This document shows positions 1-64,000 of a DNA stretch of 64,000 nt, piece after piece. Origin of the DNA: Candidatus Methanoculleus thermohydrogenotrophicum (GTDB lineage: Archaea > Halobacteriota > Methanomicrobia > Methanomicrobiales > Methanoculleaceae); NCBI GenBank assembly GCA_001512375.1, contig LFRN01000139.1, positions 4-64,003 of the forward strand. The letters run 5' to 3'. The notes under the pieces were generated by a model. That model worked only from the letters and a program-made list of their open reading frames with translations. It searched no databases and was not told where the DNA came from. How positions within the stretch are numbered: position 1 is the first letter of the stretch; each line of letters begins with the position of its first letter. Both the position numbers and the translations under genes were made by a program.

Positions 1-23
1 ATAGCCTGCCCGAGGTCGAGCAA

Positions 24-716
24 ATGAGAAGATCGATAAGATTGCTGGCAGGCTGTTTGCTGGTGGCGTTGCTTGCGTGTCAGGTCTCCGCCATGGCCCC
101 GCCCGCCTGGGTGCAGCCCGGAACGACGGTGACATATCAGGCCGCATTAACCCCATACTACGGTATCGATCCCGACGATCCGATGGAGCGGTGGGTGCAT
201 TACGAGGGGACTGGAGTATACGGCTTCCTGACCGATACGATCACCGGCGGGGATGCCGCGGGCGGCTATTCCGGAGACTCGGTGGTGATCAGCGGTATTG
301 ACGGAAGCATCCTGTATACGGGCACATGGTCGTATCAACCGGGAGACCCGGGCATGGGGCTGATACCGTTCTGGGTTGACCTTGAGAATCCCGCCTTCGG
401 CCAGGATTTCCTGGTCGCCGAAGGTCCGCTGGAACTTGCAGGCCAGGTCTGGAATGCGCAGGTGTACTACTATGCAAACCTCGGGACCAGCTTCGATATC
501 CGGTACGTCGTCGATAAAGACAGCGGTCTCGTTTTAATCAAGAACGCTGGGTTGACCGGCGCCAACAACCAGATGCAGAGGGAGATCTACATCCTGCAGT
601 CGGTCGAGACCGGCTATCCAGGAAGTGGTATGCCGGAGAACGCTACCCCGTCTGCTCACGAAGCGGTCGGGAGCATCCGGGGAGCAGGGGATACCTGGCG
701 GTCGAGGATGTCCTGA
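24..716 (+). CDS. Hypothetical secreted protein
   Basis: 230-aa ORF with an N-terminal signal peptide (MRRSIRLLAGCLLVALLACQVSA) and a Gly/Tyr-rich beta-like body; no family recognised. Confidence 0.6.
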   Translation: MRRSIRLLAGCLLVALLACQVSAMAPPAWVQPGTTVTYQAALTPYYGIDPDDPMERWVHYEGTGVYGFLTDTITGGDAAGGYSGDSVVISGIDGSILYTGTWSYQPGDPGMGLIPFWVDLENPAFGQDFLVAEGPLELAGQVWNAQVYYYANLGTSFDIRYVVDKDSGLVLIKNAGLTGANNQMQREIYILQSVETGYPGSGMPENATPSAHEAVGSIRGAGDTWRSRMS

Positions 717-864
717 GACTGTTCTGGAACTCCTCCTGCCGGGCCGGGGGACACCCTCTCCCCCCGGCGCGATGCTCGCCACGGTCGCCTGCCCGGGGTG
801 AGACGGGGAAAGGAAGGTTGGGTCTATCCTGCAACCACCTACGATCAGGGAAATTGTTTTCATC

Positions 865-1150
865 TGTGGAGCCTGAGAGGCAGCCTCATGCGGTTTCGTG
901 AGAAAAGAGAGAATTGTCTGATTTCTATAAAAACGTCTATGAGGCCGCGTTCGGCCACAGGCTCAACTGATGAAAATACTTTTCTCGCAGTAGTTCGAGC
1001 AGAAGTGTGGGTGGAGGAGGTTGAGGACATTTTAGGATCTAAATCCTGTGATGAAAACTAACGCATTTTGCCATTGAAGGCCATACTGTGTCTTGAACAC
1101 GGATGTGAAATTGACCTTCGAGGCAATCCCTCTGTCCACATTCACGTGTG
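865..1150 (+). ncRNA. Structured IS110 non-coding end, candidate bridge RNA
   Basis: Nested stems GAGCCTG 869-875/CAGGCTC 958-964 and GCCTCAT 883-889/ATGAGGC 939-945, plus further hairpins, directly upstream of the IS110 ATG. Confidence 0.45.
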
Positions 1151-1470
1151 ATGACGTATGCGAGGAAAAAAACCTGTGGGTTGGATCTCCACAAGAAGTT
1201 TATCGTCGCTACCGTAGTCGATCAGGACGGTACCACGGCAGAAGAGCGGTTCATCCGGACGCAAGATGATCTTCTCCTCCTGAAAGACTGGGTTCTCTAC
1301 CACGGTTGTGGCCTGTGAATCCACCAGTGATTACTGGATACAGGTCTACGATCTGTTTGCAGACCAGATCCCGGTGATCGTCGGGAACGCCCCGGACATC
1401 AAAGCGATCTCGCACAAGAAGACGGACAATCGATGCCGCCTGGATCGCCATCTTCCATTCGACGACCGGG
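1151..1470 (+). pseudogene. IS110-family (DEDD) recombinase/transposase, N-terminal fragment, frameshifted and truncated
   Basis: ATG 1151 reads MTYARKKTCGLDLHKKFIVATVVD (GxDxHK motif). After a frameshift it continues VACESTSDYW...IKAISHKKTD then IDAAWIA, the typical IS110 D-E-D-D core. The C-terminal domain is absent. Confidence 0.8.
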
Positions 1471-1772
1471 TTCTTACCGTGACGACCTCCCGCCGTGCCA
1501 GGCAGGAGATGGCCAGATAAACGTTCTCGTTACGGAAATTGCATCGATATTCAAAGACGCCCGGTCACAAAGATCATCGCGGTTAACCTACTTCTGGCAG
1601 GGGCGACAATCGCAGCGGGGGTTTCTGAAAAGGCAAAAATCCTGAGGCAGGCTTTGAGTGGTGAGAGAGGGCGGGGGCTACATCTATGATACGGCGGATA
1701 TCGAGGCAGTGTTTGGGTGGTGGCCGGGAACAAACCGGAACCCTCTTCCTGGAAGACGGCCCGAGGATCATC

Positions 1773-2708
1773 ATGGAACTGATCGACCGGTATCGCGGTT
1801 GCCTGCTCGGACTGGCCACCGGCGATGCCCTTGGGGTACCGCTCGAGTTCAAGGCGCCCGGGACGTTTGAGCCCATCACCGGGATGCTCGGCGGCGGATC
1901 CCATAACCTCAAACCGGGAGAGTGGACTGATGACACGTCGCTTGCTCTCTGCCTCGCCGAGAGCCTGATCGAGAAGAGGGGGTTTGACCCTATTGACCAG
2001 CTGGAACGCTACTCCCGCTGGTTCACGGAGGGGTACCTCTCATGCACCGGGACCTGTTTTGATATCGGGATGACGACGCGAAAGGCGCTCCAGCGTTTCA
2101 TGCTCACCCGGGAACCCTTCCCCGGGCTGACAGACGAGAGATCAGCGGGCAACGGCTCCCTGATGCGCCTCGCCCCGGTGCCCATGTTCTACGCCGCCGA
2201 CCCTCTCCGCGCCATCGAGTTATCAGGGGAGAGTTCGCGGACCACGCACAAACTGCCGGTAGTCGTCGATGCCTGCAGGTACTTCGGGGGGCTCATCCTC
2301 GGCGCTCTTACCGGCACACCGAAGGAGGTCCTGCTTTCGGAGAGATACGCCCCGATCCCTGGATACTGGGAGGAACACCCGCTCGTCGACGAGATCGACA
2401 GGGTCGCGGCGGGGTCCTACCTGCACAGGGAGCCCCCCGAGATCAGGGGGCGGGGGTACGTCGTGGCCTCGCTTGAGGCGGCGCTCTGGGCGTTTTCCCG
2501 GAGCAGCACATTCGAGGAAGGATGCCTCATGGCAGTGAACCTCGGTGAGGATGCCGATACCACCGGGGCCATCTACGGACAGCTCGCCGGGGCCTACTAC
2601 GGCGTGGCAGGGATCCCGGAGGAGTGGCTGGCATGCCTTGCGCAGCGGGATCTGATTGAATCGTATGCTGATGGGTTGCTGCACCACGGGGTGGCCCGGG
2701 GGCGTTGA
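1773..2708 (+). CDS. ADP-ribosylglycohydrolase (DraG/ARH family)
   Basis: Motifs [27 protein letters not shown] and [17 protein letters not shown]; start placed at MELIDRY. Confidence 0.93.
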
Positions 2709-3020
2709 GGTGTTCCCCGGATGAGCGCCAGGTTGAGAGTCCCGGTGCATGGGCGGTGTCCAGGCGAACCTGGATGATTTATAACCTGACTTCGCGTGAG
2801 GTACTGGCGCTTCTATCTCACGCATCAGAATTCACAAATTCAGGATCAAACGGCGCTAATCCCCGCCATTTCAACGGCGGGATACAGCCTCCACTGGTAC
2901 TACCATTATAGGCCTGTTCTTGCCTACAATATTGTTCATCGAAACCGGCCGCAGTTTCTGATTTTGATACGACTTCTACAAGAACCGGGGCGGGGTGTGA
3001 AAAGAGGGTTATTTCTGGCG

Positions 3021-4100
3021 TTATCCAAGCTCGTCCCAGCGGGTCTTCTTCCGGTAGACCATTATCCCTACGATGGCGACAAGGATGACGACAATCCCGA
3101 TACCCACATAGAGGAGGCTACCGAGGCTGAACCCCTCGCCGATCTCATTCCGTAGTGCCTCCGCATCGGCCAGTGCTTCGTTTGCCTTGTTCAGACCTTC
3201 GGTCGCCTTTGAACGCGCCAACGGGTAGTTCTTAGCATTCAGGGCGTCCTTTGCCTGGGAGTAGAACTGGACAGCGCTCTCGCGCTTGGTCACGATAGAG
3301 ACTACCCGTGGGTCGCTGCGCATGGAACGGTCCTCGATGAAGTAGGTTATCATGCCGTCGAGCGACTCAAGCGCCGCACCGGTATCAGCAACCTCCTTCT
3401 CGGCCCATGCCTTATCCAGGAGCGCCCTCGCCTCATCTATATTCTTTGCAGCGGTGGCGATATGTTCTGCCGCCTTCGAGGGACCTGCTGATGCAGCACT
3501 GGTGAGCGCCTTGCTGGCGGCATCGTACTTAGCCTGCGCGGCAGAGACATCCACGCCTTCTGCAGCCCTGGCATCGATATCAGCCTTCAGGTCCTTGAGA
3601 TGCTGCTGCTGGACAGAGAGAGAGCCCGCTACCTGCTCCGCGCTCACGACCTTGCGGGTCATGCGGTAGTCATCCACAACGTTCTTGTTCCTGATATGCT
3701 CAAGTTTGATCACCTCCACCTCCCCCGACGAGGATTTGGGCACCGTACCGCTGAGCTGGACGTCCAGTTCAACCCTGTCCTTGTAAGCGAGTTCAAACGC
3801 CCCCAATTTTGGGTAGAATCCGGCCTTCTCGGTGGTATAGATGGGAATCCCATCACGGTAGACGGCGAACGACCATGAGGGGTCCTGCAACCCGGTGCTG
3901 AACTCAAACGCTTCATCATCCGGACCGCTGACATCCATGCTGTAGGAGATCACAAAATGCGCGGTCACGCGCTGGCCCGGCTCGAGGTCGCCGCTTGGGG
4001 GGTTGACGGTCGCTGTCGTGACATCGAACGCCGCTGCCGCCTGTGCAACACAGACCAGTGCCAGCAGGAGAATGATCCATCTGCTGATGTTTGCCTTCAT
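3021..4100 (-). CDS. Membrane-anchored secreted protein (signal peptide, beta domain, helical/coiled-coil region, C-terminal TM helix, short tail)
   Basis: Hydrophobic N-terminus, Ala/Lys-rich helical region, C-terminal LLYVGIGIVVILVAIVGIMVY followed by RKKTRWDELG; begins 10 nt downstream of cetZ. Confidence 0.8.
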   Translation of the reverse strand: MKANISRWIILLLALVCVAQAAAAFDVTTATVNPPSGDLEPGQRVTAHFVISYSMDVSGPDDEAFEFSTGLQDPSWSFAVYRDGIPIYTTEKAGFYPKLGAFELAYKDRVELDVQLSGTVPKSSSGEVEVIKLEHIRNKNVVDDYRMTRKVVSAEQVAGSLSVQQQHLKDLKADIDARAAEGVDVSAAQAKYDAASKALTSAASAGPSKAAEHIATAAKNIDEARALLDKAWAEKEVADTGAALESLDGMITYFIEDRSMRSDPRVVSIVTKRESAVQFYSQAKDALNAKNYPLARSKATEGLNKANEALADAEALRNEIGEGFSLGSLLYVGIGIVVILVAIVGIMVYRKKTRWDELG

Positions 4101-4110
4101 AAACGCCTCC

Positions 4111-5280
4111 TTACTCGAATAATGGCTCTATACCGTCATCAAACATGGTAGTACGCTTCTCTTTGGATTTCAAGACATCCTCTTTTGTGGACTTTGCAAC
4201 CTCCATGAGTTCTGTGATCCGGGGGGCGTTTCCGATCGTCGCAAGGACCACCACGGCAGCAACATAATCGCTATCCACCGGATAATCCCCGCCCCGCACC
4301 TCGACACCGGCGATATTCTCCTCCACCCAGCTCTTCGCCTTCTCCACACCCTTCCGGTCCATCTCATCGGGCGGGCCCGCAATGAGAACCAGCGCCCGCT
4401 CTGCAGTCGAGTAGTCGCACGGCAGAGTCAGACGCCCGAGCATGGCTCGCCTGACGAGAGCAATGATCTTTGCTGACTTATCCTCCCCGGTCAGCAACAC
4501 CTCCTCGGCTTTATCCTTCTTCCTGAACAGGCCTGAGAGGAGCCCCTGTGACTGCTTCACCCGCGGGCCGACCCTCTCGCTGATTGCGTATCCAACGGAG
4601 CTGATCCCGCCGCCACGCAGGGTATTGATAACCTCGCTTGAGTCCACGACCATCTCACCGACGCCTGCCTTGCTGACCTCGCCTGCACGGAAGAGCACAC
4701 CAAACCGACGGACGATCTCGTCATTCAACCGGGCGTAGGCGTCTTTGACGCTCTCGCCCTCATTCTTCCAGGCACTGTTATCAAAAATAAAGGTGTTGTC
4801 TGCCTCGTTCACCAGGGTGCTCAATGAGCGAGCCGCGTTATATGAGTAAAGCCGTCCCTCCTCGGGGGCGGGCAGGATCCCGATCGCGTAGACCGGTTCC
4901 CGGTATATACGCTTTAAGTGCCGGGCCAGGACCGGCGAACCTCCCGAACCTGTTCCGCCACCGAGACCGGCGACGATGACAAATGCATCGATATCATGCG
5001 TGCCCCTTGTGTCGATGGCGTTGATGATGGTATCGATCTCATCGGCGGTCACCCGCGCCCCGGTTACATTATCGGTCCCGACACCATGACCCTTAACTAC
5101 CGTCTGTCCTATCAGGAGCCGATCTTTCATCTCGATATGCTCAAGCCCCATCAGGTCGGTGCGGGCCGTGTTTACCGCAATCCCCCTGAAGTTCTGGGTC
5201 TGTAATCGTCTATCCTGCTCTATAAACATATCGACGACTTTTCCCCCGGCCTGACCGAATCCTATGAAGAAGACCCTCAT
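4111..5280 (-). CDS. cetZ: Tubulin/FtsZ-superfamily GTPase, CetZ type
   Basis: IGFGQAGGK N-terminus, GLGGGTGSG tubulin signature, FDN motif and VVDSSEVINTL typical of archaeal CetZ. Confidence 0.88.
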   Translation of the reverse strand: MRVFFIGFGQAGGKVVDMFIEQDRRLQTQNFRGIAVNTARTDLMGLEHIEMKDRLLIGQTVVKGHGVGTDNVTGARVTADEIDTIINAIDTRGTHDIDAFVIVAGLGGGTGSGGSPVLARHLKRIYREPVYAIGILPAPEEGRLYSYNAARSLSTLVNEADNTFIFDNSAWKNEGESVKDAYARLNDEIVRRFGVLFRAGEVSKAGVGEMVVDSSEVINTLRGGGISSVGYAISERVGPRVKQSQGLLSGLFRKKDKAEEVLLTGEDKSAKIIALVRRAMLGRLTLPCDYSTAERALVLIAGPPDEMDRKGVEKAKSWVEENIAGVEVRGGDYPVDSDYVAAVVVLATIGNAPRITELMEVAKSTKEDVLKSKEKRTTMFDDGIEPLFE

Positions 5281-5389
5281 TCAGTTTCACACCCTCATCG
5301 TAAGTAATCAGTAATATCGACGTTTATGTATAAAGAGATTGTATACCATATTAATCCAAAAACGTTCTTATAATTTTCACACGTTGTGA

Positions 5390-5607
5390 TCAGCTTGTGA
5401 ACGGCTAAGCGAGACCAAACAGTAGACCAGGAGGCGATCGATCAATTGCAGCAGCGTTTCGGGCTACCAGAACGGATGGGTGCTTCCCTGGCCTGTCCCT
5501 CTTCCGGGCACGCCAAAACCCGACGTGCTCTCTGGAGCACTAAGCCCATCCCGCAACTCCGAAGGGAAATGTAACCCCGGTTCGACCGGGAGGGAGTAAT
5601 ACCTGCC
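5390..5607 (+). ncRNA. Omega-RNA (HEARO-like) scaffold of the IsrB element; boundaries approximate
   Basis: About 220-nt non-coding segment directly upstream of isrB with TAGACCAG, GGGTGCTTCCC and hairpins such as GTGCTC-tctg-GAGCAC and CCCGGT-tcg-ACCGGG. Confidence 0.7.
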
Positions 5608-6675
5608 ATGCGTGTACCTGTCTTAGACACCAATCGAAGACCGTTGACGCCGACGACCCCGGCACGTGCCCGTCTCCTCCTCAAGCAGGGGAAGGCAAAA
5701 CCGTACTGGAACAAACCCGGTATCTTCTGTATCATCCTGACCTACGCGGTTGAACCCGACAACCAACCGCTGGTCGTCGGGCTCGACCCCGACAGTTCGT
5801 TTGAGGGCTGGTCGGTGGTCGGGACCAGAGAGACTGTCGCAAACGGCATGTTGGAGGCTCCAAAACACGTCAAGAAAGCAATCGAAACCCGAAGAACGCT
5901 GCGTCGCGCCCGTCGTCACCGGAAGTGCTGGCGTCGTCCTGCCCGGTTCGACAACCGGCTCAGCGGCCGGCGGCTCCTGCCACCGAGCACGTTTGCCCGG
6001 TGGAACACCAGGATCCGAATTCTGGACCAGCTCCAGACGATCCTGCCGATCACCGATGTGGTTGTAGAGGATGTTTTTGCGGTGGCAAAGAAGAATTGTC
6101 GGCGGTGGAACGAAAACTTCTCACCGTTGGAGGTCGAGAAACAATGGTTTTATCAAGCGATCAGGGATCGCGGACTCGGTCTACACCTGCGTGCGGGGTA
6201 TGAGAGAAAAGAACTCCGGGAGCGGTTTGGCCTGAAGAAGACTCAGCAGAAGAGTAAACCGGTGTTTGCTGCCCACGCGGTTGATGCGTGGGTAATAGCA
6301 GATGACGTCCCGGGTGCGGAGCGCCCGGCTAAACAGGGATTGTACTACTGGACACCGATCCGGTTTTTCCGGCGGCAGTTGCACCGGTTGCAGCCTGCAA
6401 AGGGCGGTATCCGGAAACCCTACGGGGGTACTCGCTCTCCCGGGTTCACCCGGGGAACGCTGGTTCGGCACGTCAAGCATGAATTGACGTACATTGGAGG
6501 CACCCTGAAAGGAAAGATGTCGCTACCTAACGCTGTCACCGGAGGATGGGTGACCCAGACCGCAAAGGTGGAGGATTGTATGATCCTGACCAGAATCGCA
6601 CGGAGAACAGAATGGTATGCCGGGATGGGCAGACGGCATTCCTCCCAGGCCTTCAGGCCGGGATCTCCTGCCTGA
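5608..6675 (+). CDS. isrB: IsrB (IS200/IS605 OMEGA nickase: PLMP domain, split RuvC, bridge helix, no HNH)
   Basis: 355 aa; PLTP (PLMP-like) and ARARLLLKQGKA, RuvC-I VGLDP, Arg-rich RRTLRRARRHRK, RuvC-II VVEDV, RuvC-III HAVDA; no HNH or CxxC insert; IS605-type end hairpin at 6641-6672. Confidence 0.88.
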   Translation: MRVPVLDTNRRPLTPTTPARARLLLKQGKAKPYWNKPGIFCIILTYAVEPDNQPLVVGLDPDSSFEGWSVVGTRETVANGMLEAPKHVKKAIETRRTLRRARRHRKCWRRPARFDNRLSGRRLLPPSTFARWNTRIRILDQLQTILPITDVVVEDVFAVAKKNCRRWNENFSPLEVEKQWFYQAIRDRGLGLHLRAGYERKELRERFGLKKTQQKSKPVFAAHAVDAWVIADDVPGAERPAKQGLYYWTPIRFFRRQLHRLQPAKGGIRKPYGGTRSPGFTRGTLVRHVKHELTYIGGTLKGKMSLPNAVTGGWVTQTAKVEDCMILTRIARRTEWYAGMGRRHSSQAFRPGSPA

Positions 6676-6680
6676 AAAAG

Positions 6681-7913
6681 ATGAAGATCTGCGTTGTGGG
6701 GGGAGGTCTCTCCGGTCTGGTCTCGGCTCTCAACCTTGCCGGTACACACCAGGTAGACCTCTTCGAGCGAAGGCCCATCGCGGGCGGTTGCCTTGGTTCG
6801 TACCGGATCGGCGACTACTGGATCGAAGAGTATTACCACCACTGCTTTGCCGGGGATGGCCGTCTGCTTGCCCTCCTCGAGACCCTGCAGGTGGCTGACC
6901 GGCTGGAATGGCTCCTGGGGTCCACCGGCTATTATGTCGACGGGATCATCCACCCGCTCACCACCCCCTTTGAGATCCTGCGTTACCCCCACCTTACGTT
7001 CACCGAGAAAGTGCGGCTAGGTCTGCTGACCCTGCGTTCCCGGCGGATCGACGTCTCGGCGCTCGATGAGGTCACCGCAGAAGATTACATCCTGGAAACC
7101 CTTGGTCCCGGCATCTACTCGTCGTTCTTCGAACCGCTCTTAAAGAGCAAGTTCGGGGACCGCAGGAACGAGGTCTCCGCGGCCTGGCTCATATCCAGGA
7201 TCGCGATCAGGTCTGACCGTGGTGCCGGGGGCGAGCGCCTGGGATACCTTCGGGGAGGGTTCCAGCACCTCATCGCCCGGCTCCAGGAAGAGGTCGAGAG
7301 GCTGGGCGCCTCAATCATGCTTGACTCCCCGGTCTGGGAGATCAGGCGGAAGGGCGGCGGCTGGCTCGTCAACGGAGAGGTCTACGACGCCGTCATATCA
7401 ACACTCCCCCCGCAGGTGACCGCGGACCTCGCTGGCGTGGATATCGCCCCGGTGCCCTACCAGGGTGCCGCCTGCATGACCCTCGCCCTCGACCGGGACG
7501 TCACCGACGGTATCTACTGGCTGAACATGAAGGACGCAGCACCCTACGGTGCGGTGGTCTCGCATACCAACTTCGCACCGCTTGCATGGTACGGTGAACA
7601 CCTCGTCTACCTTGCTTCCTACTTCTCAGGCCGGCTCCCTGAGGGCTTTGAGCAGACGATGCTTGCAGACTTCTGCAGGCGGTTCTCCCTCAGCGCAGAC
7701 GAGGTGCACTGGCACCGGCTCGCAGTCGAGCCCTATGCAGGCCCGGTCTACACGACTGGACTCCGGGACCGCCTGCCCGCCTACGAGGAGCACGGACTCT
7801 TCCTCGCCGGGATGTTCAGCCCCCCGAACTACCCGGAGCGGAGCATGAACGGGTCAGTCATCGCCGGGGAAGAGGTGGCAAAACGAGTCCTTGCGAGGTT
7901 TCCGGATGTGTGA
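6681..7913 (+). CDS. FAD-dependent oxidoreductase (protoporphyrinogen oxidase/amine oxidase-like)
   Basis: MKICVVGGGLSGL Rossmann motif, GG motif, EEYYHH, and C-terminal PERSMNGSV. Confidence 0.85.
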   Translation: MKICVVGGGLSGLVSALNLAGTHQVDLFERRPIAGGCLGSYRIGDYWIEEYYHHCFAGDGRLLALLETLQVADRLEWLLGSTGYYVDGIIHPLTTPFEILRYPHLTFTEKVRLGLLTLRSRRIDVSALDEVTAEDYILETLGPGIYSSFFEPLLKSKFGDRRNEVSAAWLISRIAIRSDRGAGGERLGYLRGGFQHLIARLQEEVERLGASIMLDSPVWEIRRKGGGWLVNGEVYDAVISTLPPQVTADLAGVDIAPVPYQGAACMTLALDRDVTDGIYWLNMKDAAPYGAVVSHTNFAPLAWYGEHLVYLASYFSGRLPEGFEQTMLADFCRRFSLSADEVHWHRLAVEPYAGPVYTTGLRDRLPAYEEHGLFLAGMFSPPNYPERSMNGSVIAGEEVAKRVLARFPDV

Positions 7914-8625
7914 GATCGAGGTGAGCGCGGTCCTCCCCGTTTACAACGACCGTGAAGCGCTCACTGCTGCCATACCGCGTTCGCTTGCAGCGCTGGAAGC
8001 GATCGCACCGGGGAGTTTTGAGTTGATCGTCGCCGAAGACGGGAGCACCGACGGGAGCACCGAGTTCGTCAGGGAGTATGAGACCAGAGATCCCCGCGTC
8101 CGCCTGATGCACAGCGACGAGCGGCTCGGACGGGGCCGGGCGCTGAACCGGGCGTTTACCGGGGCGGAGGGGTCTATCGTCTGCTACTACGACGTCGACC
8201 TCGCAACCGATATGCAACACCTCGGGCAGCTGGTCGGCGCCATCCGCGAGGGCTACGATATCGCGACGGGCTCCCGCCTCCTTCCTGAGAGTGATATCAC
8301 CCGGAGCGGCGGTCGGGAGATCGCAAGCCGCGGGTATAACATGCTCGTCAGGATGATCCTCAGGAGTTCGCTCCACGATCACCAGTGCGGGTTCAAGGCG
8401 TTTCGGCGCGACCGCCTCCTCGATCTGCTCCCGTCGGTCAGGGCAGACCACTGGTTCTGGGATACCGAGGTGCTGGTGCGGGCGCAGAAAAACGGTTACC
8501 GGATACGGGAGTTCCCGGTACGGTGGCGGCAGGGAGAGGGGACGACAGTGCGCCGAAGAGACGTCATCGAGATGGGATCGGCAGTAATACGCCTCTGGTG
8601 GGACCTCCATGTGGAAAAAGGTTAG
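7906..8625 (+). CDS. GT2 glycosyltransferase (dolichol-phosphate hexosyltransferase-like)
   Basis: VLPVYN, EDGSTDGS, DVD (DxD), DHQCGFK and WFWDTE motifs. Confidence 0.9.
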   Translation: MCEIEVSAVLPVYNDREALTAAIPRSLAALEAIAPGSFELIVAEDGSTDGSTEFVREYETRDPRVRLMHSDERLGRGRALNRAFTGAEGSIVCYYDVDLATDMQHLGQLVGAIREGYDIATGSRLLPESDITRSGGREIASRGYNMLVRMILRSSLHDHQCGFKAFRRDRLLDLLPSVRADHWFWDTEVLVRAQKNGYRIREFPVRWRQGEGTTVRRRDVIEMGSAVIRLWWDLHVEKG

Positions 8626-9586
8626 CGCGGTTGTCATCCCCACCCTGGCCGCGGTCGGGATCGTCGCTTACATGCTTTACCGCGTATGGGACGACCTCCT
8701 GCTGACGCTTGAACACGCCGTGCTGCCGTTCCTCTTTGCTGCCGTCGCGGTCTGTGTCGTTGCCTGGATCCTCAGAGGACTGCGGTACCGGTTCATCCTG
8801 GGAGGGCTTGGTATCCCAAAAAGCCTCACCTTCTCGACCGCTTGTATCTTCATATCCCAGACAGCAAACCTCATCGTTCCCGCGCGGCTCGGCGACCTCG
8901 TCCGGATGCTCATCCTCAAACGCGGTGACGACGCCACCTACTCGCAGGGGTTCTCATCCATCGTCGTCGAGCGGATCTTTGATGTCATGATGGTCGCGTT
9001 GCTCGGCGTCATCGCGCTCCCGTTCGTTCTGGCGGTCCTTGCCGTCCCGGACTGGTTTACCACCCTCATCATCGTCCCGCTCGCCGCAGGAGGCGCCTTC
9101 TTTGGGGTCCTCCTCTGGTCAGGCAGGATCAGGTCAGAGAACCGGATCATCATTGCCATCGGGAGGATGCTTGATGAGGTGAAGCAGGCCTCCCTCAACC
9201 GCCGGGCCCTCGTTGTGCTCAGCGGGTCGTCGCTCCTCATATGGGTCGTCGATATCCTGGTCTGCTTCGCGGTCGTCCTGATGTTCCGGGAGCCGGTCCC
9301 GTTTGGCATCGTCGTCCTCGGGATCGTCATCGGCAACCTCGTGAAAGCAGTCCCGGTCACGCCGGGTGGCGTGGGGACCTACGAACTCGCGCTCGCGCTG
9401 ACCTTCGGGATTGCCGGCGTTTCGGCGGCCACGGCGACGCTGATCGCGGTCATCGACCACCTGATCAAGAATATGGTCACGGTTGTCGGGGGTGTCGGGT
9501 CGATCTACTACTTCGGCGACTGGTCACGAGACCTCTTAAAGAAGGTCTTGAGGGAGGAGATCAAGGAGGAGACGTCTGGTGGGTGA
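8609..9586 (+). CDS. Lysylphosphatidylglycerol-synthase TM/UPF0104 family flippase-like membrane protein
   Basis: Multiple TM helices with PARLGD, ERIFD and TPGGVGTYE motifs. Confidence 0.85.
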   Translation: MWKKVSAVVIPTLAAVGIVAYMLYRVWDDLLLTLEHAVLPFLFAAVAVCVVAWILRGLRYRFILGGLGIPKSLTFSTACIFISQTANLIVPARLGDLVRMLILKRGDDATYSQGFSSIVVERIFDVMMVALLGVIALPFVLAVLAVPDWFTTLIIVPLAAGGAFFGVLLWSGRIRSENRIIIAIGRMLDEVKQASLNRRALVVLSGSSLLIWVVDILVCFAVVLMFREPVPFGIVVLGIVIGNLVKAVPVTPGGVGTYELALALTFGIAGVSAATATLIAVIDHLIKNMVTVVGGVGSIYYFGDWSRDLLKKVLREEIKEETSGG

Positions 9587-11576
9587 GGTCATCCTCCCGG
9601 TGCTCTCCTGGCTTGCGGTCATCAAGGTGCTCCACCTCGGCGCCTGGCCGGTGCTTGACCGCACCCTTGGCAGCCTCGCGGCCGCTGCCGCATACCCGGC
9701 ATCAATCCTCGTCTTCACGCTTTTCTCATGGTACGGCGGGCTTTTCGGTCTTCCGGTCTGGCTCGCCCTCCTGCCGTTCGTGGGGGTGATCGCCTACGCC
9801 GGATCGCAGGGGTTCTACACGAAGGGACGTCTGCGGTCAGCACTCCGCTGGGACCTTGCCTTCCTCATCCCCTTCCTCTTCATGCTCGAGGTGCGCTGGA
9901 TCAACCCGACCATCTCTTATGCCGAGAAGTTCATGGATCACGCGTTCCTTGCGTCGATCATGCGTCATCCGACCGTGCCGCCGCTCGACCCCTGGTATGC
10001 GGGCGGGACCCTGGATGTCTACTACTACGTTGGCTACTGGATGAGCGGGGCGCTCGGGCTTGTGGCCGGCGTGCCCTCAACGGTCACGTTCAATCTCGTC
10101 CTCCCGACCGTGCTCGGGCTTGCCACGGTCTCGCTCTACGCCCTCGGGCACCTCCTCCTGGACCGCTACCGGTGGCTCCCGGTGCTCGTGCTCTTCATCC
10201 CGAACCCCTCTGCGGTCTATCTCATCCTGTCCGGGGCTCCCTGGTCTGAGATCCTCTGGGATAGCACCCGGACAATAGCAAACACCATCAACGAGTACCC
10301 CCTCTTCTCAATGCTCTGGGGCGACGTCCACCCGCATGTCATGGGTCTCTTCAACCAGGCGTTCCTGCTCTTCCTGCTGGTCTTTGCCTACATGCGCTGG
10401 GGCACCCTCTCGATGCGGGGACGCGCGGTCCTCTGCGGGCTTTCCGCCCTGAGCCTCGGGTCGATGCCCGGGTTCAACTCCTGGGACGTGCTGGTCTACG
10501 CCCCGGTCACCCTGGTCTTTGGGTTCCTCATCTGGCGGCGCTACGGGAGCTTCTCCCTGGATGACAGGAGGTCTTGGATGGTGCTTGCGGTCGTGCCGCC
10601 GCTTGCGGTCGCAACCTACCTCCCGTTCTACCTCCACCTCAACAGCCCCGGGATCGGGGGGATCGGGATCGTCCCGGCACCCTCAGCCCCGGTGGAGTTC
10701 CTGCTGGTCCACGGGTTCTTCCTCGCAGTGCTCATCGCCGCCTGTGCCGCTGATATCTGGAGGCGCCCCTACCTTCTGCTCGCCGCGGTGCCGTTCGTGC
10801 TCGTCGGTTACCCGGCCGCGGCCATCGCTGTCGTTCCGCTGGTCTACCTCGTCGTACGTCGCCGGTTCTCGGTCGCTGATACCCTCGCGATCCTCGGGCT
10901 CCTGGTGATCATCGCCACCGAGTTCCTCTACCTCAAAGACAACATGGGCGAGACCTACTTCCGGATGAACACGGTATTCAAGTTCTATCTCCCGGCCTGG
11001 ATTCTGATGGGGACGGCAAGTTCAATCGTCGTCGGGGACTGGCTCCGGAGCGCCGGGGTCGGCCGGCACCTGCCTGCCCGGGCGGGGAGGGTGTTCCCGG
11101 TGCTCGTTATTGTGGCTCTCCTCATCACGCCCTTCGCGATCAACATCGACTTCGGCTACGGGAGTCGCACCCTCGATGGGGCAGCCTACCTTCAGGCGTC
11201 GCACCCCGGGGATGCGGCAGCGATCGCGTTCCTCCGTGACCTCCCGGGCGACCATATCATCATCGAGGCTGAGGGCGGGGACTACACGTACTACTCCCGG
11301 GTATCCTCGTTCACCGGGATCCCGACCATCATCGGGATGCCGTTCCACGAGTACATGTGGCGGGGGGAGGAGGGGCGTGTAGGCAAGCGGATGGCTGATG
11401 TGCGGGCGATATATGAGCAACCGTCGCTTGCCATCGACCTTGCGCGGGCGTACAACGCGACCCTCCTCTACGTGGGCGCCGCGGAGCGAGACCGCTACGC
11501 CGTCTCGCTCCCGACCGAGGCACTCGAACTCATCTATGATGCTGAGGGCGTCCAGATATACCAGATCCCGGCGTGA
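9579..11576 (+). CDS. DUF2298 (YYY-motif) polytopic membrane protein, probable GT-C glycosyltransferase
   Basis: EKFMD, PPLDPWYAG, VYYY, INEYP...GDVHPH and RMNTVFKFY motifs; many TM helices. Confidence 0.85.
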   Translation: MGEVILPVLSWLAVIKVLHLGAWPVLDRTLGSLAAAAAYPASILVFTLFSWYGGLFGLPVWLALLPFVGVIAYAGSQGFYTKGRLRSALRWDLAFLIPFLFMLEVRWINPTISYAEKFMDHAFLASIMRHPTVPPLDPWYAGGTLDVYYYVGYWMSGALGLVAGVPSTVTFNLVLPTVLGLATVSLYALGHLLLDRYRWLPVLVLFIPNPSAVYLILSGAPWSEILWDSTRTIANTINEYPLFSMLWGDVHPHVMGLFNQAFLLFLLVFAYMRWGTLSMRGRAVLCGLSALSLGSMPGFNSWDVLVYAPVTLVFGFLIWRRYGSFSLDDRRSWMVLAVVPPLAVATYLPFYLHLNSPGIGGIGIVPAPSAPVEFLLVHGFFLAVLIAACAADIWRRPYLLLAAVPFVLVGYPAAAIAVVPLVYLVVRRRFSVADTLAILGLLVIIATEFLYLKDNMGETYFRMNTVFKFYLPAWILMGTASSIVVGDWLRSAGVGRHLPARAGRVFPVLVIVALLITPFAINIDFGYGSRTLDGAAYLQASHPGDAAAIAFLRDLPGDHIIIEAEGGDYTYYSRVSSFTGIPTIIGMPFHEYMWRGEEGRVGKRMADVRAIYEQPSLAIDLARAYNATLLYVGAAERDRYAVSLPTEALELIYDAEGVQIYQIPA

Positions 11577-11905
11577 TACCGTTGGACTGTTTCGTCTAAC
11601 GCCGGAGCAGGGGCGGAGCAGGGGGCCTGACAGAGTCGTGTAATCTGGAACCGATGGAGTAGCAGCTCCGCAGCCTTCCGTGTGAGGCGACAAGTGCGTG
11701 GTGAAACGTCAGGTGCGACAGTCCACCACTGCTGGCCACGCTCATGCGAGGAGACGCGAAGATGACCGGGCCGCACCTCCTCGCGGCGCGGTCGAATGAC
11801 ATACCTTTATCTTTCGTCCTATTGACATAATAGAGCACATTCGATCAGCTACGCTACTGATGAATGATGACGGGGCGGGATACCTGCCCCCGAAAGAGGT
11901 GAGTT

Positions 11906-12274
11906 ATGGCAAAGGCATACGTGAAATTTGAGACTCCAGAAGAGATCCAGAATAAGGCCCTTGAAGCCCTTGAGGTAGCAAGAGATACCGGTAAGGTGAA
12001 GAAAGGGTCCAACGAGGCAACGAAAGCAGTAGAACGGAACATCGCCCAGCTGGTTCTTATTGGCCTGGATGTTGAGCCTGAAGAGATTGTGATGCACCTG
12101 CCGCCGCTCTGCGACGAGAAGCAGATTCCTTATGTCTACATAACAAAGCAGAACGATATCGGGGCTGCAAGCGGCCTTGAGGTTGGTTCTGCAGCCGCCG
12201 CTATCATCAAGCCCGGTAAGGCAAAGGATCTCGTCGGGGAGATCGCGAAACAGATAGCTGCACTGAGAGAGTGA
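11906..12274 (+). CDS. rpl7ae: 50S ribosomal protein L7Ae
   Basis: [13 protein letters not shown] and [12 protein letters not shown]; GAGGTGA RBS upstream. Confidence 0.97.
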
Positions 12275-12285
12275 GGTGTTAGATT

Positions 12286-12495
12286 ATGGCAAACGACGGA
12301 ACGCCCGCAGAAGTCATCGAGATCATCGGTCTCACCGGGATGCATGGCGAAGCCCAGCAGGTGAAGTGCCGGGTCCTTGAGGGGCCGAACAAGGGGCGGA
12401 TCATCACCCGCAACACCGTGGGTCCCATCAGGGAGGGGGACATCCTCTCGCTGCTCGAGACTGAGCGTGAAGCCAAGAAGCTCTCGAGGCGGTAA
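12286..12495 (+). CDS. rps28e: 30S ribosomal protein S28e
   Basis: [16 protein letters not shown] and LLETEREA. Confidence 0.97.
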
Positions 12496-12500
12496 AAAAC

Positions 12501-12692
12501 ATGGTCGAGCAATATATCTGCAGTTTCTGTGGGGGGGTCCTGGAGCCTGGTACTGGCAAGATGTTTGTCAAGCGGGACGGGACTATCTACTATTTCTGCA
12601 GCAGCAAGTGCCAGAAGAACTACAGGCTCGGCCGGGTGCCGCGCCGTGTCCAGTGGACCGCGGCTGGGCGGAGAGCCCGCGGCAAAGAGTGA
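12501..12692 (+). CDS. rpl24e: 50S ribosomal protein L24e
   Basis: CSFCG...EPGTGKMFV...FCSSKC zinc motif. Confidence 0.97.
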
Positions 12693-12698
12693 TCAGGC

Positions 12699-13148
12699 AT
12701 GGAGCGCACGTTTGTGATGGTCAAGCCCGACGGCGTCCAGCGTGGACTTGTCGGCGAGATCATCTCCCGGTTTGAGGCGAAGGGGCTGAAACTTGCAGCA
12801 GCCAGACTCGAGCTTCTCGCCGAAGAGCGGGTTGTCGAGCAGTACCGGGAGCACCTCGAGAAACCGTTCTTCCCGGGGCTGAAGGCCTACATCATGAGCG
12901 GTCCCTGCTTCCTGACGGTCTGGGAAGGGAGAGACGCAGTCGCAGTCGTCCGCAGGATGATCGGCGCTACAAACCCCGCAGAGGCAGCACCGGGTTCGAT
13001 CCGCGGTGATTTTGGCCTTGATATCGGGCGGAACGTGATCCACGCATCAGACTCCCCCGCGAGCGCCGCACGCGAGATTGGTATCCACTTTGGGCCAGCC
13101 GAGCTGATCGAGTACTCAAAGATCGACGAGCCCGTCCTCTACGAGTAA
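12699..13148 (+). CDS. ndk: Nucleoside diphosphate kinase
   Basis: [25 protein letters not shown] and NVIHASDS. Confidence 0.97.
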
Positions 13149-13220
13149 CGCCGGAGAAACCGGTGGAGACCGACTATCTTTTTTCCACCTTTGCGGGGCT
13201 CGCGGTGGCATGAGCGTGAC

Positions 13221-13300
13221 GGCTCCCTGCGCAAGCGGAGGGTAGTTCACGTGGAAACATTGGTGACTGCTCCCCTGCCTTCGATAGGGAGCATCCGGGG
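13221..13300. mobile_element. Two head-to-head IS200/IS605 right-end relics
   Basis: GCTCCCTGCGCAAGCGGAGGGTAGTTCAC (13222-13250, +) faces GTGACTGCTCCCC...GGGAGCATCC (13263 onward, -). The latter matches the ends at 56720 and 63948. Confidence 0.6.
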
Positions 13301-13373
13301 TAAGATGCCCCGATCTTATTGATCCCGGTCCATCACGACGAGCCCGCGATGCAGGCAAGAGTGAAATGGTCCG

Positions 13374-14048
13374 CTACTCTGATATCCGCCCGGTTGCCTT
13401 CCAGTGTTCATACTGGTGGGGCCAGCGGTCCTTGTTCGCCATGACCAGGGCCCGCATTCGCTCGAGCATCTCGGCATGGAATCTCTCCTGTTCCGGGTAG
13501 GTCTCTTTATTCTCGATGGCTCGTACGAGTTGCTTGCCGAGTTCGTAGGCTCGCTCCTCCGCCGGCACGATCATCGCCTCGGGGTCTTCCCCGAGGACCA
13601 CGCCGACACCGCCTACGGTGTTCGCGCCCAGGGTCTGGAGGACGCCGTTGAGGTAGGCCACGACCTCATCAGCCCCCGATCCCCCTGCCGTGGCGACGGC
13701 GCACCCATACTTCCCGATGAACATCTGGCAGTGGATGGCGTCCGACATCCGGTCGAGCATGGTCTTTGTCTGGGCGGTGACAGAGTTGACATAGTTGGGC
13801 GAGCCGAGCACGATTCCATCGCTTGCAAGCATCTTCTCGTAGAGTTCGAGAAAGTCATCTATGTTGACGCACTCTCCCTGCTCGTAGCAGGTCATGCACC
13901 CGTTACAGTACTCGATCTCGAGTTTGCAGACATCCATGAATTCCACATCGGCCCCGACACTTCTGGCTCCATCAAGGACTGCCCGGACAAGCCGGAGCGT
14001 CTGGCTCTTCGAACCGCGGGGACTCCCATTAATTCCAAGTATCTTCAT
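13374..14048 (-). CDS. Iron-sulfur flavoprotein / multimeric flavodoxin (Isf/WrbA family)
   Basis: ILGINGSPR, CNGCMTCYEQGEC (CxxCxxCx5C) and GSPNY. Confidence 0.92.
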   Translation of the reverse strand: MKILGINGSPRGSKSQTLRLVRAVLDGARSVGADVEFMDVCKLEIEYCNGCMTCYEQGECVNIDDFLELYEKMLASDGIVLGSPNYVNSVTAQTKTMLDRMSDAIHCQMFIGKYGCAVATAGGSGADEVVAYLNGVLQTLGANTVGGVGVVLGEDPEAMIVPAEERAYELGKQLVRAIENKETYPEQERFHAEMLERMRALVMANKDRWPHQYEHWKATGRISE

Positions 14049-14069
14049 CTTTTTCTCTCCTTGGTAATG

Positions 14070-14528
14070 TTACATGACTACTTCGGGACACCTGCCAGGC
14101 CTGCTTACGCGATATCGTACACGACCACAGTCTCGGCATGATACTTGCTGATCGCAGTCACCCGGGAGCGGATCGATGGTGAATATCGTCGTCTCGCCTG
14201 CCTGGAACTGAGGGACCCGGGTGGTCCCGGTCGACCGTATCAATGCTGGCCCCGTCGACGGGCATGAAACGGATGACAGCGTTCTTCCCGGGTGCATCGC
14301 CGCTCCAGTCATACCAGGCAACAGGACATTCGGTGCGGGGGAATGCTTCTCCAGCGCGGTGACGGTGGCCGAGAACGATGGTTGCTGCCTGGCGGGTAGG
14401 TAGTCTTCTGAGCGGTGGGTGTCGCCTCCGGTGTCCCGATACAGCCTGCCGTGGCGGCAGAGCCGATGAGGCAGGCCAGGAGCAGAAGATCTGCATACCT
14501 CTTCTTCAGGGAGCGACACCACCTGCAT
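14070..14528 (-). pseudogene. Possible degenerate FmdE-like gene
   Basis: Fragments EEVCR..PGL, RSED, IFTI and VSCRDCG resemble FmdE; a VAENDGC-like piece lies on the opposite strand. Weak evidence. Confidence 0.3.
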
Positions 14529-14552
14529 GGTGCTTTATCGACGGGGGGCTAT

Positions 14553-14700
14553 GTGAAACTTACCCCGCCCTAAAGGACGGGGCTTCCCGGCTATCATGGA
14601 CAATACCTGCATCACAGAGGTGTGATGTAGCGGTCTCATCTCCACAGGCTCAAAGGGCTGTTCCATCCCCAGGCGGTGAATATGCACCGTAGCATTATAT
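14553..14700 (-). mobile_element. Non-autonomous IS605 right end carrying the tnpB 3-prime/omega-RNA region
   Basis: Reverse complement closely matches 35065-35204 (GGGATGGAACAGCCC...GAGATGAGACCGCTACATCAC...GAAGCCCCG hairpin) and ends in TTTCAC. Confidence 0.85.
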
Positions 14701-14704
14701 AGTC

Positions 14705-15490
14705 AGTCGCTCATCAGCTTTGAAGCCTACTTAAGGCTTAAGGAACGTCTTCACCCACTTTTCCCGGTAACTTCTTTTTGCTTGCCAGTATCTCAAACGC
14801 CCTTGCAATTACGGTTGTGAGGTGCTCATAGTTCATGATGAGGGTCGCTGCGACTCTCGCTTGATCGCCCGCCAGATCTGCTCGATGGGGTTGAGATCCG
14901 GGGAGTATGGCGGGAGATACACGGGCGGGATATTGTTGTTGGCGGCGTTACGCTTTGCCCAGCACCGCGTGGTGCGAACTGAAGTTATCCAGCACGACGA
15001 TCAGCCGTTTCCCCGGGTTTGCCTGCCTGAACGCTCTCGAAAGGTGATGGTGGAGGTGTCATTGACGACAAGAATGCCAGAGGTGTTGGCGCGGATCTTG
15101 GTGGTATTTTTCACCATCGGGGTACGCTCAAACGACCACATGCGCTGGGTATTGGCCGTTGTTTGGGGAGAACACTCGTCAAGGAACCCAGGCACCGTGT
15201 TCTTGCTCATCCGCGGGAGTTTTTTTTTGAGCACCTGTTCTGCATCCCGGGGTCGGCGGTAATCCCGCGGATAGGGTTTCCCGGAGAACATGCCAGACGA
15301 TTTGAGGATCCGCCGGACCTGGTCCAGACTGTAGTCGACGCCGAACTGCGACTGGATCCGGTGCTGGACTTCGGCGGTTGTCCAGTCTTCTTTCTCCCGG
15401 AGTTTTTCAAGCAAAGCGGCTTTCTGTTCGTCAGTGAGTTTCGAAGGGTGGCCGCCGGCATGCTTCGGAACCAGCCCGGCCGGGTCACGG
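14705..15490 (-). mobile_element. IS630-family transposase, truncated and frameshifted
   Basis: HTH part GGHPSKLTDEQK...WTTAEV...FGVDYS, A8 run (LKKK), DDE part GFLDECSP, and YLPPYSPDLNPIEQIW in another frame. Confidence 0.85.
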
Positions 15491-15582
15491 CGTTGATGAT
15501 GGGGCGCCGGACTATGAGCGCCCCTGCATGAACCCGGCATCGCCTGGTTCATGCGGCGAGGGGAGGCGTGATCGCGCCGATA

Positions 15583-16680
15583 TCATGCCGTCACTCCCTC
15601 GTCGAGATGCCAGACCGGGCGGGCCTTGCCGATGTTTGCCTCTAGGTAGGCGTGGGAAGGATCAAAGTCCTCTGGAACCTCGAAGAAGAGATACCCATCT
15701 CTAGATTCGTGTCGCTCAAGAAGGCTCGTGGAGTAGGAATCACCCTGATTGGTTGGTCCCGGGGCTGGCATCGGGCGGTAGGTCTCTCCGGAATAGTGGA
15801 GGGTGAAGGCATTCTCCCGCGGAGTCTGGAGACGAGAGTTCGTGCCGTCCCCCTTATGACCAAGGTGGGTCGCTTTTATGGCGACTAACAGGAAGGATTC
15901 TCCGGGCTTTGCGGTGTACTTCTGGGGTTTCAGACCGGTGGTATAGAACGATTGCAGTGTCCTGACTCGGACGACGATCAATGAACCTGAGTTTGCTCCG
16001 CTGGCATCATCGTAACAGAACCGTTCACCGATCTGCAGGGCGTCGGGGAATGCGGGAGCAGGCTCCACTGCACGACTCATCGAAGCCGGCTCAGTCTCTG
16101 GACTGCCAGCATCAGGGGATCTGCAGCCCCGCAGGGCACCGGAGAGGTGTTCGGCCCCGAGAACCAGGCGGCCCAGTGCTTCGTCCACCACACTCTGGTT
16201 CAGGGGGACACTTCCGTCAAGCAGGGTGCCGGCTGCGATGAACTCATCGAGGGCTGCGATAAAATCCGCGTGAGCAGACGCTACTCCAGGCGATACGTCG
16301 AGGGCTGAAGCATCGAGACGGGCACTGCCTGCAAGGGAACAGATATCGGCTGCCCGGTCGCGGAGTGCTGCATCGTCCTGGATATGCGCAGAATAAACCT
16401 CTCCTGCAGCAAGTTCCAGGAGCGGGACGCTCGTTCTGGCGATCAGCGCTTCCAGCCTCTCGTCGTCGTTTAGGGGTTCAGGAAGGAGTACCGTCTCATT
16501 TTCTGTCTCGAGATCTGGGAGGGTTTCGTTCCCGGAAAGACCGCCGATGTCGGACCCGTTCACCGGGGGATGAAGCGATAGTGCCACAAACGCTTCCGGG
16601 AGTAGTGGATACAGAAACAGGATCACCCCGATACAACCGGCCATAAGCAGTACCACCGCTTGAGAACTTCTCGATACCAC
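15583..16680 (-). CDS. Membrane-anchored protein with C-terminal DUF4352-like Ig domain (paralog 1)
   Basis: N-terminal TM; C-terminal FLLVAIKATHLGHKGD...FTLHY...GYLFFEVP; GTG start. Confidence 0.75.
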   Translation of the reverse strand: MVSRSSQAVVLLMAGCIGVILFLYPLLPEAFVALSLHPPVNGSDIGGLSGNETLPDLETENETVLLPEPLNDDERLEALIARTSVPLLELAAGEVYSAHIQDDAALRDRAADICSLAGSARLDASALDVSPGVASAHADFIAALDEFIAAGTLLDGSVPLNQSVVDEALGRLVLGAEHLSGALRGCRSPDAGSPETEPASMSRAVEPAPAFPDALQIGERFCYDDASGANSGSLIVVRVRTLQSFYTTGLKPQKYTAKPGESFLLVAIKATHLGHKGDGTNSRLQTPRENAFTLHYSGETYRPMPAPGPTNQGDSYSTSLLERHESRDGYLFFEVPEDFDPSHAYLEANIGKARPVWHLDEGVTA

Positions 16681-16826
16681 TGCCTAGAGTATTATGCACC
16701 AGAGAGATATTTGTTACGGGTGGAACCCCCTGAGGCGCGGTAGGCCACCATGGCCCCCTCGGTGAGGCCGGGGGCGCACCTGCTCTCCAGGGAACTAACT
16801 TACCGTTCCGCCCCGCGCGCCCCAGG

Positions 16827-18017
16827 TCAGAGTGTCTTTCCGAGTGCCCAGACCGGGGAATCCGCTCTACCGAGGTCCACCCGCACGTAACATTCGTCGA
16901 TGGGGAGCGCTTCCGGGACATCAAAGAGTATGTATCCTACCTTCTTCTCGTGGCGGTCCAGCGTCGTCGCATCGTACGGCTCGCCGAGCGATGTCCCGTG
17001 CGCGAGCTTTATCGGAGAATAGGTGTTGTCACGGTAATGCAGGGTGAATGCATTGATACCCGGGGTCTGGATCTTGTATACCCGACTATCTCCTTTATGG
17101 CCCAGATTCGTAACCCTTACCTCAACCAGCAGGAACATCCTTCCAGGATCCGCCGTAATCACCTCTGTGCTCTCATCGGACTGGCGGTATACCCTGATCT
17201 TTGTTACCCCGGCTAACATCAGAGAGATGTCGTTTGCACGGTGACGGTCCTCATAGAGGTACCGTTGCAGGAGTGCCAGTTCTTCCCCGGCGTCGGATGC
17301 GGCGAGCGGTCTGGACTCAGGGAAACTGACCTCGACGATCTCCTGTGGTACATGCAGCACCGGACGATCCAGACCCTCGAACGCCTTGCGGAGATGGGCC
17401 GAACCTCGCTGGAGCTCCCCGAGAGCCGTATCCACTCTGGTCCCGTTGAGAGGGTCGTTCCCCTGCAGTGTCTCGCCTGCTGCTACATACGACTCGAGGG
17501 AGAGGGTGAACGCGGTCTTCACAGGTTCCTGGAGGTCTGAGACCTCAAGCCTCTCTGTCTCCCTGAGAAGATTCTTTGCAAGCGCGTGGAGCGATGCCGC
17601 GTTCTCCTTCACCGACTTCTCATCCCAGGAGTAGAGGGCGTGGGTGTTCTGCAGAGAGAGTAGCATGAGTGAAGCGCTGCTGTTTTCGATCAGGGCTGCC
17701 AGTTCGTCGTCATCGTAGTCGGGTTCGGGTACGATCGGCGTGCTATTCTCGACAGGAGAGGTCTCATCTCCGTCAGGAACAGCTGGATTGTCAAGCACTT
17801 CCGGGGTCTGCACAGAGGTGATATTCAGGGGCTGGCCACTAAGGAGTCGCTCTCTGGCCTCAGTGAGGAGAGAGGAGAGGTCCTGGGTGATGACCGGCTG
17901 CGGGGGCGCGGGGTCGGGCGAGCTGGCCGCGTCCGGCAGGGTCGGGGAAGGGCTGAAGAAGATTGCGGTAAAGACGATCAGGGCCAGTATCGTCACGACA
18001 GCATCCGGGAGGTTCAC
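16827..18017 (-). CDS. Membrane-anchored protein with C-terminal DUF4352-like Ig domain (paralog 2)
   Basis: Same architecture; shares LGHKGD, FTLHY, L-RHE and GY-LF-VP with paralog 1. Confidence 0.75.
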   Translation of the reverse strand: MNLPDAVVTILALIVFTAIFFSPSPTLPDAASSPDPAPPQPVITQDLSSLLTEARERLLSGQPLNITSVQTPEVLDNPAVPDGDETSPVENSTPIVPEPDYDDDELAALIENSSASLMLLSLQNTHALYSWDEKSVKENAASLHALAKNLLRETERLEVSDLQEPVKTAFTLSLESYVAAGETLQGNDPLNGTRVDTALGELQRGSAHLRKAFEGLDRPVLHVPQEIVEVSFPESRPLAASDAGEELALLQRYLYEDRHRANDISLMLAGVTKIRVYRQSDESTEVITADPGRMFLLVEVRVTNLGHKGDSRVYKIQTPGINAFTLHYRDNTYSPIKLAHGTSLGEPYDATTLDRHEKKVGYILFDVPEALPIDECYVRVDLGRADSPVWALGKTL

Positions 18018-18373
18018 AATGAGGATGTAGTGGCCTCTCTAGATAGATATATTTCGCGGAAAGGTTCCTTTCCGAGGCCATCAAACCAATACCCTCTCTT
18101 CTGGTTTGATGCCTTGATCTTCATCCGGTCAGATGATTCGGAATCGGCGCAGGCAGCCGCGATACCCGGGTGAGAGCCCGGGCTAGCATCTGGTGATGGT
18201 CTGGAGAGACGGTTGCCGGTATTCTCCGAAAATCGGGTTTGATCACCGGGCTGCCTGGATGCAGGGCCCTGGGGAGCGCAGTCCTCTCAAAACGGTTCAT
18301 CCCCGGGTCTCTCTCTGCAGCATGGGCAACCTTTTCTGACATCCGGACAAATCAAAAGAGGGAGATAGATAGC

Positions 18374-18601
18374 ATGTGTATCGCAATGCCCGCGGAGGTG
18401 CTGGAGATCAAGGATGGCAACATCGGTGTCGTCGACTTCGGGGACCTGAGACAGGAGGTCAGGCTTGACCTTGTGGACGTGAGCGTCGGGGACTTCGTGC
18501 TCGTCCATGTCGGGTTTGCTATCCAGCGCCTCAGCAGAGAGGAGGGGCTCGAGACTCGCGAGATCTTCAGGCAGGTCCACGCCGCGATGATGGAGGAGTA
18601 A
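18374..18601 (+). CDS. hypC: Hydrogenase maturation chaperone HypC
   Basis: MCIAMPAEV N-terminus and VLVHVGFAI. Confidence 0.95.
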   Translation: MCIAMPAEVLEIKDGNIGVVDFGDLRQEVRLDLVDVSVGDFVLVHVGFAIQRLSREEGLETREIFRQVHAAMMEE

Positions 18602-18942
18602 TGCACGAGTACAGCATCGCCTACGACATCTACACGACCGCACGCCGGGCGGCGCTCGATCATGACGCAAAAGAGGTTAAACGCGTCTCGGTGGACGTCG
18701 GCAAGATGGCGATGGCAAACCCCGAGCAGGTGGAGTTCCTCTTTAATATCATCATCGAGGGTGACCCGCTCTTCTCGGGCGCCCGGCTCTCGTGCCGGGA
18801 CGTCGAGGTGCGCACCCGCTGCTCCTGCGGCTACGTGGGGAACGAGCGGTTTGTCTGCCCCCGGTGTGGGAAACTCCCGGAGGTTGTTGCAGGGATGGAG
18901 ATCGTGGTCACAAATATAGAGATAGAAGTGGACGAAGAATGA
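18601..18942 (+). CDS. hypA: Hydrogenase nickel metallochaperone HypA
   Basis: MHEYSIA, CSCG and CPRCG. Confidence 0.95.
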   Translation: MHEYSIAYDIYTTARRAALDHDAKEVKRVSVDVGKMAMANPEQVEFLFNIIIEGDPLFSGARLSCRDVEVRTRCSCGYVGNERFVCPRCGKLPEVVAGMEIVVTNIEIEVDEE

Positions 18943-19934
18943 AAGTCAACCTCATGCATGGTGCCGGCGGCGAAGTGATGGGCGAGCTCCTGCGCGTCAT
19001 CACCAACCTTGAGCACAACAACGCCGGCGGGATCGGGCTTGAGTCGCTCGATGACGGAGCGGTCATCCCGCTCAACGGCCAGAATATTGTTTTTACGACT
19101 GATAGCCATGTCGTCTCGCCGATCTTCTTCCCCGGCGGGGATATCGGGCGCATCGCTGTCTGCGGGACCGTCAACGACCTTGCCATGATGGGCGGGAGGC
19201 CGATCGCACTCTCCTGTGGCATGGTCATCCCCGAAGGCTTCGACGTCGCCGACCTCGAGCGGATCGTCGCGTCGATGGATGCCGCACTCGACGAGTGCGG
19301 GGCAAGCCTCGTTACGGGAGATACCAAGGTGCTCGAGCGGGGTGCGCTTGATACCATCATCATCAACACCGCTGGCATCGGTGTTGCCGAGCGGGTGGTG
19401 CGGGACAACGGGCTTAGACCTGGCGATAAGATCATCGTCAGCGGCACCATCGGCGACCACGGCATTGCCATCATGGCCCACCGTGAGGGCTTCGACTTCG
19501 GCGGCCAGATCCATTCTGACGTCGCTCCCCTCTGGACGCTCGTGGAGCGTGCGCTCGCGGCCGGGGATATCCACGCCATGAAAGACCCGACCCGGGGTGG
19601 GTTTGCCAACGCCATCAACGAGATGGCGAAGAAGAGCCGGGTGGGCGTCGTCATCGAGGAAGAGACCCTTCCCTTCCAGAAGAACGTTCTGAGCGCCGCC
19701 GGTATGCTTGGCATCGATCCCCTTGAGGTGGCAAACGAAGGAAAGGTCGTCATGGGGGTCGCACCCGGCGATGCCGAGGCCGTCCTTGCGGCGCTCCGCT
19801 CGCACCCCTATGGACGGGACGCGGCGATCGTCGGTGAAGTCGTCGAGGGTTCCTACGTGATCATGCGGACAGCCATCGGCGGAGAGCGGTTCATCGAGGC
19901 GCCGATCGGTGACCCGGTCCCGCGTGTCTGTTGA
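18939..19934 (+). CDS. hypE: Hydrogenase maturation protein HypE
   Basis: HGAGG, TTDSHVV, GDTKV, DPTRGG and C-terminal PRVC. Confidence 0.96.
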   Translation: MKVNLMHGAGGEVMGELLRVITNLEHNNAGGIGLESLDDGAVIPLNGQNIVFTTDSHVVSPIFFPGGDIGRIAVCGTVNDLAMMGGRPIALSCGMVIPEGFDVADLERIVASMDAALDECGASLVTGDTKVLERGALDTIIINTAGIGVAERVVRDNGLRPGDKIIVSGTIGDHGIAIMAHREGFDFGGQIHSDVAPLWTLVERALAAGDIHAMKDPTRGGFANAINEMAKKSRVGVVIEEETLPFQKNVLSAAGMLGIDPLEVANEGKVVMGVAPGDAEAVLAALRSHPYGRDAAIVGEVVEGSYVIMRTAIGGERFIEAPIGDPVPRVC

Positions 19935-20258
19935 TGAGTGGTAACCATATCTTTTTGCGCCCAAAAAGTTCATTCTGGCTGGATAGCGGCCTATTTCGCC
20001 TTATCCTGTGAGTCCTGGTATGGGATCGCCGGCCGCACGCAGAAGTTCGCGACGAGAGGATGGGGAGCAGTCACTTTGCGATCTCCCGCGTGAGGTGCTA
20101 TGGCGCACCTGGGTGGTAACAATTTCAGGGCGCATATAGACGTTGTGGCGCTACGCACCGTTTCCCACTACCTCCGAACAAGCAAAAAGGTATATCAGAC
20201 AGTGGACGCACCCGTGAATGCTATTGCAGACTTGCCGCTTCTGTGAACCGAAGAATTC

Positions 20259-20294
20259 GTTCAACCACCTCCGGTTTAAAACCGGGGGTCTTCT
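20259..20294 (-). mobile_element. IS200/IS605 end hairpin relic
   Basis: CCTCCGGTTT-AAAACCGGGGG hairpin flanked by GAAG and GGTTGAAC on the minus strand; another end motif GGGGAGCAGTCAC at 20062-20074. Confidence 0.5.
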
Positions 20295-20578
20295 TCATGA
20301 TCGAGGATAAACCACTTCTCTGATATCTGGCTTATGAGATGGATCATCAGGACGGTACCGGTTGCCGGACCGGTCAACGCAGATATGGCGATCGTTCACT
20401 TCAAAAAGGCAGTTCCCGGGGCGCACCAGGTCATTACGACCGCGACGGCAGCAGGGCTCCAGAATTGCTACCGCTCCATCGACCGGGAATGTGTCAGGGA
20501 ATCGGGGATGCGCTACCTGCCTGTCCACATGGTTGAGGTGCATCACGCAGTCCGGGACGACCTGGAGGCATGCTACGG

Positions 20579-21841
20579 ATGACTGCTGACCTGGTGCTCA
20601 GGAACGTGACGCTCCCAACAGGCCGCCGCGCAGATCTCACCATCGCCGGGGGTCTTGTCAGGCACGTCGGTGCGCCGCTGCATGCCGATGAGACGATCGA
20701 CTGCAGCCGGTTCATCTGTCTCCCGGGAGCGGTAGATATGCACGTCCACATGCGAGGAGGAGTACAGGCAGAGAAGGAGGACTGGCGGACTGGCACGATG
20801 AGCGCGGTCGCCGGCGGGGTGACGGTCGTGGTCGACCAGCCAAACACCGTCCCTCCCATCACCACGCCCGAACTCCTCCGGGCCCGTATTCACGAGGCTG
20901 AGGGGCATGCGATCTGCGGGTTTGCGGTGAACGCCGGTGTCGTGCCAGACGCCGATCTCGTGGGGATGTGGAACGCCGGCGCGATGGCGTTCGGGGAGAT
21001 CTTCACCGCACCGTCAAGTTACAGTGAGGGGCTCGACCCGGAGGCCACCAGAGGACTGTTTGCCTGCATCCATGCCCTCGGGGGGCTCGCCACAGTCCAC
21101 GCCGAGGAGGTCCTGGACCCGGCTCCGGCAACGCTCAGCGACCACGATAGCGCGCGCTCTGGCGCCGGGGAGGTGCGTGCCTTTCGAGCCGTCTCCGCCA
21201 TTGCCCCGGAGGGTATGCGGCTCCACTTCTGTCATGCAAGCACCGCTGCCTCGGTCGAGGCCGCGCGTGGCACAGTGGAGGTGACGCCGCACCACCTCTT
21301 CCTCTCACATGAGGTCTTCGAGGAAGACGATGCCCGGGGCCGCGTGAACCCCCCGCTCAGGGACGAGCAGACCAGACGCCGCCTCTGGTCCTGCTGGGAT
21401 AAGATCGACGTTATCGCCTCAGACCACGCCCCACACACGCTCCGTGAAAAGACCCTCTCGTTCCAGACTGCCCCCTCCGGTATCCCCGGAGTCGAGACGA
21501 TGCTGCCGCTCCTGATGGCAGCGGTTCGGAAACGTCAGGTAACCCTCGTCTCGGTGATGGAGAAGACCTCCTGGAGGCCGGCCGCCATCCTCGGCATCCC
21601 GCGCGCAGGGTTTGAGCCAGGTGACCGGGCCGACTTTGCCCTCTACCCGGATGAGGTCACCCGTATTGAGGCTTCTCGCCTCCACGCAAAGTGCGGCTGG
21701 TCGCCATTTGAGGGGCTTGATGCAGTCTTCCCGGAGGAGGTGATCGTCCGGGGCAGGCGGGTCTACTCCCGCGGCGATTATTGTGAGACGCACCCGGCGT
21801 GGTACCCCGGGCAAGGATATTTATCATCCAAAGATGTATAA
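20579..21841 (+). CDS. pyrC: Dihydroorotase (amidohydrolase)
   Basis: DMHVHMR, DQPNTVP, EVTPHHL, VNPPLR and ASDHAPH. Confidence 0.9.
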   Translation: MTADLVLRNVTLPTGRRADLTIAGGLVRHVGAPLHADETIDCSRFICLPGAVDMHVHMRGGVQAEKEDWRTGTMSAVAGGVTVVVDQPNTVPPITTPELLRARIHEAEGHAICGFAVNAGVVPDADLVGMWNAGAMAFGEIFTAPSSYSEGLDPEATRGLFACIHALGGLATVHAEEVLDPAPATLSDHDSARSGAGEVRAFRAVSAIAPEGMRLHFCHASTAASVEAARGTVEVTPHHLFLSHEVFEEDDARGRVNPPLRDEQTRRRLWSCWDKIDVIASDHAPHTLREKTLSFQTAPSGIPGVETMLPLLMAAVRKRQVTLVSVMEKTSWRPAAILGIPRAGFEPGDRADFALYPDEVTRIEASRLHAKCGWSPFEGLDAVFPEEVIVRGRRVYSRGDYCETHPAWYPGQGYLSSKDV

Positions 21842-21854
21842 TGTATAGCCGATA

Positions 21855-22020
21855 AAGCGCGCCTTATAGGTCCCCGGGTGATCATCTGGTTGGGACACCT
21901 GGATATGAGCCGCGGGACAACCCGGGTGCGCGACAGGCACGCCCGGCATATAGGGTACGATCGGGTGAGGATCGGCACAAGCCGCCTGTGATCGCCGTTC
22001 GTTAGTGTCGGGCGACATTT
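21855..22020 (+). ncRNA. Candidate structured non-coding RNA of unknown class
   Basis: Five complementary stems within about 165 nt of intergenic sequence (see findings). Confidence 0.4.
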
Positions 22021-22038
22021 CTCCGGGAGACTCCTTGC

Positions 22039-22356
22039 ATGGAACCCTACGCTGATGCTATCACAGAGACCGGAAGCGGTGTCACCATCGTGCTCGACGT
22101 CACAGCAGGCGCCAAAAGAGCCTCGTTTCCGGCAGGCTACAATGAGTGGCGGAAGAGTATCCGCTGCCAGGTAGCAGCTCCAGCCCTCGGCGGGAAAGCA
22201 AACCGGGCCATCATCGATCTCGTCGCGGAGACGCTCGGCGTATCCCGGGCCGACGTGAGTATCATCTCCGGGCACACATCTACCTCAAAGACTGTGGCTG
22301 TCGCCGGTCTATCGAAATCTGAAATCATTGCGCTTCTCTCGGCTTCTGGAGCCTGA
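22039..22356 (+). CDS. DUF167/UPF0235 (YggU-like) protein
   Basis: VAAPALGGKAN and IISGHTSTSK. Confidence 0.9.
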   Translation: MEPYADAITETGSGVTIVLDVTAGAKRASFPAGYNEWRKSIRCQVAAPALGGKANRAIIDLVAETLGVSRADVSIISGHTSTSKTVAVAGLSKSEIIALLSASGA

Positions 22357-22606
22357 TCCGGCGCTGATAGGTGTCACAGGGAGCACCGGGCAGTTTTATT
22401 AAAAATAGTATATATTTTCAGCCTAATAAAAATCGAAACCCTACTGAACAATGTTTTTGGATCTACGCTTTGAAAAACCTTATGTTCATAGTGCCATCTT
22501 CTTTAAGTAATCGTACTATAGATATATAGTCGACAACCTATGTCCGCGCACATAATAACCTGCAGACATACGGCGATCAGATTTACATTGAAGGGGGCAA
22601 CATTCC

Positions 22607-23830
22607 ATGTACTCACCAGAAACTACGAAGTATCTTATTCATCTTACCCTGCAGACCGAGGGGGTGGTCGATAAACCTGACGTGGTGGGCGCTATCTTCG
22701 GCCAGACTGAGGGTTTACTCGGCGAAGACCTGGACCTGCGTGACCTGCAGAGAACCGGCCGCGTCGGCAGGATCGATGTCCAGCTGACGACGAAGAGAGG
22801 AGAGACCAGAGGCGAGATACTCATATCATCATCGCTCGACCGCGCGGAGACCGCGCTCCTTGCCTCGTCGCTGGAGACGATCGACCGGGTCGGTCCATGC
22901 ACGGCTCGCGTGAGGGTCGACCGTATCGAGGATATCAGGGTGACCAAGCGGCGCAGGATCGTTGAGCGTGCCAAAGAACTCCTCCTCGAGGACTTTGATG
23001 AAGGCACGATAAACAGTGACGATCTGCTGGACGAGGTCAGGGAAGTCATCAGGATAGAGAAACTTGAACTCCTCGGCGAAGAGAAGGTGCATGCCGGCCC
23101 GAACGTCATGACCTCCGATGCCATCATCCTGGTCGAGGGGCGGGCTGATGTAATCAACCTGCTGCGCTACGGGATCAAGAACGCGGTTGCGGTTGAGGGG
23201 ACCAACGTCCCGCAGATCATCGTCGATCTCTGCGCGCAGAAGACCACGACGACGCTGCTCGACGGAGACCGGGGAGGGGAACTGATCCTCCGTGAACTTC
23301 TGCAGGTCGCTGATATCGACTTCGTGGCATACTGCCCACGAGGGAAGAGCGTCGAGGAGATGAGCCGCAAGGAGATTGTCAAGGCGCTCAGGAACAAAGT
23401 GCCTGTGGAGGTCGTCGCCGACCATATTCCTGCCGAGGGGACGGCCAGGCAGCCGCCTGTGCGCACCGTTGCCGGTACGCGTGAGGTTGTTGAGGAAGGT
23501 GAGCGGCTGCCACAACAGCAGAAGACCGGAAAAATGAGGGGGCAGAAAGCCAATCCAACGCTCGAGGAGCATATGGCCGACGTCCGGGACCGCAAGATCG
23601 CACGCTTCCTCTCCTCAGATTATAACATTCTCATGGAGTCGAACGCCACCGATCTCGAGGGGACACTCCAGACCCTGGATGGCGATGTCGAAGGAATTGT
23701 TGTTGACCGTGTCGTCGACCAGAAGCTCCTTGACCAGATCGGGGGGAAGAACCTCGAGTTCGTGGCCGCCCGTGATTTTAAGGGGATCATAAAACGTCCT
23801 CTATCTGTGAGGCTCATGAAGATAGGGTGA
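22607..23830 (+). CDS. dnaG: Archaeal DnaG-like TOPRIM protein
   Basis: GVVDKPDVVGAIFGQTEGLLG, ILVEGRADV and DGDRGG. Confidence 0.95.
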   Translation: MYSPETTKYLIHLTLQTEGVVDKPDVVGAIFGQTEGLLGEDLDLRDLQRTGRVGRIDVQLTTKRGETRGEILISSSLDRAETALLASSLETIDRVGPCTARVRVDRIEDIRVTKRRRIVERAKELLLEDFDEGTINSDDLLDEVREVIRIEKLELLGEEKVHAGPNVMTSDAIILVEGRADVINLLRYGIKNAVAVEGTNVPQIIVDLCAQKTTTTLLDGDRGGELILRELLQVADIDFVAYCPRGKSVEEMSRKEIVKALRNKVPVEVVADHIPAEGTARQPPVRTVAGTREVVEEGERLPQQQKTGKMRGQKANPTLEEHMADVRDRKIARFLSSDYNILMESNATDLEGTLQTLDGDVEGIVVDRVVDQKLLDQIGGKNLEFVAARDFKGIIKRPLSVRLMKIG

Positions 23831-23896
23831 AGAAATCCACCCGACGTGCAAATATATATATGTTTATATTCACCATTTTTCTTCCCGGGAAAGGAT

Positions 23897-24181
23897 ATGC
23901 ACAAGGAAGAACTGATAACGCTACATGGGATTCTTACAGAGATCAAAAACTATTTCGAATTGACAAACCCGGAACTGAAATTTTCGCAGTACTATGCGTT
24001 GAAAATAGATCCTTCTCAGGTGCATAGGAGCAAAATGGAGCATAAATACGCGATATTTGTGCTCGGAACAGAACTTGCAAACGCCATGAAAGACGTGGAG
24101 TTCTCATCATCAGGGAGGATCTCTGCCCGCATGAAGGAACTTGCCGAGAAGACGCTCAAAGATATCGAGTATCCGCGGTAA
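23897..24181 (+). CDS. UPF0058 family protein
   Basis: MHKEELITLH...PSQVHRSKMEHKYAIF. Confidence 0.85.
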   Translation: MHKEELITLHGILTEIKNYFELTNPELKFSQYYALKIDPSQVHRSKMEHKYAIFVLGTELANAMKDVEFSSSGRISARMKELAEKTLKDIEYPR

Positions 24182-24306
24182 AGGCGCCTGGTATCGGCGC
24201 ATTCACCCTTAACGCGGTACCTTACTGACGGCCGATATAATACCGCCGGGGCTCCGGCCGCCCCACCCGGTTCTCTTCTCAGGCATGGATCTTCTCAATA
24301 ACCGGT

Positions 24307-24354
24307 TGAAATGCTCCCCACAACCCCCAGTGAAATGCTCCCCACAACCCCCAG
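24307..24354 (+). repeat. Perfect 24-nt tandem duplication
   Basis: TGAAATGCTCCCCACAACCCCCAG occurs twice in tandem. Confidence 0.95.
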
Positions 24355-24435
24355 ACAGTGGTGGGTGAGGCGAGTTGCCGGACCGGCTTTCGCAATGTTG
24401 ATACCTCCTATTCTTGTGAGTCCCGGGGTCGCCCA

Positions 24436-25938
24436 TCGTTCCCGCTCTCATCGGCATGGGCGTCCCGGGATACTATACTACACCTTTGAGGTTGCAGTCC
24501 CGATCTCATGATGTTGAACGCCGCATTCTGGTCGCGATCCATCGCGAGCCCGCAGTGTGGGCAGGAGTGGGCCCGGTCAGAAAGCGTCTTTTTGACGGTC
24601 ATGCCACATCTGGAACATTGCTGAGACGTGATTCACCGGGATTCACCAGGATCACACAAGAACCGGCCTCTTCCGTTTTGCTCTCTGTGATCGTGATGAA
24701 CTGATTCCAGGCGACATCGGCAATGCTTTTTGCCAGATGATGGTTCTTCTGCATATTTGTGATATTCAGGTCCTCAAACACGATCGTGCGAACCGATCCA
24801 CCAGCTGCCGGGAGGTCTGGTGAGCAAAATCGAGCCGACGGTTCGCGATCCGTTCATGGATGCGTGCGACAACCTTTCTGGCTTTCTTCCGTTCAGGAGT
24901 GCCTTTCTCCGTTTTTGAAAGTTTCCTCTGCGCCTTCGCAAGCGCTTTCTCGTCGGTGCGGAAAAATCGTGGGTTCTCGGTCTTCTCTCCGTTCGATAAA
25001 GTAGCAAAGGATTCAAGACCTACATCGACCCCGACCACGGTACCTTTCTCTCGTGCAGGAGTGGGCTCATACTCGACTGAGGAACAGGCATACCATTTCC
25101 CGGTCGCGGTACGTCGAATCGTTAATGTTTTGATCGGCCCTTCAATAGGGCGGTGGAGGACGATCGGGATATCACCAATCTTTGACGCGGAGAGGTGCGT
25201 GCCGGCATCGTTGAGATGAAAGCCCGACCGGGGATACCCGGGATTCTCCCCGGCCTTCACCCGTCGGAAGAAGGCTTCAAACGCGAGATCTACACGTTTG
25301 GAGACATCCTGTAAGACCTGAGAGTAGACTGTAGAGAGTTCTGGATGCTCCTTTTTCCAGATTGGAATCTGGCGTTTTGATTCATGGTAGGAGATGGAAC
25401 GCCGTTCCTGCTCCCGGGCATCCTTTCGCATCGCAAGCGTCTTGTTATAGACTCATCGGCATATCTCCAGCGTCTGTTCCATCTGAGAGACCTGTGATTT
25501 TGTCGGGTAGAGTCGATAACGATACGCTTTCATCTGCATGGTCGGGATACTGTTCAAAGAGTTTCTTAGCAGTGATCCCCTGCACGATCTTAATGATCCC
25601 CTGCACGATCTTAACAATGGTGGTGGGAGCAAACTCTGGATGGGCCGTGATAAAGAGATGAACGTAATCAGGCACGACTTCCTGAGTGTTCAAGATGAAC
25701 CCCATATCTTGAGCGATTGATACATGGAGGTCCGTAAGAGTCTCAGCAACATCACCGACCAGAACCTTTTCGGCGGTATTTCGTTGGTCATACAAAGTGA
25801 TAATTCACGTTGTATGCGCATCCTCTTGCACTTATCCAACGACCCTGGTTAACCATTCCACAAAATTATATGCACCATGTGATTATAATTTTTGGTGGAT
25901 GGGCTGTATCCCACCATTAAATGGCGGGGATTAGCCCT
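24436..25938 (-). mobile_element. Degraded IS200/IS605 element (tnpA ~25540-25856, tnpB ~24440-25539), copy A
   Basis: tnpA YNVNYH and DYVHLFI; tnpB KAYRYRLYP, GVDVGL, EDL, CPHCG and DRDQNAA spread over several frames; left-end hairpin GGGCTGTATCCC...GGGATTAGCCC. Confidence 0.9.
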
Positions 25939-26085
25939 ATCCTGATCCTAAAATGCGGGTGGAAGTCAGGTATTCAGGCATATCGAGCCCACAGCGCCAT
26001 CCTCATAAGGATATGGCCTGGAAAACGTTTGTTACGCCCGGGAAATATTTATCACGCCCCGATGCCACCAGGTCTCAGACTGAGA

Positions 26086-26793
26086 ATGACGTGCATATGT
26101 ATCGATACAAACCTCTTCCTCGGACTCTACGGCGCAGATGAGGATCCCGGGGAGATCCTCGCAGACATCTGGGCGCTCAGGGAGCGCCTCGTCTTTCCGG
26201 ATATCATATTTGATGAGTTCTTTCGCAACCGGTCGAAGATCCTCGATCGGTTTGCGGAGGATCTACGGAGGCGGGAGATCGCGGAGGTCCTGCTGCCGTC
26301 GGTTATCCAAAATAATCTGAACGTCGCCACGCTGCAGCGCGCCGGTGAGGATTACAACCGCGTGCTCTGGACGCTCTACGAGGATATCCAGAAGGTGATC
26401 ACGGATCCGGCTGCCGACCCGATTGCGCGGGCGTTCCGCGGCCTCACGCGCGACCCTGCCGTGCGGGTCTTCCGCTGGACCGAGGGCCTCGTCGCGCGGG
26501 CCCACTGCCGCAAGCTCCTCGGTAACCCGCCAAAGAGCCCGAGCACCGATACCATCGGCGACGAGGTCATCTGGGAGACGCTCCTTGCAAACCTGAAAGA
26601 GGACCTCATTTTTGTTACCCTGGACCGGACATACCACTACCATATCGCCTACCTCACAGAGGAGTACCGGGAGAAGACCGGCGGCGCGCTTGTGATCACC
26701 GATCGTGTTTCTGATCCCCTGAAACTCATCGGAAGAGAGCCTTCACCGGCACTGATCAGGTTTGAAAGCAGGGATGCAAAGGAGGCGGGATGA
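26086..26793 (+). CDS. PIN-domain protein (PIN_8/DUF4935-like)
   Basis: IDTNLFL, DEFFRNR, GNPP, GDEVIWETL and FVTLD acidic PIN tetrad pattern. Confidence 0.8.
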   Translation: MTCICIDTNLFLGLYGADEDPGEILADIWALRERLVFPDIIFDEFFRNRSKILDRFAEDLRRREIAEVLLPSVIQNNLNVATLQRAGEDYNRVLWTLYEDIQKVITDPAADPIARAFRGLTRDPAVRVFRWTEGLVARAHCRKLLGNPPKSPSTDTIGDEVIWETLLANLKEDLIFVTLDRTYHYHIAYLTEEYREKTGGALVITDRVSDPLKLIGREPSPALIRFESRDAKEAG

Positions 26794-27395
26794 GGAGCCC
26801 GGTACTCACAGGACATCTCCGGGGGTGTCGACTGCCGTAACGACTCTCAGCGAAGTCGTCCCGAAACCACCTGACGGTTGGAGTTCCTGGCTCAGAGCAC
26901 TCTTACATTCGTTCACAGCAATTTGAGCAATTTCTGGTGTCTATGGGCACATCGTGCCTCTGAGGATGGGCACCGGAGGGGTGGAGGATTCACAGAGACC
27001 GTCTTTCGTGGGCCCGCCCCGGCGTGACTCCCGGACAAGGGTACGGGTGCTATTGCCACCCACAAGGAGGTGGGCGGGACGAATCGCTGCTGTGGTTCAG
27101 CAGAGTCCGATAACCCGGAATCGATGCATTACCGGAGCAATCACACCCTGGCGTGAGACTGCATGGACGAAACCAGCCTCTCTTTGGGAGACAATTCGCA
27201 AAAACCCCACCCGATCTGGAGAGCAGGGGGAGCAATCGTGGCCAATACCCGCTGGTGCGAACCCGCCCCGGGAGTGACCTTAGAGCCCCTCCAGCCTGCC
27301 CGCCCTGGTTGCCCCAGAACCTGGCAAAACGTTAAAATCGTCAGGGACACCATATAAACCCGTGTTCACCTGCGGCGCGGAGGACTGACTGAGAG

Positions 27396-28130
27396 ATGCT
27401 CACCGACCGGGAACTGGAACGCTACCAGCGGCAGATCGCGCTCTTCGGGGAAGAGGCGCAGGCGAGGCTCGCAAGCGCCCGTGTCGTCATCGTCGGGGCA
27501 GGCGGGCTCGGGTGCCCGGTCGCCCTCTACCTTGCCGCCGCCGGTATCGGGGAGATCCGGCTCATCGATGGCGACGTCGTCGACCGGACCAACTTAAACC
27601 GGCAGGTGCTCCACGGTGACCGGGATATCGGGCGGGCAAAGGTCGAGTCGGCGGCAGAGAAACTCCGGGCCCAGAACCCGGAGATCCGGGTCGTTACGAG
27701 GTACGCAACCATCGATGAAGGAAACGCCGCCGTGCTCGCCGGCGGGGCCGACCTCATCATCGACGCCACCGATAACTTCCCGGCCCGCTACATCCTCAAC
27801 CGGGTGGCGCTCCAGAGCGGCGTGCCGCTCATCCACGGAGCGGTCAGGGGGTTTGACGGGCAGGCGACGACGATCATCCCCGGCCGGACGGCATGCCTGG
27901 CCTGCATATTCCCTATCCCCCCGCCGGAGGAGGAGGTCGTCCCCATGGTCGGCACCACGCCCGGGATCATCGGGCTTGTCCAGGCAAACGAGGCGGTCAA
28001 GTACATCACCAGCACCGGCGACCTCCTCGCGAACCGGCTTCTTGTCTGGGACGGCCGGGCCGCCACCATGGCGACCCTGGAGGTCGAGCGGCAGGAAAAC
28101 TGCAGCGTCTGCGGGGACGGCCGGTGCTAG
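27396..28130 (+). CDS. ThiF/MoeB (UbaA-like) E1 adenylyltransferase
   Basis: RYQRQI, GAGGLG, TNLNRQ, DATDN, CLAC and CSVC. Confidence 0.95.
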   Translation: MLTDRELERYQRQIALFGEEAQARLASARVVIVGAGGLGCPVALYLAAAGIGEIRLIDGDVVDRTNLNRQVLHGDRDIGRAKVESAAEKLRAQNPEIRVVTRYATIDEGNAAVLAGGADLIIDATDNFPARYILNRVALQSGVPLIHGAVRGFDGQATTIIPGRTACLACIFPIPPPEEEVVPMVGTTPGIIGLVQANEAVKYITSTGDLLANRLLVWDGRAATMATLEVERQENCSVCGDGRC

Positions 28131-28139
28131 TGCTGTAAG

Positions 28140-28283
28140 TCACCTTTATTTGGGGGTCTTGTGCGTGAGGTGGATAATGACGGATTCTCGCGTGAAGAAC
28201 GCGAAGGGGACTGTAACGCCCTGCAACTGAACTTCGCGTGCGATTGATGATCATCAAGCCCGCACCCCCTCAAATTAAGGTGA
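28140..28283. mobile_element. MITE-like element with 13-bp terminal inverted repeats
   Basis: TCACCTTTATTTG (28140-28152) and CAAATTAAGGTGA (28271-28283), one mismatch, extended by GGGG/CCCC. Confidence 0.6.
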
Positions 28284-28309
28284 AAAGGTCCATTAGAGAG
28301 GGAGATGCT

Positions 28310-28588
28310 ATGCAGGTTCGGGTCAGGGCTTTTGCCCGGTTGCGGGAGGCCATCGGGGGCGACCTCACGCTCGAGGTTCCCCGGGGCGCGACGATGGCCG
28401 GGTTGCTTGCCGCAGTCGGGGAGGTCTCGAATGAGGCACAGGAGGCGCTCTTTGGCGAGAATGGAGAACTCCAGGGGTATGTGATACTGATGCACAACGG
28501 CAGGCGCGTGCGCAGGGCTGAGGTGGAGACCCTCACCCTCGCCGACGGGGACGAGGTCGCGCTCTTCCCGCCGGTGGCGGGCGGGTGA
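28310..28588 (+). CDS. MoaD/ThiS/SAMP ubiquitin-like sulfur carrier
   Basis: VRAFARLRE and C-terminal DGDEVALFPPVAGG. Confidence 0.93.
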   Translation: MQVRVRAFARLREAIGGDLTLEVPRGATMAGLLAAVGEVSNEAQEALFGENGELQGYVILMHNGRRVRRAEVETLTLADGDEVALFPPVAGG

Positions 28589-28594
28589 TTGAGC

Positions 28595-29011
28595 ATGATC
28601 AGCATAACAAGAGATGATTTTGATGTAGGCGCCGCGATCGACCGGCTGCGCCGGCCAGATATGGGTGCCCTGGTCACCTTCCTTGGGGTTGTCAGGGACG
28701 ACGGGATCGAGGAGATGGATCTTGAAGCCTACGAGGAGGTCGCAGTGAGGGAGTTTGCGGCGATCAGGGACGAAGCGTTTGCAAACTACCCCATCAAAGC
28801 GGTCGAGATCATCCACCGGATAGGGAGGCTCCGGGTCGGGGATAACATCCTCCTCATCGTCGTCGGCGCCGGGCACCGGAAGGAGGCTTTCAGCGCCTGC
28901 GAGTACATCCTCGAGCGGATCAAGCAGAGCGTGCCGATCTGGAAGAAAGAGTTCGGGAAGGACGGCAGCGAAAGCTGGGTGCCGGGGGAATACCCTGGAG
29001 GCGACGCGTGA
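28595..29011 (+). CDS. moaE: Molybdopterin synthase catalytic subunit
   Basis: GALVTFLGVVR, HRIGRL, HRKEAF and PIWKKE. Confidence 0.95.
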   Translation: MISITRDDFDVGAAIDRLRRPDMGALVTFLGVVRDDGIEEMDLEAYEEVAVREFAAIRDEAFANYPIKAVEIIHRIGRLRVGDNILLIVVGAGHRKEAFSACEYILERIKQSVPIWKKEFGKDGSESWVPGEYPGGDA

Positions 29012-30225
29012 TCAGATTGCAGCCCTGCCGGAAGGGCTACTCAAAAGAGACCCAGAGGGCGGTCCCGCCAGAGGAGACGCTTCGCCGGGCACGCGCGCGG
29101 CTCCCCGCAGCAGGGATCACCAGGGTCGCTGATATCACGAGCCTCGACCGGGTCGGGATCCCGGTCTTCTCGAGCATCAGGCCGACCGCAGCGACCGGGG
29201 CGATATCGGTCTACAACGGCAAAGGCGCCACTCCCATCGAGGCTGAAGTCTCGGCGATGATGGAGGGGATCGAGCGCTACTCAGGGGAGATGAATGATCA
29301 GGAACCCCTCGTCGGGCGCTACAGCGAGGTCTCGGCCAGCATGACCGCGATCAACCCGGCTGACCTGGTTCTGCCCCCCCGGATCCTGGTTGATGTACCG
29401 GTCCCCTGGGTCGCGGGGTATGATATCATGCAGGAGGAGGAGGTGCTCGTCCCTGCCCACGCGGTCTACCACCCCCTCCCCGTGACCTACGGCCGCCTCT
29501 TCCGGACCAACACAAACGGGCTTGCCTCAGGCAACACCCTCGAAGAGGCGGTCTTCCACGCCCTGATGGAGGTGGTCGAGCGGGACGCCTGGTCGCTTGT
29601 TGAGGCGGCCCGGATGAACGCTCCCCGGATCGAGGGGATCAACGATCGCTTCGCCGCCGACCTCCTCGCGAAGTTCGAGGATGCCGGCATCGAGGTCACC
29701 CTCAGGGATATCACGAGTGATATCGGGGTCCCCACCGTGGCAGCGGTTGCCGACGACGTGGTGCTCAAGGATCCTGCGCTCCTCACGATCGGGATGGGGT
29801 CGCACACCAGCGCTCAGATTGCGGTCCTCCGGGCGCTCACTGAGGTCGCGCAGAGCAGGCTGACCCAGATCCATGGCGCCCGGGAGGATACCGATACCGC
29901 GGATGTCAGGCGAAAGATCGGCTACGAGCGGACGAAACGGATGAACCGGCACTGGTTTGCGGATGGCGGCGACACGGTCGAGCTTGCGGCCATACCGTCG
30001 TTTGACAGCGATGACTTTCTCACCGACATCAACTGCGTCCTCGACCGGCTCGCTGCAGCCGGGCTCTCCCGGGTGATCGTGGTCGACCTCACCAGGCCCG
30101 AGATCGGCATCCCGGTCGTCCGGGTGGTCGTGCCGGGGCTGGAGGTCTACGCGGTGGACCAGGATCGGTTCGGGAGGAGGTGCCGTGACGCGCGGAATCG
30201 TCGTCTTCCTCGGTCCCAGCTGTGA
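29008..30225 (+). CDS. ycaO: YcaO-family McrA-glycine thioamidation protein
   Basis: GITRVADITSLDRVGIPV, NGKG, AMMEGIERYS, NGLASGN, EVVERDA and EVAQSR; followed by tfuA. Confidence 0.93.
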   Translation: MIRLQPCRKGYSKETQRAVPPEETLRRARARLPAAGITRVADITSLDRVGIPVFSSIRPTAATGAISVYNGKGATPIEAEVSAMMEGIERYSGEMNDQEPLVGRYSEVSASMTAINPADLVLPPRILVDVPVPWVAGYDIMQEEEVLVPAHAVYHPLPVTYGRLFRTNTNGLASGNTLEEAVFHALMEVVERDAWSLVEAARMNAPRIEGINDRFAADLLAKFEDAGIEVTLRDITSDIGVPTVAAVADDVVLKDPALLTIGMGSHTSAQIAVLRALTEVAQSRLTQIHGAREDTDTADVRRKIGYERTKRMNRHWFADGGDTVELAAIPSFDSDDFLTDINCVLDRLAAAGLSRVIVVDLTRPEIGIPVVRVVVPGLEVYAVDQDRFGRRCRDARNRRLPRSQL

Positions 30226-30874
30226 CCGCAGAACCGCTCGCGAGATCCTCGAGGCCGACTACCGGCCACCGGCGAGGCGGGGCGATGTAGCCCGGGCCGT
30301 AGAGGCGGGGGCCCGAATTATCGGGCTCATCGACGGGGTCTTCTTCCAGGAGAGCGCCGTCGCCCACCGGGAGATCCTTGCCGCGCTCAGGGCCGGGGTG
30401 CGGGTCGTCGGTGCTTCCAGCATGGGAGCGCTCAGGGCCGCTGAACTCGACAGCCTCGGGATGGAGGGGGTCGGCGAGATCTACCGGGCCTACCGGGAGG
30501 GGAGGCTCGTCTCCGACGACGAGGTGGCGCTCGTCTTCGACCCTGAGACGTTTGTGCCGCTCTCAGATCCGCTGGTGAACATCAGGGCGACCCTGCAGCG
30601 GGCGCTGGAGTGCGGGGCGATCGACGCCGATGCGGCCCGGGGCCTCCTCGACGCTGCAAAGGGGCTCTACTTCCCGGAGCGGACCTACGATGCGGTCATC
30701 GCGGCGGCGACCGGGACGGTGGACCCTGAGGCCCTTGCCCGGTTCGCAGCGTTTGCCGGGGAGCACGCTGTCGACCAGAAACGGAAAGACGCAATCCTGG
30801 CGCTTGAGCGCATCAGGGATCTCGCTGATGGCGTTGAACCGGCCGGTTCAACGATCTCACCGGGGGCGCTGTAG
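30185..30874 (+). CDS. tfuA: TfuA-family thioamidation partner
   Basis: VFLGPS, PPARRGD, IDGVF, HREIL, GASSMGALRAAEL and DDEVA. Confidence 0.93.
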   Translation: MTRGIVVFLGPSCDRRTAREILEADYRPPARRGDVARAVEAGARIIGLIDGVFFQESAVAHREILAALRAGVRVVGASSMGALRAAELDSLGMEGVGEIYRAYREGRLVSDDEVALVFDPETFVPLSDPLVNIRATLQRALECGAIDADAARGLLDAAKGLYFPERTYDAVIAAATGTVDPEALARFAAFAGEHAVDQKRKDAILALERIRDLADGVEPAGSTISPGAL

Positions 30875-30949
30875 GAATATATCTCAGCCCGGGCTCAGGT
30901 GTCCTGTATGCTGGTGCGGATCCCTCCGCACCGCAGGAGACAGAACAGC

Positions 30950-31189
30950 ATGAAACGAAGAACTGTATTCGGGATCGGAGCGGTACTTCTCCTCCTCATG
31001 GTCATCGCGCTGCCGGCAAGTGCAGCAGGTCCGTGGGGTGCTCCGCAGGCAGATGGATACACCGGCGACTGCCACGGCTGCGGGCAGTTCCAGCACCAGA
31101 AGAACAAAAGTCAGCCGGATGAACCCGCCGGAGACCGGGACCGGATCCGTCTCCAGGACGGGTCCTGCGGGGCCTGCCCGAACCGGTGA
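30950..31189 (+). CDS. Small secreted protein with two CxxC motifs
   Basis: AGGAG RBS, signal peptide MKRRTVFGIGAVLLLLMVIALPASA, and CHGC and CGAC in the mature part. Confidence 0.65.
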   Translation: MKRRTVFGIGAVLLLLMVIALPASAAGPWGAPQADGYTGDCHGCGQFQHQKNKSQPDEPAGDRDRIRLQDGSCGACPNR

Positions 31190-31850
31190 TGCCGGCACCC
31201 TCCCCCGTTTTAGTGGCTATCCTGCCGCACACCTTTCTTGATGGAACGACCCTCCCGAGCGTTGCTCTGGCGGGCCCACCTGGCACAGCACCCCCATCCA
31301 CCGGGGATCGCCACGCCCGGCGACAAAACGCGGGTGGGCCACGTCATGCCGCTCCTTCTTCCTTCGTCGCGCGGAGCAGGAATGGGTCGATGGACCGGAC
31401 CAAGATGGATCCTCACCAGAATCTCCGTGTGACGCGTTCCCCCGACCAAAAAATATTGTGGAGGGTGGTATAGTAGGGACGTGCAGTAGTCCAGGTCTAG
31501 GGACTGATGCTGATAAGGCACAGGCAGTGTTCCACCACAAGCATTACCTGGCCGTATGATAGTATGAACCACAACCATAATAATTTTACCTATTATGATG
31601 TGTGTATTGAATTGTAATAATCGCGGCTACCCCGGCTGCGATCAGGGGGGCAGGACGGCAGGGTTTGCGATGGCACCGCCCGGTCCCTCCCGGTGGGGAG
31701 ACCTCATACGCGCGAACTTCTGGATCCCGGCGGTGCCAGCGGTTTTCATCCGTGCAGCCTTTCGTTCAGCCTCATGCGTTTCATCGTCGAGTAACCCGCA
31801 AGATACAAAACAATTAATGAGATCCTGACGAGATCTCTCCTGAGAGAGGT

Positions 31851-32654
31851 ATGAGGCGCATGATCCATATCGTACCAAAACCGACTGATACGCCGGATGA
31901 TGACTCGACCGGCGCCGTAATACGGGAACTGGAGAGAGCCGGTGCCCGGTGCAGGGTCCTCGACCTTGGTGCGGTCGACCCCCTCGACTCCGAGTTTGAG
32001 AACGAGCTCGTATGGGTCTGCGGGATCCGGCAGGATGGGCATCAGTTCGAGACCCTGAAGGTGCTCTCACTCCACAACCGGGTGATTAACACACCCGAAA
32101 GCATCGTCGCCTGCGCATCAAAGGTGGTGACAACCGCGCTCCTCAAGAAGTCCGGGGTGCGGACACCTGAGACCGCCTACGTCAGGGCAGAGGCACAGGC
32201 GCGGGACTTTCTTCTTCGGCACGGAGAGGTCGTCTACAAACCGCTCTACGGCTACGATGGGAACGGTATCAGGCTGGTGACAAAACCCGACGAACTCGGG
32301 CCCGGACCCTGGTACCTGCAAGAGTACATCCCCAATGATCGGGACTACCGTGTCTTCGTCCTCGGTGGGGAGGCTGTCGGCGCGATATGCCGTGTCTCTG
32401 ATAGTCTTACGCATAACATCCACCAGGGCGGGATCGGTACACCGGTCACGATCGATGAGGAGATGCGTACCATTGCCGAGGCTGCGGCGGCAGCGATAGG
32501 GATCGACTACTGCGGCGTCGATCTCCTCCTGGACAGGGAAGGCTACACAGTCCTTGAGGTGAACGGAACGCCGAACTGGCACTGCATGGCGGCGCCCATC
32601 CCGAGGCTGCTGGCCGAGTATCTTATTCGGGAGGAACGCAGGATGCGTGCCTGA
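31851..32654 (+). CDS. RimK-family ATP-grasp ligase (MptN/CofF-like)
   Basis: YKPLYGYDGNG, LQEYI, DYRVFV, HNIHQGG, GVDL and LEVNGTP. Confidence 0.9.
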   Translation: MRRMIHIVPKPTDTPDDDSTGAVIRELERAGARCRVLDLGAVDPLDSEFENELVWVCGIRQDGHQFETLKVLSLHNRVINTPESIVACASKVVTTALLKKSGVRTPETAYVRAEAQARDFLLRHGEVVYKPLYGYDGNGIRLVTKPDELGPGPWYLQEYIPNDRDYRVFVLGGEAVGAICRVSDSLTHNIHQGGIGTPVTIDEEMRTIAEAAAAAIGIDYCGVDLLLDREGYTVLEVNGTPNWHCMAAPIPRLLAEYLIREERRMRA

Positions 32655-32755
32655 GAGTATATCGATTCCGAATGACCGGACTCTATCGAGACCTGTTCCG
32701 GTTCTGGCGTTCACCCCGGGGCGCATTGGACCGAACCGGGCGTCATGGCGTCTTC

Positions 32756-32792
32756 CCCATACGCGCTAACTTCAGGCGCGGAGATTCGCGGG
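32756..32792 (+). repeat. Dispersed intergenic repeat, copy 1 (others at 42336-42398 + and 51157-51222 -)
   Basis: Shared core CCCATACGCGCTAACTTCAGG...TTCGCGGG. Confidence 0.75.
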
Positions 32793-33479
32793 TCTTGCCC
32801 GGTCCGCACTCCCGGGCGTGATCTCTGCCACGGTCCAGTGCTACTACGTCGATGGGAACGAAGACCTACCAGCGTCCGGAACCCAAACCCCACGGTGGGC
32901 GGGGACGATCACCAGAACCTGGATTGAACCTCGCCGGTATCAACAGGAATGCGATCGTATCCAACGGTTAAATTAGCGTGCAGGAATAAAATTGGTCCAC
33001 CGGGGGCAGGAAGAAGTGAACCCGAGCAGAGAAGAGATCCTCGATCTGATAGACCGGGATCCGGTGACTTCACGAAAGATCGATGCCGTGATGAGGGATG
33101 CCCACAGCGGCAGACTCTGCTACCAGCCTATTGCGGCAGGCGAGGTCGAACTCGCCAGGTAAGCAAAGGGGAGAAGAGGTCGGCAGGTCATCCGGATGAG
33201 GTTGAGCTGCTTCCAGACCCGACGGTAACCGGTCCTGTCCTGAGAACCTACCGCATCGTTCCGATCGGTGAGATTTCACCTCTCGCGTGACCTCGTGCGT
33301 GAGAGGATGCATACGGTCTCTTGCCCAGGCTCTCGCAAACTCAGCGGTGCGGTTTATCCCTGCGGGTTGAAAGGGCAGCGGGAAGACCCCCGCGCAACGC
33401 GGGGATGGGTTCGGTGCCCCCCTTCTTCCGGGCTACTTTCACTGAACAACCCGGGGTTTATCTTGCGGGGTGTGCGGCG

Positions 33480-35204
33480 GCATGAGCGGGAAGTCCCCGG
33501 CCAACAGGTGCGGGGATGAAAGCGGAGCCCCTTCGGCATTGTGATAACTCTATCTACTTGGGTGCCCAATTATAATTCACCTAACATGAAGTATAAATTT
33601 GATAGGTCAGCACATTCAGTGTTTGCTCTCTATTATCACTTGGTCTCTCTATTATCACGTGGTGATTGTGGTGAAGTATCGCCGGAAAGCATTATATTCT
33701 GACGATATTCGGGAGCGCCTGAAAGACATCGTATGGAACCTATCAACCGAGTTTGGGCATAGAGGTCGTCGCTCACGAACCCGCAGAAGACCACTACCAT
33801 CTTCTCTTCAAAGCAACTCCGAAAATCAACCTTGTCAACGCAGTCAACGTGATCGAAGGCGTATCGTCCAGGAGACTACGGCAGGAGTTCCCTGCAACAA
33901 AAAATTTGCTGTGGGGGGATTCATTTTGGTCTCCCTCATATTTTCTCGCAACATCGGGGCAAGTAAGCCTCAATGCTCTGAAAGAGTACGTTGATTCGCA
34001 ACCGGAGAAGTAAATGATCATTTCCTACAACTATCGAGCATACCCCGATGCAACAAGAGAAGCACGTCTGCATGAAGCACTCGATACCTGTAGGTGGCTC
34101 TACAACAAACTCCTTGAAGAATGCAACACTGCGCGCGAGAACGGATCCCCCCTGACAATGCAGGAGACACAAGCACGGATTGTCACGCTGAAAGAGGAGA
34201 ACCCGTTCCTGAAGGGCGTGTACTCCAAAGTACTTCAGATGGTGAACTACACCCTCTGGAGTAACATTCGTGCTCTGTCGCCGACAAAGAAGAAAGGGCG
34301 GAAGATCGGCAAACTCCGGTTCAAGAGCGCAGCCCGGTACCGGACGCTCAACTACAACCAGTCCGGGTTCAAGATCGACCGGGAACACAGCACGGTCACG
34401 TTCTCGAAGATCGGAACAATCCCGTTCACCATGCATCGACCGTACGTGGGAGTCGTGAAAGGTGTCCTGATCACCCGTTCCGGTGACAAATGGTATGTCA
34501 TCATCCAGGCAGAACAGGACGTTTCCGAACCGAAGAGGGAGGGACGATCCGTAGGCATTGACGTCGGGTTGGATTCGTTTGCGGTCGATAGCAACGGTGC
34601 AGTAATCGAGAACCCCCGGTTCTCTGAGCACTCACGTGACCGGATCAAGAAGTTGCAACAGAGTGTTGCCCGGAAACAACGGTTCTCGAAAAATTGGAAG
34701 AAGGCAAAAGGGAAACTGGAGAAGGCATATGATCATATCACAAACCAGAAGAAAGATTTCCTGCACAAACTTTCCCGTCGGTACGTTGATACCTATGCAA
34801 CGATCTGTGTCGAAGACCTGAATATCAAGTATCTGAAAGAGAACGGTAAATCTCGCGGGCTCCGAAGAAGTATCCACAGTGCGTCGTGGGGGCGATTCTA
34901 TTCTTACCTCGCGTACAAGGCTGCAAGTGCTGGTACGAACTTCATTCAAATCGATCCCCGGAATACGACGCAGATGTGCTCACACTGTGGGAGTATCGTG
35001 AAGAAGGATCTCTCTGTGAGAGTTCACGATTGCCCATACTGTGGGTTCGTTGCCGATCGAGATTACAATGCTGCGGTGAATATTCACCGCGTGGGGATGG
35101 AACAGCCCTGTGAGCCTGTGGAGATGAGACCGCTACATCACATCTCTGTGATGCAAGTGTTGTCCATGAAGCAGGAAGCCCCGCCCCCTTCAGCGCGGGG
35201 TAGT
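33480..35204 (+). mobile_element. IS200/IS605 element (left-end hairpin, tnpA pseudogene, tnpB, altered right end)
   Basis: Left-end hairpin TCCCCG...CGGGGATGAAAGCG near 33494-33523; tnpA/tnpB junction TAAATG; right-end hairpin at 35178-35200. Confidence 0.9.
33586..34013 (+). pseudogene. tnpA: IS200-type Y1 transposase TnpA, frameshifted
   Basis: MKYKFDRSAHSVFALYYHLV, a 19-nt duplication at 33626-33663, KYRRK, a second shift near 33753, then DHYHLL (HUH), FWSPSYF and EYV. Confidence 0.9.
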
Positions 35205-37982
35205 ATTGGTGGGTGTATGTTTCGCGTTCTCGTGGTCGACCATGATCCGGCTTTCCTCGAGCTGACCCTGGCATGGCTCGCACGATCAGAGGATATGCAG
35301 GTTGCAACGACGACTTCGCCGGTGCAGGCGCTTGATATGCTCGCCCGGACCCGCTACGACGCCGTCGTTGCTGGCTATGAGATGCCTGAGATGGACGGTA
35401 TCACGCTTCTAAAGGAGATCCGCCATCAGGGCATGAAACTGCCGTTCATCATCATCTCAGGCCGCGGCCGCGAGGAGGTCGTCATCGAGGCGCTCAATGG
35501 CGGGGCCGACTTCTACCTCCGAAAAGGGGGCGACCCCTCTGCTCAGTTTGCCGAGCTCCGGAACATGATCCTCCAGGCGGTTGCGCGGAGTCGGGCCGAA
35601 GCGGTCTACCAGAGCGTCTTTGAGCATACCGGGACCGCCACGATCATCATCGAGGGCGATATGACGGTCTCCCTTGCAAACACCGAGTTTCTGCGTCTCA
35701 CCGGCTACCGCCGGGAGGAGGTGGAGGGGAAGCTGCCCTGGACCGCTTTTGTCGCTGCTGAGGACGTTGAACGCCTCACCACCCACCACCGCAACCGGCG
35801 ACTGGTTCCTGGCCTGGCACCGCGCACCTACGGGTTCCGGCTGGTTGACCGGGAAGGCACGCCCAGGGAGATGTATATGACGGTCGGTCTCATCCCCCGA
35901 ACGGACCGATCGGTCGCGTCGATGATCAATATCTCTGACCGGCGGCGGTTTGAGGAGGAGTTGCGCGCGGCGCACGAAGAGATGGCTGCGGCGTTTGAGC
36001 AGGCAAAGGCAAGCGAAGAGTCGCTTGCGGCGCAGTATCGCGAGCTGGAGGATTACCAGGCAACCCTCCGGGGCATCATCGATTTCCTCCCCGACCCGAC
36101 GTTTGTTCTTGACCGGGAGGGGAGGGTGGTCGTCTGGAACCGCGCGATCGAGGCGGTGACCGGGATCCAGAAGGAGCGTATCATCGGGTCGAGGGCCGGA
36201 GCAATCTCTGAACTGACGGCCGGGCTTTTCTCCCCGCTGCTTGCGGAGACGGTCCTCGCGCAGGAGGGTGGGGAGAGTGTTTCCCGCGAGGTCTGTATCT
36301 CCCCGGCCAATGGTGGGGAGGAGACGTACCTCTGGGGGAAGGCGTCACCGCTCTACGATGCTCAGGGCAGGGTCTCGGGCGCCATCGAGTCGCTCCGCGA
36401 TGTTACCGGGCTGAAGAGGATGGAGGCACAGATCCGGCGCCGGGTAGATCTTGAGCGGATGGTGAGCTCGATATCCACGCGGTTCGTCGCCCTGGACCTG
36501 ACCGACCTGGACGATGCCCTGGATGAGACGATACGGACGCTCGGGTTGTTCCTGGATGTTGACCGGAGTTATATCTTCAGGTTCAGCAGTGACCACACCC
36601 TCGCCGATAACACCCACGAATGGTGCGCTGAGGGGGTTGATCCGCAGATCGCGGTCATGCAGGCGATCCAGACTGATTCGCTCCCCTGGGGGCTTGCGCA
36701 GATCCAGGTTGGCAGGACGATCTGCCTCCCGGCCCTGGACGACCTGCCGGCAGAGGCCGCGGCTGAGCGTGAGTTCCTCGAGCAGTACGGGGTTGTATCG
36801 GTGATCCTGGTGCCGGTCGTGACCGCCGGTGAGGTGGTGGGGCTCATGGGGTTTGAGACCATTGTGCGGGAACGGTCCTGGTCAGAGGATGACATCGCCC
36901 TGCTCACGGTCGTCGGTAACCTGGTCGGCGACCTTCTTGGCCGGGTCCGTGGGCTCAAGCGGCTCCGGGAGAGCGAGGAACGGTTTCGCACCCTCGTGGA
37001 GCGGTCGCATGACTGTTATATCCGCAGAAATACGGTCACATCGGTGATCGAGTACATCAGCCCCTCCTGGGAGCGCCTGATCGGGTATCCGCGCGAGGAG
37101 TGCATGGACGACCCCGGACTCATCGAACGGTTGATCCACCCCGACGACCGGGAGGTCTTCTGCGCCATGCTCCAGGAGCCTGAAGCCGACCGGCTCTACA
37201 CCTTCCGGGCGCTGCGGAGAGACCGACGTTATGCCTGGCTTGAGGTCTGCACGATTCCGGTCTACGGGGATGACGGGGAGGTGGTCGCGGTCGAGTACGC
37301 CGTCCACGATATCAATGCCTGGAAACAGGCCGAGTTGGCGCTCATCGAGGCCAACAGGAAACTCGGCCTGATGAACAGCATCGTGCGGCACGATATCTTG
37401 AACCAGGTGACCGTGGTGCTCGGGTATATCGCCCTCCTCCGGGACCTGCCACTCGACCCCGAGGTCGACAGGGCCCTCGAGAAGCAGCAGGCAGCTGCTG
37501 AGATCATACAGTCCCTGATCGAGTTCACCCGCGACTACCAGGACCTCGGTGTCCGGGCGCCCCGGTGGCTCCAGATCGAGCCTCTGGTCAGGTCGGCGGC
37601 ACGGGCACTCAGGCCGCGCGGGATCAGGATCGTCACCGACCTCAAGGGGGTCTCGGTCTACGCCGATCCGCTCCTCTCGTCCGTCTTCTACAACCTCCTG
37701 GAGAACGCGATGCGCCACGGGAAGACCGTGACCGAGATCCAGGTCACGGCGGTGCCGGAGGGCAGCGGGGCCCTGATCATCTGGGAGGATAACGGCGTGG
37801 GCGTCCCATCCGAGATTAAGGACCGGATATTTGAGCGGGGGTTTGGGAGCCACACCGGGCTCGGGCTCTTCCTGGTCAGGGAGATCCTCTCGATCACCGG
37901 GATCACCATCCGCGAGACCGGGACGCCGGGCGAAGGGGCGAGGTTTGAGATCCTGGTGCCTGAGGACTGCGTCCGGTTTTGA
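34014..37982 (+). CDS. tnpB: Continuous ORF: TnpB (aa 1 to ~397) read through into a REC-PAS-PAS-GAF-PAS-HisKA-HATPase kinase
   Basis: TnpB YNYRAYP, GIDVG, VEDL, CSHCG/CPYCG and DRDYNAA. The kinase part begins at ATG 35217 (MFRVLVVDHD...MPEMDG) and includes RHDILNQ, NLLENA, DNGVG and GLGL. Confidence 0.85.
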   Translation: MIISYNYRAYPDATREARLHEALDTCRWLYNKLLEECNTARENGSPLTMQETQARIVTLKEENPFLKGVYSKVLQMVNYTLWSNIRALSPTKKKGRKIGKLRFKSAARYRTLNYNQSGFKIDREHSTVTFSKIGTIPFTMHRPYVGVVKGVLITRSGDKWYVIIQAEQDVSEPKREGRSVGIDVGLDSFAVDSNGAVIENPRFSEHSRDRIKKLQQSVARKQRFSKNWKKAKGKLEKAYDHITNQKKDFLHKLSRRYVDTYATICVEDLNIKYLKENGKSRGLRRSIHSASWGRFYSYLAYKAASAGTNFIQIDPRNTTQMCSHCGSIVKKDLSVRVHDCPYCGFVADRDYNAAVNIHRVGMEQPCEPVEMRPLHHISVMQVLSMKQEAPPPSARGSIGGCMFRVLVVDHDPAFLELTLAWLARSEDMQVATTTSPVQALDMLARTRYDAVVAGYEMPEMDGITLLKEIRHQGMKLPFIIISGRGREEVVIEALNGGADFYLRKGGDPSAQFAELRNMILQAVARSRAEAVYQSVFEHTGTATIIIEGDMTVSLANTEFLRLTGYRREEVEGKLPWTAFVAAEDVERLTTHHRNRRLVPGLAPRTYGFRLVDREGTPREMYMTVGLIPRTDRSVASMINISDRRRFEEELRAAHEEMAAAFEQAKASEESLAAQYRELEDYQATLRGIIDFLPDPTFVLDREGRVVVWNRAIEAVTGIQKERIIGSRAGAISELTAGLFSPLLAETVLAQEGGESVSREVCISPANGGEETYLWGKASPLYDAQGRVSGAIESLRDVTGLKRMEAQIRRRVDLERMVSSISTRFVALDLTDLDDALDETIRTLGLFLDVDRSYIFRFSSDHTLADNTHEWCAEGVDPQIAVMQAIQTDSLPWGLAQIQVGRTICLPALDDLPAEAAAEREFLEQYGVVSVILVPVVTAGEVVGLMGFETIVRERSWSEDDIALLTVVGNLVGDLLGRVRGLKRLRESEERFRTLVERSHDCYIRRNTVTSVIEYISPSWERLIGYPREECMDDPGLIERLIHPDDREVFCAMLQEPEADRLYTFRALRRDRRYAWLEVCTIPVYGDDGEVVAVEYAVHDINAWKQAELALIEANRKLGLMNSIVRHDILNQVTVVLGYIALLRDLPLDPEVDRALEKQQAAAEIIQSLIEFTRDYQDLGVRAPRWLQIEPLVRSAARALRPRGIRIVTDLKGVSVYADPLLSSVFYNLLENAMRHGKTVTEIQVTAVPEGSGALIIWEDNGVGVPSEIKDRIFERGFGSHTGLGLFLVREILSITGITIRETGTPGEGARFEILVPEDCVRF
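35217..37982 (+). CDS. Hybrid sensor histidine kinase (native start within the fused ORF)
   Basis: Own ATG preceded by GGTGGGTG; receiver, PAS, GAF, HisKA and HATPase motifs. Confidence 0.9.
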   Translation: MFRVLVVDHDPAFLELTLAWLARSEDMQVATTTSPVQALDMLARTRYDAVVAGYEMPEMDGITLLKEIRHQGMKLPFIIISGRGREEVVIEALNGGADFYLRKGGDPSAQFAELRNMILQAVARSRAEAVYQSVFEHTGTATIIIEGDMTVSLANTEFLRLTGYRREEVEGKLPWTAFVAAEDVERLTTHHRNRRLVPGLAPRTYGFRLVDREGTPREMYMTVGLIPRTDRSVASMINISDRRRFEEELRAAHEEMAAAFEQAKASEESLAAQYRELEDYQATLRGIIDFLPDPTFVLDREGRVVVWNRAIEAVTGIQKERIIGSRAGAISELTAGLFSPLLAETVLAQEGGESVSREVCISPANGGEETYLWGKASPLYDAQGRVSGAIESLRDVTGLKRMEAQIRRRVDLERMVSSISTRFVALDLTDLDDALDETIRTLGLFLDVDRSYIFRFSSDHTLADNTHEWCAEGVDPQIAVMQAIQTDSLPWGLAQIQVGRTICLPALDDLPAEAAAEREFLEQYGVVSVILVPVVTAGEVVGLMGFETIVRERSWSEDDIALLTVVGNLVGDLLGRVRGLKRLRESEERFRTLVERSHDCYIRRNTVTSVIEYISPSWERLIGYPREECMDDPGLIERLIHPDDREVFCAMLQEPEADRLYTFRALRRDRRYAWLEVCTIPVYGDDGEVVAVEYAVHDINAWKQAELALIEANRKLGLMNSIVRHDILNQVTVVLGYIALLRDLPLDPEVDRALEKQQAAAEIIQSLIEFTRDYQDLGVRAPRWLQIEPLVRSAARALRPRGIRIVTDLKGVSVYADPLLSSVFYNLLENAMRHGKTVTEIQVTAVPEGSGALIIWEDNGVGVPSEIKDRIFERGFGSHTGLGLFLVREILSITGITIRETGTPGEGARFEILVPEDCVRF

Positions 37983-38438
37983 GTGAATGATGGTTCAATT
38001 GTATCGCTGCACGGAGGCCTAACCGGGGAGGAATCACGTCTTCCAGCGTAACTCTCCACCGGCGCTCACGAAAGCGTCTTTCCTCCTCGGGCGCTGAATC
38101 GGCTTTCGCACGAGACTGCTGCTCACAAGTCCCCGGGCAGGGTCCCCCCGGCCTCCCGACGTGATTGGTCAGTGCGGTCCAGTGCCCCGGGACGAGCACC
38201 TGAACCGGAACAGGGAGTTCAGAGAGTCCAATAATTCGGGATCGATTGCACCCTGTTGCAACCCGCAGACGACGGACGTTACACATACGTGGGTCGGGGT
38301 TAGCCGGTGAGTCTGTCATGTGGCAGGTGACCGGTGCGAGATGGGATGTTTGCGAGGGACACAGAAGACCCTATCGGTATCTCGACAACCGATGCTGCAC
38401 GTCACCAGCCTAAAAAACAGATATTCAGGTTTCCGGCC

Positions 38439-39860
38439 TCACCTGCGGCCGTACTTCCTGAACATATACCAGAGCCCCGCCGCGACCCCGGCCATCACCA
38501 GGAGGCCGAGGATCGCGACGTAGGACCGTTCCTTCACCACGACCCTGAACTCGTCTTCTCCCTCGGCCTGGTCGCTCTTCACCAGGGCGACGATCTTGTA
38601 CTCGCCGGCGACGATATCTCCCGGCGGGATGACCGTCACCTGGACCGTCGCCCGCTCGCCTGGCTCGAGGCTCGCAACCGTTGCCGGGTCGACGGTCGCC
38701 CGCCATCCCTGCGGCGCGCTCATGTTGACCCCGATGTTTGTCAGGGCGCCGCCGATCCCGGCGTTGGAGACGGTCAGGTCAAACGCGAGGGTGTCACCGC
38801 GGTTGATCTCGTGGCGGTAACTCTTCGTGTAGGTCCGCATGGTGTATGACCCCCGGAGCCGGAGGGTCAGGTCTTCCTCGTACTGCCGGGCCGCTGAGTC
38901 TATCAGCACCGTGAAGTTGTACTCCCCGACATCGACCGAGTAGGGCGGGATGAAGTCGAGGTAGAGGGTCTTCTCCTCGCCGGCCGGCACGTAGATCTCG
39001 GAGACCTCCTCGGTAGCCTCCCTGCTCTCCCTGAACCGGGCATACCACTGCTCGGGGAGCCCCTCGACCGAGAGGGCGTAGGTATCGTCGTTCCTGCCGG
39101 CGTTCCTCAGGGTCATCTCATACTGCGGGTTTGTGCCGATCGAGGCCACCCGGGAGGGAGACTTGACCCGGATCTCGGCAAAGAAGTTCTCTTTGTCGAG
39201 CGGCACGATCCCGATGTCGGTCGTCCGGCCGATCCTGATCTCGACGTCCTCCTTCTCCCACGGCCGGTAACCGGGTTTGGTGACTTTGACGGTGTAGGTG
39301 CCCATCGGGGCGCCGATGGAGACCTTCCCCTCGGCGGTCGTGAGCATTCCTTCAACCCGTTCGCCGCCGTCGTAGACGCTGACATCAGCCCCTTTCACGA
39401 CGTTTCCTTCTTTATCAACCACCGTGGCCTCGAGGGTTCCTGTCTCCCCGCCGTGGGTCTTGGTAACCCTGACATAGACCCAGATCGTGCCCTCGCCGAT
39501 CCCCACCCTGATCGGGTACTCCCCCACCGCGGCATCACCTGAGGTCTCCACCAGCAGGCGGACAGGTTTCGTCTCGCCGGCCGGGATCAGCATCCGGTAG
39601 ACCTCGCGGTCGTTATTGTCCACGAACCGGATCTTCCAGCCGTCGGTGCCCCGGTAAGACCAGTAGTTGAGATGACAGGTCCCGGTATCCCCCCGGTTCG
39701 TGACCGAGAGGTCAAAGACCGCGGTATCCCCGGCCTCGATCATCTCCCCCGGGAAGTCGCACCGGATCTCGGTCGGGAGCGTCCCGCTCTTCTGGGCCGC
39801 CGCCCCCGTGGCCGTCAGCCCCACGATGAGGAGGATGAGGAGGATTCTTCGGGCGGTCAT
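38439..39860 (-). CDS. Surface protein with NEW3/NPCBM-associated and carboxypeptidase-regulatory-like Ig domains
   Basis: Signal peptide, repeated Ig-like units (GEY motifs, P-GW) and C-terminal TM plus RKYGRR. Confidence 0.85.
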   Translation of the reverse strand: MTARRILLILLIVGLTATGAAAQKSGTLPTEIRCDFPGEMIEAGDTAVFDLSVTNRGDTGTCHLNYWSYRGTDGWKIRFVDNNDREVYRMLIPAGETKPVRLLVETSGDAAVGEYPIRVGIGEGTIWVYVRVTKTHGGETGTLEATVVDKEGNVVKGADVSVYDGGERVEGMLTTAEGKVSIGAPMGTYTVKVTKPGYRPWEKEDVEIRIGRTTDIGIVPLDKENFFAEIRVKSPSRVASIGTNPQYEMTLRNAGRNDDTYALSVEGLPEQWYARFRESREATEEVSEIYVPAGEEKTLYLDFIPPYSVDVGEYNFTVLIDSAARQYEEDLTLRLRGSYTMRTYTKSYRHEINRGDTLAFDLTVSNAGIGGALTNIGVNMSAPQGWRATVDPATVASLEPGERATVQVTVIPPGDIVAGEYKIVALVKSDQAEGEDEFRVVVKERSYVAILGLLVMAGVAAGLWYMFRKYGRR

Positions 39861-40984
39861 CGGATATCCATCCTCATGAACCCGACGTAGGCCGCGGCAA
39901 AGAAGACCGACGGGAAGACGATGAGCGCAGCGATGTTCATCCAGACCTGGCTGAGGGCTTCGGCAAGCCCGGGGGTCTCCTCAGGCGTCGGGCCATAGGG
40001 TGAACTGACCATCGCGGCCATCCTTGGGTTCGTGACCGCCATCGCGGCCTTGTAATAGTTCATCTGCGGCGAGAGGAGGTTTGTGACGTCGTTTATGAGG
40101 AGCCTTTTCTCGATATATGCCTTCATATCCTCTTCGTACTGTTGCCATTCAGGGTCCGGGCCTTCATTCACACGGTGCACCACCGACTGCGAGGAGGTGG
40201 TAGTGAAAGACCCGCCGCTGGCGGTACCGGTGACCGTTCTCCCCATGGGGGTCGGCATAGGGGCCGTCTGCGGCGGTTCAGGCATCTCGCCTGCGAGGGC
40301 CTCGCCGGCCATCGCCCCGAGCACCGGGAGGAGCGTGGAGACGGCAAAGAAGATCACCAGGGTGTAGATGAGCGCGTTCCCGCTCTCGCGGGAGACCGTC
40401 GACATCGTAAGCGCGATGGCGAAGTAGGCGAGCAGGAACCCGAGTGAGATCACCCCGAAGATCAGGATGGCGACAAACTCCTCAAGCGTCGGGACGATCG
40501 AGAAGAGGAGGAGCATCGCAAGCGAGATTGCGAGCGCAAGCGCCATGGCAAACCCGAGCGCGGCGATCCCCCCGAGTGCCTTGCCGTTGATGATCTCGTC
40601 GCGGTAGACCGGGTGGGAGAGGAGCGATTTCAACGATCGTGTCTCCTTCTCCTTTGAGACTAGGTCAAACCCGATGGCGATGGCAAGGACGGCGCCAAGC
40701 GTCGTCATGTAGGCCATCATGGCGTTGAAGATGAGCATGATCGAGGGTTTCTCGGGCATCCAGCCCGCGTAGGGGCCGACGACCTTGATCTGCACATCAC
40801 TCTCCTCCATGTACTGGAGCTGCTGGTTGTAGGACTCGAGCCTGTCGTTGTAACTCCCGATGCCGGTGTGCATGCCGATCGCCGATATCACGAGGAACAG
40901 CGCGAGGATGATGACAAACCGCCTGCTGGTGATATGGTCAGAGAACTCTTTCCTGGCTACGTTGAGCAGTCGATCGAGTGCCAT
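39857..40984 (-). CDS. ABC-2 type transporter permease
   Basis: VARKEFSDH, GFDLVSKEKETRSLKSLLSHPVYRDEIINGK and terminal FMRMDIR. Confidence 0.9.
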   Translation of the reverse strand: MALDRLLNVARKEFSDHITSRRFVIILALFLVISAIGMHTGIGSYNDRLESYNQQLQYMEESDVQIKVVGPYAGWMPEKPSIMLIFNAMMAYMTTLGAVLAIAIGFDLVSKEKETRSLKSLLSHPVYRDEIINGKALGGIAALGFAMALALAISLAMLLLFSIVPTLEEFVAILIFGVISLGFLLAYFAIALTMSTVSRESGNALIYTLVIFFAVSTLLPVLGAMAGEALAGEMPEPPQTAPMPTPMGRTVTGTASGGSFTTTSSQSVVHRVNEGPDPEWQQYEEDMKAYIEKRLLINDVTNLLSPQMNYYKAAMAVTNPRMAAMVSSPYGPTPEETPGLAEALSQVWMNIAALIVFPSVFFAAAYVGFMRMDIR

Positions 40985-40988
40985 CACC

Positions 40989-41894
40989 TCACCTCTGGTA
41001 GACCGCCATGAAGATGTCCTCGATGTCAGGCTCTTCGAGCCGCATCTCTCGGACGTGCAGTCCCTGTTCGAGAAGGGTTGCTGCGAGCCGGTCTCTGATA
41101 TCGGTTGTTGCCCTGATGACCGCTCGGTTCCCGTTCCTCTCGATATCGATGATCTCAGGGTCATCGAGGTCGGGCAGCCGCTCCCGGGTCTCGATGACGA
41201 TCCGGACGGTATCGCCATCCGGGGATGCGAGCGTCCGGGCGACCTCCTCGAGGGTTCCCTGCGCGACAAGTTTTCCTTTCGCAAGCAGCCCGACGGTCCG
41301 GCAGACCGCCCTGACCTCCGAGAGGATGTGGGAGGAGACAAAGATCGTCTTTCCTTCGGCGGCGAGGGCGAGGACGAGGTCCCGGTACTCCCTGACCCCT
41401 TCGGGGTCGAGGTTTGCCGTAGGTTCGTCGAGGAAGAGCACGGCAGGATCGTTGATCAACGCCTGGGCAAGCCCGAGCCGCTGTTTCATCCCGCGGGAGT
41501 ACTCGCCGGCCTTCTGGGTGACCCCGTCGAGGTGGACGAGGTTGAGGAGTTCGGCGATCCGTTCACTCCGCTCTCCTGCGTCCATCCCGTAGAACCGGGC
41601 AAAGTAGTCCAGGTTCTGCTCGGCGGTCAGGTTCCCATAGAACCCGACGTCTTCGGGGAGGTAGCCGATGATCCTCTTCACGGCGAGCGGGTCTTTGGCG
41701 ACCTCGATCCCGTTGACGAGGCAACGGCCGGCGGTGGGCTCGATCATGCCGGTGAGCATCAGGATCGTTGTGCTCTTTCCCGCTCCGTTCGGGCCGAGGA
41801 AGCCGAAGATCTCGCCTTCCCCGACCGTGAGGTTCAGGCCGTCGACGGCTGCCTTCCCGTTATAGATTTTGGTGAGGTTCTCAGTCTGTATCAT
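40989..41894 (-). CDS. ABC transporter ATP-binding protein
   Basis: GPNGAGKST, YSRGMKQR, FLDEPT and SSH. Confidence 0.95.
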   Translation of the reverse strand: MIQTENLTKIYNGKAAVDGLNLTVGEGEIFGFLGPNGAGKSTTILMLTGMIEPTAGRCLVNGIEVAKDPLAVKRIIGYLPEDVGFYGNLTAEQNLDYFARFYGMDAGERSERIAELLNLVHLDGVTQKAGEYSRGMKQRLGLAQALINDPAVLFLDEPTANLDPEGVREYRDLVLALAAEGKTIFVSSHILSEVRAVCRTVGLLAKGKLVAQGTLEEVARTLASPDGDTVRIVIETRERLPDLDDPEIIDIERNGNRAVIRATTDIRDRLAATLLEQGLHVREMRLEEPDIEDIFMAVYQR

Positions 41895-42504
41895 ACCATA
41901 CTCCGCGCGGGCCAGGTTGCTGGTGGCGCTTACTAGAGACTTTGACATCCGCTTATTAACGTTTTCTGTGTCACGCGTCTACACATCTCCGCCGGATCAG
42001 GATTTCATCTGCATGTTCCCCGGGTTTTTCCGGCGAGGTCCTGGTATCTGCCGGGTTTGGAGTGATTTTACCGGGGTACCGGCACCCGCGCGCGGGCGCA
42101 ATCCCGGTGCCATACAGGAGTCGTGACGCCCCCTGCGAGGATACCGGCCCTGCTCGACCCTCTCTTCCGGCGCCACACCCAGTATAGGCGGCTACGAGGG
42201 ATAAACGGATTGTAGACTACGAAAAAAATCAAACCTATGGACATGGCCGGGGTGCCGGTATCCGCACCGGATTCGCGGCTTTGTGCTCTCCGCGTCCGGA
42301 AAACAGCCTCCTTTCGAGGGAGGAGGCAAGCCTGGATATACGTTAACTTCAGGTACGGGTGCTCGCGAGGATAACGCCACGATCGCGGGTACTCCTGGCT
42401 GGTCTTGCGGTATCTGTCGTCGCACGACTGGAGGCGAAATAAGACCTTCAGATGATGTTGATCCCTCTCTGGTTGGGTCGCCGCGCGGTGATATGATGAG
42501 GGGC

Positions 42505-44499
42505 TCACCTCGCCGACCTGCGGCGGAAGAGGGAGGAGACCTCCCCGTTACCCATGCCTGCATCGATGAGGATACAGAGATCTCCAGCCTCGACCACCGT
42601 CCCGCCGTCCGGCGCGGCGAGCGTCTCCGCCCCCCTCCTGATTGCGAGCACCGTCACGTCGTACTTCTTCCGCAGGCCGGTCTCGGCCAGGGTCTTTCCT
42701 GCGATCGGGGCGCCGTCCTCCACCCGGACGATCGCTATCCTGGCGTTTTCCAGGTGCAACTCTACGTCCCGGAGCGAGGGGACCTGTTCCGACGCTTCCC
42801 TGAGCATCGCGTAGCGCTCGGTTCGCATTGTAGCGACGAGCCTGTCAATCTCGGCCTTCGGCACAGGGTACTTGGTCAGGACCCTCGCAAGTACTTCGGC
42901 TGCGGTCTCGAACTCCTCGCAGATCACTTCATCCGCACCAAGCGCGTAGAAGGAGAGGGAGTCTTCCATGTACCTGGTCCGGGTGATGATCGCGCACTCC
43001 GGGTTCATCTTCCTTGCAATCGCCGTCACCTGCCGTGCTGTGGCCGCGTTCGGGATGGTGATGACCACCACGCGTGCACCTTCGACACCGGCGTGGGCAA
43101 GAACTCCTTCATGTATGGCATCGCCGAAGAAGATCGGTTCCCCTTTCTTCCGTTCTTCCCGGACCGTCTTTGGGTTGAGTTCGATCGCCACGTAAGGGAT
43201 TCCCATACTCCTTGCCGCATCGGCGACGTGCCGCCCCATCGGCCCGAATCCAACTATGACGATATGTCCCTTCTCAGGCCCGTTGACAGGCGTTTCCTCC
43301 AGGGACGTGTCCCGCTCCTTGAGCCACTTCGGCAGGGGAAGACGGCGGACGATGGCAGTCACTCCTGGAGCCGACCCGATGACGAACGGGGCGACCGTCA
43401 TCGTCCCGACCGATGCGGCAAGGAAGATCTGCTCAAGGCTCGGACTGAGCAGCCCGTACTCGATCCCGGTCCTCGAGAGGATAAAGGCGAACTCACCCAC
43501 CTGGCCGATGGCAAGTCCGGTGAGGACGATGTTTTGGAGGGAGACTCCTGCGGGGAGGACGGCGACGGCCCCGATGATCGCCTTGATGATGATGACGCCG
43601 AGGATGATCGCGATGATCAGGGGTGCATGGGCCGCAAAGAAACTGATATTGAGGAGCATTCCCATCGAGACGAAGAAGAAACTGGTGAAGATGTCGCGGA
43701 AGGGGATGACGGTGGAGAGGGCTGCGTTGCTGTACTCGGACTCTGAGATGATCAGGCCGGCGAGGAAGGCCCCGAGGGCAAGGGAGAGGCCGGCACGGAA
43801 GGTGAGCCAGGCGGTCCCGAGGCAGAGGGTGATGATAGTGATCATGAAGAGTTCCCGGCTCCGGAGGCTTGCAACCCGGTAGAGGAGGCGGGGGACGATC
43901 CAGAGAGCGCTTGCCGTGACGACTCCGAGGAGAGCAAGACCGATCCCGAAGTTGATGAGCGACGGGACGACCCCGGCTGACCCCATCCCGGCAAGTATGG
44001 GGACGAGGAGGATCATCGGCACTGTGCTTAAGTCCTGGAGGACCGATATCCCGAGTGCGAGCCGCACCGGCGGGGTATCTACCTCTCCCCGGTGCTGAAA
44101 GACGGTCAGCATCACGGTGGTGCTCGTGTGGGCGAGAAGCATCCCGAAGAAGATTGCTTCTGGCGGCGCGAGCCCGAAGGCCGACGCGATGACGGCGACA
44201 ACCCCGATCGTCAGGCCGATCTGGAGCACCCCGCCGATGAGCATCCCCTTCTTCATCTCAAGGAGGCTCTTGAGCGAGAGTTCCATGCCGATGGTGAAGA
44301 GGAGGAATATGATACCGAGTTCTGCGAGGATCTCCACATCTGCTCGATTTGTGATGAGGCCGAGGCCGTGGGGCCCGGCAATGACGCCGGTAAGGAAGAA
44401 CGCCACGATCCCGGGCATCTTCAACCGGTAGCAGAGGGCGAGTGCCCCGATGGAGAGGACGAATATGATCAGGATCTGTTCAAGAAAGGTCGCATCCAT
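42505..44499 (-). CDS. Kef-type (CPA2) cation:proton antiporter with TrkA-N and TrkA-C domains
   Basis: AELGIIFLLFTIGMELS, LQD, GAFLAG, FFVSMGM, GEFAF and GFGPMG. Confidence 0.93.
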   Translation of the reverse strand: MDATFLEQILIIFVLSIGALALCYRLKMPGIVAFFLTGVIAGPHGLGLITNRADVEILAELGIIFLLFTIGMELSLKSLLEMKKGMLIGGVLQIGLTIGVVAVIASAFGLAPPEAIFFGMLLAHTSTTVMLTVFQHRGEVDTPPVRLALGISVLQDLSTVPMILLVPILAGMGSAGVVPSLINFGIGLALLGVVTASALWIVPRLLYRVASLRSRELFMITIITLCLGTAWLTFRAGLSLALGAFLAGLIISESEYSNAALSTVIPFRDIFTSFFFVSMGMLLNISFFAAHAPLIIAIILGVIIIKAIIGAVAVLPAGVSLQNIVLTGLAIGQVGEFAFILSRTGIEYGLLSPSLEQIFLAASVGTMTVAPFVIGSAPGVTAIVRRLPLPKWLKERDTSLEETPVNGPEKGHIVIVGFGPMGRHVADAARSMGIPYVAIELNPKTVREERKKGEPIFFGDAIHEGVLAHAGVEGARVVVITIPNAATARQVTAIARKMNPECAIITRTRYMEDSLSFYALGADEVICEEFETAAEVLARVLTKYPVPKAEIDRLVATMRTERYAMLREASEQVPSLRDVELHLENARIAIVRVEDGAPIAGKTLAETGLRKKYDVTVLAIRRGAETLAAPDGGTVVEAGDLCILIDAGMGNGEVSSLFRRRSAR

Positions 44500-44869
44500 G
44501 GTGGTTTCCTTGCTGTTATGCCTGTGTTGTGGGTGTTTTCGGTTGCCTCTGTTGAGGCGCGGATCCGCGCATTCCAGGTTGGGCTGGACCGGCGTTCTGC
44601 GGAGGGATCCGGTCTCCGATTAACCCGGCCGATAGAATGCAGGAAATTGTTGCTCTTCACGTTAAATAAAAATTCTGTATCTGGCCCTGAATCACCGACC
44701 CCCCGGAGGTCTGGTTATTTGCAGGTGGAAAGCCGGTTCCGGGCCACGTCGCAGATCCTCAACCGAATCTGGCATAAGGACCCCGGGGTCCGGAGTGAGC
44801 TCCTCTGCGAGATGTTGATGAGAGGATGACCCGGCCCGGCAGCGGTGAAAAGGGCCTGCAGGCCATTGA

Positions 44870-45330
44870 ATGATCGTAAGAACGTTCCGTATCCCCGCGG
44901 CGATGGGGAGGGGAGGTCAACCTGGTGACCACCGACTGGCTGGCCGAGACAACCTGATGGCGAATGTGGCCGGATGTGCATGACTGCATCCAGGAGCACA
45001 TCTGTATACATCCTCGATGCGTGGAAGAGCGAGAACCGGGAACTCTTGCGGTTGAATGGTCCATGGTGACTGCGCCATCGGGTATGAGGAGTCTGTGCAG
45101 GTCAGAGAGAACAAAGGTCTCGTTGTGCTTGATGCACGCCTGGCAAAGGTCTATCCCGGGCGCCATGGCATCGACCGGAACCAGACCGTCATCTGCACGT
45201 GTGGGACCGGGCGGGAGGCCACGAATGAGTTTGTCCTCTTGAAGTGGTTCTCCGAGGGATCGTTCACAGAATGGAGCGCGCGTCTGGATAACCCGGTCGT
45301 CAAAGGGCTCCCGGTCGTCAAAGGGCTGGA
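44870..45330 (+). pseudogene. Rhodanese/thiosulfate sulfurtransferase relic
   Basis: Fragments YPRGDG, LVTTDWLA, EHI, LDAR, IPGA, CTCGTGREATNEF and EGSFTEWS across different frames. Confidence 0.7.
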
Positions 45331-45590
45331 GCCTCCCCCGGGGCGGGGCGAGGCGAAACGCTCTTTTGGAATCGGTGTACCGGTGGCATTGAGTTGCCGT
45401 AGTTTGAGGAGTCGATCCGGTTCGCCAGCGCAGGGGCTTGCAGTGAATGGTGGATGGGTATTACGGTTCACTTTGCGGACTTTCCGCGTGTAGAGACGGG
45501 GATATGACCTTTACGCGGAGCGAATTGTTCCACTACCTCAAATGGAAGATATTTCTATCTTCGCACCCTCTCCTTCATGAGACGGATACT

Positions 45591-46883
45591 ATGGCGATTG
45601 ACTGGTACGAAGAATTTGTTGACCTGGACCACACCCCGGGCCCTGACGAACTCGTAGCCCTCTACTACTTCGAGCCGGCACCGGGAATCAGCAGAGAGGA
45701 GGCGGTGGGGAGGATCGCCTCCGAGAGCTCGACCGGGACCTGGACCACACTCTTTACCATGCCTCCCCGGATGCGGGACCTCCAGGCAAAGGCTTTCGAG
45801 ATCGAGGGGAACTACGTAAAGATCGCATACCCCCTCGCCCTCTGGGAGGAGGGGAATGCATCCCAGCTTCTCAGCGGCATCGCCGGGAACGTCTTCGGGA
45901 TGAAGGCGCTCAAGAACCTGCGGCTGATCGACGCCTCGCTCCCGGCCGGATACCTCCGGCACTTTAAGGGGCCGCACTTCGGTATGGAGGGGATCCGCGA
46001 TATGATGAAGGTCAGGGGGAGGCCGCTTACGGGCGCGGTGCCGAAACCGAAGGTAGGGTTCAGCGCAGAGGAGCACGCGGAGGTCGGATACGAGACCTGG
46101 ATGGGCGGGTTTGACTTCGTGAAGGACGATGAGAACCTGACGTCTCTCTCGTTCAACCGGTTCGAGGACCGTGTCCGGGCCATGACAGAGATGCGGGATC
46201 GCGCCGAGCAGGAGACCGGTGACGTGAAGTCTGCGCTCATCAACATCACGGCCGATACGGAGACGATGAAGGAACGGGCGGAGATGCTCGCTGACTACGG
46301 CTGGAACTACGCCATGATCGACGTCGTGGTGGCCGGGACCGCCGCGGTCGCGACCCTCCGGGATCACTGCTCTGATCTCGGGCTTGCTATCCACGCCCAC
46401 CGGGCGATGCACGCGGCCTTCGACCGGAATGAGAAGCACGGGATCACGATGCAGTTCCTGGCGAAGATCATGCGACTCGTCGGTGTCGCGCAGATCCACA
46501 CCGGAACCGCGGTCGGGAAACTGGTCGGGACGCGGGCGGAGGTGACCCTGCTTGCCGATATGCTCCGCAGGAAGCATACCGCCGCGGTGGACCATATGGC
46601 CCTCGACCAGGACTGGGGCGCGATCAAGAGCGTTTTTCCCGTATCGTCGGGCGGACTCCACCCCGGGCTCGTCCCCGACGTGCTTGATATCTATGGTAGC
46701 GACCTCGTCCTCCTGGTGAGCGGCGGTATCCACGGCCACCCGAAGGGCACGCGGGCGGGTGCAGAGGCCACCATGCAGGCGATTGAGGCCTGGAGCGAGG
46801 GCGAGGCCCTCGAGGAGAAGGCGAAGAGGGCTCCCGAACTCAGGGAGGCCCTCGAGAAGTGGGGCTACTATAAACCCAGGTGA
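45591..46883 (+). CDS. rbcL: RuBisCO large subunit, archaeal form III
   Basis: ASESSTGTWT, KPKVG, GGFDFVKDDE (carbamylated Lys motif), HAHRAMH, SGGLHPG and GGIHGHP. Confidence 0.95.
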   Translation: MAIDWYEEFVDLDHTPGPDELVALYYFEPAPGISREEAVGRIASESSTGTWTTLFTMPPRMRDLQAKAFEIEGNYVKIAYPLALWEEGNASQLLSGIAGNVFGMKALKNLRLIDASLPAGYLRHFKGPHFGMEGIRDMMKVRGRPLTGAVPKPKVGFSAEEHAEVGYETWMGGFDFVKDDENLTSLSFNRFEDRVRAMTEMRDRAEQETGDVKSALINITADTETMKERAEMLADYGWNYAMIDVVVAGTAAVATLRDHCSDLGLAIHAHRAMHAAFDRNEKHGITMQFLAKIMRLVGVAQIHTGTAVGKLVGTRAEVTLLADMLRRKHTAAVDHMALDQDWGAIKSVFPVSSGGLHPGLVPDVLDIYGSDLVLLVSGGIHGHPKGTRAGAEATMQAIEAWSEGEALEEKAKRAPELREALEKWGYYKPR

Positions 46884-47153
46884 ACCACCCCCTCACCCTT
46901 CCGGGCGGGGTTTCCTGGATATCATTCCCCTCCCATCGGGAGGAGGTCCACCGGCTCAGGCGGCACTGATCCCGCGCCTGTAAATATTATGTTCAACCTC
47001 CTCTGGCGTTGAGATGAGTCGTGGGGTCATGTGCCAGACCGCAGAAAGGGACGCGCGCTTCACATCCCCGGCTTTGCGCAGGGGACCTTCCTGCTCATGC
47101 CGCCGCCGTGCCCCGAAGGTGATCAGATCTTTGTCGGGGCAAGGGGTCCCCCG

Positions 47154-47846
47154 TTACCGCGGGCCGGTCCCGGTCCGGGTACCGCTCCCTGCAAGCGACC
47201 GCGCCAGCCTCGCGAGCCCCTCCCGGAACTCGTCGATGTATCCCTGCATCGAGAGGCTCCCTTCGGGAAACGGGCAGTCGATATCGTAGAGCCGCTCGAT
47301 CATCGGGTCAGAGGGGAGCAGGTCGACGGCGATCCCGGTCTCCTCCGATGCCTCCACCATCGCCGCGCGGAACGGTCCGATACAGTAGGCAAGTCGCCGC
47401 CGGTAGGTATCCCGCGTCTTCTCGAGGTAGCCCTTCAGCCGGTGGACCTCGATCCGGTGAAAGTCCCGCCGAATCCGGGTATCCGTGGTCTTGCCGAGCA
47501 TGTAGTGGTAGTTTGCATAGGGGTACATGCCCTCAAGCTCCGCAGGGACGGTCCCGCAGGTGCCGAATATGACGATATGGTAATCTCCCGGGTCAAGGAC
47601 GGCGTCGATGATCCGGCGGAAGAGTTTGTGGCTCGGGCTCTGGCTGTAGGGTTTCCGCACGGCACAGGGCAGGAACAGACCGATCTCTCGTGGTGCCACC
47701 GGGTAATCATCGATGATGAACCGGTATGCGTCCTCAAACTCCTTCCGGTAGAAGGGAGGATCGAATATCTCGATCAGGTTCCCGTGCCGGTCCTGCACAA
47801 CCCCGACAACCCGCCCGGGAGCGCCGGTATTTCTGCTCTGCACCAT
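47154..47846 (-). CDS. DUF5591 / archaeosine-synthase-related domain protein
   Basis: LFLPCAVRKPYSQSPSH and VPAELEGMYPYANY. Confidence 0.7.
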   Translation of the reverse strand: MVQSRNTGAPGRVVGVVQDRHGNLIEIFDPPFYRKEFEDAYRFIIDDYPVAPREIGLFLPCAVRKPYSQSPSHKLFRRIIDAVLDPGDYHIVIFGTCGTVPAELEGMYPYANYHYMLGKTTDTRIRRDFHRIEVHRLKGYLEKTRDTYRRRLAYCIGPFRAAMVEASEETGIAVDLLPSDPMIERLYDIDCPFPEGSLSMQGYIDEFREGLARLARSLAGSGTRTGTGPR

Positions 47847-48084
47847 CTGGTTCTTCCATGTACTCTGGCCCGGGAGAGAAGAAAAAGCCTGACTTCGGGG
47901 TGTGTTCATGACCGGTTCCTCCTTCCGGCCCTTCGCCCGGCAGACCGGGGCCTGTGGTGTGGTGCATCAGCTCTCCTGCCGGAGCAAACCAAAAAGCGTA
48001 AATAGTCTCTCTCCAACATTATGTTGTTCGCATACTATCAAACATTCCCGAAGGATCGGGAGAACCAACAAGGAGACCTGAACC

Positions 48085-48540
48085 ATGAAATCCGAAGATC
48101 TTCAGAGGATCATTAGAGACGCAATTGATAACGAAGTGGAAGCCTACACCTTCTATAGATCGGTGGCAGAGAGAGCAAAGGACGAAGACCTGAAGACCAT
48201 CTTCCTCGAACTCGCAGAAGACGAGAAGCAACACCGGGAGTACCTCCAGGACGTGCTACTCGGCAGTATAGAGAAGATGGAGTTTGAGGCACCAGAGGAC
48301 TACAGGGTCACCGACGCCATGGAGGAACCCGAACTCTCGGTCGACATGAAGCCGCTCGAAGGGCTCCTCCTGGCCATCAAGAAAGAACTGCATGCAGCGC
48401 AGATGTACACCCGGCTTGCCGGGGCAAGCACCAGTGTGGAACAGAAGATGGTCTTTGAGCACCTCGCAAACATGGAGAAGGGGCACAAGGCAAGGCTCGA
48501 GGATATCTACACAGACATGGCATACCCCGAGGCGTGGTAA
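48085..48540 (+). CDS. Rubrerythrin/ferritin-like di-iron protein
   Basis: E..A..FY, EDEKQH, KKELHA..MY and MEKGH. Confidence 0.9.
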   Translation: MKSEDLQRIIRDAIDNEVEAYTFYRSVAERAKDEDLKTIFLELAEDEKQHREYLQDVLLGSIEKMEFEAPEDYRVTDAMEEPELSVDMKPLEGLLLAIKKELHAAQMYTRLAGASTSVEQKMVFEHLANMEKGHKARLEDIYTDMAYPEAW

Positions 48541-48792
48541 GCGCTTGACCCCCCTGACCACCGGACGTGATTCCACCCCGTTGGCCTGCCCCCCCTGCAA
48601 ATAGGCAAACACCGAAGCGAGGTCACCCTGGATCTCCGCGCTAACCGTCAGGCGCGTGGCTGCCAACCCCAAAATCCCCTTCTGCGGGGCATGCCCACCC
48701 CCTCCTGCACCGGAAACTATTATAACCGGAAAATCCCTTCTTCTTAAAGAGCCGCCGGATAGCGTCATAAAAACCTCTGAGTAACGGGCTAC

Positions 48793-50949
48793 ATGAGAGA
48801 AAAGGCTACCCTCCCGGACCCAGGCGAAGTTGAAACAATCTCGCGGGCAGCCGTGGAGATGGTCCCATATGGCATCTGGGTAGCAGGACCTGAGGGTGAC
48901 ATCCTCTACATCTCTGACCTCTTCCTTGACCTCATCGGGATGACGCTTGATGAGTGCCAGCAATCCGGGTGGCTATGCCGCCTCCATCCTGAAGATATCG
49001 AGCCGATGCTGGCCGACCGCGCACGCTGCATCGCCACCGGCGAACCCTGGAACCGCGAGTTCAGGATCCTCGGCACCGATGGGGAGTACCATACCATCCA
49101 GAGCCGGGGCACGCCCATCAAGGATGATAATAATAACGGAGAGGTCGTGCTCTGGGCCGGGGTCAACCTTGATGGCGACGCCCGCCCGGCAGAGGAGAAA
49201 CAGGCACGGAGGATGGAGGTCCTCTCCAGGATCTCCGGGGTTATCGGGAAGGAGGAGGCGAACCTGCAGGAGATCTGCCAGCAGGTGGTCGCCTGGATGT
49301 CCGATGGGTTCCGGCATCCAGAGCGGATATCTGCACAGATCGTGATCGGCAGGGCTGTATTCATGACCGGTGACGACCATCCGGGGAGGATCGTTGCTCC
49401 TCTCTCCTCCGCAAAAGGGGTCACCGGCTACCTTAAGGTCGAGTACCGGGGTCCCCTGCCGCAGGGCACGGACCCTTTCAAGCCGCAGGAACGCGATTTC
49501 GTGCGGACAATCGCCGCGATGATCGAGAGCGTTCTCGTGCGGGAAGAGACGAAAGCAGCACTTCGGTCGCTGGAGAGACGGCACCGTCTCCTCTATAACC
49601 AGATGCTGGAATCTATCGTCCTCTTCGAGATCGTCCGCGACAGCGCAGGAGAGCCTGTCGATTACCGGTGTATCGAGATCAACGACCCGGCTGAGGATGA
49701 GATCGGATACGGGAGAGACGAGGTCATCGGAAAGACCTTCTTTGAATTTCTCCCCGACGCCTCCCCCGAACTCCGGGCCGTGCTCCGCCGGGTTGCAAAG
49801 GGCGGAAGGCCCGAATGCTGCGAGACCTACTGCCGGAAACTCGACGGGTACTACAAGGTGCGGGTCTACCAGCCGCATCATGACCAGGTTGTCCTCGTCG
49901 TCCACAACATCACCTCGCAGAAGAGAGCCGAAGAAGCACTGCGGGAGAGCGAGGAGAAGTACCGGATGCTGACCGAGACGGCCCGGGACGCCATCATCGT
50001 CCACGATGCCCGGACGTTCCTCTACGCGAACCCCGCCGCCCGGGACCTCTTCGGGGCTGAAAGACCGGAAGACCTGGTGGGGATGAGCGTCATCGACCGG
50101 GTGCATCCCGACGCACGTGGCGAGATTCAGGCGCGGATGTCTGAGGTCGTCAGGGGAAGGGTCTTCCCGCCTCAGGAGATACAGATCCTCAGGCTCGATG
50201 GAAAGGTTGTGCCTGTCGAGTTGTATGCATCTCCGGTCTCGTATAATGGCATGCAACTTGCGCAGGTCGTCATGCGCGATATCACGCGGAGGAAACGGCT
50301 TGAGGCGACGCTGCGGCGGAACGCGAAGATGTTCCAGAGGATCTTCAACCACTCTCCCATCGGGATCGAGTACTACAGTCCCGGAGGAAGGCTTCTTCAC
50401 ATCAACCAGGCAAGCCTGAGGATATTCGGGATACCGGATAAACGAGACCTGGCAGGCTACAACTTCTTTAAGGACCCCTCCACCCCCGCAGGGGTCAGAG
50501 AACGGCTCATGAGCGGGGAGGAAGTGCACTACACCGTCCCTGTCGACCTGGATCATGCCCGGCAGGCCGGTATCTACCCAACGACCCGCACCGGGACGAT
50601 CTATGTCGCGGTCTACGCAAGCCCGGTGCACGAGCGTAAGACCGGCCCCCTCACGGGCATCCTGGTGCAGATGCAGGACGTCACGGACCGTATGCGGATG
50701 AAAGAGCAGCGAGAGCAGGCGTTTCACCAGATCGAGCAGAACATCGAGCAGTTTGCGGTCCTCGCCGACCACATCCGCCAGCCCCTGCAGGTGATCCTCG
50801 GTATGGCTGACCTCATCGATGAGGAGGCTGCGTCTGAGAAGATCCGGGAGCAGGTGGGACGGATCAATGATATCGTCGGGGAACTCGATGAGGGCTGGAT
50901 CGAGTCGCGCGAGATCAGGGAGTTCTTGAGGAGGAACGAACTCCTGTGA
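48793..50949 (+). CDS. Multi-PAS sensor protein with a C-terminal HisKA-like helix and no HATPase
   Basis: Several PAS/PAC units (LHPED, ANPAA, VHPD, DITRRK); ends ADHIRQPLQVI...EGWIESREIREFLRR. Confidence 0.85.
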   Translation: MREKATLPDPGEVETISRAAVEMVPYGIWVAGPEGDILYISDLFLDLIGMTLDECQQSGWLCRLHPEDIEPMLADRARCIATGEPWNREFRILGTDGEYHTIQSRGTPIKDDNNNGEVVLWAGVNLDGDARPAEEKQARRMEVLSRISGVIGKEEANLQEICQQVVAWMSDGFRHPERISAQIVIGRAVFMTGDDHPGRIVAPLSSAKGVTGYLKVEYRGPLPQGTDPFKPQERDFVRTIAAMIESVLVREETKAALRSLERRHRLLYNQMLESIVLFEIVRDSAGEPVDYRCIEINDPAEDEIGYGRDEVIGKTFFEFLPDASPELRAVLRRVAKGGRPECCETYCRKLDGYYKVRVYQPHHDQVVLVVHNITSQKRAEEALRESEEKYRMLTETARDAIIVHDARTFLYANPAARDLFGAERPEDLVGMSVIDRVHPDARGEIQARMSEVVRGRVFPPQEIQILRLDGKVVPVELYASPVSYNGMQLAQVVMRDITRRKRLEATLRRNAKMFQRIFNHSPIGIEYYSPGGRLLHINQASLRIFGIPDKRDLAGYNFFKDPSTPAGVRERLMSGEEVHYTVPVDLDHARQAGIYPTTRTGTIYVAVYASPVHERKTGPLTGILVQMQDVTDRMRMKEQREQAFHQIEQNIEQFAVLADHIRQPLQVILGMADLIDEEAASEKIREQVGRINDIVGELDEGWIESREIREFLRRNELL

Positions 50950-51449
50950 TCATCTGACTCTCTTTGAATCCCTCTTCCGGTTCAGGTGCCCATCCCCGGG
51001 GACCCGGGAGGCCTGCCCCCAAAAAAGACGACCCCTGTAAACCCCGCCTGCTCATGGCAGTGCGTGGTGATCGGCCACGGCAAAACCAGCACACCTCCCG
51101 GAGCGAGGGGATCGGGCTTCTCAATCGCGTGCTCCCGAGAGCGGTGGATTCAAAAACCAGGAGTACCCCGGCTTGAAGCGTTATCCCCGCGAATATCGAT
51201 ACCTGAAGTTAGCGCGTATGGGCTTTCACCCCCTCCTTGCAAGCAGGCAAAAAACCCACGAGACATCCACCCCGCCCTTCGGGGACTCGCGAGGAGCAAT
51301 CTTCGTGCGGGGAAGAAAGTGCCCCCCGCACAGGGGCACTTATTCACACCCCGGGGTCAGTTTGCTGTACATCTCGCCCGGGCGATGCGCTTCCCACCGA
51401 CGGGGCTGATGTCTCCTGATATCGGCATTCCAGCAGGTTGCATCCTGCT

Positions 51450-52405
51450 TCATGCGTCCCTGGCTCCGGTCGGCGTCGCCGGGACCTGGTAGGTCCCGGC
51501 AAAGAAGGTCCTGACCTTCTCGATGCTGGTGGCAAGGATCCGCTCGAGCGCCTCACGGGTGTTGAAGGCGTTGTGTGGCGAGAAAATTGCCCGGTCTGAG
51601 TGCAGGATGGCGAAACTCTCAAACGCGTCCCTGAGTTTGGCGGCCGGGAGCTCGCCCGCCCACAAAAACTCCTCCTTGACCCAGACCTCCTCCCCCTCAA
51701 AGGCATCGAGCGCGACCACCGAGGCGCCCTTCACGGAGGGCGCCTGCGACCGCTCGCGTGTCCACGACCCCGCCCCGGGAAGTATTGACGAGGAGCGCGG
51801 TATCCTTGACCAGCCGCAGCCGTTCTGCGTTGATGAGGTGGTGCGTGGCCTTCGTGTAGGGGACGTGCAGGCTGAGGAGGTCGGCGAGGTCGGTAGATGA
51901 CGCCGTAGTCCCGGGTAAGGTCCGGGTTCGGCTGCAGGTCGCAGGCGAGGTGCGTCCGGTCCCGATCAGGCCGAGGGTCTTTCCGGCGAGGTCCATGCCC
52001 TGCAGTCCGGTTCGGGAGAAGTCGCCCGGCTGTTCGCGCAAACATCGGCCTGAACTTCCGGGCGTGGATGAGCCCGAACGCGAACTCAGCCACGGTGGTA
52101 TCACCGTAGAGCGGCACGTTGCAGACGGCGATGTTTCTCCCCCGGCAGGCATCGACGTCGATATGGTCGTATCCGGTGGACATGGCAGCGATCACTTTGA
52201 GGTTCGGCATCCGGTCGAGGACCTCCCTGGTGACGTGCGACGTGACAAAGACCCCGATGCCGTCGGCGTCATGGGCAAGGGATGCATTCTGGAGCATGAG
52301 CGGTTCAGGGTGCAGGCCAACCTCGTAGCCGCTCTCGCAGGCAAATGCCTCCCTGACCACCTCCCGTTCATGCGCGTCGAGGTCGAAGAAAGCCAGTTTC
52401 ACCAT
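51450..52405 (-). pseudogene. D-2-hydroxyacid (D-lactate) dehydrogenase, frameshifted
   Basis: MSTGYDHID, NVPLYG..VAEFA, GKTLGLIGTGR, SLHVP..THHLI, VNTSRG, ALDAFEGE and SPHNAF over three frames. Confidence 0.85.
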
Positions 52406-52419
52406 AGGCCCCACTCCCT

Positions 52420-52691
52420 GGAGGTATTTTGCGTCCGCAAAGACCTGTTGTCGTATCAGACCCGCGACCCCTGAGTTCGGGTCGTCGACGGTATCGGCCG
52501 GGGCGAGCGGGTCACCAGTGTACCCGAAGAACCCCTTCATCTGCCCTTCAGCCGCCTGCTTCATCGCGGCGTTCACTGCATCGGCTTTCAGTTCCGCGAT
52601 GATACCGGTCTTTCCTGGCGTATCGGTGAGGTGGTTGTAGAGGACCCTCCACCCGATCCCTCCAGGGACCATCGATGGCAATTTTCTTCAT
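52420..52691 (-). pseudogene. Type I (bacterial) GAPDH relic with a large internal deletion
   Basis: MKKIAIDG..GGIG, NHLTD, then VNAAMKQAAEGQMKGFFGYTGDPL. Confidence 0.65.
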
Positions 52692-53216
52692 AACACTCTC
52701 TCCATCGGACAGGGAGTCGCCTCTGCAAGGACGGTATATATGATTCCCCTCTCTCCCCATCCGCGCCGACCGATTGCATTCCTGGTGATGCCCGCGAGGT
52801 TCAATCCCGGTTCTGGTGTTCATCCTCCCCCTCGCTTGAGGTCTGATGGCGGACGCGGACACCAGGAGGTGCGCGTAATACCCGTTAAGAAAAACCAGCG
52901 CAAACGCCATCATAAGTGGGGGCGTCTCCCCGGCCTCTGATTCCTTCATCAAGTACAGGGCCCTGATGGCGGGGGCATCCACGAGCCAGCAGTGCAGTCT
53001 CCGGGGTTCGTCCAGCCCGAGAACCGCCCTTCCCTCTTTCAGAAACTCTTGCCGGCCGCAAGCAGGATCAACTCCGCCGCGGACCTGAACGTTTGCGCAT
53101 CCCCCGGACGAACACTATTATGTTGATGCAGGTATGCACGGGAGTACCGTAATTCTGCGGAGATTGGCCGGGCACCGTCACGAAGAACGGTCCCGCCGCT
53201 CCGGGGGTATGTCAGC

Positions 53217-54426
53217 ATGCAGAAGGCGACAACGAGACGGAAGAAGACCGTCCGGGACATCGAGGTTCGGGGGAAGCGTGTGCTCGTCCGTGCCGATCTC
53301 AACGTACCGCTCAACGAAGACGGCTCCATCGCCGACGATACCGTATCAGGGCCAGCCTGCCGGCGATCCGCCACCTCTGCGAACGTGATGCACGGGTCAT
53401 CCTCTGCTCCCACCTGGACCAGCCGCAGGGGGTGGTCGTGGAGCGGTTGCGCCTCGCCCTCGTGGCAAACCGGCTCTCGGTCCTCCTCGACCGGCCGGTT
53501 CTTGCGCTCCAGGAATGCATCGGCCCTGAGGTCGAGAGCGCGGTCGCCGGGATGAACGGCGGGGACGTCATCCTCCTCGAGAACCTCAGGTTCTACCCGC
53601 AGGAGCAGGAAGGTGATCCGGCCTTCGCGGAGAGCCTCGCCAGCCTCGCCGATATCTATGTCAACGATGCCTTTGGCCCCTCCCACCGGGCCCACGCCTC
53701 GATCGTGGGGGTCCCAAGGTACCTGCCGGCGGTGGCCGGGCTCCTCCTCGCGAAAGGACTGGACACCTTTACGCGCGTCCTGCAGAATCCGGACCGGCCG
53801 TTTGCGGCCGTGATCGGCGGTGCCAAGGTGAGCGACAAACTGGACGTCCTTGAAAACATCGTCCCCGGGCGGATCTCATCATCGGAGGCGGGCATGGCAG
53901 CGACGTTCCTTGCGAGCCGGGGCTACGGGACCGGGGCGTCGAGCGTCGAGACCGACCGCCTCGACGACGTGCGGCGGATCTCTGCGAAGGCGGAAGAACT
54001 CGGGGTTCGTCTCCTCCTGCCCCGCGATGTCATCGTCGCCGGGAGGCTGGACGCTGGCGCCTCCGCCCGGGTCGTGCCCATCACTGCCATCCCTGACGGC
54101 ATGGTCATCGCCGATATCGGCCCCGCGGCCGCAAGCGAGTTCTGTCAGGAACTCGCCGGGCGCCGGACCGTCGTCTGGAACGGCCTGATGGGGTCTTTGA
54201 GGTCCCTGAGTTTGCAGAAGGAACCCGCCGGGTCGCTGCAACCCTCGCCAACCTCGACGGCACCACGGTCACCGGTGGGGGTTCGACCGCTGACGCGGTG
54301 ACCCGGTTCGGGCTTGCTGACAGGATGACCCATGTCTCGACCGGCGGCGGGGCCGCGCTCACGATGCTTGCGGGAAAGCCGCTCCCTGGCGTAGAGGTGC
54401 TTGAGGATGCGGAGGAGGAGTCCTGA
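53217..54426 (+). pseudogene. pgk: Phosphoglycerate kinase (bacterial-like), frameshifted
   Basis: GKRVLVRADLNVP, LLENLRF, YVNDAFGPSHRAHAS, IGGAKVSDK, DIGP, VWNG and HVSTGGGA spread over several frames. Confidence 0.9.
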
Positions 54427-55139
54427 AGCGGATCGGCAACCCTGACCGGCCGGGGCATGAACCTCAGCATCAGGGCTGCGGTGCAGACCCGCGACCCTGC
54501 CATCCACCGGTCCGGCCCCGGCGCTACCATCTGAAAAAACCTGGACGGAGGATGGGGAAGGGCAGGAAGCAGCCTCCACTGGTGGGGTGGCGTTCCATGG
54601 CGCGAGCCCGTATTACCGCTAATGCCGGGGGTGCAGGCGAGCATCGAAAACGACGTCCAGGACCGACCAACTGCATCGGGTCTGGCATCCTGAGACCTCC
54701 AGGGAACCGGTCATCGGGGGCTTACGGGGGAGACCCCGGAGGTCGGTGAGTATCCTTCGAACCCGGCGTCGTCGTCCCGGGGCAGGAGAGGTCGGAGGAG
54801 AACTTGCGCAGACGCCGTTTAAGGGTACCCGGGAAGAAACTGCCCCATGGGGATTAAAAAGCGGGTATTCACGATCTTCCCTTACGTGAGGAGGTCTCCC
54901 GGGCACAATCCCGGATCGTGCAAAGAGACGGCACCGGTGGGTGCCCGCCCGGGACCCGGGGAGCGGGGCACCCGCCTGTGGTATCATTCTCTCTGGCTGA
55001 AGTTTGGGGTGTTGACAGGTTATGGATGGAGCAGTCAGGCATCTTTCAGGATTCGAGTATACTTTGAACAGCGGGGAATTACTGTATATCGATGCTCGAA
55101 TCTATCCGGGGGAGAACCCGATATCGGTCAATCCCTGGG

Positions 55140-55817
55140 TTACTTACCCTTGCCCTTGTCAAGACCGGTGATCCTGATCCCGCCGAACTGGCTCTTGTAC
55201 CGGATGTTCAACCCGATCAGGAGCGGCGTGATCTTCTCGACGATGGCGGCACGCTCGAGAGGGCCGCAGTCGACGACCTTGACGCCCGGGATCTTCTCGA
55301 TCAGCGGGGTTACGAGGGCCTTGGCCTCCTTATCGTCGCCACAGATGAGACAATCACAGTCGATCTCATCGTTGACCGACATAAGGCAGTGCTCAGAGAT
55401 GTTGTTGAATGCGCAGATCACCTTGGCATCCGGCAGGATAGCCTGTGACCGCTGCGCTGCGGAACCGTCAGGGAGAATTATGAACCTCGTGGGCGAACCA
55501 CCGATGGTGGCCTCGAGGGGGCCTGTAGCGTCCAGTAAGGGCTTTCCAGCCGCGCCTTCCTTGATGGAGAGCAGGGTGCTCTTCTGGGCGGGCAGCGGGA
55601 CGGTAAGAACCAGAATGTCGGCTTCTTTAGCAGCATCCGGGTTCTCAGCGCCCCTGACGCTCACAGAGTTGCCCAGAACCTCCTTTACCTTGTCCGCGGC
55701 CGCCTGGGCCTTATCGATCGTCCTTGAACCGATGATCACTTCTTCTCCAGCCTGTGCGAACCGGACAGCGATCCCGAGACCCTGACCTCCGGTTCCTCCA
55801 ATTACTCCAATCTTCAT
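55140..55817 (-). CDS. npdG: NADPH-dependent F420 reductase
   Basis: IGGTGGQGLGIA, IIGSR, GSAAQ, AFNNIS and VDCGPL. Confidence 0.92.
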   Translation of the reverse strand: MKIGVIGGTGGQGLGIAVRFAQAGEEVIIGSRTIDKAQAAADKVKEVLGNSVSVRGAENPDAAKEADILVLTVPLPAQKSTLLSIKEGAAGKPLLDATGPLEATIGGSPTRFIILPDGSAAQRSQAILPDAKVICAFNNISEHCLMSVNDEIDCDCLICGDDKEAKALVTPLIEKIPGVKVVDCGPLERAAIVEKITPLLIGLNIRYKSQFGGIRITGLDKGKGK

Positions 55818-56255
55818 GGTTACTTCTTCACCTCAATTGATCTACTTGTCGTTTTTGTTTGCTGCTCCGTTACGTAAGATACATCTGTATCTAGGTGTCG
55901 ACAACTGCCATTGGCGGCGTAAAATGAACAGTTGCGGCAGATTAAAAGTGCGCGCATATCCACTTAAAGCTAACGAAAAATTGTAACGCTCAGGAATCAG
56001 GCAGAAAACTGTTTTCCGGTTTCGGGCTGAATCTCGTTGACCGGTGGTGATCGCCAGGTCCCGGAAAGATCCTCCCTGACCGGGGAACGGTAGCGGTTAC
56101 GCCAGAAAGACCGTCCCTGCAGGTCTCCTCCACGCATGATGCGGGGAAGGGCAGGAGAACGAGGGGGGGCGAGCTGGATGGACTCCCGGTCTCTCTAGTG
56201 CGCTCTCACCGCGTCCCTCAATGATAGAGCGGTAGCCTGCCTGCGAGTATCGGGC

Positions 56256-56681
56256 TCAGATCGACTCCTCCCAGCCCTGGCCCACATCAATGAGGGGCCG
56301 CACCTCATCGATCTCGAAGTACACCACCGCATGGATCGTCGCTACCGCCTCCTCGCCCAGGACCCGGGCTGCCTCTCTCTTGTAGGACTCCAGCAGGTCG
56401 CCTGAGGTTGCACACTCCTTCATCCGCAGGTAGACCCGGAGTCCCTTCCAGCCCTCCAGCGTCTCCCCCTCACCCCGCTCCACGATGAGGAAGACGGCGT
56501 TTGGGTTCTCCTGCAGGTACTCAAACGTGCGGTTCTCTCCCAGGGCCACAACGACGGTCTTCTCGTCGACCATCCGCGGCGAACCAAAGACCGCCGCATT
56601 AACCTTTCCTTCCCTGTTCGCGGTACCGAGGATGCCGATCCTCGGTTGTTTATTGAAGTAATCCATCAATCTGGTTGACAT
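56256..56681 (-). CDS. Pyridoxamine 5-phosphate oxidase-like FMN-binding split-barrel protein
   Basis: LGTANREGKVNAA and RTFEYLQENPNA. Confidence 0.8.
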   Translation of the reverse strand: MSTRLMDYFNKQPRIGILGTANREGKVNAAVFGSPRMVDEKTVVVALGENRTFEYLQENPNAVFLIVERGEGETLEGWKGLRVYLRMKECATSGDLLESYKREAARVLGEEAVATIHAVVYFEIDEVRPLIDVGQGWEESI

Positions 56682-56719
56682 AATCTCTCTATAGTCTGAA
56701 CTCTGATTTTACTGTTTCT

Positions 56720-58192
56720 GTGACTGCTCCCCCTCCTCTCGTCGGGAGCATCCCGGGATACTACTGCACCTTTTGAGATTGCAAGCCCCAATCTCATGAT
56801 GTTGAACGCCCGCAGTCTGATCGCGGTCCATCGCGAGCCCGCAGTGTGGACAGGAGTGGGGCCGGTCAGAAAGCGTCTTTTTGACGATCATACCACATCG
56901 GGAACACTGCTGTGATGTATTCCCGGGGTTCACCAGGATCACACAAGAACCAGCCTCTTCCGCTTTGTTCTCTGTGATCGTGATGAACTGGTTCCAGGCC
57001 ACATCGGCAGTACTCTTTGCCAGATGATGGTTTTTATGCATATTCTTGATCTTCAGAGTGAGCAAAATTGTTGGCGTTCCGTTCATGGATGCGTGCGACA
57101 ACCGTTCAGGAGTGCCTTTCTCCGTTTTTGAAAGTTTCCTCTGCGCCTTCGCAAGCGCTTTCTCGTCGGTGCGGAAGAACCGGGGGTTCTCGATTCTTCT
57201 CTCCGTTCGATAAAGTAGCAAAGACCCCGACCACGGTATCTTTCTCTCATGCAGGAGAGGGTTCATACTCGACCGGGAAACAGGCATACCACTTTCCGGT
57301 TGCAGTGCGCTGAATCGTAAGAGTCTTAATCTTACCCTCTATTGGGCGATGAAGAACGATCGGGATATCACCAATCTTTGATGCGGAGAGGTGCGTGCTG
57401 GCATCATTGGGTGAAAGCCCGACCGGGGATACGCCGACCGGGGATACGTGATGCTGTCATACCGCCCCTTCCCCTTGAACCGGGGATACCCGGGATTCTC
57501 CCTGGCCTTCACCCGCCGGAAGAAGGCTTTGAAGGCAAGATCAACGCGTATCTGGACATTCTGCAAGACCTGAGAATAGACCGTGGAGAGTTCAGGACGT
57601 TCTTTTTCCAGAGCGGAATCTGACGTTTCGATTCATAGCAGGAGACCTGTTTCTGTTCATTCTCCCACGCATCCTTTCGCATCGCAAGCGTCTCGTTATA
57701 GACCCAATCGACATATCTCCAGCGTCTGCTCCATCTGAGAGACCTGGGATTTGGTCGGGTAGAGTCGATAGGATACGCTTTCATCTGCATGGTCACATCA
57801 CTTTCTAAGTCTCGATATACTTCTGAATGACCTCTTTTGGCGTATCCCCGCACGTTCCAACATAATAGGATGGGTTCCAGAGATGGCCTTTCCCCCAAAC
57901 ACGTTTCGCAAAGACGGATACCGTCTGAAGAGTTTCCTGGCAGTGATCCCCTTCATGATCTTAACAATGGTAGCAGGAGCAAATTCTGGATGGGCGGCGA
58001 TAAAGACTCAAGCAACATCGCCGTTCAGAACCTTCCGGCGGTGTTTCACCGACCATACGAAGTGATAATTCACGTTGTATCCGCACCCTCTTGCACTTAT
58101 CAAATGACCCCGCTTAACCGTTCTACAATGTTATATGCACCATGTGGTCATAATTTTCTGTCGACGGGCTGTATCCCGGCGGGGGTTAGCCC
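56720..58192 (-). mobile_element. Degraded IS200/IS605 element (tnpA + tnpB), copy B, related to copy A
   Basis: Long near-identical stretches with 24436-25938; right end GGGGAGCAGTCAC at 56720; left-end hairpin partly deleted near 58167-58192. Confidence 0.9.
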
Positions 58193-58570
58193 CATCTTGA
58201 TCCTGGAAAAAGATATGGGTGGTGAGGGCGTCCGGATACCCGCCGGCGTGGTCGTCTACCACAGACCGGGAACCCTGCCCCGCCCGGGGTCTTCGTCGAT
58301 CACGACCTCTCGCAAGCACCATCCCCACAATGATATAAAGGTGAGAGAACACGTGAATATACAAGGACGGATCACCCTCCCCGGGGCTGCCCCGGTACCA
58401 CCGGTCTCCCGGGGTTTTTGAGACGATACAGGGATCTCAATCACCCTCCCCCCTGCCGGCAGAACCAGGATCCGGTCGCCCGGGGAGGAGAACCACGAGC
58501 GCCAGGTGCCCGGGGGGCCTCGCAGGCCTGCCAGACCATCGCGCCTGGATCGACTTTGGGGGGTTTTTCT

Positions 58571-59635
58571 GTGGACTCACGGCATCATGAGAACGACGGG
58601 ATCTCCGGGCTCATCTCCCTGCTGAGAGAGCGACGGGGAGTGTTGATGGTAGGAGCAGGGAGCAGCGCCATCGTCGGGTATCCGGGCTGGCGAGACCTGA
58701 TCACCAGTCTGAAGAAGAAGTTTGCACCGGATCTCCCAGAACCTGCCTCTGGTGACTACCTGGTCTACTCCGACCTGATAAAGGAGAGCATCGTCAGCTC
58801 CGGAAGAATAGGCGAGTACCACAAGTTCCTCGACAGAACCTTTGAACCGCACAGGAATCGCGAGAACTACACCGATTTTCACTCGGCCCTGATCAGACTG
58901 GGGTTTCGCGGTCTGGTCACCACAAACTACGACAAAGTCCTTGAGTTTGCCGCCGGGGCGGTCAACAATGGCAGGGATTACCGGCCGTGCGAATCGATCG
59001 ACCTCTGTAACCGGCACAGACAATACCGCGTGTTTGAGTTCTTACGCTCACTCTCGCCAGAGAACCTCTATACCAGCGTCCTGCACCTGCACGGCTGCCA
59101 CGACAACGCCCGGGAGATCATCCTGACCCGGGGAGATTACCTGGACAAGTACGGGATGAGAGACCCTGAAAGGGGTCCATCGCCCCGTCCGGGCAGGATC
59201 CTGGATTCGTTCCACAGAAAGGTGATCTGGTCGTTGCTGGTGATGCATCCCCTGGTGTTCGTCGGTTTTGGCATGAACGACCCGTTCTTCATGGATATGC
59301 TCCGGATCGTCCAGCACGACTTCTCCCTGGATGCCGACCCGGTGCACTTCGCGATAATGCGCTACACCACCGATGACGAACGCCGGGCGATCGAGAGCGA
59401 ACTCAGAGGAAACGGCGTCCAGCCGATCTTTTATTACGCGCCCCGGGATCAGAACGGCGTCGCCGACCACCGGGGGCTCCAGAACATGATCTTTGACCTC
59501 CAGAACATCCTTGCGCGGGATCAGCGCAGACCTGCAGAGCCAGAGGCCGGGCAGGGAGACCTGCTCGAGATCCCCGCAGAGGCAGCAGACCTGCCCTCGC
59601 TTGATGAGGTGAACAGGAGGACCCTGGGGTTGTAA
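58571..59635 (+). CDS. SIR2-like (SIR2_2) NADase-domain protein
   Basis: VGAGSS, VTTNYD, HLHG and LVFVGFGMNDP motifs; the GTG start is approximate. Confidence 0.88.
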   Translation: MDSRHHENDGISGLISLLRERRGVLMVGAGSSAIVGYPGWRDLITSLKKKFAPDLPEPASGDYLVYSDLIKESIVSSGRIGEYHKFLDRTFEPHRNRENYTDFHSALIRLGFRGLVTTNYDKVLEFAAGAVNNGRDYRPCESIDLCNRHRQYRVFEFLRSLSPENLYTSVLHLHGCHDNAREIILTRGDYLDKYGMRDPERGPSPRPGRILDSFHRKVIWSLLVMHPLVFVGFGMNDPFFMDMLRIVQHDFSLDADPVHFAIMRYTTDDERRAIESELRGNGVQPIFYYAPRDQNGVADHRGLQNMIFDLQNILARDQRRPAEPEAGQGDLLEIPAEAADLPSLDEVNRRTLGL

Positions 59636-62600
59636 TGATGGAGATCAAGCGCCATGAGATGGCTGATGCGTTCCAGAGGTTTGCCCGGGCAGGCAGCGGT
59701 ATCGTGGTCGGACCGCCGGGCGTCGGGAAGACGCACCTCCTGAAGACGGCCTGCGCCGCTTTCCATGACGAGGGCATCCCTTTCCTCTACCTCCCGCTCG
59801 ACCGGCTCGGGGGCGACGCCGCACAGGATCCCGGGGACGAACTGGGGCTGGGATGCCCGCTCACCACCTACCTGCAGGCGCAGAAAACCTGCAGGAGCGA
59901 CCGTCCCGGGATCCTGATCATCGACGCGTTTGATGCCACACGCTCAGAGAACCAGCGGAAGCACCTCCTGGCCCTCATCTCCCGGGTCAGAAGCAGGTTC
60001 GGGGGAACCTGGAACGTCATCCTCAGCGCCCGCACCTACGACGCCCGGCATTCAGGCCTGCTCCAGACCCTCTTCCCGCCCGGAGACGGGGATCCCCCGG
60101 ACTACCAGGTGCCGGGCATCGCCTGCCGGCACTTCGCGGTCCCCCGCCTCACCGGGAGCGAACTGCAGGCGGCGATCGAGAGCAACCTCGGCATGCGGGC
60201 GGCGGTGAGCGGCGCACCCGGGGAGTTTCAGGAACTCCTGCGAATACCGTTCAACCTGGTCCTGCTTGAGAGACTCATCGACCACGACCCCGGGATCCTC
60301 GGGTCCACGCCGATCCGCACAGAGACCGAACTCCTGGACCTCGTCTGGGATCGGCTGGTCCTGGCAGGTGACCAGCGGGAAGAGCGCCGGGCCCTGCTTA
60401 CAAGACTGACCCGCAGGATGGTGGAGCAGCACACCCTCTCTCTGCGCAGGGAGGAGGTGGGCGGGACCGAAGGAGTGGATGACCTCCTGGATGCGGGGGT
60501 CCTCATCGACGCATCGCTGACCGGGCAGCGGGTGGCCTACGCCCACCCGATCCTGTTTGACCACGCGGTGAGCACCTTCCTGATCGGGGCCGGACCACGG
60601 GGGGTGGTTGAGTTCATCGCCGAGGAGCCGGCGCGGGGTCTCTTCCTGTGGCCTGGCCTCTACCACTACTTTACCAGGTTGTGGCTGAAAGAGCCGGACA
60701 CGTTCTGGGAGGTCTTCTGGCAGCTCCAGGAGGAACCAGATCCCGGCACCCGGTTATTCGGGCGGCTCCTCTCGACGAGCGTCCTTGTGCGGGAGGCGCG
60801 GAGCATGGACCAGGTATTGCCCCTGCTCACCGCTGACCCCCACGCGATCCTGCAGACCCTGCAGGCCCTCCGGGTCTCTCAGGGTGGGCCGGACGCGCTC
60901 TGGGCAGGGTTCCTGAGAGCGCTCGTCGATCGGATGGATGAGACCTTTGCCCGGGAGGTTGCCATCGTCACCGCCGGGATCGTTGCCCGGGCTGAGAACG
61001 ACGACCCCGGGCAGGTTCTCCCGGTCTGCGGCGAGATCAGCCGTACGTTGCTCGCGTGGGTCCTGGAACACCGCAACGGTTCGCAGGCGGCCGATTCCCT
61101 TGGGGCAGGCTACGCTGTGCCGCTCGTGGCCAGGACGTATGCGACAGACCCGGAACGGTCGCGAGCACTGCTTGAGGTGGTGGTGCACAAGGAAGACCTT
61201 CCGCCCCGGTATCTTGCCGCGCTCGCCGACCACGTCGCGAGGATCTGGCCGCATGACCCGGATCTGGCCGCCCTCATCTCCCGGGTTGTGTGGACCCCGG
61301 GGGGCGAGGATGAGGGGGTCTGCGGGTGCACAGGGGACCGGCAGGACCTGCGGATGTGCCGGTGCAGGCTCATGAAGTCTGCCCCTGACTTCCTCAGGGA
61401 CGAACCGGAGGTGGCGACCAGGGCGATGGTCGAGTGCCTGAACCGGTATATCATCGAGAATTATCTCGGGGATGAGGCAGAGGGTGCCGGGGAAGAGTTC
61501 CGGTTCCGTGGCGGGACTGCCCGTTACGTCCCTGACGGCAGTCACATCTGGGGCGATGAGCGGGGGGAGGTGGTGCAGATGGCTGATACCCTCACCGGGT
61601 TCATCGGCGATCTCGCCTCTTCAGAGAGGGGGCGTGCAGAGATCCCGGGGATCCTGGATATCTTCCAGGAGCACGCCCGGGCGGCGTATCTCTGGCGGCG
61701 GCTCATCATCCTTGCCACGCACCATCCGGAGGTCCTTGCAGAGCCCCTCTTTGACCTCTGTGTTGCGCCGCCGGTCATGGAACATGACGAGACAGGGGAC
61801 GTTTTGATGGATCTTCTGGCGGTAGCTGCACCGTTCTATACCGATGAGCAGGTGCACCAGATCGAGGAGGCCATCCTGGAGATGCCCGGCGGGGGAGAGG
61901 GGGATCCGGACTGCTCCATGCGCCGCCGGGACCGTCTGCTCACCAGGATCCCCCCTGATCGGTTGCGAAGCGACAAGGCCCGTGAGATCAGAGCGGCCAT
62001 GACGGCAGACTACCTGGCCGCGCTCGAAAGCCCGCTCTCCTGCGCCTGCGAGGATGACCGGCCCGGACCGCCGCAGGCCGACACGGCGGCGGCAGAACCA
62101 GAACGGTATCAGGCTCTGCTGAAGTTCACAAGACCGCTGGATGCGTTCAGGGAAGAGTGGCGGGATAGGGATCCCACCCCGGAGAGCATCTCCCGGGTTC
62201 TTCCGGTTGCGCGGGGGCTGTGGGAGGAGGTAGACGGCGCAGGTGAACCGCACGCGGCTGCGTGGACGAGCCTGGCCTCATCGCTTGCCGTGATGAGCAG
62301 GGGGGTTCGGGACCCGCAGAGCGATGCGTTCCGGTTCTGCCGGAACGTTCTCCTGCGGTGCGCAACCCTGGATCTGGTGGCTGAACCCGGGGCTTTCCGG
62401 TCGTCTGCGCCGCGGGAGGAGGCGGCGAGCGGACTGGTCGCGCTTGCGGCGCATGGGCCGGACCCGGCGATCCTGGCTGCGATCGAGCGCTTATCGCGGG
62501 ATCCGGCCGTCTCTGTCCGCTACCGGACCATGCAGAACCTCTCTGTGCTCCACCGGCGGTCTCCAGAGACCTTCTGGCGGATCGTGGAAGAACGATGCGA

Positions 62601-63498
62601 GAACGAGCAGGAGCGGGCGGTGCTGAAGGCTCTCTGTTACAACCTGGAGGATCTCATCTCCCATGACAGAGAGCGGGTGGAACGCGCGCTGGAAGTCCTC
62701 GTCAGGAGGGTTATCATACCAGACGACCTGGGCGACCCGCTGGAACCCCTGATCCACCTCCTGGTGCGCCTCGATCTCATCGACCAGGATGCCCGGGCCG
62801 GCAGGGTGACAGAGCGGTTCCTGGCCGAGCCTTCCCGATACGCGGGCTCGCTCCTCTGCGCAACCTCTGCAGCGCTCTCTCTCCTGCGGTCCTCCGGAGG
62901 CGGATGCACCGACCGGGTAGTGGGGTGGCTTGAGCGGGCGGTTGCCGCGGTTGCTGACGGTGTCCGGGCGGTTTTACCGCCGCCCGGGTGCGGCCCGATC
63001 CAGGATGAGCGTGTCAGGGTCAGCCTGCGGTCTCTCTACGAGACGATCGACAGGATCGTCCTGCACCTCGGGGCTATCCTCGATGAGACCCCGGACCCGG
63101 CGGGCGCATCCCCGGCGTACCGGCAGAAGGGTGCCTTTTACTTCACGGTGAAGCCCCTGCTTGAGAAGATATCCTCGTTTGCGCAGGACCCGGAGAACCG
63201 TCTCCTCTTCGCGCCAACGGCGCCCTGGTTTGTGCGGCTCCTCAACTCTGTTCTTGCCTACGACCCCGAAGGGGTCATCCGTATGGCGGCAGACCTCGCC
63301 TGGGCGAGCAGACCGGCCGGGTGTCATCCTGACCTGCTCGCCTCTGACGATCTTGTGTCCCTGGTGGAGACGGCCCTTGCCGACCACCCCAGCACGGTGG
63401 CCGCCGGGGACCTCCTCCGGCTCCTGGACCTCTTTGCGGAGGGCCAGGACCCCCGGGCTCTCCGGCGGGTATGGCGGCTGGATGAGGTGTATGGATGA
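59635..63498 (+). CDS. Large STAND/NACHT-like P-loop NTPase with a helical-repeat C-terminus (Avs-like)
   Basis: Walker A GPPGVGKT near residue 26, Walker B ILIIDAFD, sensor ILSARTYD, LLRIPFNL, H(P)ILFD winged-helix motif, then about 900 aa of helical/HEAT-like sequence. Confidence 0.8.
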   Translation: MMEIKRHEMADAFQRFARAGSGIVVGPPGVGKTHLLKTACAAFHDEGIPFLYLPLDRLGGDAAQDPGDELGLGCPLTTYLQAQKTCRSDRPGILIIDAFDATRSENQRKHLLALISRVRSRFGGTWNVILSARTYDARHSGLLQTLFPPGDGDPPDYQVPGIACRHFAVPRLTGSELQAAIESNLGMRAAVSGAPGEFQELLRIPFNLVLLERLIDHDPGILGSTPIRTETELLDLVWDRLVLAGDQREERRALLTRLTRRMVEQHTLSLRREEVGGTEGVDDLLDAGVLIDASLTGQRVAYAHPILFDHAVSTFLIGAGPRGVVEFIAEEPARGLFLWPGLYHYFTRLWLKEPDTFWEVFWQLQEEPDPGTRLFGRLLSTSVLVREARSMDQVLPLLTADPHAILQTLQALRVSQGGPDALWAGFLRALVDRMDETFAREVAIVTAGIVARAENDDPGQVLPVCGEISRTLLAWVLEHRNGSQAADSLGAGYAVPLVARTYATDPERSRALLEVVVHKEDLPPRYLAALADHVARIWPHDPDLAALISRVVWTPGGEDEGVCGCTGDRQDLRMCRCRLMKSAPDFLRDEPEVATRAMVECLNRYIIENYLGDEAEGAGEEFRFRGGTARYVPDGSHIWGDERGEVVQMADTLTGFIGDLASSERGRAEIPGILDIFQEHARAAYLWRRLIILATHHPEVLAEPLFDLCVAPPVMEHDETGDVLMDLLAVAAPFYTDEQVHQIEEAILEMPGGGEGDPDCSMRRRDRLLTRIPPDRLRSDKAREIRAAMTADYLAALESPLSCACEDDRPGPPQADTAAAEPERYQALLKFTRPLDAFREEWRDRDPTPESISRVLPVARGLWEEVDGAGEPHAAAWTSLASSLAVMSRGVRDPQSDAFRFCRNVLLRCATLDLVAEPGAFRSSAPREEAASGLVALAAHGPDPAILAAIERLSRDPAVSVRYRTMQNLSVLHRRSPETFWRIVEERCENEQERAVLKALCYNLEDLISHDRERVERALEVLVRRVIIPDDLGDPLEPLIHLLVRLDLIDQDARAGRVTERFLAEPSRYAGSLLCATSAALSLLRSSGGGCTDRVVGWLERAVAAVADGVRAVLPPPGCGPIQDERVRVSLRSLYETIDRIVLHLGAILDETPDPAGASPAYRQKGAFYFTVKPLLEKISSFAQDPENRLLFAPTAPWFVRLLNSVLAYDPEGVIRMAADLAWASRPAGCHPDLLASDDLVSLVETALADHPSTVAAGDLLRLLDLFAEGQDPRALRRVWRLDEVYG

Positions 63499-63947
63499 AT
63501 TGTCCTCCCGGGGGCAGGGGAGACCCGGGTATCAGGCGCCCTTCCTTCCTCTGTGAAGAAGCGGGCGGGGTCCCACCGGTGACCTCTCGGTGAAGATGGG
63601 GGGGGATCCCGGCACCCTTGCTTGTGGGCGGGGGGTCCCGCCCTGAGCCTGGATTTCGCCGGCAGTGGTGAGTGGGGGGAGGAGATCTCATCGGTTGGGG
63701 AAGTCCCAATGGGGGAGTCTCCCTCCTGTATTCCACTCTGTCTCACATCTATCCGCCCCGAGAATACGAGATACCCCATACATTCGACATTCCCAGTTGA
63801 AGAACTCCAGGGTGACCTCGGTTATTGTGAAATACCGGTCTGCAAAGTTTTTTCACCGCGTTCCCCATCAATGATCGGGTAGAACTCTAAGGGGGTTATA
63901 CTTCCATAGTGCAGAGTGGACGATGCTGTCGCAAAATAATAGTTCTG

Positions 63948-64000
63948 GTGACTGCTCCCCCGATTGAAATCGGGGGCATCCAGGGTTTTTCAGCCCAGAG
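63948..64000 (-). mobile_element. Right end of another IS200/IS605 element that probably continues beyond the window
   Basis: GTGACTGCTCCCCCGATT-GAAATCGGGGGCATCC hairpin, the same end motif as at 56720. Confidence 0.7.

Follow-up and report, generated by a model that had tools for sequence, protein, structure and literature searches.

In characterized IS200/IS605 systems, the guide RNA is derived from the structured right end of the element. Overlapping transcripts at the 3′ end of tnpB have been described in archaea (PMC4615843). Known exapted or immobilized TnpB proteins include one found with a sigma factor, DppD-TnpB, and others, in which the nuclease is often inactivated, and the survey of such exaptations sought links conserved at least across the species of a genus (PMC10691335). 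The locus analyzed here lies in a 64,000-nt stretch of DNA from Candidatus Methanoculleus thermohydrogenotrophicum (hereafter the window). It resembles ISDra2 of Deinococcus radiodurans in the order of its genes, tnpA followed by tnpB, and in a TnpB with HTH, RuvC, and zinc-ribbon regions. As in IS200/IS605 elements, subterminal GC-rich hairpins occur at both ends, a short motif is conserved at the left flank, and tnpB overlaps, at its 3′ end, a right end that is predicted to be structured.

A single ORF of 1322 amino acids with an ATG start (34014–37982, forward strand) joins an intact TnpB in one frame to a kinase with the domain order REC-PAS-PAS-GAF-PAS-HisKA-HATPase, as the original prediction had stated. 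In the tnpB portion (34014–35203, forward strand; residues 1 to about 396), Pfam placed HTH_OrfB_IS605 (PF12323, 36.8 bits) at fusion residues 1 to 44, OrfB_IS605 (PF01385, 82 bits) at 168 to 277, and the zinc ribbon Cas12f1-like_TNB (PF07282, 82.8 bits) at 292 to 357, all above their cut-offs. The kinase has an ATG of its own and would be 921 amino acids long from there (35217–37982, forward strand). In fusion residues 405 to 1317, Pfam detected Response_reg (405–509, 73.2 bits), three PAS regions, GAF (831–972), HisKA (1118–1176; 24.7 bits, slightly below the cut-off of 26.9), and HATPase_c (1220–1317, 59.4 bits). On the forward strand, REC lies at about 35226 to 35540, followed by PAS, PAS, GAF, and PAS, with HisKA at about 37365 to 37541 and HATPase_c at about 37671 to 37964. 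The H-box RHDILN and the N and G boxes are readable in the kinase sequence. HisKA and HATPase_c, both conserved in comparison with the orthologues, mark the protein as a predicted hybrid sensor histidine kinase.

The three RuvC acidic residues and the two zinc knuckles that had been claimed for the TnpB half were found in the motifs GIDVG (181), VEDL (266), and DRD (348) and in CSHCG (322) and CPYCG (340), respectively. The RuvC residues around D183, E267, and D348/D350 have been retained, as has the zinc ribbon. Among 22 family members, the focal TnpB had only four private substitutions, a number similar to that of the sister copies, and no private change in the columns of the RuvC acidic motifs. 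In a PDB search, the nearest solved structure was the active ISDra2 TnpB (8bf8, 8exa, and 8h1j; E = 4e-40, query residues 6–361), and the conserved TnpB core stops near residue 361 in this match. The D-E-D RuvC acidic triad is thus present in the fused TnpB, a putative nuclease. A second TnpB family is also represented in the window by two copies (24477–25912 and 56787–58177, minus strand) that are 32 to 39% identical to the focal TnpB; both contain internal stops, and they form a direct repeat, 83 to 97% identical and about 32.2 kb apart.

The element is of the IS200/IS605 tnpA-tnpB type and spans 33457 to 35204. Its left end (33457–33585, forward strand) starts with TTTAT and contains a subterminal GC-rich hairpin. 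Homology to more than 60 left ends of the family starts at 33457, and the flanks that precede it are unrelated. The first conserved left-end bases in the family are TTTAA or TTTAT, which is probably the target or TAM motif. The tnpA gene, for a Y1/HUH transposase, is a pseudogene with pieces in three frames (33586–34013, forward strand): a 19-nt tandem duplication lies near 33625 to 33662, downstream of the ATG at 33586, and a second frameshift lies near 33750. The two matches to Y1_Tnp (PF01797) are in different frames (33641–33763, profile positions 2–41; 33741–34004, profile positions 34–121) and the ATG is in the third, which agrees with the claim that tnpA is dead. Other assemblies annotate this remnant as an 86-residue Y1_Tnp fragment.

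The right end, presumed to be the omega-RNA scaffold region (35040–35204, forward strand, with an approximate start), overlaps the 3′ end of tnpB and ends in GTAGT. In the alignment of the right-end family, hairpins are conserved with four covarying pairs, and the focal copy lacks the last four bases of the scaffold, TCAC. A scan of 33000 to 35600 with E values up to 1 matched no Rfam family, and the putative right-end RNA appears to correspond to no curated one. About 55 right ends were inspected, namely, 27 copies from the genus and approximately 28 to 30 from this genome. GTAGT is followed in these by TCAC and then by unrelated flank, whereas in the focal copy alone it is followed by ATTGG, so the missing terminal TCAC had been noted correctly. 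Contigs of paralogous copies in Logan runs likewise diverge right after 35204 and continue with TCAC. With tnpA reduced to a pseudogene and the right end devoid of its terminal cleavage motif, the focal copy is predicted to be immobile, that is, unable to move by the usual route, as had been proposed.

The sister end that the original prediction used for comparison (14553–14590, minus strand) exists as quoted and is part of an orphan right-end fragment (14553–14702, minus strand), which is 89 to 92% identical over 106 to 141 nt to 35064–35204 and has a complete TTTCAC terminus. This fragment belongs to the ATGATAGCCGGG sub-type, which differs slightly from the focal one, and the unfused allele described below and the 27 family copies are better comparators. 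Many solo right-end fragments of the ATGATAGCCGGG sub-type occur in the genome (C69, C117, C220, C221, and others). The genome also contains dozens of miniature elements of approximately 60 to 70 nt, in which the start of a left end is joined to a right-end terminus with a single hairpin (e.g., C183:22993–23052, C183:33673–33733, C252:11635–11696, and C33:59815–59851). They end in GTAGTTCAC and resemble MITE- or PATE-like derivatives of the focal element family. Joints from left to right end (33497 to 35186) were seen in contigs of all four Logan runs. In three sister copies (L033, L036, and L046), the 3′ part of tnpB carries a 51-nt hairpin-like insertion within the presumed RNA scaffold (alignment columns 131–181).

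The fusion arises at the terminal hairpin of the right end (35178–35201, forward strand), which has a 7-bp stem and a 10-nt loop (35185–35194). Throughout the family, the stem of this hairpin is conserved at 7 to 8 bp, and the loop varies in sequence and length. TnpB is usually approximately 395 amino acids long in the family, and the TAG used as its stop lies at 35201 to 35203, out of frame in the focal copy. An unfused allele of the same locus was found through the 90% cluster of the fusion protein, which includes a 921-residue protein identical to the kinase part. Two contigs that encode this protein, L011 (biogas-fermenter assembly in ENA) and L012 (JGI metagenome), share the insertion and the GTAGT/ATTGG junction with the window and likewise lack TCAC. 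Outside the hairpin, 5.9 kb of L012 show no difference from the window, and 6.95 kb of L011 show a single further mismatch. At the position of GCCCCC in the window, the unfused loop has GTCC; with 8 nt, it is thus 2 nt shorter, and a T versus C substitution distinguishes the two as well. The two extra bases of the window belong to a run of five Cs (35184–35188) that begins at the last stem base and continues into the loop. When 141-nt stretches were folded, both alleles formed the same 7-bp stem, and the difference was confined to the loop. In the unfused allele, TnpB stops at the end-encoded TAG, in frame and 13 nt before the kinase ATG, which confirms that 2 extra nucleotides move the TAG out of frame in the window. 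The shorter loop with its TAG, which was to count against the fusion, is present in some assemblies, but as a second allele. The family consensus of the loop is GCCC, and each allele is one step from a stop-bearing form; the fused state thus descends from one with a stop and is very young.

Loss of the stop is not peculiar to this copy. In a tally over 27 sister copies, which omits one copy, 17 stop at the TAG within the terminal GTAGTTCAC, five stop at a TGA within the terminal hairpin loop, and four skip the stop through loop indels and read 11, 38, 67, and 82 amino acids into the flank. The longest of these tails belongs to the closest paralogue in this genome (C252:14027–15199, minus strand, locus L042), which is 85% identical to the focal copy; the tail overlaps, in a different frame, with a UspA-like gene located downstream. 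Just upstream of this paralogue, at C252:15349–15510, there is an orphan right-end fragment. Read-through of the right end is thus a recurrent and tolerated accident in the family, affecting approximately 15% of copies, or one in seven, because the stop comes after a hairpin loop that is not constant in length. Unlike the four sister copies that run 11 to 82 amino acids into flanking DNA, the focal copy alone among the TnpB read-throughs enters a downstream gene cleanly, across four codons, and does so in many samples. When long proteins carrying a focal-like TnpB were sought in a database, only the cluster of the fusion and a singleton cluster, P0003 (L050:2501–5137, ENA contig), were found. 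The latter comes from an unrelated bacterial IS605 with intact tnpA and tnpB, whose TnpB ORF continues for approximately 100 nonhomologous residues and then enters a response regulator of the NtrC type (REC, sigma-54 activator, and HTH_8), and it looks like a second accidental read-through of a like kind.

The junction matches the sequence quoted in the original prediction exactly. The final base common to the focal and sister copies is 35204, and the kinase ATG (35217) follows after 12 further bases (35205–35216, forward strand). This spacer, the sole remnant of the native 5′ region of the kinase, contains a Shine–Dalgarno-like GGTGG, and in the fused frame it encodes I-G-G-C. The source assembly consists of 287 contigs and is 88.9% complete, and an error in the C-run was therefore a fair worry. 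However, Logan contigs from four runs of four studies (two DNA and two RNA libraries) cross the junction with no mismatches and no gaps (35130–36300, 35175–36300, 35129–35893, and 35138–35579), and no indel is listed across the 3 kb that such contigs cover. At least 98% of the sampled words of 34700 to 35700 were found in 14 DNA runs from at least seven studies dated 2015 to 2025, all of them anaerobic-digester, biogas, or sludge metagenomes, and six metatranscriptome runs contained 76 to 98% of these words. The identical 1322-residue protein is recorded in 42 blocks of public assemblies, among them four contigs longer than 1 Mb, compared with six contigs for the unfused allele. The fused DNA is real and widespread, coexists with the unfused allele, and is confined to one species; the fusion is thus far from unique to the source assembly, although it is unique to the species.

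The explanation that we favor, with a probability of roughly 0.75, is that the fusion is a neutral or nearly neutral read-through, young and polymorphic, and an accident rather than a new enzyme. An IS200/IS605-type element, located 12 nt before the kinase ATG, separates the ribosome-binding site of the kinase from its promoter and would have become immobile through frameshifts in tnpA and loss of the right-end TCAC cleavage site. In one lineage, the loop of the terminal hairpin would then have gained 2 bases with the stem unchanged, and the resulting shift of frame by two would let translation skip the TAG and pass through the 12-nt spacer into the frame of the kinase. A shift of 2 bases would be sufficient because only four codons lie between the end of the element and the co-oriented ATG. 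The 1322-residue product, if made, would be a tolerated by-product and not a selected enzyme. This neutral explanation is favored by the near-identical unfused allele at the same locus, by the absence of the fusion from 21 sister species that have the kinase, by the approximately 15% of sister elements that have lost their stop in a like manner, and by the lack of adaptation since the fusion: the two alleles do not differ in the Shine–Dalgarno-like motif, the ATG, or any of the 921 kinase residues. Amino-acid polymorphisms among the fused variants fall in the TnpB part only (positions 6, 145, 247, and 263), with none in the 921 kinase residues. Two findings count against it, namely, that the fused allele is the commoner one in public data, which may reflect selection instead of clonal hitch-hiking, and that the TnpB part is fully intact and has not accumulated more private changes than paralogues that look active. 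The missing TCAC, orthologous sites without TTTAW, and an adjacent inversion are compatible with several routes by which the element may have arrived.

We then considered the kinase and its regulatory surroundings. Full-length orthologues are present in 21 of the 24 sister species searched, with 63 to 73% identity, and their alignments start at query residue 1 to 3 and run to the last residue, or to 887 in a copy truncated by its contig end. They are stand-alone genes of approximately 930 amino acids, with open frames of 933 to 1072, and in none of these 21 species is a TnpB joined to the kinase, so the search of related genomes for the same fusion speaks against its conservation. The orthologues have a G-rich Shine–Dalgarno-like motif just before the ATG (the 16S rRNA of this genome has the 3′ end GGATCACCTCCT) and an A/T-rich TATA-like box about 30 to 45 nt upstream. 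At the focal locus, the box is absent, and GC-rich coding sequence occupies the 100 nt that precede the kinase. The insertion thus appears to have separated the kinase from its native promoter while sparing the ribosome-binding site and the ATG. As these 100 nt contain no TATA-like box, transcription of the kinase now presumably starts within the element or passes through it. Translation of the kinase can presumably still begin at the native ribosome-binding site and ATG, which are unchanged, in line with the prediction that the kinase keeps its own start at 35217. If TnpB still binds the right-end RNA, the guide position would be occupied by this ribosome-binding site and start codon, and TnpB binding would compete with translation of the kinase for one transcript.

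A clean empty site could not be reconstructed from the relatives, as the flanking block is inverted in two of them, and the orthologous sites contain no TTTAW. In these two species (L017 and L018), a homologue of the gene at 26002 to 26790 is a divergent neighbor of the kinase, approximately 190 nt away. In the window, the block 26002 to 30871 is inverted relative to L017 and L018 and lies 4 to 9 kb from the kinase, with an ATP-grasp gene and relics of insertion elements in between; the breakpoint of this rearrangement coincides with the element.

The orthologues share approximately 70% protein identity, at which synonymous sites are probably saturated, and the two alleles are nearly identical. 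Relative-rate counts gave no sign of decay in either the TnpB or the kinase half. At sites otherwise invariant among the other nine sequences, the focal kinase has 31 private changes, compared with 42 in a lineage of similar depth, and HisKA and HATPase are well conserved. These counts suggest that the kinase is not decaying.

An alternative that we regard as unlikely, although better placed than the other two discussed below, is that the fusion was selected as a rescue of kinase expression, with the TnpB moiety as a passenger. The insertion would have removed the promoter and placed the start region beside a stable hairpin that TnpB may bind, and read-through would bring ribosomes to the kinase. 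The displaced TATA-like box with only 12 nt of the 5′ region remaining, the predominance of the fused allele in public assemblies, and the continued conservation of the kinase are all in keeping with such a rescue. Contigs from RNA libraries that span the junction also agree with it. A transcript across the junction probably exists, but these contigs are a weak hint, given that DNA carry-over is possible, and contig depth in the Logan runs cannot rank expression. On the other hand, the unfused layout, in which TnpB stops 13 nt before the ATG with a Shine–Dalgarno-like motif in between, already looks well suited to re-initiation. Moreover, the predominance of the fused allele may be due to clonal hitch-hiking, as the alleles differ by 0 to 1 other bases in 6 to 7 kb.

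It is less likely still that the 1322-residue protein is a functional chimera, either a PAS/GAF-gated RNA-guided nuclease or a kinase tethered to DNA, at its own start region, by the guide RNA. Hardly more credible, and if anything slightly less so, is the fuller version in which the chimera is made, has a function of its own as a gated TnpB or a guide-held kinase, and thereby caused the fused allele to spread in digesters. The intact RuvC acidic motifs and zinc ribbon, the active ISDra2 TnpB as nearest solved relative, and the immobilization of the element, treated as a precondition of exaptation in PMC10691335, would fit a chimera, and the approximately 40 residues between the end of the TnpB core near 361 and the receiver could serve as a linker. 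However, the fusion occurs in one species only and is polymorphic there, and the link conserved across species that was sought in the exaptation survey (PMC10691335) is not found. By that criterion, the fusion does not qualify as an exapted TnpB, because the kinase occurs without TnpB in 21 of 24 sister species and an unfused allele exists within the species.

The properties of the receiver and of the would-be guide also weigh against a chimera. The original prediction had noted a G at the expected phospho-Asp of the receiver, and we found this Gly codon at 35373 to 35375 on the forward strand (kinase residue 53, fusion residue 454). Both D53G and D9H in the acidic pocket are private to the species, as nine of nine aligned orthologues have D at both positions, and a deletion of seven residues after the receiver is likewise private. 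The domain that would link the two halves is thus a pseudo-receiver that has lost its phospho-acceptor. The Gly is found in the fused and unfused alleles alike, which indicates that the receiver changes did not follow the fusion. In the RNA, loss of the last 4 bases of the right end alters the junction between scaffold and guide. If the RNA of the element still guides, the guide would be the 12-base spacer plus the start of the kinase. When the full genome was scanned for another target of this guide (16 nt with up to three mismatches; 12 nt with up to one), all matches were at chance level: there were six hits at up to three mismatches, and a rough estimate of the number expected by chance was higher. 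One candidate, C275:9310, was attributed to chance, with its TTTAT 2 bases out of register and two mismatches. The proposed birth of a signal-responsive nuclease or a DNA-targeted kinase thus found no supporting result. If the chimera were nevertheless true, the near-isogenic unfused allele would be a ready-made natural control.

The possibility that the C-run owes its 2 extra bases to faulty sequencing or assembly and that the true sequence is unfused can be dismissed as far as contigs show, since, despite the fragmented assembly and the 2-nt shorter version in other assemblies, the five-C version occurs in independent contigs of four runs from four studies without an indel, the exact protein recurs in the 42 blocks, and the versions differ by a T versus C substitution beyond the length of the run. 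Overall, the neutral read-through offered in the original prediction is favored, its homopolymer-error option is refuted, and its new enzyme remains without a supporting result.

In literature searches, we found no report of a TnpB-kinase fusion or of TnpB read-through. The locus provides an example of an IS200/IS605 element that has rewired a host gene, displacing its promoter and, as far as transcription can be inferred, forcing its co-transcription with tnpB. A variable loop before the stop would produce read-through tails and occasionally the gain of a whole host protein; this is one plausible route by which TnpB could acquire new domains, and the locus may be a snapshot of a possible first step. 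In practical terms, annotators will keep calling a 1322-residue "transposase/PAS-domain kinase" in this common biogas methanogen, and a read-through fusion explains such a call. Both near-isogenic alleles are present in public metagenomes and offer a cheap natural experiment on function.

Compared with same-genus archaeal kinases of the REC-PAS-GAF-PAS-HisKA-HATPase type, to which it is orthologous with the same domain order and 63 to 73% identity, the focal kinase is distinguished by D53G, D9H, the seven-residue deletion after the receiver, and replacement of its promoter by the element. The element departs from IS200/IS605 systems in that tnpA is a pseudogene, the terminal TCAC is missing, and the stop of TnpB is lost, so that its ORF runs into a host gene. 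Like exapted TnpBs and nuclease-dead TnpB-like repressors, the locus has an immobilized TnpB physically linked to a host regulatory gene; unlike them, it has this link in one species, in a polymorphic state, and with the nuclease motifs intact. We conclude that the locus is an immobilized IS200/IS605 insertion with an incidental ORF fusion.

What the first reader, a model, noticed from the sequence alone, without database searches (positions are those of the whole stretch)
58571..63498. Split SIR2 + effector-less Avs-like STAND NTPase: candidate two-component archaeal antiviral NADase system
Seen: a stand-alone SIR2 protein with intact GAG, TTNYD and HLHG motifs is translationally coupled (TAATG stop/start overlap at 59633-59637) to a 1287-aa STAND NTPase. 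The Walker A of the NTPase lies about 26 residues from the N-terminus, leaving no room for an effector domain. The pair sits between IS605 relics. Established: Avs/AVAST STAND receptors typically carry the effector (nuclease, SIR2, protease) fused at the N-terminus and oligomerise on phage proteins, and SIR2 effectors deplete NAD+. Inference: here the effector is encoded in trans and recruited to the NTPase oligomer, possibly via the SIR2 C-terminal tail (an acidic/Pro linker then LPSLDEVNRRTLGL). The NTPase C-terminus (LLDLFAEG...VWRLDEVYG) recalls Avs2-type proteins; that is from memory and unverified.
Basis: partly seen in the sequence, partly recalled or inferred. Interest (0 to 1): 0.85.

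Follow-up and report, generated by a model that had tools for sequence, protein, structure and literature searches.

The report
Split SIR2 plus STAND antiviral gene pair
A biogas-reactor methanogen carries a two-gene cassette, an NAD-destroying SIR2 enzyme overlapping an NLR-like ATPase sensor, that is conserved as a split pair across archaea and many bacterial phyla and is most likely an untested antiviral suicide system of a known general kind.

Summary
A 354-aa SIR2_2 protein with its catalytic motifs intact (58571-59635) overlaps by TAATG a 1287-aa P-loop NTPase (59635-63498) whose Walker A lies at residues 26-33.

The NTPase folds as NBD-HD-WHD followed by an all-helical HEAT-like solenoid. 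Its best structural matches are Avs4 and animal NLRs. Its only sequence link to a solved structure is a distant, profile-level match to SeAvs7.

The split is not a recent frameshift. Every effector-less homologue I could inspect, down to 25% identity, has the same SIR2 gene directly upstream, usually overlapping. This holds in Methanosarcina, Methanofollis, Terriglobia, Poribacteria, Gemmatimonadota and others. No conserved third gene was found.

A minority of relatives carry fused N-terminal effectors instead: a SMEK nuclease, a trypsin-like protease or a PNP-like domain. One archaeal relative has a CBS-TIR gene in place of SIR2.

SIR2 ends in a conserved short helix after a variable linker. 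Complex prediction gave only weak support for binding.

Not supported: the resemblance to Avs2, and the idea that the system is specific to archaea.

PADLOC already lists the NTPase family as the untested candidate PDC-M54A. This scan found the same pair earlier in a Poribacteria genome (e1-781686).

Verdict: a real, widespread, untested two-gene variant of Avs-type immunity, of moderate interest.

The parts
58333..58339 (+). TATA-box-like ATATAAA upstream of the pair; possible archaeal promoter (hint only).
   Evidence: Sequence read. RNA-library contigs from three studies begin at 58346, 58370 (adapter directly before) and 58444.
58571..59635 (+). SIR2_2-family protein, 354 aa; predicted NADase effector. 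GAG is at residues 28-30, the catalytic Asn is N119 (TTNYD) and the catalytic His is H174 (HLHG).
   Evidence: Pfam PF13289 scores E 1.3e-19. The motif residues are invariant in 57 homologues. The nearest solved relatives are KomC and ThsA.
59591..59632 (+). SIR2 C-terminal tail LPSLDEVNRRTLGL (residues 341-354). It follows an acidic/Pro linker and is a conserved terminal helix motif, the candidate docking peptide. Its last codons also cover the ribosome-binding region of the NTPase gene.
   Evidence: The motif [LI]-[DS]-x-[ILVM]-[NT]-[KR]-[KR]-[MT]-L-[EG]-[LR] (or N-K-I-T-G-G) sits at the extreme C-terminus in most of 57 homologues. It is absent from the SIR2 partners of SMEK-fused NTPases.
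59633..59637 (+). TAATG stop/start overlap; translational coupling.
   Evidence: Overlaps of 1-11 nt or gaps of a few bases occur at the same junction in other loci.
59635..60582 (+). STAND NTPase module of the 1287-aa protein: NBD (about residues 1-170), helical domain (about 174-245) and winged helix (about 248-316). Key residues are Walker A 26-33 (nt 59710-59733), Walker B D97/D100, R133 and H304.
   Evidence: AF2 model, pLDDT 89.6. Foldseek top hits are Avs4, NLRP, NLRC4, NOD2 and Avs3. In the profile alignment to SeAvs7, R133 pairs with R395 and H304 with H545 (PMC13581612).
60583..63498 (+). All-alpha HEAT/ARM-like solenoid with one beta-hairpin (residues 620-631); presumed ligand sensor. 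It ends in the near-invariant tail W-R-L-D-E (residues 1280-1284).
   Evidence: AF2 model of residues 600-1287, pLDDT 88.9. Only generic HEAT-repeat matches were found.
56709..57898 (-). Broken TnpB (IS200/IS605-type) in two out-of-frame pieces; flank, not part of the system.
63948..64000 (+). Multi-copy hairpin repeat at which the contig ends; flank.
   Evidence: RNA and DNA contigs of other copies join here (table 7).

Best explanation
This is a two-gene, NLR-type antiviral (abortive-infection) module, and the proposed mechanism has five steps.

1. The 1287-aa protein is a STAND NTPase. At rest it is held in a closed, ADP-bound state. (Inferred from SeAvs7.)
2. Its HEAT-like C-terminal solenoid binds a protein of an infecting virus or mobile element. 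(Inferred.)
3. Binding opens the NBD-HD-WHD switch, lets ATP replace ADP and drives oligomerisation. (Inferred from Avs3/4/5/7.)
4. The separately encoded SIR2 is made in fixed proportion through translational coupling. It rides on the NTPase, probably tethered by its conserved C-terminal helix. It is thereby brought into an active multimer. (Inferred.)
5. Active SIR2 hydrolyses NAD+ and stops the infected cell. (Inferred.)

**Shown here:**
- the gene pair, its overlap and the intact catalytic and nucleotide-binding residues;
- the STAND fold;
- deep conservation of the split arrangement across two domains of life;
- replacement of SIR2 by other effectors, either fused to the NTPase or encoded in trans.

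**Inferred only:** the trigger, the binding between the two proteins, NADase activity and protection.
For: **Fold and active site**
- The model of residues 1-640 has pLDDT 89.6 and shows NBD-HD-WHD.
- The best Foldseek matches are Avs4 (8dgf, E 4.5e-9), NLRPs, NLRC4, NOD2 and Avs3.
- A profile of 26 homologues matches apo SeAvs7 (9N00) at E 5.9e-11. Invariant R133 and H304 align to SeAvs7 R395 (ATP gamma-phosphate contact) and H545 (ADP beta-phosphate contact) (PMC13581612, section 10).

**The split pair is ancestral and conserved**
- A SIR2 of the same clade lies directly upstream in 16 loci with effector-less NTPases, at 25-86% identity.
- These include Methanosarcina sp. Mfa9, Methanofollis, Thermodesulfovibrionales, Terriglobia, Bryobacteraceae, Gemmatimonadota and Latescibacteria.
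- Only these two genes are shared between loci.

**Effector modularity**
- About 10 of the 150 best representatives carry an N-terminal addition instead: Trypsin_2, PNP_UDP_1, SMEK_N or an unknown domain.
- One archaeon of the same order has an overlapping CBS-TIR gene in the SIR2 position.

**SIR2 looks active**
- G28, G30, S32, T117, N119, H172, H174, G175 and D237 are invariant.
- All 57 homologues match the SIR2 domains of defence NADases (ThsA, LmuA, Dsr1/2) in PADLOC.

**Defence-like context and spread**
- Neighbours include toxin-antitoxin genes, HEPN/MNT, a Type ISP restriction enzyme, AbiU2 and DruA.
- The NTPase was found in 2 of 150 other genomes of the order and in 0 of 27 of the genus.
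- The NTPase matches PADLOC defence candidate PDC-M54A at E 3.5e-114.

**Tether**
- A conserved terminal helix follows a variable linker.
- Complex prediction of SIR2 with NTPase residues 1-640 gave weak support: score 0.40, best of 3 controls 0.00.
- In the tool's calibration the mark was reached by 58 of 80 solved complexes and 2 of 110 mismatched pairs. At 0.60 or under it was reached by only 7 of those 80, and by both of the mismatches that passed.
- The three runs agree in at least 61% of contacts, and the partner's pLDDT is at least 73.

**Presence in RNA libraries**
- Contigs from metatranscriptome libraries of four studies bridge the gene junction. This is a hint of co-transcription, not proof.
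Against: - No experiment exists for this pair or for PDC-M54.
- The trigger is unknown. The sensor resembles no characterised Avs sensor, only generic HEAT repeats.
- Binding support is weak and no interface was returned.
- The last three or four tail residues overlap the Shine-Dalgarno region (GGAG or GGAGG) of the next gene, so part of the tail conservation may act at the nucleotide level. One locus keeps MLEL without GGAG, which argues for selection on the protein.
- SMEK-fused relatives keep a tail-less SIR2. The tail therefore cannot be the only mode of coupling.
- The contig ends 500 bases downstream, so a further gene in this genome cannot be excluded. None is conserved elsewhere.
- RNA-library contigs may include DNA carry-over.
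Confidence: 0.7

Rival explanations
1. Guard-and-release instead of recruit-and-activate. SIR2 is intrinsically active and the NTPase holds it inactive, much like an antitoxin. Sensing of the trigger, or destruction of the NTPase by a virus, frees SIR2.
For: Tight translational coupling gives fixed stoichiometry, as in toxin-antitoxin pairs. In apo SeAvs7 the effector is sequestered against the NBD and the sensor C-lobe (PMC13581612, section 10). The weakly supported interaction would fit this reading too.
Against: Characterised SIR2 effectors on STAND scaffolds are switched on by assembly; EfAvs5 filaments are an example (PMC11897194). Relatives with fused protease or nuclease effectors fit activation by induced proximity. 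SIR2 is encoded first, not after a neutralising partner.
Confidence: 0.15
2. SIR2 does not act by bulk NAD+ depletion. Instead it modifies a target by ADP-ribosylation or deacylation, or it makes a signalling nucleotide, with the STAND protein directing it.
For: Sequence alone cannot tell a SIR2 hydrolase from a transferase. The closest solved relative, KomC, works inside a nucleotide-signalling system. The CBS-TIR substitute in L034 carries a nucleotide-binding CBS pair.
Against: All PADLOC matches are to SIR2 domains of NAD-depleting defence proteins: ThsA, Dsr1/2 and LmuA-SIR2. No downstream receptor or second effector gene is conserved.
Confidence: 0.08
3. The pair is not immunity at all. 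It is a housekeeping regulatory pair: a protein deacylase plus a STAND-type signalling ATPase of the MalT or AfsR sort.
For: Many STAND clades are not defence-related (PMC13581612, section 5). NCBI annotates one SIR2 homologue as an NAD-dependent protein deacylase. The GC content of the pair is like that of the host.
Against: There is no DNA-binding or output domain. Distribution is patchy: 0 of 27 genomes of the genus. The neighbourhoods are defence islands. Relatives carry suicide-type effectors. The NTPase matches a PADLOC defence candidate.
Confidence: 0.04
4. The split is a recent accident: a frameshifted SIR2-STAND fusion or a decaying pseudogene stranded between mobile elements.
For: Broken TnpB lies upstream and a repeat lies downstream.
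Against: Both ORFs are intact. The split is conserved down to 25% identity in two domains of life. No fused form of this SIR2 clade was found. All catalytic residues are kept. The locus is present in RNA libraries.
Confidence: 0.02

Closest known systems
PADLOC candidate system PDC-M54 (component PDC-M54A; untested 'phage defence candidate')
   Same: The NTPase matches profile PDLC04700 at E 3.5e-114 over its whole length. All homologues tested match it as well.
   Different: The match starts at profile position 302. Canonical members, such as the 1670-aa P0068, carry an extra N-terminal domain of about 300 aa with no Pfam match, and they have no SIR2 neighbour. No SIR2 of this clade matches a PDC-M54B model. 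No paper in the searched library mentions PDC-M54.
Avs7 (SeAvs7, PDB 9N00/9N01/9YIX; Lee et al., Nature 2026, PMC13581612)
   Same: It is the only solved protein found by sequence: profile E 5.9e-11 over the NBD, the HD/WHD and one sensor repeat. The Walker A Lys, Arg395 and His545 equivalents are conserved. Like this family, Avs7 combines many alternative effectors with a helical-repeat sensor.
   Different: Single-sequence searches find nothing, so this is a separate family. SeAvs7 has a fused Cap4 nuclease. Its bilobed sensor is shared with Dsr1, whereas this sensor matches no Dsr1 profile. The trigger here is unknown; for Avs7 it is the major capsid protein.
Avs5 / AVAST type 5 (SIR2-STAND; EfAvs5, PMC11897194; PMC12931631)
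   Same: The same logic applies: a SIR2 NADase effector governed by a STAND NTPase with a C-terminal sensor.
   Different: In Avs5 the SIR2 is fused to the N-terminus; here it is a separate, translationally coupled protein with its own C-terminal tail. No PADLOC Avs profile matches either protein.
Avs2-trypsin-MBL operon (bioRxiv 10.64898/2026.08.25.746987)
   Same: It is an Avs-type system in which a second, separately purified operon protein (MBL) acts with the STAND receptor. It is therefore a precedent for multi-gene Avs systems.
   Different: There the STAND protein still carries a fused trypsin effector that cleaves MBL. Here the STAND protein has no effector of its own, and the coupling is presumably non-covalent docking.
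EAD / Death-like-domain coupled NTPase conflict systems (Kaur et al., eLife 2020 PMC7159879 and 2021 PMC8195603)
   Same: This is the published principle that effectors encoded by separate genes are recruited to STAND or other NTPases. The same effector repertoire appears there: SIR2, TIR, PNP, trypsin and REase.
   Different: No EAD or Death-like domain is present on either protein. The candidate tether is a single helix of about 12 residues. The only related signal is a weak bDLD3 hit in the linker of a SMEK-fused relative.
Dsr1/Dsr2, Thoeris ThsA and SIR2-HerA
   Same: The SIR2 domain is homologous: PADLOC ThsA E 6e-14, Dsr1 E 4e-10; NCBIfam Dsr1 E 2.5e-8.
   Different: There is no SLOG domain and no ThsB, so it is not Thoeris. 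There is no fused long sensor, so it is not Dsr. The partner is a STAND NTPase, not HerA.

Membership tests
STAND NTPase (NACHT/Avs-like) | P-loop NBD with Walker A and Walker B | tested here: met
   GPPGVGKT is at residues 26-33 and the hhhhD Walker B at D97/D100. G26, G29, G31, K32, D97 and D100 are invariant in 26 and in 68 homologues.
STAND NTPase (NACHT/Avs-like) | NBD - helical domain - winged-helix tripartite module | tested here: met
   AF2 model with pLDDT 89.6. Foldseek top hits are Avs4, NLRP2/3/9, NLRC4, NOD2, Avs3 and SAMD9.
STAND NTPase (NACHT/Avs-like) | Conserved sensor Arg and WHD His that read the ATP/ADP state | tested here: met
   Invariant R133 and H304 align to SeAvs7 R395 and H545 (PMC13581612, section 10).
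STAND NTPase (NACHT/Avs-like) | Large C-terminal repeat sensor | tested here: met
   Residues from about 320 to 1287 form an all-alpha solenoid with HEAT/ARM matches.
STAND NTPase (NACHT/Avs-like) | Ligand-induced oligomerisation | not testable with these tools
   Needs biochemistry or cryo-EM.
Avs7 | Sequence membership in the family of SeAvs7 | tested here: not met
   There is only a profile-level hit, E 5.9e-11, with domain i-E-values of 0.38, 2.7e-4 and 6.2. phmmer with P0002 and with P0068 finds nothing.
Avs7 | Bilobed sensor shared with Dsr1 | tested here: not met
   No Dsr1 profile of PADLOC or NCBIfam matches P0002 at E up to 1. 9N00 post-dates the Foldseek library, so the folds could not be compared directly.
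Avs5 (SIR2-STAND) | SIR2 fused N-terminally to the STAND module | tested here: not met
   The two are separate ORFs. No long protein carries this SIR2 clade. No Avs profile hit was found.
Avs2 | Avs2-type NTPase and sensor | tested here: not met
   No Avs2 model among the PADLOC hits. The sensor gives only generic HEAT matches.
PADLOC PDC-M54 | PDC-M54A profile match | tested here: met
   E 3.5e-114, protein residues 3-1286 against profile positions 302-1656 of 1657.
PADLOC PDC-M54 | N-terminal domain of about 300 aa found in canonical PDC-M54A | tested here: not met
   It is absent here. It is present in P0068 and P0070 and is unrelated to SIR2.
PADLOC PDC-M54 | Presence of the partner PDC-M54B | tested here: inconclusive
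   No PDC-M54B hit for P0001 or for 57 SIR2 homologues. I could not establish what PDC-M54B is, and the contig ends 500 bases downstream.
Defence-type SIR2 NADase (Pfam SIR2_2) | Domain match above the curated threshold | tested here: met
   PF13289 scores 71.1 bits against a cut-off of 24.5.
Defence-type SIR2 NADase (Pfam SIR2_2) | GxG NAD-binding loop, catalytic Asn (TTNYD) and catalytic His (HLHG) | tested here: met
   G28, G30, S32, T117, N119, H172, H174 and G175 are invariant in 57 sequences. TTNYD aligns to KomC TTNYD.
Defence-type SIR2 NADase (Pfam SIR2_2) | NAD+ hydrolysis | not testable with these tools
   Needs an enzyme assay.
Thoeris (ThsA/ThsB) | SLOG domain on ThsA and a TIR ThsB partner | tested here: not met
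   The ThsA profile is matched only over its SIR2 part, positions 10-232 of 478. There is no TIR gene in the locus.
EAD/Death-like coupled conflict systems | Matching adaptor domains on effector and NTPase | tested here: not met
   No EAD or bDLD Pfam hit on P0001 or P0002.

The most novel reading that the evidence does not exclude
The SIR2 C-terminal helix, after its flexible linker, is a dedicated docking peptide that takes the place of the covalent effector-NBD link of ordinary Avs proteins. This would be a minimal coupling mode, free of adaptor domains. It would let one STAND sensor family exchange NAD-consuming effectors in trans, SIR2 in most lineages and CBS-TIR in one archaeon. In methanogens the sensor would recognise a conserved protein of archaeal viruses, making this one of the first NLR-type pattern-recognition systems open to study in Archaea; a cultured Methanosarcina carries it.
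Probability: 0.3. Interest if true: 0.65.

Novelty: new variant of a known kind. Interest (0 to 1): 0.5.

Why it matters
Avs/NLR-like receptors are usually described as single polypeptides with a fused effector. Here a large family does otherwise. It has 1407 representative clusters at E up to 1e-3 and 564 at E up to 1e-30, and its default state is a bare sensor-switch with the SIR2 effector on a separate, translationally coupled protein.

If the docking model holds, it shows how effectors can be exchanged without rebuilding the receptor. It would also offer a simple system for asking how STAND oligomerisation switches on a free-standing NADase.

The family reaches methanogenic archaea, including a cultured Methanosarcina with a complete genome. 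The locus is also present in metatranscriptome libraries from biogas reactors. It could therefore serve as an entry point to NLR-type immunity against archaeal viruses, whose triggers are unknown.

Set against this, the general logic of STAND plus SIR2 with NAD+ depletion is well established. The NTPase family is already a listed, though untested, PADLOC candidate.

Tried and rejected
1. **Avs2 likeness of the C-terminus.** No Avs model matched. Foldseek on the modelled sensor gave only generic HEAT/ARM proteins such as CAND1, the PP2A A subunit and importins. The idea is rejected.
2. **Dsr1-type sensor.** I tested this because the SIR2 resembles that of Dsr1 and because Avs7 shares its sensor with Dsr1. 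No Dsr1 profile hits the NTPase.
3. **Fused SIR2-NTPase forms.** A search of longer proteins found a single 767-aa protein at E 1.5e-10 and no SIR2-STAND fusion. None of the N-terminal additions in the representative search is a SIR2. That tool warns that finding none among long proteins is weak evidence.
4. **A conserved third gene.** All-against-all comparison of flanking ORFs in 19 loci found only the two genes, plus antisense shadow ORFs inside them.
5. **N-terminal domain of canonical PDC-M54A.** It has no Pfam match and no likeness to SIR2. It remains unidentified.
6. **Placing the family in the 589 STAND clades of Lee et al. 2026.** The supplementary tables are not held as text.
7. **Base composition.** The pair has 58-67% GC, like its surroundings, which says nothing about transfer.
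8. **Sigma-70 promoter and terminator scan.** Counts were at chance level, and the scan does not suit an archaeon.
9. **The 194-aa ORF at 57837-58421 (+).** It has no family match and lies antisense to the TnpB relic. I treat it as spurious.
10. **RNA evidence.** These are contigs only, so they give no strand, level or proven transcript ends.
11. **Interface from the complex prediction.** None was returned because the support was weak. The C-terminal half of the NTPase was not tested for binding.


Full report
**1. The observation**

The window is contig C233 of a 2.15-Mb MAG in 287 contigs, 89% complete. Every public run that holds the locus comes from an anaerobic digester or biogas fermenter.

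On the plus strand, an ORF from GTG 58571 to TAA 59633-59635 encodes 354 aa. Gene calls in other assemblies for a 99%-identical protein use the same start codon. The protein contains MVGAGSS, VTTNYD and LHLHG, and it matches Pfam SIR2_2 at E 1.3e-19.

The stop shares one base with the ATG of a 1287-aa ORF, 59635-63498, giving TAATG at 59633-59637. That protein has GPPGVGKT at residues 26-33 and nothing but one short helix before it.

Upstream lies a TnpB gene broken into two out-of-frame pieces. The last 53 bases of the window are a hairpin-bearing repeat found at 22 places in the assembly, mostly near contig ends.

**2. What the NTPase is**

Pfam gives only sub-threshold AAA, NACHT and nSTAND3 hits at the N-terminus.

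An AlphaFold2 model of residues 1-640, built on 68 homologues, has mean pLDDT 89.6 and pTM 0.86. It shows a P-loop domain, a helical domain, a winged helix and then helical repeats. Foldseek ranks Avs4 first (8dgf, E 4.5e-9), followed by NLRP2/3/7/9/14, NLRC4, NOD2, Avs3 and SAMD9. This is the STAND/NLR architecture.

A profile of 26 homologues finds one solved protein by sequence, apo SeAvs7 (9N00), at E 5.9e-11. In that alignment the invariant R133 and H304 pair with SeAvs7 R395 and H545. Lee et al. (Nature 2026, PMC13581612, section 10) identify these as the contacts to the ATP gamma-phosphate and the ADP beta-phosphate. Single-sequence searches find nothing, so this family is distinct from Avs7 and only distantly related to it.

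Residues 600-1287 model with pLDDT 88.9 as an all-alpha solenoid. Only generic HEAT/ARM proteins resemble it. No Avs1-5 or Dsr1 profile matches, so the remembered likeness to Avs2 is not supported.

**3. What the family looks like**

PADLOC matches the NTPase to candidate PDC-M54A at E 3.5e-114, but only from profile position 302 onward. Canonical members of 1620-1670 aa carry an extra N-terminal domain with no Pfam match and no likeness to SIR2.

An exhaustive search of 1.84 billion cluster representatives with residues 1-900 found 1407 relatives at E up to 1e-3 and 564 at E up to 1e-30. Among the best 150, nearly all full-length proteins start at the same point as this one. About ten carry N-terminal additions. 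These additions are Trypsin_2, PNP_UDP_1, SMEK_N or unidentified. A paper on short Argonautes describes SMEK as a nuclease domain (PMC10810196). This variety of suicide-type effectors is the signature of Avs-like defence receptors.

**4. The split is the rule, not an accident**

I inspected the gene upstream of effector-less homologues wherever DNA or gene calls were available.

- A SIR2 of the same clade lies immediately upstream in all of the following: the window; an 86% relative; Methanofollis (52-55%); Thermodesulfovibrionales (37%); Methanosarcina sp. Mfa9 (35%, complete genome); and Terriglobia, Bryobacteraceae, Gemmatimonadota, Latescibacteria, Korobacteraceae and an unidentified bacterium.
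- The same holds for four metagenomic relatives at only 25-28% identity.
- The junction overlaps by 1-11 nt or leaves a gap of a few bases.
- In Korobacteraceae the SIR2 is in two pieces.

All-against-all comparison of the flanks shows no other shared gene. A search of longer proteins for fused forms of this SIR2 found none.

Two further variants are informative.

- In one archaeon of the same order (27% identity), the overlapping upstream gene encodes CBS domains plus a TIR domain. TIR_2 scores E 1.8e-5, just under Pfam's cut-off. This is a different NAD-consuming effector in the same position.
- SMEK-fused relatives occur both with an upstream SIR2 and without one.

**5. The SIR2**

All 57 aligned homologues are 311-400 aa long. 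They keep G28, G30, S32, T117, N119, H172, H174, G175 and D237.

In PADLOC they match only at the level of the SIR2 domain: ThsA, LmuA-SIR2, Dsr1/2 and PDC-S25. None matches a PDC-M54 component. The nearest solved relatives are the NADases KomC and ThsA.

After the catalytic domain comes a linker of variable length and composition. The chain then ends in a short conserved motif: L-D-E-I/V-N-K/R-K/R-M/T-L-E/G-L/R in most sequences, N-K-I-T-G-G in a subgroup, and a W-x(4)-N/K-K type in more distant lineages.

One caveat applies. The last three or four codons coincide with the GGAG or GGAGG ribosome-binding site of the NTPase gene. One locus keeps M-L-E-L without GGAG, and the conserved part extends about seven residues further upstream.

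The SIR2 partners of SMEK-fused NTPases lack this tail.

Complex prediction of SIR2 with NTPase residues 1-640 gave weak support.

- The score was 0.40 and the best of three controls scored 0.00.
- In calibration the mark was reached by 58 of 80 solved complexes and 2 of 110 mismatched pairs.
- At 0.60 or under it was reached by only 7 of those 80, and by both mismatches that passed.
- The runs agree in at least 61% of contacts, and the partner's pLDDT is at least 73.
- No interface was reported.

**6. Context and expression**

Neighbourhoods differ between genomes and are rich in defence and toxin-antitoxin genes. They include ParE, HepT/MNT, PIN/VapB, PemK, HigB, AbiU2, a Type ISP restriction enzyme and DruA.

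The NTPase was found in 2 of 150 other genomes sampled from the order and in none of 27 from the genus.

Six metatranscriptome runs hold 98-100% of the sampled words. In four studies, contigs from these RNA libraries bridge the SIR2/NTPase junction. Three of them start at 58346, 58370 (adapter directly before) and 58444. Two end at 63920-63921 with adapter read-through. A TATA-like ATATAAA lies at 58333-58339. This is a hint of a 5.5-kb bicistronic transcript, not a demonstration, because contigs carry no strand information and RNA libraries can contain DNA.

**7. Mechanism**

By analogy with SeAvs7 (PMC13581612) and EfAvs5 (PMC11897194), the most likely course is as follows.

1. The solenoid binds a viral protein.
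2. The closed ADP state opens and ATP binds.
3. The NTPase oligomerises.
4. The SIR2 molecules tethered to it are brought together and activated.
5. NAD+ is destroyed and infection aborts.

Steps 1 to 5 are inferred. What is shown is the parts list, the intact active sites, the fold, the conserved coupling and the effector swaps.

The main rival is a guard model, in which the NTPase restrains an intrinsically active SIR2.

**8. Comparison and novelty**

- The logic is that of Avs5, but the effector is a separate protein.
- Multi-gene Avs systems exist, for example Avs2-trypsin-MBL (bioRxiv 10.64898/2026.08.25.746987).
- Effectors recruited in trans through adaptor domains are in print (Kaur et al., PMC7159879 and PMC8195603). 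No such adaptor is present here.
- The NTPase family is listed in PADLOC as an untested candidate, in its fused form. I found no paper on PDC-M54 and none on this SIR2-STAND pair.
- This scan had already reported the same pair in a Poribacteria genome (e1-781686). My results agree with that report. They add the archaeal members, the CBS-TIR swap, the tail analysis, the link to SeAvs7 and the RNA-library evidence.

I class the finding as a new variant of a known kind, of moderate interest.

Noticed in passing
L034:4692-6155 (minus strand), from genome G071 of the same order: A 27%-identical effector-less NTPase homologue has an overlapping upstream gene that encodes two CBS domains plus a TIR_2 domain instead of SIR2. 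This is a trans effector swap between two NAD-consuming enzymes, with a possible nucleotide-sensing CBS module.
   Followed up: partly
L012, L015, L017, L021 (Poribacteria loci): SMEK_N (nuclease)-fused NTPases of this family occur both with an upstream SIR2 and without one. Where SIR2 is present it lacks the conserved C-terminal tail. This suggests a second coupling mode or dual effectors. A weak bDLD3 (Death-like) hit lies between SMEK_N and the Walker A in L021.
   Followed up: partly
window 59591-59632 and 63472-63495: Both proteins end with a similar motif. SIR2 ends ...SLDEVNRRTLGL. The NTPase ends ...VWRLDEVYG, with W1280, R1281 and L1282 near-invariant across the family. Whether the two tails compete for one site is unknown. 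In SeAvs7 the C-terminal helix takes part in releasing autoinhibition (PMC13581612, section 10).
   Followed up: no
window 58346-63971: Metatranscriptome contigs of four biogas studies cover just the two-gene unit. They start at 58346, 58370 and 58444 and end at 63920/63921 with adapter, downstream of a TATA-like ATATAAA at 58333-58339. This would imply a 5' leader of about 130-220 nt before the GTG start.
   Followed up: partly
window 63948-64000: A 53-base repeat with a CCCCCG-ATTGAAAT-CGGGGG hairpin is present at 22 places in the MAG, mostly 70-480 bases from contig ends. It is the likely terminus of an abundant mobile element that fragments the assembly. Its family was not determined.
   Followed up: partly
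window 56709-57898 (minus strand): A TnpB (IS200/IS605-type) gene is broken into two out-of-frame fragments directly upstream of the pair. The 194-aa plus-strand ORF at 57837-58421 that overlaps it has no family match and is probably spurious.
   Followed up: partly
L010:7001-12013 (P0068) and P0070, P0216, P0198: Canonical PADLOC PDC-M54A proteins carry an N-terminal domain of about 300 aa with no Pfam match and no SIR2 neighbour. This is an unidentified, presumably effector, domain. In L010 the gene sits between two IS66-DruA repeats.
   Followed up: no
SIR2 homologues P0237, P0241, P0249, P0250, P0252, P0262, P0264, P0268: A subgroup of the SIR2 partners ends in N-K/R-I-T-G-G, sometimes with one to three further residues. 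The codons ACC GGA GGN would form a perfect GGAGG ribosome-binding site for the next gene. This shows how translational coupling may shape the protein's terminus.
   Followed up: no
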